A DNA stretch of 32,000 nucleotides from Candidatus Pelagibacter sp. HTCC7211 (GTDB lineage: Bacteria > Pseudomonadota > Alphaproteobacteria > Pelagibacterales > Pelagibacteraceae). The stretch covers positions 270,001 to 302,000 of the forward strand of contig NZ_DS995298.1 of the NCBI RefSeq assembly GCF_000155895.1, written 5' to 3'. The notes under the pieces are model-generated. The model did not search any database, was not told where the DNA came from, and was given only the letters and a program-made list of their open reading frames with translations. Below, in pieces: positions 1-32,000 of the stretch (the stretch's first letter is position 1; the number at the start of each line of letters is the position of its first letter). The position numbers were made by a program, and so were the translations under genes.

Positions 1-996
1 GCCATTGCAACAATTGTTTCTTGCAGTATTTTTGCTGCAATTTCAGGATCATCTGTTGCAACCGCTGCCACAATTTCAACAGTTGCTTTTCCAGCAATGA
101 TAAGTCGTGGTTATCATAGAAATTTCACCTTAGGCATATTGGCAGCTGGCGGTACACTTGGGATATTAATTCCGCCTTCTATACCAATGATTGTTTATGC
201 TTTTGTCGTAGAAGAGTCAGTTTTAAGCATGTTTCTTGCAGGAATTGGACCTGGAATTGTTCTGGCATTATTCTTTATTATATTTTCAATAATTTATGTA
301 AAATTTTTTAATAAAGAAGTTGTTAATGTAAAAAGTACTCTTGAAGAAAAAATAAAATATACAAAAAAGGGCTTACCAATTTTATTAATGGCATTCATAA
401 TGCTTGGTGGTATTTATGCTGGTATTTACACCCCAACTGAGGCTGGTGGTATAGGTTTTTTGATATCATTTATTTATGTGGTTGCGAAAAAAAGATTAAG
501 TTTTAAAGGATTTATTGAGGCTGGTCTTGAAACAATGAAAACAACTGTAACTATTTTCATAATTATAGCTGGCGCTAAAATATTTGGAAAAGCAATTTCA
601 CTTTATAGAATTCCTCAAGAGTTATCTTCATTTATAGTTACAAATATAAATGAACAAGGCTTGTTTATACTTGTAGTTTGCATAACACTTTTAATTCTTG
701 GATTTATAATGGAAACTTTATCGTTAATATTAATTATGATGCCGATTTTTTCTATTTCAATAGCGGCGATGAATATAGATTTAATTTGGTTTGGAATAAT
801 TTTTACTTTAATGATTGAATGTGCTTTAATTACTCCACCAGTTGGTTTAAATATTTATGTTTTACAAGCAATTGGAAAAGCTAAAATGTCTGAAATTGCA
901 AAAGGAGTGATACCATTTGTAATAATAATGTTGTTCACCGTTTTTGTTATTTACTTATTTCCTGATTTAGCTTTATATATACCTTTTAAATTATAG
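1..996 (+). CDS. dctM: TRAP transporter large permease subunit (DctM family), 5' end truncated by the window edge
   Basis: Frame 1 is open from base 1 (AIATIVSCSIFAAISGSSVATAATIST...), so the tracked ATG at 97 is internal. Polytopic hydrophobic protein with the DctM-type 'SGSSVATAAT' and 'GGTLGILIPPSIPMIVY' motifs. It resembles the second DctM at 30489-31850 ('GGCLGILIPPSIMLIVY'). Confidence 0.85.
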   Translation, partial: AIATIVSCSIFAAISGSSVATAATISTVAFPAMISRGYHRNFTLGILAAGGTLGILIPPSIPMIVYAFVVEESVLSMFLAGIGPGIVLALFFIIFSIIYVKFFNKEVVNVKSTLEEKIKYTKKGLPILLMAFIMLGGIYAGIYTPTEAGGIGFLISFIYVVAKKRLSFKGFIEAGLETMKTTVTIFIIIAGAKIFGKAISLYRIPQELSSFIVTNINEQGLFILVVCITLLILGFIMETLSLILIMMPIFSISIAAMNIDLIWFGIIFTLMIECALITPPVGLNIYVLQAIGKAKMSEIAKGVIPFVIIMLFTVFVIYLFPDLALYIPFKL

Positions 997-998
997 TT

Positions 999-1874
999 AT
1001 GTTTTCTAAAATTAAATCAAAAGATAAGGCATCTAAATTAAGAGAGAAACTTAACGCAAAAGGCGTGATTGTAATGCCTGGATGCTTCGACTCTTTATCT
1101 GCAAAACTAATTGAAAAAGAGGGTTTAGATGTTGGTTTTATGTCAGGTTTTTGTGTTTCTTCAACTAGATTAGGTATGCCTGACACTGGTTTAATCTCTT
1201 TTTCTGAAATGGTAGATCAAGTAAGAAATATTTGTAACTCAACATCCATTCCAATTATTTTTGATGGCGATACGGGTTATGGTAATTCAGTAAACGTATT
1301 TAGAACTGTTAGAGGTTACGCAGACGCTGGTGCAGCTGGAGTAATGATAGAGGATCAAAAATGGCCAAAAAAATGTGGACACACTAAAGGAAAAGATGTT
1401 GTGGATTTAGATGAAGCAAAATCGCGTATTAAAGCTGCTGTAGATGCAAGAAATTATGGCGATAATGACATTTTAATTATGGCTAGAACAGATGCTATTG
1501 CAACAAGAGGACTGGATGATGCAATTAACAGAATGAAGATATTTTCTGAAATTGGAGCTGATATTTTATTTATTGAAGCTGTAAAATCTAAAGATGATAT
1601 GAAGAGAATTATAAAAGAAGTTCCTGGACATCACATGATAAATTTAATTGAAGATGGAGATACACCGTTATTAGAAATAAATGAACTAGAGCAAATTGGT
1701 TACAAGATTGCAGTAATGCCTTTAACGCTGATGAGCGCTTCAGTAAAAACAATGCAAGAATGTTTAAAGAATATGAAAAATAAAGTTTATAATACAAATG
1801 TAACTAAATTTTCTGAATTAAGAGATATTGTAGGATTTAATGAGTATTATAAAATTGAGGATAAATATAAGTAA
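999..1874 (+). CDS. Isocitrate lyase / PEP mutase superfamily enzyme (2-methylisocitrate-lyase-like C-C lyase)
   Basis: 291 aa. Contains 'MPGCFDSLSAK', 'IIFDGDTGYGN' and 'MIEDQKWPKKCGHTKGK' (K-K-C-G-H gating-loop motif with the catalytic Cys) and 'ARTDA'. Starts 2 nt after the dctM stop. Confidence 0.8.
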   Translation: MFSKIKSKDKASKLREKLNAKGVIVMPGCFDSLSAKLIEKEGLDVGFMSGFCVSSTRLGMPDTGLISFSEMVDQVRNICNSTSIPIIFDGDTGYGNSVNVFRTVRGYADAGAAGVMIEDQKWPKKCGHTKGKDVVDLDEAKSRIKAAVDARNYGDNDILIMARTDAIATRGLDDAINRMKIFSEIGADILFIEAVKSKDDMKRIIKEVPGHHMINLIEDGDTPLLEINELEQIGYKIAVMPLTLMSASVKTMQECLKNMKNKVYNTNVTKFSELRDIVGFNEYYKIEDKYK

Positions 1875-1896
1875 TTAATATCAATATTATCCAACA

Positions 1897-2961
1897 TTAT
1901 TTTTTTTCCATTAACCATAGATAGTTCCCAGCTAAAAAATAAATTTTTCCATTTTTTGGATGAACTTGTATATCTCTTATTCTTCCAATTTCATTTTTAA
2001 AAATAATTTTCTCTTTTACGTTTTCGATGTCACCTATAATTAATTTTCTTAAAGATTTATCTTTAAGTGATGTTACCAAAGCATGACCATTCCAATCACT
2101 AAACTCTTTACCTTTATAAATTGTAATTGCACTAGCAGCAATTGAAGGTACCCAATATTGAATTGCTTTAGTAAAACCTGGTTTCCATTTTGGTCCAATT
2201 TTGGTTCCAGAATAATTTGTTCCACCCCATCCTAAAATTTTCCATCCATAATTTTCTCCTTTTTTTGCTTCACCGAACCAATCTCCACCTTTTGCCCCAT
2301 GATTGCTTATGTAAATTTTTTCATCATAAGGTGATATAGTTAAACCTTGTGGATTTCTAACGCCTATTTGATAAATTTCAGGTAACCATTTAGATTTACC
2401 TTCAAACTTTGGATTGTCTATTGGTATACTACCATCTGTGTGAATTCTAATTATACTCCCAGGATGTTTGGTTCCATCTTGAGCAATCATACCTTGTCCT
2501 CTTTCACCAGTTGTTGCGAAAAGATAATCATCTTTAATAGCTAATCTTGAGCCAAAATGGTAACCAGAGTCTATAGGTGGATTTGATTGAAATATATTTT
2601 CAAAAATTAATTCCTTTTTATGGAATTTTGCTTTTGCAATTGAAGTACTTGTTTTCCAATTTCCTCTATCCTCAGTATATGAAATCCAAAGTTTATTTTC
2701 TTTATAGATAATATCTAATAGCCCACCTTGTCCGTATTCAAGAAAATTAAGATTATGTTTTATTTCTATTATTTTTTTTGAGACAACATTTACTAATTTT
2801 ATCTTTCCACTTTTTTCAGTGATTATTATTTCTTCATTATTAATAAAAGAGGATCCCCAAGGATTATTAAGATTGACAATTTTTTTAAAATTAAAATCAT
2901 CAGATAGACCAAAAGATTGAAAGTTAATAATAAAAAAAACTAATATGAAAAAAATTTTCAT
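1897..2961 (-). CDS. PQQ-dependent (soluble glucose/sorbosone dehydrogenase-like) beta-propeller sugar dehydrogenase, secreted
   Basis: 354 aa. N-terminal signal-like segment MKIFFILVFFIINFQSF. Motifs typical of the YliI/sGDH family: 'EYGQGGLLDI', 'HFGSRLA', 'GERG', 'GSIIRI..DGSIP.DNPF', 'GVRNPQGL', 'NHGAKGGD'. Confidence 0.7.
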   Translation of the reverse strand: MKIFFILVFFIINFQSFGLSDDFNFKKIVNLNNPWGSSFINNEEIIITEKSGKIKLVNVVSKKIIEIKHNLNFLEYGQGGLLDIIYKENKLWISYTEDRGNWKTSTSIAKAKFHKKELIFENIFQSNPPIDSGYHFGSRLAIKDDYLFATTGERGQGMIAQDGTKHPGSIIRIHTDGSIPIDNPKFEGKSKWLPEIYQIGVRNPQGLTISPYDEKIYISNHGAKGGDWFGEAKKGENYGWKILGWGGTNYSGTKIGPKWKPGFTKAIQYWVPSIAASAITIYKGKEFSDWNGHALVTSLKDKSLRKLIIGDIENVKEKIIFKNEIGRIRDIQVHPKNGKIYFLAGNYLWLMEKK

Positions 2962-2966
2962 AAAAG

Positions 2967-3269
2967 TTAAAAGATAACTTTGAAACCCTCAAAGTCTGGA
3001 GGACCAAGATATAAGTCCCTATGTTGTGCAGCATTCTTATGTGCTAAGCGAAATGCTTCAGATTTAGTCCAATTTATAAAATCTTCTTTAGAGTCCCAAG
3101 TGCTGTGCGAAGAATACAATGAATAATTTTCATTGGTATCTCCTTTAATCAAATTAAAATTTTTAAAACCTTTCACACCATCTAGATGAGTGTCTCTATT
3201 TTTCCAAACATTTTCAAAATCATTTTCTTTACCCAAAACAATTTTAAATCTATTCATTGCAATATACAT
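2967..3269 (-). CDS. Antibiotic-biosynthesis-monooxygenase (ABM/IsdG-like) domain protein
   Basis: 100 aa, single ferredoxin-like ABM-size domain ('MNRFKI..G....FE..W..R....DGVKGF..F.L....YSLYSSHSTW.S.EDF..W..S..F..AH'). 5-nt spacer to the downstream gene and 6-nt spacer to the upstream SDR. Confidence 0.55.
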   Translation of the reverse strand: MYIAMNRFKIVLGKENDFENVWKNRDTHLDGVKGFKNFNLIKGDTNENYSLYSSHSTWDSKEDFINWTKSEAFRLAHKNAAQHRDLYLGPPDFEGFKVIF

Positions 3270-3275
3270 TTTCTT

Positions 3276-3986
3276 TTAAGATAATTTTGATCTTCCTCCA
3301 TCTACAGCGATAATTTGGCCAGTTACCCATGAACTATCTTCAGTAATTAAAAATTTTGCAAGTGCCGCTGAATCTTTTCCTTCTCCCAATCTTTTTAATG
3401 GATGGGCTTTGGCTATTCCTTCTGCAATAGTTGTATTTTTTAACATTGGTTCTGCGATTTTTGATTTTGTCAAACTTGGAGCTACACAATTTACTCTAAT
3501 ATTAGGAGCAAATTCTGCAGCTAATGACACTGTTAATCCCTCAACAGCAGCTTTAGCTGAGGCAATTATTGCGTGATTTGTAAATCCCCTTTGAGCAGCT
3601 ACCGTTGAAAATAGAACGATTGAACCTTTATTCTTTTTCAAACTTTCTTGATAACCTTTTATAGCTTCTACAGCGGAATAAAGATTTAATTTCATACATT
3701 TGTTAAAATCTTGCTCGGTCACCATCCTTAATGGTTTTAAATCAATTGAACCAACACAATATGCTATTCCTTTTATTTCAGCGACATCTGCTTTAACTTT
3801 TTCAATAAAACTTTCTTCCAAAACATCAGCAACTGTAAATGTGCATCCTAATTTTTCTGCAATAGAACTTACTTCACTTTCATTTCTTGCAATTAAGTGA
3901 ATATCATTTCCAGAATTTTTTAATTGTTCAGCTAGACTTGAACCAATAGAACCTGTCGCACCAAAGATTAGATATTTTTCTGACAT
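3276..3986 (-). CDS. Short-chain dehydrogenase/reductase (SDR)
   Basis: 236 aa. Rossmann motif 'IFGATGSIGSSLA', 'NLYS' region, 'SAKAAVEGL' in place of the YxxxK region, C-terminal 'SSWVTGQIIAVDGG'. Confidence 0.8.
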   Translation of the reverse strand: MSEKYLIFGATGSIGSSLAEQLKNSGNDIHLIARNESEVSSIAEKLGCTFTVADVLEESFIEKVKADVAEIKGIAYCVGSIDLKPLRMVTEQDFNKCMKLNLYSAVEAIKGYQESLKKNKGSIVLFSTVAAQRGFTNHAIIASAKAAVEGLTVSLAAEFAPNIRVNCVAPSLTKSKIAEPMLKNTTIAEGIAKAHPLKRLGEGKDSAALAKFLITEDSSWVTGQIIAVDGGRSKLS

Positions 3987-4013
3987 AAATTATTTAATTA
4001 GCTATATTTAATT

Positions 4014-5504
4014 ATGAAATTATTTTTTATACTTGGTAATCAATTATTTCCATTAAAATACATAGACCGCTTCAAAAAGGATCATGTGTTTTTTATGGCG
4101 GAAGATAACGGATTATGTACTTATGAAAAACATCATAAGCAAAAAATCTTATTATTTTTGTCCTCTATGCGCTCTTATGCTGATAATTTAAAGAAAAATA
4201 ACTTTAAATTAGATTATCTTAAAATTGAAGATAAGGATTTTAAGGATGATTATTTAAAAAAATTAAAAAAAAAAATTACTCAAAAAAAAATAACTGAAAT
4301 TTCAAGTTTTGAAGTAGAAGACAAATTTTTTGAAAAAAAAATTACACAATTTTTAAAAAAAGAAAAAATCAATTGGAATATTGTTCAAACACCCATGTTT
4401 TTAAATTCTAGAGATGAGTTTAAAAATTATTTAGGAAAATCTAAAAAACCTTTTATGGCAACATTTTATAAAGAAGTCAGACGAAAATCTGGAATACTAA
4501 TGGGTGCAGATGGAAACCCAATTGGGGGTAAGTGGAGTTTTGATGAAGATAACAGAAATAAACTTCCTAAAGATATTTCAATTCCAAAATTTCCAAAAAT
4601 AAACGAGACTACCCATACAAAAAAATTAAAACCCATAATTGAAAAAATATTTAAAGATCATCCTGGAAGTACAGATAATTTTTGGTTAGCAACAGAATAT
4701 GATGATGTTGTTAAACTTTTAAATTTTTTTATAAAAGAAAAATCTAATTTATTTGGCGATTATGAAGATGCAGTTAACCAAAAAGATAATATTTTATTTC
4801 ATAGCGCTCTTAGTCCTTATATTAACTTGGGTTTGATCACTCCTGAATTAATTATTCAAAAAATTTTAGATTTTCATAAAAAGAATAAAATTAGAATGAA
4901 CTCGCTTGAAGGATATATTCGTCAGGTCATTGGGTGGCGAGAATTTATGAGAGGTATTTACCAAGGATATTCTGAAAAAATGGAAACTGGAAATTTTTTC
5001 AAACAAAATAGAAAAATGAAAAATTCTTGGTATGTAGGAACTACAGGTCTACCACCATTAGATTATGCAATTAAAAATGCAGTTAATCACGGTTGGTCTC
5101 ATCATATTGAAAGGTTAATGATTTTATCTAACATAATGAACCTTTGTGAGATTAAGCCCACAATTGTTTACAAATGGTTTATGGAAATGTTTGTTGACTC
5201 ATCTGACTGGGTAATGGTTCCAAATGTTTATGGAATGGGATTATTTAGCGATGGAGGTATTTTTGCGACAAAGCCATATATCTGTGGTTCAAGTTATTTT
5301 ATGAAGATGATGGATTTTAAAAAGGGTGAGTGGTGCAACATTATGGATGGATTGTATTGGAGATTTATAGATCGAAATAGAAAATTTTTTTTAACAAATC
5401 CAAGATTATCCATGATGGTTCGTATTTTTGATAAAATGAAAAATGACAGAAAAAAAATGATTTTATCTGAAGCTGATAAATTTATTAAACATAATACAAT
5501 TTAG
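4014..5504 (+). CDS. Cryptochrome/photolyase-family protein of the COG3046 (CryB/PhrB, bacterial (6-4)-photolyase-like) type
   Basis: 496 aa. N-terminus 'LFFILGNQLFP' and 'FMAED...C.YEKHHKQKILLFLSSMR', then 'SALSPYINLGLITP', 'GYIRQVIGWREFMRGIY', 'HGWSHHIERLMILSN', 'DWVMVPNVYGM', 'TKPYICGSSY', 'NPRLSMM'. These are characteristic of the photolyase-related COG3046 family. Confidence 0.8.
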   Translation: MKLFFILGNQLFPLKYIDRFKKDHVFFMAEDNGLCTYEKHHKQKILLFLSSMRSYADNLKKNNFKLDYLKIEDKDFKDDYLKKLKKKITQKKITEISSFEVEDKFFEKKITQFLKKEKINWNIVQTPMFLNSRDEFKNYLGKSKKPFMATFYKEVRRKSGILMGADGNPIGGKWSFDEDNRNKLPKDISIPKFPKINETTHTKKLKPIIEKIFKDHPGSTDNFWLATEYDDVVKLLNFFIKEKSNLFGDYEDAVNQKDNILFHSALSPYINLGLITPELIIQKILDFHKKNKIRMNSLEGYIRQVIGWREFMRGIYQGYSEKMETGNFFKQNRKMKNSWYVGTTGLPPLDYAIKNAVNHGWSHHIERLMILSNIMNLCEIKPTIVYKWFMEMFVDSSDWVMVPNVYGMGLFSDGGIFATKPYICGSSYFMKMMDFKKGEWCNIMDGLYWRFIDRNRKFFLTNPRLSMMVRIFDKMKNDRKKMILSEADKFIKHNTI

Positions 5505-5632
5505 TGAAAAAAGAACATTTGCCATCAAAAATTTGTTTAGTATGTCATAGGCCATTTAAATGGAGAAAAAAATGGAAAATCAATTGGGATAAAGTTAAAT
5601 ATTGCTCAAAAAGATGCTCAAATAAAAAATGA
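5504..5632 (+). CDS. Small DUF2256-like zinc-ribbon protein (42 aa), absent from the ORF track
   Basis: GTG at 5504 overlaps the upstream TAG (TAGTG). My hand translation is VKKEHLPSKICLVCHRPFKWRKKWKINWDKVKYCSKRCSNKK*. The TGA at 5630-5632 overlaps the next ATG (ATGA). The CxxC...CxxxC pattern and 'WRKKW' match my memory of the DUF2256 family. Confidence 0.65.
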   Translation: MKKEHLPSKICLVCHRPFKWRKKWKINWDKVKYCSKRCSNKK

Positions 5633-7059
5633 AAAGTTTTTTTAAAAAAATAATAATTTTGTCGATTTTATCATTGCCCAATACTGTTAATGCTGATTTT
5701 TTTGAAGATATAACTTATAAAATTGAGAATAATTCTAAAAGACTTAGTTATGGAGTCTCGGTCACAGATATGGATCAAGATGGCAAATACGAATTTTTAG
5801 TTACTGGATTTGGTTATGCTAATTTAGCTTTATCTTATGATAATGGAAAATTAATTAATATCGCAAACAAAAATGTATTTTCTGATAAATTTAGAAAAAC
5901 TATTGGTGTTGCTGCATGTGACGTTGATAGAGATGGATATGAAGAAATATATTTTCTTAATACTGATACCTACAGCGGAAAAAAAAAATATTCTGATAGA
6001 CTGATTGATTTTGAAGAAAATAAGTTTTTAGATATGTTTGAAATTGAAAAAAATAAGGAAGATTTAAATTTAACAGCAGGAAGATCAGTGGCTTGCGTAG
6101 ATAGAGAAGGTAATGGAAGATATGGTCTTTATGTATCAAATTATGGTGGACCAACAAGATTCTATGAAATTGAAGATGGAAAGATAAAAGATAAAGCAGA
6201 AAATTTAAATTTAAATAATGTTACGGGTGGAAGGGCAGTTGTTTCAGGTCATATTTTAACAGACAAATCTGATATTTTTGCAGCAAATGAGCGGGGTGCA
6301 AATTATCTTTTAAAAAATAATGATGGTGTATTTGAAGATGTAGCATTTGATTTTCGTGTAGATGATGTGATTCAGAATGGTAGAGGAACTGTACTTTCAG
6401 ATATTTTATACAGAGGTAGGTTAGATATAATAAGTGGAAACTGGAAGGGATATCACAGAGCTTATGTTTTAGAAAATAATCAATTCAAAGATGTAGGGAG
6501 CAGTAAATTTGATAAACCCTCTAGAATTCGAACAATTATTTCTGCTGATTTTGATAATGATGGTTATGATGAAATTTTTATGAATAATATAGCTGAGCCC
6601 AACAAGTTATTTAGGATAAAAGAGAATGGAATATTTGAAGAAATTAAACTTGAAGTAGCTCTTGAAGCTGATGGATATGGAACAGGTGCTGCAGTTGCTG
6701 ACATCGATAATGATGGAATTCTAGAATTGATAGTGTCTCGTGGTGAAAGTAAAGAACAACCTTTAACTTTATATAAAGCAAAAGTTGATAAACAAAGCAA
6801 ATATTTGAGAATAAAACCGATTAATCTATTTGGTGCTCCAGCAAGAGGAGCAACTGTTACGTTGATTAGTAATCAAAGAAAACATTCAAAAACTATAGAT
6901 GCTGGATCAGGTTATCTGTGCCAAATGGAGCCTGTGGCACATTATGGAATTAGAAAAAATGAAAATAATTTTAAAGTAGAAGTAAAATGGACAAATGGTA
7001 CTAAAGATTTAATTAAAATAACTTCGTTAAATCAAACAATCACTATTAAGCAAAAATGA
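5629..7059 (+). CDS. Secreted FG-GAP/VCBS-repeat protein with C-terminal UnbV/ASPIC domain (CRTAC1-like)
   Basis: 476 aa. Signal peptide MKSFFKKIIILSILSLPNTVNA. Repeated Ca-binding DxDxDG loops ('DMDQDGKYEF', 'DVDRDGYEEI', 'DFDNDGYDEI', 'DIDNDGILEL'). C-terminal 'GATVTL.......T..AGSGYLCQMEPVAHYGI' is typical of ASPIC/UnbV. Confidence 0.8.
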   Translation: MKSFFKKIIILSILSLPNTVNADFFEDITYKIENNSKRLSYGVSVTDMDQDGKYEFLVTGFGYANLALSYDNGKLINIANKNVFSDKFRKTIGVAACDVDRDGYEEIYFLNTDTYSGKKKYSDRLIDFEENKFLDMFEIEKNKEDLNLTAGRSVACVDREGNGRYGLYVSNYGGPTRFYEIEDGKIKDKAENLNLNNVTGGRAVVSGHILTDKSDIFAANERGANYLLKNNDGVFEDVAFDFRVDDVIQNGRGTVLSDILYRGRLDIISGNWKGYHRAYVLENNQFKDVGSSKFDKPSRIRTIISADFDNDGYDEIFMNNIAEPNKLFRIKENGIFEEIKLEVALEADGYGTGAAVADIDNDGILELIVSRGESKEQPLTLYKAKVDKQSKYLRIKPINLFGAPARGATVTLISNQRKHSKTIDAGSGYLCQMEPVAHYGIRKNENNFKVEVKWTNGTKDLIKITSLNQTITIKQK

Positions 7060-7745
7060 AAAAAACTTTGTTTAAATTTACTATAATTATTTTTGCATTA
7101 ATTCAATTTGAAACATTCGCAAATGAAAAAAATTATTATAAAGAATTAATAACTGACTGGTCAAGAATATTTCCAGATCAAAATAGAAATGCTGCTGGGC
7201 CGAAGTTTTTTAAATATATCATAGACAAAGAAATTACTTTTAAGGATTTTACTGAATTTAATAAGTTATATTGTGCAGTTTCAGGATCATTAATTGATCC
7301 TGACAGTGAACCTGATTTTTTATTTGCCAAAGAAAGCAAAACTAACAAAAAAATTTGTGGCGATTACTACAAATGTTGTATTCCTTGTTCATGTGATGTC
7401 ATGAAATATTCTGAAGTTGAAAAAATGAAATATAAATTTTTAGATGGTTTTAAAGAATTTTACGTATTCACAATTAAAAATCCTTGTAACAAGAAAAATT
7501 TTCCAGATAAAGTAAATAAGAATTATTTTTGTGATGGAGAAAAAATAAACAATGATCAAGTTTATAATCTTAATGGTCGAATAGTTATAGGTTTATTACA
7601 TAAAGGCAGAGATTGTAACAAAGAGGAGATAGATTTTGTCAAAAGTCATCAAGTCACAGGAAAATTTTGCGAATTAAGAAACAACACTCCTTTAGAAAGT
7701 CTAAAAGGAGGTATGGGCGATATTTTTATAAAGCTCGCAAGATAA
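7056..7745 (+). CDS. Secreted cysteine-rich hypothetical protein (10 Cys; possible YHS/TRASH-like metal-binding segment)
   Basis: 229 aa. ATGA overlap with the upstream gene. Signal peptide MKKTLFKFTIIIFALIQFETFA. Cys at residues 73, 101, 107, 108, 111, 113, 144, 159, 187 and 205. 'YCAVSGSLI...GDYYKCCIPCSCD' resembles YHS/TRASH patterns. Confidence 0.6.
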   Translation: MKKTLFKFTIIIFALIQFETFANEKNYYKELITDWSRIFPDQNRNAAGPKFFKYIIDKEITFKDFTEFNKLYCAVSGSLIDPDSEPDFLFAKESKTNKKICGDYYKCCIPCSCDVMKYSEVEKMKYKFLDGFKEFYVFTIKNPCNKKNFPDKVNKNYFCDGEKINNDQVYNLNGRIVIGLLHKGRDCNKEEIDFVKSHQVTGKFCELRNNTPLESLKGGMGDIFIKLAR

Positions 7746-7792
7746 TATTATTTAATTTGTTTAGAGAATTGATCTGAGCTAAGCTGATTTTC

Positions 7793-8512
7793 GTGAATAT
7801 AATTGTATTGCAACACATTAAAATTGAAGATCCTGGCTACATTAAAGATTTGATGTTAACAGATAGGGTCAACTTAACCACCATAGAATTAGACGAAGGT
7901 GAAAAAATTCCAAACGATCTTAGTAAGTTTGACGGGATGTTTTGCATGGGAGGTCCAATGGATACTTTTATGGAGAAAGAATATCCTTGGTTAATTGAAG
8001 AAAAAAAAACAATTAAAGATTTTGTGATAAATTTAAAAAAACCTTATCTTGGTTTTTGTTTAGGTTGCCAGTTATTAGGTGAAGTTGTCGGAGGCAAGGT
8101 AGTGAAATCAACTCCAGCAGAGATCGGTATTATGGACATTCATTTCTCACAACAAAAAGATGAAGATAGATTATTTTCACAATTTCCAAATCAGATTAAA
8201 AGTTTGCAATGGCATTCCTATGAGGTTCAGGGTATTGAAAATAATAAGGATGTAACTTTACTGGCTTCATCACCTATAACTAAATATCAAATTTTTAAAT
8301 ATCAAGATCACGCATATGGAATTCAATTTCATATAGAAATTAAAGATACTACAGTCAATGAATGGGGATGTGTTCCAGAATATAAAAAAGCTCTTGAGGA
8401 TCAGTTGGGAGATGGTGCTCTAGAAAAATTTGATAACGCAGCAAAAGATAATATGTCCGATATGAATAGCTATTCTAAGATCTTGTATCAAAATTTTAAA
8501 AAAATATTATGA
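7793..8512 (+). CDS. Class I glutamine amidotransferase (GATase1, COG0518-like stand-alone domain)
   Basis: 239 aa from a GTG start. The N-terminus 'NIIVLQH...EDPG' fits the family. Nucleophile elbow 'GFCLGCQLL' and His/Glu of the triad in 'GIQFHIE'. Confidence 0.8.
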   Translation: MNIIVLQHIKIEDPGYIKDLMLTDRVNLTTIELDEGEKIPNDLSKFDGMFCMGGPMDTFMEKEYPWLIEEKKTIKDFVINLKKPYLGFCLGCQLLGEVVGGKVVKSTPAEIGIMDIHFSQQKDEDRLFSQFPNQIKSLQWHSYEVQGIENNKDVTLLASSPITKYQIFKYQDHAYGIQFHIEIKDTTVNEWGCVPEYKKALEDQLGDGALEKFDNAAKDNMSDMNSYSKILYQNFKKIL

Positions 8513-8730
8513 AGAATAAATTTTTTGAATGGGCAGGAGTTGTTACTGCTATTTTATATTCATTATTTGTTGCACTAAATATTGGAATAGAATTTTTAGG
8601 TTTCTGCTTATTACTTTTATCAGCAATTTTAATTGGTATTTGGGCTTATAGGGGTGGTCACAAAGGAATATTATTATTACAATTTTTTTATGCAACAGCA
8701 GGAATTGTTGGAATGATTAGATGGTTTTAG
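8509..8730 (+). CDS. 73-aa three-TM membrane protein resembling the N-terminal half of PnuC-type vitamin transporters
   Basis: ATGA overlap with the GATase gene. Three hydrophobic spans. 'FEWAGVVTAILYSLFVALN' and 'ILLLQFFYATAGIVGMIRW' parallel E. coli PnuC 'WIEAVGTIAGLLCIGLASLE' and 'SLLLQVFFFAANIYGWYAW' as I recall that sequence. Confidence 0.5.
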   Translation: MKNKFFEWAGVVTAILYSLFVALNIGIEFLGFCLLLLSAILIGIWAYRGGHKGILLLQFFYATAGIVGMIRWF

Positions 8731-8777
8731 ATATGGACATGATAAAATTAAAAATTAAATTATAAAATATTTTTTTT

Positions 8778-10925
8778 ATGGAAAATTTAAATTTAGAAAA
8801 TGTAAAATCTTATGTAGATACCTTATGGGTTATTGATTGCGCTATATTAGTTTTTATTATGCAAGCAGGTTTTATGTGCATGGAAACTGGACTTTCTAGA
8901 CATAAAAACAGTATTAATGTTGCATTAAAAAATGCAGCCGATTTTGGAGTTTCAGTCGTTATTTTTTGGATTTTCGGTTTCGGTCTGATGTTTGGTTCAA
9001 GTTATAATGGTTTGTTTGGAACTGATTTGTTCTTTTTTAAAACAACCAACGCTGAATATATGACTTATTTTGTTTTCCAAGCAATGTTTGTTGCAACGGC
9101 AGCTACAATTATTTCAGGAGCTGTTGCAGAGAGAATGAAATTTAATGGCTATTTAATAATTACAATTTTAGCAACTGGAATTATTTATCCAATTGTAGGT
9201 CATTGGGCTTGGTCTTCGAGCTATTTAAGTAATATTGATAGTGCTAAAGAATTATTGAATGAAGTAGATCAGGTTACGTCGACAGGTTGGTTAACTAATT
9301 TAGGATTTGTAGATTTTGCAGGTAGCACAATAGTTCACTCAGTTGGTGGATGGATTGCTCTTTCAGCGGTAATAATTATTGGTCCTAGGATTGGCAAATA
9401 TTCTGAGTCAAATAAAGGAAAATTTACTGGCTCAAGTTTTCCTTTAGCCGTTCTTGGTACTTTAATTTTATGGTTTGGATGGTTTGGATTTAATGGTGGT
9501 AGTAATGGTGCAATGGATGAGGCTGTTCCATTAATTTTAATAAATACTTTTCTTGCTGCAGCGTTTGGCTTGTTAACAGGTTTAGGAACTTCATTTATAA
9601 TTTATAAAAAACCAGACCCTTTTTATGTTGTTCTAGGTCCTTTAGCGGGATTAGTAGCTATAACCGCAGGGTGTAATTCAATGACAACCGTAGTTGCAAT
9701 TTTTGTTGGAATAATTGGAGCACTAGTAGCAGTGCTAATTACAGAGATTTTAAATAAATATGAAATTGACGATGTAGTAGGAGCAGTACCAGTTCATTTA
9801 GGAGCAGGTGTTTGGGGAACTCTAGCGGTAGGTTTTTTTAGTGATTTAAATATTTTAGGAACAGATCTAACAAGACTAGAACAAATAAAAGCACAATTTA
9901 TTGGAGTTTTAACAATAGGAGCTTTTTCTTTTTTCGGATCATATATAATTTTAAGAATTTTAAATTATTTTTATCCATTGAGAGTTACTCCTCTACAAGA
10001 AGAGTTAGGATTGAATATAGCTGAGCATAATGCGGTTTCAGTAGAACATGATTTAATTTCAATTTTAGAAAAACAATCTCAAAGTGGAGATCTTGCTATT
10101 AGAGGGCCTCAAGATCCATTTACAGCAGGAGGTGTAATTGGACTTTATTATAATAAATTGATGAATAAGCTTGAGATTAGTGAAAAAGAAAAAGAAAAAT
10201 GGCGAAGTAGAATATCTAAAGAAGTAAATTTAGCAGTAAAAGTTCAAGAAAATTTCTTACCAAAAAGAGATTTACAAAATTACCCTGTACATGGAATTAA
10301 TATTGCTGCTAGAGAAGTTTCAGGAGACTTCTTTAGCTTTTATCCTCACAATGACAGTATTTATTTTATTATAGCCGATGTTGCTGGTAAAGGTGTTCAT
10401 GCAGGGATGGTAATGGCAAAAGCTTCAACTTTATTTGAAGTAATGTCAAGAGACCAGGTTGATCCAGATGAAATGATGTTTCATATGAACAATGATTTAT
10501 TTATCACTAAAACTTCTGGTATGTTTGTTACCTGTGTGCTTGGAAAATATGATCTAATTTCAGATGAAATCACATGGGTAAATGGTGGACATCAACCAGC
10601 TATAATTAGGAATGAGAAGGGTGAATACCAAAGTTTTGGTAGTGACGCACCACCAATGGGGGTTATTTCTCAAAAAGATAAATCAATTTATAAAATCAAT
10701 AAACAAGTTTTAAATGGAAATAAATTTTATGTTTTCACAGATGGGTTATCAGAGAGTTTAGATGAAGAAGGAAAAGAAATAGGCATAGATGGTTCAATTA
10801 AGATTATTGAGGATAATTATACAAAGGACTCGAAAAGACACTTATCAGATATTACTAAAAAAATAATTAAAATTTCTGGGCCTGGAAAATTAAGTGATGA
10901 TCTTACTTTAATATCAATTGGATAG
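8778..10925 (+). CDS. amt: Ammonium transporter (Amt/MEP) fused to a C-terminal PP2C/SpoIIE (RsbU-like) serine phosphatase domain
   Basis: 715 aa, uninterrupted. Amt motifs: 'IMQAGFMCMETG', 'DFAGSTIVHSVGGW' (His187), 'LWFGWFGFNGGS', 'AVPVHLGAGVWG' (His340), 'EELGLNIAEHN'. PP2C motifs from about aa 480 (nt ~10215): 'SGDFFSF', 'IADVAGKGVHAG', 'VNGGH', 'FVFTDGLSE', 'SDDLTLISI'. Confidence 0.9.
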   Translation: MENLNLENVKSYVDTLWVIDCAILVFIMQAGFMCMETGLSRHKNSINVALKNAADFGVSVVIFWIFGFGLMFGSSYNGLFGTDLFFFKTTNAEYMTYFVFQAMFVATAATIISGAVAERMKFNGYLIITILATGIIYPIVGHWAWSSSYLSNIDSAKELLNEVDQVTSTGWLTNLGFVDFAGSTIVHSVGGWIALSAVIIIGPRIGKYSESNKGKFTGSSFPLAVLGTLILWFGWFGFNGGSNGAMDEAVPLILINTFLAAAFGLLTGLGTSFIIYKKPDPFYVVLGPLAGLVAITAGCNSMTTVVAIFVGIIGALVAVLITEILNKYEIDDVVGAVPVHLGAGVWGTLAVGFFSDLNILGTDLTRLEQIKAQFIGVLTIGAFSFFGSYIILRILNYFYPLRVTPLQEELGLNIAEHNAVSVEHDLISILEKQSQSGDLAIRGPQDPFTAGGVIGLYYNKLMNKLEISEKEKEKWRSRISKEVNLAVKVQENFLPKRDLQNYPVHGINIAAREVSGDFFSFYPHNDSIYFIIADVAGKGVHAGMVMAKASTLFEVMSRDQVDPDEMMFHMNNDLFITKTSGMFVTCVLGKYDLISDEITWVNGGHQPAIIRNEKGEYQSFGSDAPPMGVISQKDKSIYKINKQVLNGNKFYVFTDGLSESLDEEGKEIGIDGSIKIIEDNYTKDSKRHLSDITKKIIKISGPGKLSDDLTLISIG

Positions 10926-10955
10926 TAGAAAACTTTTGAACAATATATTTTCGTT

Positions 10956-12095
10956 TTAATTAAAGCTCGAAATTATTTTTGGAATATAATTTTTGAAATT
11001 AAAAAAACCTTTGTTGCAAAATTGCCAAGCAAGTTGGTCAAGATCTCTGTACAAAAAATTTAACTTTAAATTATTTGAACTTAGATAATCTAAATTTTCA
11101 CCAACAGTTGGATATAAACAATAATAATTTTCAATATTTTTAATTTCACTTATATCGATAACTTCACAATTAATAGATCTATCTTTTAACCTTTGTTTTT
11201 GATCCTCTATTAAAAGGGATTTAAATTTTACTAATTTTTCACTGAGTTTTATGCATCTATTTTCATTTTTGTTTGAAATTATATAAATTTTTTCAAATTT
11301 ATTTTCCTTAAAGTCAGTGATTTCAAAAGATAGATTGTTTTCAAAAACTAACAGATTTTTTTCATCTATATTTCGTGGGTTATTAAATTCTTTTTTAACT
11401 AAAGAATAAGATTTCTCAGATATCTTAGGAAAAGCATTTTCATTTAACTTAATATTTTTAAATCTATTATTAGTAAATTTTTTAATATTCCACTCACTTG
11501 CCAAATAATGTTTACCTTGAGTTTGAATTCCAGCCACCCATCTCCATCCAAGAGTATTTGATGCAGCATCCCCATCGTAAAGATGTTTCATAAAAAATTC
11601 AGCACCTAATTGCCAGGGTAATTCCAGAGTAAATATCCAAATACTTGCAAACCACATTCTAGTGTGATTATGAAGATAGTTGTTTTCTTTAAGCTCATTT
11701 ACCCACTGATTAAAGCATTCTAAGTCAGTTTTTCCTTCAATTGCATCTAGATAATTTTGTTTATCTTTAAATTCATTTCTAAGATTATTTAGTTCCATTA
11801 AAAAATCTGACCAAACATTTGGTCTTAATTCTAGCCAACCTTTCCAATAAACACGCCACAAAACTTCTTGAATAAATTTTTCATTTTTTGTAAATGAAAA
11901 TTTTTTAAGTGATTTATCGATAACTTCTAATTCACTTATAATCCCGTGAGTAATGTAGGGAGATAAACATGAAATATTTGATCTATTATCAGGACCAAAA
12001 TCAAAATTTCTTAATTTAGAATATTGAGAAAGATTACTTTCAACAAAATGATTTAATTTATCAAGGGCCTTAGCCCTCGAAGCTTCAAATATCAT
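10956..12095 (-). CDS. Photolyase/cryptochrome-superfamily protein with inverted topology (N-terminal FAD/catalytic domain, unrelated C-terminal domain; NewPHL-like)
   Basis: 379 aa. The protein starts directly with FAD_binding_7-type motifs: 'YSKLRNF......ISCLSPYITHGIIS', 'QEVLWRVYWKGW', 'NNYLHNHTRMWFASIW', 'LYDGDAASNTLGWRWVAGIQTQGKHY'. There is no N-terminal alpha/beta photolyase domain. About 165 extra residues follow the catalytic domain. Confidence 0.7.
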   Translation of the reverse strand: MIFEASRAKALDKLNHFVESNLSQYSKLRNFDFGPDNRSNISCLSPYITHGIISELEVIDKSLKKFSFTKNEKFIQEVLWRVYWKGWLELRPNVWSDFLMELNNLRNEFKDKQNYLDAIEGKTDLECFNQWVNELKENNYLHNHTRMWFASIWIFTLELPWQLGAEFFMKHLYDGDAASNTLGWRWVAGIQTQGKHYLASEWNIKKFTNNRFKNIKLNENAFPKISEKSYSLVKKEFNNPRNIDEKNLLVFENNLSFEITDFKENKFEKIYIISNKNENRCIKLSEKLVKFKSLLIEDQKQRLKDRSINCEVIDISEIKNIENYYCLYPTVGENLDYLSSNNLKLNFLYRDLDQLAWQFCNKGFFNFKNYIPKIISSFN

Positions 12096-12101
12096 ACTAT
12101 T

Positions 12102-12482
12102 TTATCTTGATTTTTTTTTTTTAAGACCTAATTTATCACTATGTCTTAGTCTTAATATGACGATTGCAGCTGCAATAAGAACTATAGCTACAGCCTCATA
12201 CACCAATGCAGTTGGATCCATCTCTTTGCCTTGAAGTATTATAAATCGAGCAAGAGCAGTGATCGCAATTAAAAGGGGTAGAGTAATACTAATTGATTGT
12301 TGATCCCAAAATACTCTGACCATTGCAAGAACCTCTAAATATAGAAACATTAAAAGCAAATCAGCTAGTGTTACCGATTGATTAAGAAACATATTTTTAA
12401 TTTCGATACCAACTGCAATTACAGTGCTTATTAAAATAATACACATTAAAATTAGCTGTAAATTTTTTGCTATTTTTTCCAT
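12102..12482 (-). CDS. PsiE-like (phosphate-starvation-inducible E family) small membrane protein
   Basis: 126 aa, four hydrophobic spans. 'LLLMFLYLEVLAMVRVF...LPLLIAITALARFIIL......LVYEAVAIVLIAAAIVIL' parallels E. coli PsiE 'VYFLYFEFIALIVKYF...FVYIGITAIVRLII' as I recall it. Confidence 0.5.
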   Translation of the reverse strand: MEKIAKNLQLILMCIILISTVIAVGIEIKNMFLNQSVTLADLLLMFLYLEVLAMVRVFWDQQSISITLPLLIAITALARFIILQGKEMDPTALVYEAVAIVLIAAAIVILRLRHSDKLGLKKKKSR

Positions 12483-12943
12483 TACTTATCTTTACTAAAT
12501 GGTAGCCACTTTTCAAATACTGATTTTGATGGTCCATCATAAGGTATTGAGTATGAGCTAGGATTAGGACTTGTTAAAACTTCAATTCCCTTAGAGAAAA
12601 CAAAAATAAAAACTATTACGAAGACAATTACCATTATTTTAAATGGGTCAAAATTTTTTGTTTTAAAAACACTATTCGATTGTGCCTCAGCTTTGTGGAA
12701 ATTTTTAAAAGTCATGTAAACTGCAAATATTAAACCAATATGTGCAATATAAAGACCTGCCCAGCCGAATGCAAAAGTTGTGTATGAAAAAACATATAAA
12801 CTAAAAACTGTTGTCCAAATAAAACTTAAAACTAATAGAATTTGGAGTCTTACAGTTTTAGGAAGAGACCTAAGGTCATTCTTGCTGTCATCAAATAATA
12901 TATTTGCAGCATCTATCATCCAGTTTTTTAATGATTTCATCAT
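12482..12943 (-). CDS. Hypothetical integral membrane protein
   Basis: 153 aa with three clear hydrophobic spans and no family recognised. Its stop overlaps the start of the downstream PsiE-like gene by 1 nt (TAATG on the minus strand). Confidence 0.5.
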   Translation of the reverse strand: MMKSLKNWMIDAANILFDDSKNDLRSLPKTVRLQILLVLSFIWTTVFSLYVFSYTTFAFGWAGLYIAHIGLIFAVYMTFKNFHKAEAQSNSVFKTKNFDPFKIMVIVFVIVFIFVFSKGIEVLTSPNPSSYSIPYDGPSKSVFEKWLPFSKDK

Positions 12944-13000
12944 TTATAACTATAATATTTGATATTATGGACAAATGTCAAATTGTCCTAAGTTTAATAA

Positions 13001-14182
13001 TTACAGTTTTTTCTTGTTAAAATTTATGAATCTTTCAACATTTGATTTGTTAAATGTTTTGTTTTCTTCAAAAGACACTTTTTTCATTGAGTAAGCCGAA
13101 CTTTTAGTTTGTCTCGACTCAATGATAATATTTCCTTTATAAAGTTTCAGTTTAACTGACCCATTAACTTTATTTTTATTAAGATCTACAATTTTTTGAA
13201 GTTTAAATCTTTCTTTAGAGTACCAAAAACCATTATAGATAAGTTCTGCATATCTTGGCATTACTTGATCTTTTTTATGCATCGTATCTTTATCAAGAGT
13301 TACAGATTCAATTGCTCTATGTGCATGAATTAATAATGTTCCTCCAGGTGTTTCATATACGCCTCTAGACTTAATTCCAATAAATCTATTCTCAACTAAA
13401 TCAACTCTTCCAATTCCATTTTTACCTGCAAGCTGATTAAGTTTTTCTAATAGTTTTGATGCAGATAATTTTTTCCCATTTATTCCAAGTGGGTCACCAT
13501 TTTTAAAATTGATAGTTACATAGCTTGGTCTATTAGGTGCTTTTTCTGGTGAAGTAGTTCTTTGAAATATAAATTCAGGCGCAGAATTTTTTGGGTTTTC
13601 TAAAACTTTTCCCTCAGTCGATGTGTGAAACAGATTGTCATCAACTGAAAATGGAGGAGCTCCTTTTTTATCTTTAGGGATAGCTATCCCATGTTTTTTC
13701 GCATAATTAATTAGGTCTGTTCTTGATTTTAATTTCCAAATTCTCCAAGGCGCAATAATTTTTATTTTTGGTCCAAAATAATGATAACCTAACTCAAATC
13801 TAACTTGGTCATTACCTTTTCCAGTTGCTCCATGTGCAACAGCATAAGCTTTATATTTTTTTGCAACTTTTATTTGGTCTTTTGCGATTAGTGGTCTTGC
13901 AATTGATGTTCCAAGTAAATAAACACCTTCATAAATTGCGTGGCCTCTAATCATTGGATAAACATAATCTTTTACAAATATATCTTTTAAATCTTTAATA
14001 ATAATATTTTTAACACCAAATTTTTTTGCATTTTTGATAATTTTTTTTCTGTTAATTTCTTGGCCAACATCTGCGGTATAACAAATAACTTCCGCATCAT
14101 AATTTTCTTGAAGCCATTTTAAAATTATAGAGGTATCTAGCCCCCCAGAATAGGCTAACACTATTTTCTTTTTTGATTTCAT
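13001..14182 (-). CDS. argG: Argininosuccinate synthase
   Basis: 393 aa. 'KIVLAYSGGLDTS' ATP-PPase motif, 'AHGATGKGNDQVRFE', 'SVDDNLFHTSTEG', 'GRVDLVENRFIGIKSRGVYETPGGT'. Confidence 0.95.
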   Translation of the reverse strand: MKSKKKIVLAYSGGLDTSIILKWLQENYDAEVICYTADVGQEINRKKIIKNAKKFGVKNIIIKDLKDIFVKDYVYPMIRGHAIYEGVYLLGTSIARPLIAKDQIKVAKKYKAYAVAHGATGKGNDQVRFELGYHYFGPKIKIIAPWRIWKLKSRTDLINYAKKHGIAIPKDKKGAPPFSVDDNLFHTSTEGKVLENPKNSAPEFIFQRTTSPEKAPNRPSYVTINFKNGDPLGINGKKLSASKLLEKLNQLAGKNGIGRVDLVENRFIGIKSRGVYETPGGTLLIHAHRAIESVTLDKDTMHKKDQVMPRYAELIYNGFWYSKERFKLQKIVDLNKNKVNGSVKLKLYKGNIIIESRQTKSSAYSMKKVSFEENKTFNKSNVERFINFNKKKL

Positions 14183-14185
14183 TAA

Positions 14186-14698
14186 TTAACTACAAGCTTT
14201 TTTTGTAGCGTTATAAGCTTTTGTAAAACCTAATAAAGAATAATGATCTATTGTTTGAGAACCTTTTTGATTGTAGCCGGTAATCATAATTCTAGATCCT
14301 TTTTTCATTCTTTTGATCATTCTATTTTCAATCTTGGTGTCTGCAATCCATGCGAAACCTTGCTCCTTAATATCAAACTTAAATTTATTTTTACCAGAAG
14401 CAGCTGTTATCGAGTTGTTTTTGTTAAATTCATAACCAGCGGTTACACTAACTTCATTAATTATTTTTTCTGCAGGTCTAAAAGCAATAAATAATTTAGC
14501 ATCTCTTTTATTTGATTTCGGTGCTTGTAAGATGGGTGATGATTGTGCAAAACAAACTTTTCCAGTTGCCTCAGTAACAACCATTGCTTCCCAATCTTTA
14601 AATTTACCGATTTTCTTTATTTCATCTGCAGATGATTGTGCGAGTAAGCTAAGAAAAAATATTGGTAAAATAATAATAATTTTTTTAATTATGGACAT
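14186..14698 (-). CDS. Secreted IalB-like (invasion-associated locus B family) protein
   Basis: 170 aa. Signal peptide MSIIKKIIIILPIFFLSLLAQSSA. 'DWEAMVV....KVCFAQS' and C-terminal 'YSLLGFTKAYNATKKAC' resemble the alphaproteobacterial IalB family pattern (W...C..., SLxGFxxA). Confidence 0.5.
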   Translation of the reverse strand: MSIIKKIIIILPIFFLSLLAQSSADEIKKIGKFKDWEAMVVTEATGKVCFAQSSPILQAPKSNKRDAKLFIAFRPAEKIINEVSVTAGYEFNKNNSITAASGKNKFKFDIKEQGFAWIADTKIENRMIKRMKKGSRIMITGYNQKGSQTIDHYSLLGFTKAYNATKKACS

Positions 14699-15726
14699 GG
14701 GTTTGGATATATTGTTTGTACATTATTAATTTCTTTAATGATATCATCAGACAAATTAACATTTACACTTTCTATGTTAGTTTTCAACTGCTCCATTGTA
14801 GTTGCACCAATGATAACTGAAGTTACAAATGGTTGGATTTCTAAAAATTTGAGCGACATTTGTGCTAAATTAACATCGTACTTATTAGCTATTTCATAGT
14901 AAGCATCTACAGCTTTTTCAGTATTAGGCTTTGCATATCTTGTCCAAAAATTTGGATCTCGCTCTATTCTTGAATTCTTTGGTATTTGATTATTTCTGTA
15001 TTTTCCTGATAAGTATCCACTTGCTAGAGGAGAGTAGGCCAACAGGCCAATTTCTTCTCTAATTGATATTTCAGCTAATCCAACTTCATAAGTTCTATTG
15101 AGTAAACTATAAGGATTTTGTACAGACATCATTCTTGGCAAATTTTTATCTTTTGAGAGCTCCAAATATTTTGAAACACCCCATGGAGTTTCATTTGATA
15201 ATCCAACTTCTCTGATTTTGCCGTCATCTACAAACCTTTTTAGGTTTCCAAGAACATCCTCAAATTTATTCCAATTTCCATTTTCTTTATGTTCATAACC
15301 TAATCTTCCAAACATATTAGTATTTCTCTCCGGCCAGTGAAGTTGATAGAGATCAATATAATCTGTTTGTAGTCTTTTAAGGCTATCATTTACTGCTTCG
15401 GTCATTTTATCTAAACCGTAATTATTTCCGCCACCTCTCAAATAAGCTCTCATAGGTCCTGCAACTTTTGATGCTAAAATTACTTGATCTCTCTTTTTCG
15501 TTTTTTTAAACCAGTTACCAATTATAATTTCTGTGTGACCAAATGTTTCTGCTTTAGGTGGAACAGCATAAAGTTCTGCAGTATCCCAAAAATTTACTCC
15601 TTGATCTAAAGCATAATCCATTTGCTCAAAACCTTCTTCTTGAGTGTTCTGTTCTCCCCATGTCATTGTACCGAGACAAATTGTACTTACATCAAGATTA
15701 GTATTCCCTAGTTTTTTGTAATTCAT
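14689..15726 (-). CDS. NADP-dependent aldo/keto reductase (Tas-like)
   Basis: 345 aa. 'LGTMTWGEQN', 'DTAELYAVPP', 'ILASKVAGP', 'DYIDLYQLHWPER', 'REVGLSNETPWG', 'LLAYSPLASG'. Closely parallels E. coli Tas in organisation. Confidence 0.85.
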   Translation of the reverse strand: MNYKKLGNTNLDVSTICLGTMTWGEQNTQEEGFEQMDYALDQGVNFWDTAELYAVPPKAETFGHTEIIIGNWFKKTKKRDQVILASKVAGPMRAYLRGGGNNYGLDKMTEAVNDSLKRLQTDYIDLYQLHWPERNTNMFGRLGYEHKENGNWNKFEDVLGNLKRFVDDGKIREVGLSNETPWGVSKYLELSKDKNLPRMMSVQNPYSLLNRTYEVGLAEISIREEIGLLAYSPLASGYLSGKYRNNQIPKNSRIERDPNFWTRYAKPNTEKAVDAYYEIANKYDVNLAQMSLKFLEIQPFVTSVIIGATTMEQLKTNIESVNVNLSDDIIKEINNVQTIYPNPCP

Positions 15727-15809
15727 AAAGCTTTTTGCATAATTCAGATATTTTTAATCTTCTAAGGCATCTTGAATAATTAGTAAAAGACTATTATATA
15801 TTACTCATT

Positions 15810-16571
15810 ATGAAATTTGATAAAAACGGAATATTAAACAGAGCAAAAGCAGCTCAACAAACAGCAGTTGTAATGGATGAAGGCTTAAGAGCCTACATGC
15901 TTAAAGTATATAATTACATGGCAACTGGGATCTTATTAACAGGAATAGTTGCGCTTCTTACATTTAAAATGTCAGTAGTAACAAATGATGCGGGATCTAT
16001 TGTGGGCCTAACATCAGTTGGTAATGCAATTTATATGTCGGGATTAAAATGGTTAGTGATGTTAGCTCCTTTAGGAATTGTGTTTTATATGAGTTTTGGA
16101 ATTAATAAAATGAGTGCATCAAAAGCTCAAACAACTTTTTGGGTTTTTGCAGCATTAATGGGTTTATCCTTATCATCCATTTTATTAATTTACACAGGAA
16201 TGAGTGTTACAAGAGTTTTCTTTATTTGTTCAGCAACTTTCGGTGCAATGAGCATTTATGGTTATACAACTAAAAGAGATCTTACGAAACTAGGCTCTTT
16301 TTTAATGATGGGATTAATTGGAATTATAATTGCATCTATAGTTAATATTTTTATGAAATCTTCAATGATGTACTTTGTAATATCTATTTTAGGTGTTTTG
16401 ATTTTTGTAGGCTTAACCGCTTATGACACTCAAAAGATAAAAAATATGTATGCAGTAAGTGATACGGGTGAGATTATGGGTAAAAAAGCCGTAATGGGAG
16501 CCTTAACTCTATACTTAGACTTTATTAATTTATTTATAATGTTATTGAGATTATTTGGTCAAAGAAGATAA
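15810..16571 (+). CDS. Bax-inhibitor-1/YccA family membrane protein
   Basis: 253 aa, seven hydrophobic spans. 'LRAYMLKVYNYMATGILLTG', 'GYTTKRDLT', 'AYDTQKIK' and 'LYLDFINLFIMLLRLFG' are typical BI-1/YccA motifs. Confidence 0.85.
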   Translation: MKFDKNGILNRAKAAQQTAVVMDEGLRAYMLKVYNYMATGILLTGIVALLTFKMSVVTNDAGSIVGLTSVGNAIYMSGLKWLVMLAPLGIVFYMSFGINKMSASKAQTTFWVFAALMGLSLSSILLIYTGMSVTRVFFICSATFGAMSIYGYTTKRDLTKLGSFLMMGLIGIIIASIVNIFMKSSMMYFVISILGVLIFVGLTAYDTQKIKNMYAVSDTGEIMGKKAVMGALTLYLDFINLFIMLLRLFGQRR

Positions 16572-16573
16572 TT

Positions 16574-16918
16574 TTATTTTGGTAATTTTTTCCAGTTAGT
16601 ATTTTTTAATAATATTTTAAGATCAAAAGAATTTTTTAAAATTTTACCACTTGTATCTGTAATTAAATATTTAAGATTTTTATTTTTTGGCCTAAAATTT
16701 TTACAAATTTTATATAAAGCATTCTCTGCTGCATTCCTAAACACACTAAAACTCACCTGTTTGCTTGAAATGCTTAAACCATAATCTTTCCATGATCCTT
16801 CAGATACCATTTTGGCGTATAAATCTAAAATAATTTTAAGCTCATTTTTTTCAAAAAATTGTTTTTCTTCAGTCTGATTGTGAGGGTTATTTACTACTAA
16901 TTTTAAATTACTACGCAT
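16574..16918 (-). CDS. DUF2794-like conserved alphaproteobacterial protein
   Basis: 114 aa. 'FFEKNELKIILDLYAKMVSEGSWKDYGLS......SFSVFRNAAENALYKI.K' matches my memory of the DUF2794 pattern (F.r.EL..IL..Y...V..GeWrDYai). Confidence 0.5.
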   Translation of the reverse strand: MRSNLKLVVNNPHNQTEEKQFFEKNELKIILDLYAKMVSEGSWKDYGLSISSKQVSFSVFRNAAENALYKICKNFRPKNKNLKYLITDTSGKILKNSFDLKILLKNTNWKKLPK

Positions 16919-17492
16919 CGATTTTATATTTATTAATTAAAGGTATTTGAAAACCTGTAAAAATAATAGTTATTGGCAACATTCCCCACACTTTAAAGTT
17001 AACCCAAAATTCTTCAGTTTGAGTACGCCAAATGCACTCATTTAAAATTGCAAGACCAAAGAAAAAAAACATCCATCTTCTATTTAAAAGTTCCCATCCT
17101 AAATCTGATAGAGGAATTGATTTACCCATTATCTTTTTTAAGACTGGTTCTTTGGTAAAATATTTTCCAAAAAATAACGCTAAAGCAAATAAAATATTTA
17201 TAATCGTAGGTTTTACATAAATAAAAACTGGATCATTAAAGTAAATAGTAAGCCCACCAAAAAAAGTTATTAATATTCCACTGACTAACGGCATAGTTGG
17301 AATTTTTTTTTCAAAAAACCAAACAACGGCTAGAGCGATTAAAGTTGCAACTATAAGTGGAGGAATTGCAACTGACAAATTTTTATCACTATTATAATAG
17401 TAGAAAAAAAATATAGCCAAAGGTCCAAAATCAGTAACAAATTTTAAAAAAGATTTATTCACTTTAAAAATACTAACATATTGCCACATCAC
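16911..17492 (-). CDS. yciB: Intracellular septation protein A (YciB/IspZ family)
   Basis: 193 aa, five hydrophobic spans. 'FLKFVTDFGPLAIFFFYY' N-terminus, 'KPTIINILFALALFFG', 'WELLNRRWMFFFFGLAILNE.IW'. Confidence 0.7.
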   Translation of the reverse strand: MMWQYVSIFKVNKSFLKFVTDFGPLAIFFFYYYNSDKNLSVAIPPLIVATLIALAVVWFFEKKIPTMPLVSGILITFFGGLTIYFNDPVFIYVKPTIINILFALALFFGKYFTKEPVLKKIMGKSIPLSDLGWELLNRRWMFFFFGLAILNECIWRTQTEEFWVNFKVWGMLPITIIFTGFQIPLINKYKIDA

Positions 17493-17548
17493 AAAACATT
17501 AATATTTTTAGCATTGATTTTTATATTTAAATACCCATACTAATATCA

Positions 17549-17869
17549 ATGCCAATTCAAAAAGCAAAATTCTCAATAGGAGATATCGTTAAGCACAAAC
17601 ACTTTGAGTTTAGAGGTGTCATATATGATGTAGATTTCGAATTTAATAATTCTGAGGAATGGTATCAGTCTATACCAAAAAATGTTAGGCCTAGAAAAGA
17701 TCAACCTTTTTATCATTTGCTTGCTGAAAATGATGAAATTACTTATGAAGCGTATGTTTCAGAGCAAAATTTGTTAATGGATGACTCTGATGAACCAATA
17801 AAACACCCTTTAATTGAAGAGATTTTTTCTGGCAAAAAAGGCTCAACTTATTTCAAGCTTTCAAATTAA
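17549..17869 (+). CDS. hspQ: Heat-shock protein HspQ / YccV hemimethylated-DNA-binding domain protein
   Basis: 106 aa. 'KFSIGDIVKHKHFEFRGVIYDVD', 'PFYHLLAEND...YEAYVSEQNL' parallels E. coli HspQ. Confidence 0.8.
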   Translation: MPIQKAKFSIGDIVKHKHFEFRGVIYDVDFEFNNSEEWYQSIPKNVRPRKDQPFYHLLAENDEITYEAYVSEQNLLMDDSDEPIKHPLIEEIFSGKKGSTYFKLSN

Positions 17870-17936
17870 GCAAATCACTATTCAACCACATTTAGTTCAA
17901 ATCTAGGCCACACAAATTAGTTAAATTTAATCCATA

Positions 17937-18000
17937 TTCTGATCAAGAGTGTTAAAAGTTAATTTCAATTCATTATATCCCTCTGCATTCTTGATCGGAA
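17937..18000 (+). other. Imperfect 16-bp stem / 32-nt loop hairpin in the 176-nt hspQ-ccmC spacer
   Basis: 17937-17952 (ttctgatcaagagtgt) pairs with 17985-18000 (gcattcttgatcggaa). That gives 13 Watson-Crick pairs plus 3 G-U pairs. The G-U pairs exist only in a plus-strand transcript. Confidence 0.3.
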
Positions 18001-18045
18001 ATCCTTTTCATAATAGATATCTCTCAAATAATATTAAAAAAAAAT

Positions 18046-18753
18046 ATGTTTAAATTTTTTGAACCTAATAAGATTTTTAAGATAACATCTAAAGCACCAA
18101 AATATGTTTTACTTTTATTTATAATTGTTCTTTCTATTGGATTAACTGAGGCATTATTTTTATCTCCAGAAGATTATAAACAAAGTGATGCAGTTAGAAT
18201 TATGTATGTGCATGTTCCCTCTGCATGGATTTCTCTTGGAATTTTTTCATCTATTACTTTGCTCTCAATTGGTGGTTTTATTTTTAAAAATAAGAATTTT
18301 TTTTTAATAGCAAAAAGTTTAGCTCCTTCTGGATTTGTTTTTAATATCATAGCACTGGTTACAGGAGCAATTTGGGGTAAACCAACATGGGGAACTTGGT
18401 GGGCTTGGGATGCCAGAATTACTTCTATGTTAATCTTGGCATTATTTTATGCAATGTATTTAATTTCATGGAGAATTTATGAAACTGAGGAAAAGGTTTT
18501 TAAGATTACAACTTTTATTACAATATTAGGTATAATTAATGTTCCAATTATAAAATATTCTGTAGATTGGTGGAACACACTTCATCAACCAGCATCAATC
18601 AATATTTTGTCAAAAAGTACAATTCATACATCAATGCTTTTTCCTCTATTGATAATGACTGCGGCATTTGCTCTTTTTTCATTGCTAATTTTCTTAATGA
18701 AATATAATACAGAACTGATAAAAATTAAAAATAAAGGCCTAGATAGACTATGA
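18046..18753 (+). CDS. ccmC: Heme exporter protein C (cytochrome c maturation System I)
   Basis: 235 aa. 'IMYVHVPSAW', the tryptophan-rich 'WGKPTWGTWWAWDARIT' (WGxxWxWD) motif, 'DWWNTLHQ'. Confidence 0.9.
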   Translation: MFKFFEPNKIFKITSKAPKYVLLLFIIVLSIGLTEALFLSPEDYKQSDAVRIMYVHVPSAWISLGIFSSITLLSIGGFIFKNKNFFLIAKSLAPSGFVFNIIALVTGAIWGKPTWGTWWAWDARITSMLILALFYAMYLISWRIYETEEKVFKITTFITILGIINVPIIKYSVDWWNTLHQPASINILSKSTIHTSMLFPLLIMTAAFALFSLLIFLMKYNTELIKIKNKGLDRL

Positions 18754-18977
18754 TAAATGAATTACTTTTTATGAATGGATACGGAGTTTATGTGCTATCA
18801 GCATTCAGTTTTACTCTTTTAAGTTTTTCAGCTTTATATTTAATTACAAAAATTCAGTTTGTTAAGGAACAAAATAAATTTGTAGCTAAATTTGGATCTT
18901 TAAACTCTAAAAAAGCTAAATCTGCAAAAACTCAAAGAATAAACAAAGAAATTTTAGCTGGCGCAATTAAGAATTAA
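18750..18977 (+). CDS. ccmD: Heme exporter protein D
   Basis: 75 aa, ATGA overlap with ccmC. Single TM with a 'MNGYGVYVLSAFSF' CcmD-type N-terminus. Canonical position between ccmC and ccmE. Confidence 0.7.
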   Translation: MINELLFMNGYGVYVLSAFSFTLLSFSALYLITKIQFVKEQNKFVAKFGSLNSKKAKSAKTQRINKEILAGAIKN

Positions 18978-18987
18978 CTTTTAAACC

Positions 18988-19404
18988 ATGTATGGTCGAA
19001 AAGTTAAATTAAGGTTCTTGTTTATATTTCTTATTTTAATTACTTTAATATTAACGGTATTTCTTATTTTAAAATCTTTAGAAGAAAATGTAGTTTATTT
19101 TCAATCACCTTCGGAGATAAAAGTATTATCTGAATTGGAAAATAAAAAAATTAGAGTTGGAGGAATGGTAAAAAAAAGCTCTATTCTAATCAAAGCTGAT
19201 GAGGTTAAATTTATTATTACAGACTTTAAAAATGAAATAAATGTATCTTATTCAGGTGCAATACCAAATCTATTTGAAGAGGGTAAAGGTGTTGTTGCTG
19301 AAGGGTTTTTAAAAGACAGAAATTTTTTTTCTGCTACTAAAATTTTAGCAAAACATGATGAAAATTATATGCCTCCAGAAGTAAAAGAAGCGCTAGGAAA
19401 TTAA
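18988..19404 (+). CDS. ccmE: Cytochrome c-type biogenesis heme chaperone CcmE
   Basis: 138 aa. N-terminal membrane anchor, '[10 protein letters not shown]', 'IRVGGMV', and the heme-binding His in '[13 protein letters not shown]'. Confidence 0.9.
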
Positions 19405-19407
19405 TAA

Positions 19408-21285
19408 ATGTTATTAAGTGTTATTGGTCATTATTCTTTAGTTGCAGGATTATGTGTTGGTTTAATTATAATTTTTTTTTCTATAAAAAATTTTCAAATT
19501 TCTGAACACTTAGATGCAAAAATTTTATCATTTACTTTCTTACAATTTATTTTAGTTTCTTTAAGCTTTTTATGTCTGGTTTTTTCATTTGTATTTTCTG
19601 ATTTTAGTAACGAAACAGTATTTAATAATTCGCATACAACGAAACCACTTTTTTATAAAATATCAGGTACATGGGGAAATCATGAAGGCAGTCTATTACT
19701 CTGGTTACTTGTTTTAACTTTATTTATATTTTTATTTTTAGTTAAAACAAAAAAACAACCAGTAAAATATAAGATTTTAACTTTATTATTTCAGCAAATC
19801 ATAATTATTGGTTTTTTTATTTTTTTAATACAAACATCAAATCCATTTAATTATATATACCCAACACCAGAAGAAGGCTTAGGGTTAAATCCTATTTTAC
19901 AAGATCCAGCTTTAGCAATTCATCCACCAATTTTGTATTTAGGATATGTCGGTTCATCAATTATTTTTTCTTCAGCCTTAGCTGCTACCTGCCTAAATAT
20001 TGTATCTAAGAAATGGGCATCACATATAAAAAAATGGGTTCTTATTTCTTGGATTTTTCTGACATTAGGAATTTTGTTAGGATCAATTTGGGCTTATTAT
20101 GAATTAGGTTGGGGAGGTTTCTGGTTCTGGGATCCAGTTGAAAACGTATCATTAATGCCTTGGTTAGCATTAACAACACTTTTACACTGTATCTTGGTAT
20201 TAGAAAAAAAACAAATCTTAACATCATGGGTAATAATTTTATCTATCTCGACATTCACATTAAGTATGTGTGGCACATTCTTAGTGAGATCAGGGATTTT
20301 AAATTCTGTTCATACATTTGCAAATGATCCAGGAAGAGGATTATTTATCTTAGTTTTTCTATTCTCTTTAATCTTGATTTCACTTTTTGTTTTTTTCTTT
20401 TTTCATAAATCTACACAAAATGAATTAAATAATTTTTCATGGCTTAGCAAGGAAACATCAATAATAATTAATAATTGGTTTATGATGTATTTTTTATCTG
20501 TGGTTTTAATTGGTACGGTTTATCCAATTTTTCTTGATGTTTTATCATCTCAAAAAATATCTGTTGGACCGCCATTTTACCATAAGTTAATAGTACCTTT
20601 TCTAATACCATTCTTATTGGCAATGGCCATTGGGCCTAAATTGAAATGGGTAAAGTCAAATTTAGAGGATAAATTTTCTTTGATATTGTTACTTATAATT
20701 TCAGTTTTAATATCTTTTTTTATCTTAAAAATTTTTGAGGCAAACTTTCTTATCAATACAATTTTAATTTCTAGTGCCGCCTATCTATTTTTCACTACTT
20801 TTAGAGATTTTTTTATAAAGAAATTTAATAATATTTCTCAAAATATTGCTCATTTTGGATTTAGTTTATTAATTTTAAGTATTTTATTTAACAGCTTATT
20901 TTCAAGTGAAATCATTACAAACTTAAAAGTTGGTGAAACTTTTGAAGATTTAAACACAAAAATAATTTTGAAAAGCATCGAGCAAAAAGAGGAAAAAAAT
21001 TTTAAATCTATTATTGCAAATTTTAATATAGAAAATTCAAAGGGTATTATAGAAAATTTATCTCCTGAATTAAGAATTTATAATCAGCCCAATATTGTAA
21101 CTAGTGAAGCAGATATTAAAACAACAATGATGTCAGATAAATTTATAGTGATTAATATCGTTCAAAATCAAGATTATTTTAATGTTAGATATCAAGTTAA
21201 ACCATTTATGCTATGGATATGGCTTTCAGTTTTGCTAATTAGTTTTGGTGGATTGTTAAGCTTATTTAAAAAAAATTATGAATAA
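19408..21285 (+). CDS. ccmF: Cytochrome c heme lyase subunit CcmF
   Basis: 625 aa polytopic protein. 'KISGTWGNHEGSLLLW', 'GWGGFWFWDPVENVSLMPWL' (WWD motif), 'VRSGILNSVHTFA'. Confidence 0.9.
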   Translation: MLLSVIGHYSLVAGLCVGLIIIFFSIKNFQISEHLDAKILSFTFLQFILVSLSFLCLVFSFVFSDFSNETVFNNSHTTKPLFYKISGTWGNHEGSLLLWLLVLTLFIFLFLVKTKKQPVKYKILTLLFQQIIIIGFFIFLIQTSNPFNYIYPTPEEGLGLNPILQDPALAIHPPILYLGYVGSSIIFSSALAATCLNIVSKKWASHIKKWVLISWIFLTLGILLGSIWAYYELGWGGFWFWDPVENVSLMPWLALTTLLHCILVLEKKQILTSWVIILSISTFTLSMCGTFLVRSGILNSVHTFANDPGRGLFILVFLFSLILISLFVFFFFHKSTQNELNNFSWLSKETSIIINNWFMMYFLSVVLIGTVYPIFLDVLSSQKISVGPPFYHKLIVPFLIPFLLAMAIGPKLKWVKSNLEDKFSLILLLIISVLISFFILKIFEANFLINTILISSAAYLFFTTFRDFFIKKFNNISQNIAHFGFSLLILSILFNSLFSSEIITNLKVGETFEDLNTKIILKSIEQKEEKNFKSIIANFNIENSKGIIENLSPELRIYNQPNIVTSEADIKTTMMSDKFIVINIVQNQDYFNVRYQVKPFMLWIWLSVLLISFGGLLSLFKKNYE

Positions 21286-21796
21286 TAAAATATTAAAAAT
21301 AACTACAACAGCAATATTTATAATTATTTTTGTAGTTTTTTATAAAGCTTTACAGGATACAAATATTTATACTCCAAAAAAAAAATCTAATAACGAAATT
21401 CCATTATTTTCTGCAAACTTATTTTATTCGAACAAACAAATTAATTCATCTGAACTTTTTAAATTAGATAAATTTTATTTATTGAATATTTGGTCATCAT
21501 GGTGTGTTCCATGTAGAACTGAGCATCCTTTGTTAATGGATTTAACTAAAAATAAAAAGATAGAAATAATTGGATTAAATTATAAAGATAAAAAGAAGAA
21601 TGCTGAGAATTTTTTGAATGAACTTGGAAATCCATACCAAGAAATAATTTTTGATAAAGAGGGAATTAACGCAATAGAGTGGGGCGCTTTTGGAGTACCT
21701 GAATCATTCTTAATCAACAATGGAATAGTAATTAAAAAATATATTGGACCTCTTAACAAAGAACTAGTTGAAGAAATTAATTTATTAATAAAATGA
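21278..21796 (+). CDS. ccmG: Thiol:disulfide oxidoreductase CcmG/DsbE
   Basis: 172 aa. Membrane anchor, thioredoxin fold with the 'WSSWCVPCRTEHP' active site and 'GVPESFLI'. 8-nt overlap with ccmF. Confidence 0.85.
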   Translation: MNNKILKITTTAIFIIIFVVFYKALQDTNIYTPKKKSNNEIPLFSANLFYSNKQINSSELFKLDKFYLLNIWSSWCVPCRTEHPLLMDLTKNKKIEIIGLNYKDKKKNAENFLNELGNPYQEIIFDKEGINAIEWGAFGVPESFLINNGIVIKKYIGPLNKELVEEINLLIK

Positions 21797-22155
21797 AGAT
21801 ATTAAAATTATTTTTTATCATTTTTTTAATTTTTTCTTTTAATCATTTTGGAGCAAATACAGATGATATGAAAATTAAAATTACAAAAAATTTACGTTGT
21901 TTAATTTGTCAGGGTCAGTCTGTTTATGACTCAGATTCTGAATTTGCGAATAGCATGAAAGTTTTAGTAGATAAAAAATTAAATGATGGTTTCTCTGAAA
22001 AACAAATATATGACTTTTTTAAAGAAAAATATGGAGAATGGATTTTGTATGATCCTGAACTTAATAAAAATACTTATATTTTGTGGTTATTACCAATATT
22101 GATATTTTTAATTGGGGGTGCAATAGTTGTTAAAAATTTTAAAATTAGAAAATAA
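21793..22155 (+). CDS. ccmH: Cytochrome c-type biogenesis protein CcmH
   Basis: 120 aa. Signal peptide, 'LRCLICQGQSVYDSDS' (LRCxxCQ motif), C-terminal TM. ATGA overlap with ccmG. Confidence 0.85.
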   Translation: MKILKLFFIIFLIFSFNHFGANTDDMKIKITKNLRCLICQGQSVYDSDSEFANSMKVLVDKKLNDGFSEKQIYDFFKEKYGEWILYDPELNKNTYILWLLPILIFLIGGAIVVKNFKIRK

Positions 22156-22165
22156 TTTAAATGTT

Positions 22166-22678
22166 ATGATGTTTAAAAGAATTTGTTTAAGTATTTGTAT
22201 TTTATTTTTTGTTTCTTCGATAAGTGCTGAAGAAATGAAAAATAATATTCAAAATAATCAGTATAATGTTTATACAGGCATGTTTGATTTTAGTGACGAT
22301 GGTAAGCAATCAACATTAGTTGGTTTCCAGCATCAAAACGAAAATCTAAATAGAGATACATTTTTAGGAAATCTTTCGCCTATCACGGGTATATTAATTA
22401 CAGAAGATAGTGCAGGTTACGTTTATACCGGTGTACAAGCTCAATATAAAATTGGGGCATTAAATATCACACCAAGTTTTACGCCAGGTTTATACCATGA
22501 AGGAGAAGGTAAAGATCTTGGACATATGCTTGAATTTAAAAGTGAAGTCCAACTATCTCTTAATTTATCAGATAGCTCTAAATTTGGTTTTTCTTATAAT
22601 CATTTGTCTAATGCAAGTTTAGGAGATAAAAACCCTGGGGCAAATAGTTATATGTTTAATTTTTTGAAAAACTTCTAA
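22166..22678 (+). CDS. PagL-like lipid A 3-O-deacylase / acyloxyacyl hydrolase family outer-membrane protein
   Basis: The ATG at 22166 gives MMFKRICLSICILFFVSSISA, a signal peptide. The tracked TTG at 22127 lies inside ccmH and is unlikely. Beta-barrel-like alternating pattern and C-terminal 'FSYNHLSNASLGDKNPGANSYMFNF' (His-x-Ser-Asn catalytic-type motif). Confidence 0.55.
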   Translation: MMFKRICLSICILFFVSSISAEEMKNNIQNNQYNVYTGMFDFSDDGKQSTLVGFQHQNENLNRDTFLGNLSPITGILITEDSAGYVYTGVQAQYKIGALNITPSFTPGLYHEGEGKDLGHMLEFKSEVQLSLNLSDSSKFGFSYNHLSNASLGDKNPGANSYMFNFLKNF

Positions 22679-22687
22679 TAGAAATTT

Positions 22688-23839
22688 ATGAATCTTAATG
22701 ACTGCCATAATTTTAGTGATTTTCGAAAATTAGCTAAAAAAAAATTACCATCACCCATATTTCATTATATTGATGGTGCTGCAGATGATGAGATAACTTA
22801 TGCACGAAATACGAGTGCATTTGATGATGTTGACTTAGTTCCAAATGTTTTAAGAGGTGTGGAAAACGTTGATTTATCAACAACAATATTTGGAAAAAAA
22901 TTAGATTTGCCATTTTATTTAGCACCTACTGCTTTGCAAAGATTATTTCACTATGATGGTGAGAGAGCAGTTGGTAAAGCTGCAAAAAAATTTAATACTA
23001 TGTTTGGAGTATCAGCTTTAGCCACAGTTAGTGTTGAAGAAATATCTTCCATGATTGATACACCAAAGATGTTTCAGTTTTATTTTCATAAAGATAGAGG
23101 TTTAAACGACTCTTGTTTAGAAAGAGCTAAAGCAGCTAAATTTGATGTTATGGCATTAACGGTGGATACTATAACAGGAGGAAATCGAGAAAGAGATTTA
23201 AGAACTGGATTTACATCACCACCTAAGCTTACATTATCTAGCTTATTTAGTTTTGCCACAAAGCCAATGTGGGGGATAAATTATTTAACAAAAGGAAAAT
23301 TTGAATTACCTCATCTTCAAGATTATGTAAAAGAAGGTACCGACACTAACACTTCTATTGGAAATTATTTTTCTACAATGTTGGACCAATCTATGAACTG
23401 GAAAGATGCAGAAAAACTCTGCTCTCAGTGGGGAGGTCATTTTGCTTTAAAAGGTGTTATGAGTGTTGAAGATGCAAAAAGAGCAGTTGATATAGGTTGC
23501 ACAGGTATAATGGTCTCAAATCATGGTGGAAGACAACTTGATGGATCAAGGTCACCTTTTGACCAACTTGCTGAAATTGTTGATGCTGTAGGTGATAAAC
23601 TCGATGTAATTTGCGAAGGTGGAATACATAGAGGAACACACATGCTTAAAGCCTTATCATTAGGGGCCAAGGCTTGTTCTGGTGGTAGATTATATCTTTA
23701 TGCATTAGCTGCTGGAGGACAAGCAGGTGTTGAAAGAGCTATTGAAAAGTACAAAACTGAATTAGTAAGAGACATGAAATTAATGGGTTGTACAAAGATT
23801 AGTGATCTAAACAGAAACAATCTAAGATTTAGAAGATAG
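22688..23839 (+). CDS. FMN-dependent alpha-hydroxyacid dehydrogenase/oxidase (LldD-like), copy 1
   Basis: 383 aa. 'LPSPIFHYIDGAADDE', 'FQFYFHKDR', 'ALTVDT...GNRERD', 'ALKGVMSVEDA', 'VSNHGGRQLDGS', 'GGIHRG'. Collinear with E. coli LldD, including the membrane-associated insert. Confidence 0.85.
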   Translation: MNLNDCHNFSDFRKLAKKKLPSPIFHYIDGAADDEITYARNTSAFDDVDLVPNVLRGVENVDLSTTIFGKKLDLPFYLAPTALQRLFHYDGERAVGKAAKKFNTMFGVSALATVSVEEISSMIDTPKMFQFYFHKDRGLNDSCLERAKAAKFDVMALTVDTITGGNRERDLRTGFTSPPKLTLSSLFSFATKPMWGINYLTKGKFELPHLQDYVKEGTDTNTSIGNYFSTMLDQSMNWKDAEKLCSQWGGHFALKGVMSVEDAKRAVDIGCTGIMVSNHGGRQLDGSRSPFDQLAEIVDAVGDKLDVICEGGIHRGTHMLKALSLGAKACSGGRLYLYALAAGGQAGVERAIEKYKTELVRDMKLMGCTKISDLNRNNLRFRR

Positions 23840-23841
23840 TA

Positions 23842-24993
23842 ATGAATTTAAAAGATTGTCACAATTTTAGCGATTTTAGAAAATTAGCTAAAAAAAAATT
23901 ACCTTCTCCAATTTTTCATTATATTGATGGTGGTGCAGATGACGAGTCGACATTAAGAAGAAATACAGACTCATTTAATGACTGTGATTTAGTTCCAAAT
24001 ATTTTGGCTAGTGTTGGAAAACCTGATTTATCTACAACTTTATTTGGAAGAAAAATAGATATGCCAATTTTTCTTTCGCCTGCAGCCATGCAAAGACTTT
24101 ATCATCCAGATGGAGACCAAGCATCAGCAAGAGCTGCAGAAAAGTTTAATACATTTTATAGTATGTCATCTATGGGAAATAATACTATTGAGGAGGTTTC
24201 AAATATTTCTAGTGGTCCAAAATTATTTCAACTTTATGTTCATAAAGATAGATCAATTTCTGACGATTTAATTGATAGATCTAGAAGATCTGGTTTTGAT
24301 GCTATGTGTTTAACAGTAGATACTTTAGTTGCAGGTAATAGAGAAAAAGATCATAGAACAGGATTTACTACTCCACCAAAACTTACACTTCAGAGCTTAA
24401 TGAGCTTTGCTATGCGACCAAAATGGGTTTTTAATTATTTAACCGGAAAAAAATTTGAATTATCTAATGTTAAAAAAAAGACAGATAAAGGAACTAATAT
24501 TGCAAAGTCCGTAATTGAATACATAAATGAGCAATATGATCCTGCAATGGGCTGGAAAGATGCAGAGTATTGTGCAAAAAAATGGAATGGACCTTTTGCT
24601 TTAAAAGGTGTGATGTCAGTTGAGGATGCAAAAAAAGCAATAGATATTGGGTGTACAGCAATAATGATATCAAATCATGGTGGAAGACAACTTGATGGAT
24701 CTAGATCACCTTTTGATCAAGTAAAAGCTATTTCTGATGCTGTGGGAGATAAATTGGAAATAATATTAGATGGAGGGGTTAGGAGAGGGACCCATGTTTT
24801 AAAGGCCTTAGCTGCTGGTGCTACAGCATGTAGTTTTGGTAAAATGTTTCTGTTCTCTTTGGCCGCAGGAGGGCAGCAAGGAGTTGAACATTTATTGCAA
24901 AACATGCATGATGAAATTAATAGAAATATGGTATTGATGGGCTGTAAAAATTTAAAAGAATTAAACAGTTCAAAATTAATTTATAGAAAGTAA
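23842..24993 (+). CDS. FMN-dependent alpha-hydroxyacid dehydrogenase/oxidase (LldD-like), copy 2 (tandem paralogue)
   Basis: 383 aa, gap-free alignment to copy 1. 'FHYIDGGADDESTLRRN', 'FQLYVHKDR', 'CLTVDT..AGNREKD', 'ALKGVMSVEDA', 'ISNHGGRQLDGS', 'GGVRRG'. Confidence 0.85.
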   Translation: MNLKDCHNFSDFRKLAKKKLPSPIFHYIDGGADDESTLRRNTDSFNDCDLVPNILASVGKPDLSTTLFGRKIDMPIFLSPAAMQRLYHPDGDQASARAAEKFNTFYSMSSMGNNTIEEVSNISSGPKLFQLYVHKDRSISDDLIDRSRRSGFDAMCLTVDTLVAGNREKDHRTGFTTPPKLTLQSLMSFAMRPKWVFNYLTGKKFELSNVKKKTDKGTNIAKSVIEYINEQYDPAMGWKDAEYCAKKWNGPFALKGVMSVEDAKKAIDIGCTAIMISNHGGRQLDGSRSPFDQVKAISDAVGDKLEIILDGGVRRGTHVLKALAAGATACSFGKMFLFSLAAGGQQGVEHLLQNMHDEINRNMVLMGCKNLKELNSSKLIYRK

Positions 24994-25000
24994 AGGAGGT
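24993..25000 (+). promoter_or_regulatory. Strong Shine-Dalgarno sequence (AAGGAGGT) for the aminotransferase gene
   Basis: A perfect 8-nt SD lies 8 nt upstream of the ATG at 25009. Such long SD matches are rare elsewhere in this window. Confidence 0.5.
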
Positions 25001-25008
25001 ACACTAAA

Positions 25009-26175
25009 ATGAAATTAGCTAAAAATTTAGAAAACTTAGGAACAGAGTCTGCGTTTAGTGTATTAGCTGAAGCAAAAGCATTAGAGGCCAAAGGTAATCC
25101 AATGATACATTTGGGTCTTGGTCAACCAGACTTCAAAACACCCAAACATGTTGTTGAAGCAGCAAAAAAAGCGTTAGATGATGGACATCACGGGTATGTA
25201 ATGTCTAATGGTATTCCTGAATGTAGGCAAGCAGTAACAAGATGGATTAAAAAAAGATATAACGCTGATATTGACGCTGAAAGAATTTTAATTATGCCAG
25301 GTGGAAAACCAACTATGAGTTATGCAATTCAATGTTTTGGAGAGCCAGGTGCTGAAATAATTCATCCTACGCCAGCTTTTCCAATTTATGAATCAATGAT
25401 TAATTATACTGGCTCAACACCGGTTCCATATGATCTTACTGAAGATAAAGATCTTAAGTTTGATCCAGACAAAATATTATCTCTTATTACTGATAAAACT
25501 AGATTGTTAATTTTAATTAACCCAAACAATCCAACAGGAAGTTTTGTTGAGAAACCTGTAGTAGATTATTTTGCAAAAGAATTAGAAAAACATCCACATG
25601 TTACTATTTTAAGTGATGAAATTTATAGTAGACAAATTTTTGATTATAAAGAAATGCCATCATTTTTTCATTATGAAGCATTAAAGGATAGGTTAATAGT
25701 TTTAGAAGGATGGAGTAAAGCTTACTCAATGACTGGTTGGAGATTAGGATGGAGTTATTGGCCTAAAGAAATGGTTGCACATGTAAATAAATTATTAATT
25801 AATAGCGTATCTTGCGTAAATGCAGCTGCACAATTTGCAGGAATAGCAGCACTAGATGGTCCAGATGACTCTATTAATGATATGTTAGATAAATTCACCT
25901 TAAGAAGAAATTTAATTCATAAAGGCTTAAATGACCTACCCGGCATAGAGTGTAGCTTACCAGGTGGTGCTTTTTATGCATTTCCAAAAGTAAAAGGTAC
26001 AGGTATGACTGGTGCTGAATTTTGTAAAAAAGCTATGCATGAAGCTGGAGTTGCTATAGTTCCAGGAACAGCATTTGGTAAAACTTGCCAAGATTATGTA
26101 AGATTTAGTTTTGCTGCATCTAGAGAAAACATACAGCAGGCCTTAGAAAATATAGGCAAGATGCTTTCTAAATAA
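25009..26175 (+). CDS. PLP-dependent class I/II aminotransferase (aspartate/alanine aminotransferase-like)
   Basis: 388 aa. 'LGLGQPDF.TP', 'LINPNNPTG', 'LSDEIYS', PLP-lysine region 'GWSKAYSMTGWRLGW', C-terminal 'VRFSFA'. Confidence 0.85.
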   Translation: MKLAKNLENLGTESAFSVLAEAKALEAKGNPMIHLGLGQPDFKTPKHVVEAAKKALDDGHHGYVMSNGIPECRQAVTRWIKKRYNADIDAERILIMPGGKPTMSYAIQCFGEPGAEIIHPTPAFPIYESMINYTGSTPVPYDLTEDKDLKFDPDKILSLITDKTRLLILINPNNPTGSFVEKPVVDYFAKELEKHPHVTILSDEIYSRQIFDYKEMPSFFHYEALKDRLIVLEGWSKAYSMTGWRLGWSYWPKEMVAHVNKLLINSVSCVNAAAQFAGIAALDGPDDSINDMLDKFTLRRNLIHKGLNDLPGIECSLPGGAFYAFPKVKGTGMTGAEFCKKAMHEAGVAIVPGTAFGKTCQDYVRFSFAASRENIQQALENIGKMLSK

Positions 26176-26214
26176 GCTGTATTTTTTAATTATATTTATT
26201 AATATTAAAAAATT

Positions 26215-27588
26215 ATGAATGAACAGGTTCAATTAGAGTTAAAAAAATTACTTCATGAAAGAATCTCAACTTCTGAGTCAACTAGAACTACTTATGCGCG
26301 AGGAGAAGATACCTATGACCCAATTTTATCTAAGGCAGTAGTTTTCCCAGAAAGTAACGAGGAAGTTTCAAAGATATTAAGTTTATGTAATGAAAATAAA
26401 ATTCCGGTAGTACCATTTGGTACTGGAACCTCACTTGAGGGAAATGTTGTTGGTAATGATAAAGGGATCACTATTAGTTTAGAAAAGATGAACAAAATTT
26501 TAAGTGTACACGTAGAAGATTTTGATTGTAGGGTACAAGCATGTGTAACAAGAGAACAATTAAATGATTATTTGAGAGAAGACGGAGTTTTTTTCCCAAT
26601 AGATCCTGGAGCAAATGCAGCGCTTGGAGGTATGGCAGCAACTTCTGCCTCAGGAACCATGGCAGTTAAGTATGGCACTATGAAAACAGTCATAAGTGGA
26701 CTTACAGTTGTACTTGCAAATGGTGATATTATAAATACTGGAACTAGGACTAAAAAAACCTCTGCAGGTTATAATCTTACAAATTTATTTATTGGTTCAG
26801 AAGGTACATTGGGTATAATTACTGAAGTTCAATTAAGATTATCTCCTATACCAGAAAGTATAATGGCTGCAGTATGTCATTTTCCAACTTTAGAAAATGC
26901 TGTTCAAACTGCTCAACAAGTTATTCAATATGGTGTTCCAATAGCAAGGATTGAGATGCTTAATAAGGAACAAATGGGTATAAGTATTAATTATTCAAAC
27001 TTAAAAGGTGTTGAAGAAGTACCAACATTATTTTTTGAATTTCATGGTTCAGAACTTTCAAATCAAGAGAATATTAAAATTGTAGAAGAAATTTCAAAAG
27101 ATAATCGTGGAAGTTCGTTCAAGTGGGCTAAAGATTTAGAGGAAAGAAATAAACTTTGGAAAGCGAGATGGGACGTATATTATTCCGTTAAAGCTCTGAT
27201 TAAAAATGGAAGAGTTTATTCGACAGATATATGTGTTCCTATTTCAAATATAACAGAATGTGTGAATTTTGCGGAAGAACAAGCTGAAAAATTTGGGCTT
27301 AGAGCTCCAATGGTAGGTCATTTAGGTGATGGTAACTTTCATGTAATTTTACCTTACGATCCAGCAAAAAAAGAGATGTACGATAAAATAAGAGAATTTA
27401 ATGATTTGTTGATTAAGAAAGGGCTAGAATTAAATGGAACTATTACGGGTGAACATGGAGTTGGACTTCATAAAAAAAAATATTTACTAGAACAACATGC
27501 AGATAATATCCCTGTTATGAAATCTATAAAACGAACCTTGGATGCTAACAACATCATGAATCCAGGTAAGATTTTTGATTTAAATTAA
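26215..27588 (+). CDS. FAD-linked oxidase family D-2-hydroxyacid (D-lactate/glycolate, GlcD/Dld-like) dehydrogenase
   Basis: 457 aa. PCMH-type FAD-binding region 'PVVPFGTGTSLEG', 'GYNLTNLFIGSEGTLGIITE', C-terminal 'GHLGDGNFH' and 'GTITGEHGVGLHKKKYL', 'NIMNPGKIF'. Confidence 0.85.
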   Translation: MNEQVQLELKKLLHERISTSESTRTTYARGEDTYDPILSKAVVFPESNEEVSKILSLCNENKIPVVPFGTGTSLEGNVVGNDKGITISLEKMNKILSVHVEDFDCRVQACVTREQLNDYLREDGVFFPIDPGANAALGGMAATSASGTMAVKYGTMKTVISGLTVVLANGDIINTGTRTKKTSAGYNLTNLFIGSEGTLGIITEVQLRLSPIPESIMAAVCHFPTLENAVQTAQQVIQYGVPIARIEMLNKEQMGISINYSNLKGVEEVPTLFFEFHGSELSNQENIKIVEEISKDNRGSSFKWAKDLEERNKLWKARWDVYYSVKALIKNGRVYSTDICVPISNITECVNFAEEQAEKFGLRAPMVGHLGDGNFHVILPYDPAKKEMYDKIREFNDLLIKKGLELNGTITGEHGVGLHKKKYLLEQHADNIPVMKSIKRTLDANNIMNPGKIFDLN

Positions 27589-27598
27589 TCTTAAATTT

Positions 27599-28555
27599 AT
27601 GAAAAAAATTCTAATAACTAGAAAATTATTAAGAACTTGTGAAGATAAAGCCAAAGAAACATTTGAGGCTAATTTTAATTTAAATGATGAATTATATTCT
27701 CAAAAAAAATTAATTGAGTTAAGCGCAGGTCAGGATGGAATATTGTCATCTTTAACAGACAAATTAGACAGCGATACAATTAAAAAACTTCCAGACACTA
27801 TTAAGATCATTTCGAATTTTGCGGTTGGATTTGGAAATATAGATTTAGAGGCAGCAAAAAATAGAGGTATTGCAGTAACAAATACTCCAGATGTGCTTAC
27901 TGATGCTACAGCAGAGATTGGTGTATTATTAATATTGGGTGCTTGTAGAAGAGCTGCAGAGGGAATTGATAGTGCAAAAGAAGGTGGATGGAAATGGTCA
28001 GCAGATTACTTAATAGGAAAACAATTAACTGGCGCGAGACTTGGAATACTAGGTATGGGTAGAATTGGTCAAAAAATTGCAAAAGTTGCAAAATCTTTAG
28101 GAATGGTAATTCATTATCACAATCGATCTAAGCTTAGTGCGGATAAAGAAGATGGTGCAACTTATCATGACAATTTGAAAGATCTTCTTTCCGTGTCGGA
28201 TGTTCTATCAGTTTGTTGTCCAGCTTCTAAGGAAACTGTTGATATGATTAATAAGGATACTATTGAATATCTACCTAAAGGTGCAGTAGTAACGAACGTC
28301 GCAAGAGGCGATATAATTGAAGATGAAGCATTAATTGACGCTCTCAATAGGAGAAAAGTTTATGCAGTTGGGTTAGATGTTTATAAAAATGAGCCAAATT
28401 TAAATCCTGGATATTTGAAACACAAAAGTGCATTTATTCTTCCACATTTAGGTAGCGCAACTAAAGAAACTCGAACAGCAATGGCCAATCTAGCAATAGA
28501 TAATATTGATGAGTTTTTTAAAACTGGAAATTGTAAAAATAAAGTAAACAGATAG
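27599..28555 (+). CDS. D-isomer-specific NAD(P)-dependent 2-hydroxyacid dehydrogenase (glyoxylate/hydroxypyruvate reductase-like)
   Basis: 318 aa. 'GILGMGRIGQKIAK' dinucleotide fold, 'NVARGDIIDE', 'GLDVY..EP', 'LPHLGSAT' (Arg/Glu/His catalytic set). Confidence 0.85.
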   Translation: MKKILITRKLLRTCEDKAKETFEANFNLNDELYSQKKLIELSAGQDGILSSLTDKLDSDTIKKLPDTIKIISNFAVGFGNIDLEAAKNRGIAVTNTPDVLTDATAEIGVLLILGACRRAAEGIDSAKEGGWKWSADYLIGKQLTGARLGILGMGRIGQKIAKVAKSLGMVIHYHNRSKLSADKEDGATYHDNLKDLLSVSDVLSVCCPASKETVDMINKDTIEYLPKGAVVTNVARGDIIEDEALIDALNRRKVYAVGLDVYKNEPNLNPGYLKHKSAFILPHLGSATKETRTAMANLAIDNIDEFFKTGNCKNKVNR

Positions 28556-28591
28556 TTTATTTCAACCCTAAATTGTATAAAAGTTTATATG

Positions 28592-28606
28592 TGGTCAATG
28601 TGACCA
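28592..28606. promoter_or_regulatory. Perfect 6-3-6 palindrome TGGTCA-atg-TGACCA: candidate operator, or alternatively the stem-loop of a short intrinsic terminator
   Basis: Read directly from the sequence. It is followed by 'acttttt' and lies in the 126-nt spacer between the 2-hydroxyacid dehydrogenase gene and dctP. The TGGT...ACCA arms resemble GntR/FadR-type operator half-sites. Confidence 0.35.
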
Positions 28607-28681
28607 ACTTTTTAGAGGGACTCTATTTAAAATCTATGTTTTATTCTCGAAGTTAATTAACTATTAAAGAGGAGAGAACAA

Positions 28682-29839
28682 ATGATTAAAAGTAAAAAAT
28701 CATTAAAAGGTGCAAAAACACCTTCAAGACGTAAGTTCTTTAAAGCAGCAGCAGCAACAGGTGCAGCAGCAGCAACAGCTGTAGCAATGCCAAATGTGGC
28801 TTTTGGTGCTCCATTAACTTTAAAGATGCAAGCAGCTTGGCCTTCAGGCGCAAACATCTTTTTTGAAATGGCAGGAGACTACGCAAAAATGGTTAGCGAC
28901 ATGTCAGGAGGAGAATTAAAAATTGATCTTCAACCTGTTGGAGCAATTGTAAAAACTTCAGAAATTGGACAAGCAGTAAGTTCAGGTGTAGTTGATATGG
29001 GTCACTGGGTGACTGCATATTGGTACGGTAAGAATGCTGCAGCTTCACTTTTTGGAACTGGTCCTTCATACGGAATGTCATCTCAAGAAGTTATGGGATG
29101 GATGGAGTATGGTGGAGGAAGAGCATTATACGAAGAAGCAGTTAAAAGTGTAGGATTTAACTATACTGGTTTCTTCCATATGCCGATGCCAGCACAACCA
29201 TTTGGTTGGTTTAAAAAGAATGTAACAAAAGTATCTGATGTTAAAGGCATGAAGTATAGAACTGTTGGTCTAGCGACTAACGTTTTAACTGCTATGGGAA
29301 TGGTCGTAAGACAATTACCTGGTGGTGAAATCCAGCCGGCTATGAAAACTGGTTTGATTGATGCTGCAGAGTTTAACAACCCAACATCAGACTCACAGTT
29401 TGGAATGCAAGACGTCTCTAAACATTATCACTTAGGAAGTTTCCACCAATCTCAGGAAATGTTTGAAATTCCTATGAATACTAAGAGACTAAACAGCCTT
29501 GATCCTAAACATCAAGCTATCTTGAAAAATGCTGCTTATGCCGCAAACTCAGATAACTACTTTAAGGCACTAGTTAGATATTCTACTGACTTAGGTAAAT
29601 TGATGAATGAGCATAAGGTAAATGTTTACCAAACATCTGATGCTATCCTAGCAGAACAATTAAAAGGTTGGGATAAAATCATTGCTGAGTTCTCAGGTAA
29701 AGATGCTTTCTTTAAGAAGGTAGTAGACTCGCAAAAAGCATACGCTAAGAGAACTATGAAGTATCTGTTGATGAATCAACCGAACTACAAATTAGCTTAT
29801 GAAAATGAGTTTGGTCCAATTGCAAAAGTTAAAATTTAA
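28682..29839 (+). CDS. dctP: TRAP transporter periplasmic solute-binding protein (DctP superfamily, COG4663-like) with twin-arginine signal
   Basis: 385 aa. Tat motif 'SRRKFFKAAAATGAAAATAVAMPNVAFGAP'. SD 'AAGAGGAG' at 28667-28674. DctP-type motifs 'LKMQAAWPSG', 'GMKYRTVGL', 'IDAAEFNNP'. Confidence 0.85.
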   Translation: MIKSKKSLKGAKTPSRRKFFKAAAATGAAAATAVAMPNVAFGAPLTLKMQAAWPSGANIFFEMAGDYAKMVSDMSGGELKIDLQPVGAIVKTSEIGQAVSSGVVDMGHWVTAYWYGKNAAASLFGTGPSYGMSSQEVMGWMEYGGGRALYEEAVKSVGFNYTGFFHMPMPAQPFGWFKKNVTKVSDVKGMKYRTVGLATNVLTAMGMVVRQLPGGEIQPAMKTGLIDAAEFNNPTSDSQFGMQDVSKHYHLGSFHQSQEMFEIPMNTKRLNSLDPKHQAILKNAAYAANSDNYFKALVRYSTDLGKLMNEHKVNVYQTSDAILAEQLKGWDKIIAEFSGKDAFFKKVVDSQKAYAKRTMKYLLMNQPNYKLAYENEFGPIAKVKI

Positions 29840-29858
29840 TTAACTTTTAAATATTTAG

Positions 29859-29888
29859 AAAAGGGGGTTGAAAACCCCCTTTTTTTTT
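29859..29888 (+). terminator. Rho-independent terminator between dctP and dctQ
   Basis: gaAAAGGGGG-ttgaaaa-CCCCCTTTtttttttt: a GC-rich stem (GGGGG/CCCCC extended by A-T pairs), a 7-nt loop and a T run of about 9, located 20 nt after the dctP stop. Confidence 0.8.
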
Positions 29889-29911
29889 AGCTTAACTTAA
29901 TATACTTTCCT

Positions 29912-30499
29912 ATGATGAAATCTTTCATTAAATTTTCAGATACATTAAGCACCTCGATGGGAAAAGCTTTTTCGTGGTGTATTGTAATTTTGATGGGAGG
30001 AACAGTTTATGAAGTAGTTATGGCTTATGCTTTTAATAAGCCAACTTTGTGGAATTTTGATTTTAGCATGCAAATGTATGGTGCAATTCTTATGATGTCT
30101 GGTGCATATTGTTTAGCAACAGAAGCTCATGTAAGGGGTGATGTTATTTATAGGTTGTTTAGTCAAAGAACCCAAGCATGGATAGATCTAGTTCTTTATT
30201 TCATATTTTTTTTCCCAGGTGTTGTTGCTTTAGCATTTTATGGATACGAGTACGCGGCGCTTGCATGGAAAATCAAAGAAACTAGCTGGAGTAGCCCAGC
30301 ACAAATTCAAATTTACATGGTTAAATCCATGATACCAGCTGCAGGTACTTTATTAATTATTCAAGGCATTAGTGAAGTGTGCAGATCAATAATATGTATT
30401 CAAGAAGGTCAATGGCCAGCAAGGATGGTTGTTGCAGAAGAAACTGAGCAAGTACTGATGAGAGCAGCTCAAGATGAGGATAAAAACAATGTTAATTAG
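29912..30499 (+). CDS. dctQ: TRAP transporter small permease subunit (DctQ family, COG4665-like)
   Basis: 195 aa with four hydrophobic spans, positioned between dctP and dctM. 'HVRGDVIY' is the typical DctQ conserved segment. Confidence 0.75.
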   Translation: MMKSFIKFSDTLSTSMGKAFSWCIVILMGGTVYEVVMAYAFNKPTLWNFDFSMQMYGAILMMSGAYCLATEAHVRGDVIYRLFSQRTQAWIDLVLYFIFFFPGVVALAFYGYEYAALAWKIKETSWSSPAQIQIYMVKSMIPAAGTLLIIQGISEVCRSIICIQEGQWPARMVVAEETEQVLMRAAQDEDKNNVN

Positions 30500-31850
30500 T
30501 CTAACCAATCCAGAAGTAGCAATTTTAATGATGGGAATATTCCTGTTTGCTGTGCTTTTAGGATTCCCGATTGCTTTTACTTTAATGGCAATGGGAATTG
30601 GTTTTGGTTATTACGCTTATTACGATGCTACCATGATGGAGCACATATTTGATAATAGAATTTTCCAATTATTTGTTCAAAACACTTACACGGTAATGGA
30701 TAACAACGTGCTCACAGCGGTACCTCTATTTTTATTTATGGGTTATCTTGTTGAAAGAGCCGGAATAGTTGCAAAATTATTCTTTGCAATAAGATTAGCA
30801 GCTCACAGACTTCCAGCATCAATGGCAGTTGCTGCATTAATTACGTGTACATTATTTTCAACAGCAACAGGAATTATTGGCGCGGTAGTTACCTTAATGG
30901 GGCTACTTGCATGGCCAGCAATGGTTAAAGCTGGTTATGATAAAAAGTTTGCTTCAGGAATAATTTGTGCTGGTGGATGTTTAGGCATCTTAATTCCACC
31001 GAGTATTATGTTAATTGTTTATTCAGTAATCGCACAATTATCTCCATTAAGATTATTTGCTGCAGCAATTTTTCCAGGCCTTATGTTGGCAGGTCTTTAT
31101 ATAGCTTATGCTGTTACAAGGGCATGGTTAAATCCATCACTAGCTCCTAGGCCGCCTGCAGAAGATATTCCACCAAGATCAGAAATTTTGAAGGAAGTAT
31201 TAGTTTCATTTGTTCCATTATTTGGGTTAATAATGTTGGTTTTAGGTACTATTTTAGCTGGAATTGCTACACCTGCAGAAGCAGCAGCAGCAGGGGCTTT
31301 TGGCGCAATACTTTTGTCTTGGTTTTATAAAACACTTAAGTGGCAAAATTTTAAAGAGTCAGTTTTTTTAACTGCTAAAACTACCGCAATGATTATGTGG
31401 TTATTTATTGGATCTTGGACATTCTCATCTGTGTTTTCTTATTTAGGTGGTCACGAAGTATTTGAACATTTTTTTACTTCAATTAATATTACAACTTGGC
31501 AATTTTTGGTTATCACTCAAATAATAATTTTTCTTTTAGGTTGGCCACTAGAATGGACTGAGATTTTAATTATCTTTGTTCCAATATTTTTACCTCTATT
31601 AGAAGTATTTAATGTAAATCCATATTTTTTCGCAATGTTAATTGCTCTAAATTTACAGACATCTTTTTTAACTCCACCGATGGCTATGTCAGCCTATTAC
31701 TTAAAAGGTGTGCAAAAAACTAATGTTGAGTTGATGGAAATATTTAGAGGAATTATGCCATTTTTAGGAATTGTAATTTTTGCAATGTTTTTAATGTATA
31801 TGTTTCCAGGTATAGCTTTATGGCTACCAGAAACATTATTTGCTGATTAA
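30489..31850 (+). CDS. dctM: TRAP transporter large permease subunit (DctM family, COG4664-like)
   Basis: The tracked ORF starts at 30474. The ATG at 30489 (MLISLTNPEVAILMMGIFLFAVLLGFPIAF...) fits DctM N-termini better, but the start remains ambiguous. 'LTAVPLFLFMG', 'GGCLGILIPPSIMLIVY', 'ATPAEAAAAGA', 'FLTPPMAMSAYY'. Confidence 0.9.
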   Translation: MLISLTNPEVAILMMGIFLFAVLLGFPIAFTLMAMGIGFGYYAYYDATMMEHIFDNRIFQLFVQNTYTVMDNNVLTAVPLFLFMGYLVERAGIVAKLFFAIRLAAHRLPASMAVAALITCTLFSTATGIIGAVVTLMGLLAWPAMVKAGYDKKFASGIICAGGCLGILIPPSIMLIVYSVIAQLSPLRLFAAAIFPGLMLAGLYIAYAVTRAWLNPSLAPRPPAEDIPPRSEILKEVLVSFVPLFGLIMLVLGTILAGIATPAEAAAAGAFGAILLSWFYKTLKWQNFKESVFLTAKTTAMIMWLFIGSWTFSSVFSYLGGHEVFEHFFTSINITTWQFLVITQIIIFLLGWPLEWTEILIIFVPIFLPLLEVFNVNPYFFAMLIALNLQTSFLTPPMAMSAYYLKGVQKTNVELMEIFRGIMPFLGIVIFAMFLMYMFPGIALWLPETLFAD

Positions 31851-31852
31851 AA

Positions 31853-32000
31853 ATGACAGACATATTTTCGTTAAAAGTTGAAGAAATTGTATCTAAGATT
31901 AAAGATGCTCAACTTACTTCTGTAGAAATTTGTGAAAAGTATATTGAAAGAATAAATAAGTTTGAAAAAGATGTAAAAGCTTGGGTTTACTTCGATAAAA
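31853..32000 (+). CDS. Amidase-signature family amidase, N-terminal fragment (3' end beyond the window)
   Basis: ATG 2 nt after the dctM stop. MTDIFSLKVEEIVSKIKDAQLTSVEICEKYIERINKFEKDVKAWVYFDK matches the usual amidase/GatA N-terminal helix pattern (L...E....I......S..E.......RI......NA...). Only 49 aa are visible. Confidence 0.5.
   Translation, partial: MTDIFSLKVEEIVSKIKDAQLTSVEICEKYIERINKFEKDVKAWVYFDK

Follow-up and report, generated by a model that had tools for sequence, protein, structure and literature searches.

An Amt–PP2C fusion protein of Pelagibacter as a candidate ammonium-sensing input phosphatase of a STAS/RsbW-like partner-switching module

Within the 32-kb stretch of DNA that we analyzed, referred to as the window, a single gene encodes an ammonium transporter-like (Amt) module joined through a linker to an RsbU/SpoIIE-type phosphatase (PP2C) domain. 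We propose that this protein, Amt–PP2C, probably feeds a partner-switching module as its input phosphatase, gated by ammonium, that is, a receptor of the AmR type with a serine phosphatase as its output. To read the protein as a sensor, as an earlier note on this DNA did, gives the best account of it: the Amt half is nearest in sequence to Sd-Amt1 and Ks-Amt5, and all of the N1/N2 ligands are kept. The features to which we refer are the following.

8778..10925, + strand: Amt–linker–PP2C gene, 715 aa, stop codon included (ORF list; two Pfam domains on one chain)
8817..10037, + strand: Amt membrane module, residues 14-420 (PF00909, E 2.9e-109; best PDB matches Sd-Amt1 and Ks-Amt5)
8862..9116, + strand: stretch with the ligands of the putative N1/N2 ammonium-sensing site, Q29 to S113 (alignment to Sd-Amt1)
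9228..9266, + strand: periplasmic-loop insertion, 13 residues, S151-V163 (alignment of 36 fusions)
10038..10277, + strand: HAMP-like linker, residues 421-500 (homology to the Sd-Amt1 HAMP region; AlphaFold2 model)
10278..10922, + strand: RsbU/SpoIIE-type PPM (PP2C) phosphatase domain, residues 501-715 (PF07228, E 8.1e-34)

Results

An uninterrupted gene for an Amt–PP2C fusion

The open reading frame at 8778..10925 (+) starts with ATG and runs through 715 codons without interruption. A protein of Ca. Pelagibacter sp. HTCC7211 in NCBI is 100% identical to its product, which bears out both the single reading frame and the surmise that this is a Pelagibacterales genome. The two Pfam domains expected on one polypeptide were found, with Ammonium_transp (PF00909) at residues 17-419 (profile positions 2-396 of 399) and SpoIIE (PF07228) at residues 526-714; the NCBIfam model TIGR00836 ('amt') also matched, with 390.7 bits against a cut-off of 343.3. 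All of the motifs quoted in the earlier note were in place: IVHSVGGW (185-192), FGWFGFNGGS (233-242), VPVHLGAG (337-344) and EELGLNIAEHN (408-418) in the Amt half, EISEKEKEKW (466-475) in the linker, and SGDFF (515-519), ADVAGKG (533-539), FTDGLSE (653-659) and SDDLTL (706-711) in the PP2C half. Both Pfam domains are present in all of the best 120 database relatives, which are full-length (681-716 aa) and 93-100% identical, and ocean metagenomes contain an abundance of intact copies. The fusion is conserved, with no stop or frameshift seen between the halves, and the many independent full-length copies rule out a reading as two genes.

A scan for promoters and terminators around the gene gave nothing above the shuffled expectation, and a search of the whole window against Rfam returned no families; riboswitch-like elements, which have been reported 5' of other SAR11 amt genes, were not seen. 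Searching phage genomes with Amt–PP2C by tblastn found unrelated Amt genes only. We did not count a 73-aa hydrophobic ORF upstream in the window as a part of the system, since it is specific to this locus and absent from all of the pilus-linked loci described below.

The Amt half resembles ammonium receptors

The best match of the Amt half among PDB sequences was Sd-Amt1 of Shewanella denitrificans, an Amt-HAMP-GGDEF protein (396 bits; PDB 8qj3/8qj4/8qpf; PMC11152129), followed by Ks-Amt5 of 'Ca. Kuenenia stuttgartiensis', an Amt-histidine kinase (294 bits; PDB 6eu6; PMC5764959), by Af-Amt1 (152 bits) and by AmtB (about 98 bits). Both Sd-Amt1 and Ks-Amt5 bind NH4+ but do not translocate it (PMC11152129). 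Judged by these sequence scores, the Amt half stands much nearer to the experimentally established ammonium receptors than to transporters. Moreover, the ligands of the N1/N2 site match those of Sd-Amt1 residue by residue, with Q29, F32, E36, N52, D55, F56, T110 and S113 corresponding to Q22, F25, E29, N45, D48, F49, T104 and S107. The published signature, QX6EX15NX2D[F/T]X54-60TX2[S/T] (PMC11152129), was missed by one loop residue only (X53 instead of X54-60), all of the ligands being present. When 36 divergent fusions were aligned, with identities down to 48% in the Amt half, 38% in the linker and 29% in the PP2C half, the N1/N2 ligands were invariant in every one.

The residues of the pore are also retained. 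In the alignment to Sd-Amt1, the Phe gate F104/F238 corresponds to F98/F221, the vestibule residues W145/S242 to W139/S225, and the twin histidines H187/H340 to H169/H323. These residues and D179 are invariant in the 36 fusions except S242, which is Ala in 13; the pore histidines, to which the earlier note had drawn attention, are never substituted.

Transceptor behavior has been proposed for yeast Mep2 and plant AMT1, and Amt–PP2C could likewise be a working transporter as well as a sensor, in which pore flux, not static occupancy of N1/N2, gates the phosphatase. The intact and invariant Phe gate, twin histidines, W145 and D179 are consistent with this, as is the absence of the exit blocker N269 of Sd-Amt1, whose position is Leu here and Thr in a second subgroup. 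Nor is the N1/N2 signature proof of a receptor-only role, because its cluster includes plant AMT1 proteins that do transport, such as At-AMT1;1 (PMC11152129). However, the nearest characterized relatives are Sd-Amt1 and Ks-Amt5, which bind without translocating, and SAR11 also encodes stand-alone Amt paralogs, whose response to nitrogen status is not shared by the fused ones (PMC3870248, PMC11796062). We regard a transceptor as possible, if on balance unlikely, and favor a role for the Amt half as an ammonium receptor.

The earlier note had also described an insertion of about 20 residues in a periplasmic loop. The insertion is real, but both smaller and narrower in distribution: its length is 13 residues (S151-V163) when the nearest orthologs serve as reference, 12 against Sd-Amt1 and about 22 against Af-Amt1. 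It is confined to the subgroup of 714-717 aa and is missing from a 74%-identical ortholog as well as from Sd-Amt1.

A predicted helical linker enters an apparently intact phosphatase domain

The homology to Sd-Amt1 covers residues 11-480 and takes in the HAMP region of that protein; the Pfam HAMP model gave no match to the 715-aa protein at E<=0.01. In the AlphaFold2 model (pLDDT 91.8), the linker is predicted to form a short helix (residues 422-435, with a pLDDT of only about 66-70), a loop, and a 41-residue helix (residues 453-493) that enters the phosphatase. The heptad a/d positions of the linker helix are IYLLSKWIEAVF; nine of the 12 are hydrophobic, and polar core positions are present. 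Within subgroup 1 the linker is 80-86% identical. Dimerization driven by the linker activates RsbU and has been proposed to be general, also for HAMP-PPM proteins (PMC12143880). As modeled here, the long helix entering the PPM fold, together with the heptad pattern, is an architecture as in the linker-dimerization model of RsbU.

The PP2C half has the metal ligands D517, D534, D655 and D707/D708. Along with G537-K538-G539, G656, E659 and T710, they are invariant in 36 of 36 fusions, and across 150 PP2C relatives the conservation of the same catalytic residues is at least 90%. With the pore residues likewise invariant bar S242, both halves look catalytically intact, in agreement with the earlier note. 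The best Foldseek matches were P. aeruginosa RssB, SiaA-PP2C (TM 0.83, target-normalized), Rv1364c, SpoIIE and RsbX, with E-values down to 1.5e-14; by both sequence and fold the domain groups with phosphatases of STAS or STAS-like substrates. STAS or STAS-like proteins are the known substrates of the RsbU/SpoIIE/RssB/SiaA group (PMC11418112). E. coli RssB, which belongs to this structural family, sets a precedent for a PP2C fold used for binding only, as an adaptor without catalysis (PMC12143880). For Amt–PP2C such a role is highly improbable, as the four Asp ligands and the GKG, DG..E and DDxT motifs never vary among the 36 fusions, and a degenerate pseudo-phosphatase was rejected on the invariance of all of the catalytic residues.

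STAS and RsbW-like partners in the lineage

A Pfam scan of the window ORFs of at least 80 aa, apart from an 83-aa one that lies antisense within the IalB gene, found no glnK/PII, STAS, RsbW-type kinase or sigma factor, in agreement with the earlier note, and tblastn of SAR11 STAS and kinase proteins against the window found no partner gene. The claim that no partner proteins are visible is correct for the window, but would mislead as to the lineage, in which a SAR11 STAS and RsbW-like pair is usually found 1.6-7 kb from the orthologs. In 79 of 80 Pelagibacteraceae loci the STAS gene is directly 5' of that for the RsbW-like kinase. The motif YMDSSGIS was present in 78 of 78 STAS matches, and the N-box and GGLG in 80 of 80 kinases. 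These loci adjoin type IV pilus genes, with pilC in all 80 and pilB in 78. At the 43 kinase loci that are flanked upstream by 8.5 kb or more, we found Amt–PP2C (within 10 kb) at 18, a CHASE2-PP2C gene at 29, both at eight and either at 39; the distance from the Amt–PP2C start to the kinase start was 1.6-7.2 kb. A STAS protein and a HATPase_c_2 kinase are encoded with the phosphatase in the case of the orthologs and not in that of the window copy. The other four of the 43 loci have no PP2C gene within 10 kb, suggesting that action in trans is normal in the clade.

The linkage data come almost wholly from one bacterial family, and the conserved synteny could in part reflect inheritance. A relative from outside SAR11 has an Amt-SpoIIE-HATPase_c_2 fusion, with two STAS genes directly upstream. 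A 111-aa gene just upstream of a 726-aa paralog was considered as a STAS gene because of its size and rejected; its product begins with what resembles a signal peptide and does not match STAS.

HTCC7211, a Sargasso Sea isolate, was not among the named matches listed in the kinase homolog searches and the kinase/STAS cluster look-ups, and no STAS or RsbW of this strain was found in a literature search. Contigs with identical copies of the window-end genes had no partners in about 9-10 kb past either end. The partner-free span around the Amt–PP2C gene is about 50 kb, and the window copy is displaced from the pilus-linked position at which the orthologs sit. Not all SAR11 have the pilus region in which the pair is encoded, and a BATS genome lacks it (PMC12789548). 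Possibly, the strain is without STAS, RsbW and the pilus region, and the phosphatase either works on a different substrate or persists as a relic for the sake of the Amt function. All of these observations would agree with such an orphan gene, but we consider it rather unlikely. Conservation of the PP2C residues is complete, and hundreds of metagenomic contigs carry the relocated locus with intact copies that are 95-99% identical, a pattern that speaks for purifying selection. Moreover, the congener SAG-MED49, only about 87% identical to the window in DNA, has a syntenic, 98%-identical ortholog at the same relocated locus on one contig and a STAS-kinase module on another, and the kinase loci without a PP2C gene nearby point to action in trans.

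Phosphorylation of STAS proteins in HTCC1062

In strain HTCC1062, the fusions SAR11_0049/0050 are followed, a few genes downstream, by the pilins 0053/0054 and rsbW (SAR11_0057). A 2025 study of its phosphoproteome reported 1,014 S/T/Y phosphosites on 555 proteins, with RsbW as the sole Ser/Thr kinase and no known protein phosphatase. In the supplement to this study, the STAS proteins AAZ20880 and AAZ20881 are phosphorylated in vivo at the canonical serine, S54/S55, within a DSSG motif, and one phospho-STAS peptide had 1,199 spectral matches. The SAR11_0049/0050 proteins are expressed, and their levels are unchanged under nitrogen limitation, while the transporter SAR11_0818 is induced (PMC3870248). 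Such steady levels fit a constitutive sensor.

The architecture, the conserved residues, the linkage of orthologs to STAS-RsbW and the STAS phosphorylation in HTCC1062 are observations, made here or published; what we infer is that ammonium gates the protein, in which direction, that STAS is the substrate, and what the output is. The steps might be as follows. External NH4+ would pass the usual selectivity filter into the Amt pore and come to occupy the lateral N1/N2 site, beneath the twin histidines; once occupied, this site would shift the membrane module at its C-terminal end. Through the HAMP-like hairpin and the long amphipathic helix the shift would be relayed onward, with two of the trimer's three cytoplasmic arms becoming paired or unpaired, and arm pairing would set the dimerization-dependent activity of the RsbU-type PP2C domain. 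The most likely substrate would be the phosphoserine in the YMDSSGIS motif of one or more small SAR11 STAS proteins, placed there by the RsbW-like kinase. Ammonium availability would in this manner determine the phosphorylation state of the partner-switching module, to which CHASE2-PP2C appears to be a second input in many genomes. Its output is possibly pili. A fuller version, in which external ammonium acts through Amt–PP2C and a sigma-independent STAS/RsbW switch on the adjacent type IV pili, with CHASE2-PP2C as a second input, and ammonium supply thereby controls when pili are deployed, for instance to scavenge DNA or nucleotides as a nitrogen source, is a tentative and doubtful suggestion.

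C-terminal phosphoregulation gates plant AMT1 or Mep2. By analogy, the PP2C domain might act on the cytoplasmic regions of Amt–PP2C itself, or else be a general Ser/Thr phosphatase for the SAR11 phosphoproteome; with so many phosphosites and no phosphatase known to the authors of the HTCC1062 study, fused PP2Cs are among the few candidates. We find either role improbable, given the membership of the domain in a group with STAS or STAS-like substrates and the tight genomic linkage to STAS-RsbW. Also, AAZ20875 had no phosphosite in the portion of the HTCC1062 supplement examined.

Discussion

The proposed input phosphatase shares parts with several characterized systems. With Sd-Amt1 it has in common, besides identical N1/N2 ligands, a C-terminal cytoplasmic transducer that would work as a dimer under a trimeric sensor. 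The output differs, being a diguanylate cyclase in Sd-Amt1 and a predicted PP2C serine phosphatase in the window protein, which has Leu in place of N269, the longer periplasmic loop and no match to the Pfam HAMP model. Ks-Amt5 likewise has the two-ion N1/N2 site and is an Amt protein repurposed as a receptor, but its histidine kinase feeds a two-component pathway, whereas the phosphatase described here would feed a partner-switching pathway. In most bacteria, E. coli included, the trimeric Amt-family protein AmtB is coupled to GlnK as a cytoplasmic signaling element; here there is no adjacent glnK and the signaling element is covalently fused. AmtB belongs to cluster 1, without an N1/N2 site, and the receptors of the Ks-Amt5/Sd-Amt1 class to cluster 2 (PMC11152129).

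On the output side, the parallel is with RsbU/RsbP-RsbV-RsbW of Bacillus subtilis and its relatives, P. aeruginosa RssB and SiaA and M. tuberculosis Rv1364c. A PPM domain following a regulatory alpha-helical linker is shared, the SAR11 lineage has a phosphoserine STAS protein and an RsbW-like HATPase_c_2 kinase, and the two alternative inputs, Amt–PP2C and CHASE2-PP2C, recall RsbU and RsbP. In contrast to the B. subtilis system, the SAR11 input is a putative membrane ammonium receptor, the module lies beside type IV pilus genes with no sigma-B-type target identified, and the partners are not encoded beside the window copy.

The earlier note knew of no functional description of this architecture. 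The literature that we searched indeed contained no experimental one, but a 2010 paper had already described the Amt-phosphatase architecture in Pelagibacter (PMC2944026) and 'Amt-GI5', with a HAMP-like linker, was proposed as an ammonium sensor in 2025 (PMC11796062). Amt-GI5 of SAR11 gMED genomes and SAR11_0049/0050 belong to the same family as the window protein, Amt-GI5 being a 716-aa protein with Amt and phosphoprotein phosphatase domains. Those papers described no cognate transducer and no other protein with the phosphatase domain, and held the family to be exclusive to SAR11, whereas we found STAS-RsbW, CHASE2-PP2C and a fusion outside SAR11. New here are the closeness of the Amt half to ammonium receptors and its N1/N2 ligands, the invariance of these and of the phosphatase catalytic residues in 36 fusions, the SAR11 STAS-RsbW partners and the link to published STAS phosphorylation.

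To call the protein a major missing nitrogen-sensing input, as the earlier note suggested, is an overstatement. The gene is found in flexible genome regions, it occurs at fewer than half of the well-flanked kinase loci (the 18 of 43 given above) and is less common there than CHASE2-PP2C; the HTCC1062 proteins remain steady under nitrogen limitation, and no link of the output to nitrogen assimilation was found. The significance is tempered further by the prior publication of the architecture and of the sensor idea, and by the fact that the partners were seen in related strains.

SAR11, the most abundant group of marine bacteria, has to perceive nitrogen without PII/NtrBC control, and the PII network is reported to be absent from most of its members (PMC3870248). 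For Amt-derived receptors two outputs are established experimentally, a histidine kinase and a diguanylate cyclase; a serine phosphatase acting on a partner-switching module would, if our proposal is true, be a third type of wiring. The PP2C domains that lie within genes bearing the annotation 'ammonium transporter' are evident candidates for a SAR11 protein phosphatase, and the heavily phosphorylated STAS protein beside RsbW is a concrete candidate substrate. If the reading with pili as the output were also true, it would identify the missing SAR11 protein phosphatase together with a PII-independent path for nitrogen signals.

The fusion gene and its conservation

The gene under study reads as follows.

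8778-10925, + strand: Amt-PP2C fusion gene, one ORF, 715 aa

The single uninterrupted frame described in the earlier note was borne out. Pfam placed Ammonium_transp at residues 17-419 (E 2.9e-109) and SpoIIE at residues 526-714 (E 8.1e-34) of the one polypeptide, and every hallmark motif quoted in that note was found at the residues it gave. The protein scores above the cut-off of the general 'amt' model (NCBIfam), and its match to 'ammonium transporter family protein [Candidatus Pelagibacter sp. HTCC7211]' is at 100% identity; the G+C content of the window is about 30%. Both domains were also present in each of the 120 best-matching relatives (681-716 aa, 93-100% identity), whose sources are numerous independent metagenome contigs as well as single-cell genomes. 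Thus, the fusion is genuine and is kept across relatives, and a frameshift artefact is ruled out.

Conservation was assessed in 36 fusions, the window protein and 35 further distinct full-length ones from the loci analysed. The lowest identity to the window protein was 48% for the Amt module, 38% for the linker and 29% for the PP2C domain. All ligands of the lateral two-ion ammonium-sensing site (N1/N2), the Phe gate, the twin His, W145 and D179 were unchanged in 36/36 fusions, as were all PP2C metal-ligand and catalytic residues, in agreement with the earlier view that both halves look catalytically intact. The SAR11 fusions fall into three subgroups by length, and several genomes, HTCC1062 among these, have members of two subgroups in tandem:

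714-717 aa: includes the window protein; 13-residue periplasmic insertion
702-703 aa: without the periplasmic insertion
726-761 aa

The Amt half resembles ammonium receptors

Among all PDB sequences, the best match was Sd-Amt1 (396 bits, residues 11-480), which extends through the Sd-Amt1 HAMP linker, followed by Ks-Amt5 (294 bits); these two are the ammonium receptors established by experiment. Scores for transporters were much lower, at 152 bits for Af-Amt1 and about 98 bits for AmtB. The receptor class has been defined via the ligands of the N1/N2 site (Pflüger et al., 2024; PMC11152129), all of which are present in the window protein (Q29, F32, E36, N52, D55, F56, T110, S113); the published regular expression fails to match solely because one loop is shorter by a residue. 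Judged from these residues, the Amt half belongs with the receptors. The protein may nevertheless transport ammonium, since the N1/N2 signature is also found in plant AMT1 transporters (PMC11152129) and the exit-blocking N269 of Sd-Amt1 is replaced by Leu.

The phosphatase half and the linker

A search of 1.84 billion representatives with residues 421-715 returned 53,712 relatives, and only 2 of the 149 best carried an Amt module. Other relatives sampled were PP2Cs linked to GAF, receiver, HDOD, CHASE2 or HAMP domains, and in some of them an RsbW-type kinase domain is fused as well. The profile of these relatives matched the solved structures of Rv1364c, a Pseudomonas receiver-PP2C, SiaA and SpoIIE, and Foldseek matched an AlphaFold2 model (pLDDT 91.8, pTM 0.83) to P. 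aeruginosa RssB, SiaA-PP2C, Rv1364c, SpoIIE and RsbX. In the model, residues 422-435 of the linker form a short helix, and after a loop a helix of 41 residues (453-493) runs into the PPM fold; 9 of the 12 a/d positions in the heptad register of this long helix are hydrophobic and 3 polar. RsbU-type phosphatases are activated by dimerisation via regulated coiled-coil linkers (PMC12143880), a pattern that the predicted long helix fits.

The locus in HTCC7211

Pfam matched no PII/GlnK, STAS, RsbW-type kinase or sigma factor on the window ORFs of at least 80 aa (all were surveyed but for an 83-aa ORF that lies antisense within the IalB gene), and SAR11 STAS and kinase proteins used as tblastn queries had no match in the window. 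The two approaches agree that STAS and kinase genes are missing from the 32 kb, as the earlier note had stated. The fusion gene lies away from the pilus-linked position seen in relatives, between two photolyase/cryptochrome-related genes. Features of the neighbourhood are:

4014-5504, + strand: photolyase/cryptochrome-related gene, 496 aa, DPRP and FAD_binding_7 (Pfam)
5629-7745: FG-GAP/ASPIC gene (476 aa) and 229-aa ORF without Pfam match, between the DPRP and GATase genes
8509-8730, + strand: 73-aa hydrophobic ORF without family match, its start overlapping the GATase stop
10956-12095, - strand: photolyase/cryptochrome-related gene, 379 aa, FAD_binding_7 domain only (Pfam)
22688-23839 and 23842-24993, + strand: two tandem 383-aa FMN-dependent dehydrogenase paralogs (glycolate/lactate-oxidase type)

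The relocated locus is also present in the congener SAG-MED49, where the protein is 98% identical and the neighbours match, including the photolyase-related bracket. At the level of DNA, however, SAG-MED49 and the window share only about 87% identity. In SAG-MED49 the STAS-kinase-pilus module lies on a contig other than that of the fusion gene; an HTCC7211 STAS-kinase pair was not among the matches listed in the homolog look-ups.

At the spot matching 5629-7745, SAG-MED49 has a VTT_dom gene in place of the FG-GAP/ASPIC gene and the 229-aa ORF, and a small DUF2256 gene directly follows DPRP in SAG-MED49 and in a near-identical MAG contig; this stretch forms a small patch of flexible gene content shortly before the fusion gene. 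In other contigs with this locus, the 73-aa ORF again immediately precedes the fusion gene; it was found at none of the pilus-linked loci. Downstream of the tandem dehydrogenases lie aminotransferase, FAD-linked oxidase, 2-hydroxyacid dehydrogenase and TRAP transporter genes.

Partner-switching genes in relatives

The earlier note had seen no partner proteins. This holds for the window but not for SAR11 relatives, in which a STAS and kinase pair lies near orthologs. One ortholog, 74% identical to the window protein, is separated by 3 kb from a STAS + HATPase_c_2 pair, and in SAR11-type contigs a 726-aa paralog sits between type IV pilus genes and such a pair. Three features of the loci analysed are relevant here:

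Locus L001 (non-SAR11 contig, G+C 56%), 9072-12571: two STAS genes, then an 856-aa Amt-SpoIIE-HATPase_c_2 protein
Locus L008, 4356-6335, - strand: CHASE2-SpoIIE membrane phosphatase, upstream of the STAS-kinase pair
Loci L005-L007, 12181-12546: truncated-globin gene (PF01152), directly after the 726-aa Amt-PP2C paralog

A kinase-alignment scan of species-representative genomes gave 304 matching stretches, of which the best 80 were analysed. All 80 were from Pelagibacteraceae. STAS immediately precedes the kinase in 79/80, and pilC (80/80) and pilB (78/80) lie downstream. The kinase N-box and GGLG are present in 80/80, and the YMDSSGIS motif in 78/78 STAS matches. For 43 of these loci the upstream flank extends over 8.5 kb or more; among them, Amt-PP2C was found in 18, CHASE2-PP2C in 29, both in 8 and at least one in 39.

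CHASE2-SpoIIE lies upstream of the pair in 30 of the loci L013-L092, sometimes alongside Amt-PP2C, and looks like a second input to it, by analogy with RsbU and RsbP. This contrasts with a study of Mediterranean SAR11, which found no other phosphatase-domain proteins or cognate transducer in its genomes (PMC11796062, Microbiome 2025). The same study deemed the Amt-phosphatase fusion seemingly exclusive to SAR11. The L001 protein comes from a non-SAR11 contig, and the fusion is therefore not exclusive to the group; its domains place the entire predicted partner-switching input on one chain.

In HVR4 of HTCC1062 (SAR11_1216-1219), as described in the literature, two pilin genes flank a globin gene and an adjoining 'phosphatase, sigB regulator' gene. 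Together with the globin gene at the 726-aa paralog, this indicates that the association of PP2C, globin and pilin recurs. The pilus region is variably present in SAR11 (PMC12789548).

Phosphorylation of the STAS proteins in HTCC1062

In HTCC1062, the fusions SAR11_0049/0050 are followed by the pilins 0053/0054 and then rsbW (SAR11_0057). In the supplementary phosphopeptide table of a 2025 HTCC1062 phosphoproteome (PMC13198564), two adjacent STAS proteins, AAZ20880 and AAZ20881, carry phosphate on S54/S55 within the DSSG motif, and one of the phosphopeptides is backed by 1,199 spectral matches. The protein that follows, AAZ20882, yielded a peptide characteristic of an RsbW-like kinase and is itself phosphorylated (S2, S76), as is the pilin AAZ20879 (T97/T99). 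The paper names RsbW as the sole Ser/Thr kinase and knows of no protein phosphatase in the genome; the PP2C domains within the 'ammonium transporters' had escaped its notice. In the literature searched, we found no paper joining the fusions, STAS/RsbW and STAS phosphorylation.

Discussion

The architecture was already in print in 2010, when two of the four HTCC1062 AMTs were said to have 'contained the Pfam for SpoIIE' (McDonald et al., 2010; PMC2944026). The 716-aa 'Amt-GI5' (Amt, HAMP-like linker, phosphoprotein phosphatase) was later equated with SAR11_0049/0050 and proposed as an ammonium sensor (PMC11796062). Both HTCC1062 fusion proteins were detected and unchanged under N limitation, to which the non-fused paralogs SAR11_0818 and SAR11_1310 responded (Smith et al., 2013; PMC3870248). 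The literature searched held no experiments on any Amt-PP2C protein, consistent with the note's remark that no functional description exists. The core idea of the earlier note is thus already in print, as a hypothesis.

The architecture, the residue conservation, the linkage in relatives' genomes and the in vivo STAS phosphorylation in HTCC1062 are established. We think it probable that the window protein is the ammonium-gated input phosphatase of a SAR11 partner-switching module. By analogy with Sd-Amt1 and RsbU, NH4+ occupancy of N1/N2 would control pairing of the linker helices and thereby PP2C activity, with STAS-P as the presumed substrate. Pili are an attractive output because pilus genes adjoin and SAR11 pili have been suggested to serve DNA uptake in N-poor water (PMC12789548); we regard this output as rather unlikely.

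On its sequence, the window protein is a genuine, intact member of the Amt receptor kind with a predicted phosphatase output. The STAS/RsbW link, the receptor-site conservation, the CHASE2-PP2C co-input and the non-SAR11 Amt-PP2C-kinase fusion seem to be new, and all are directly testable.
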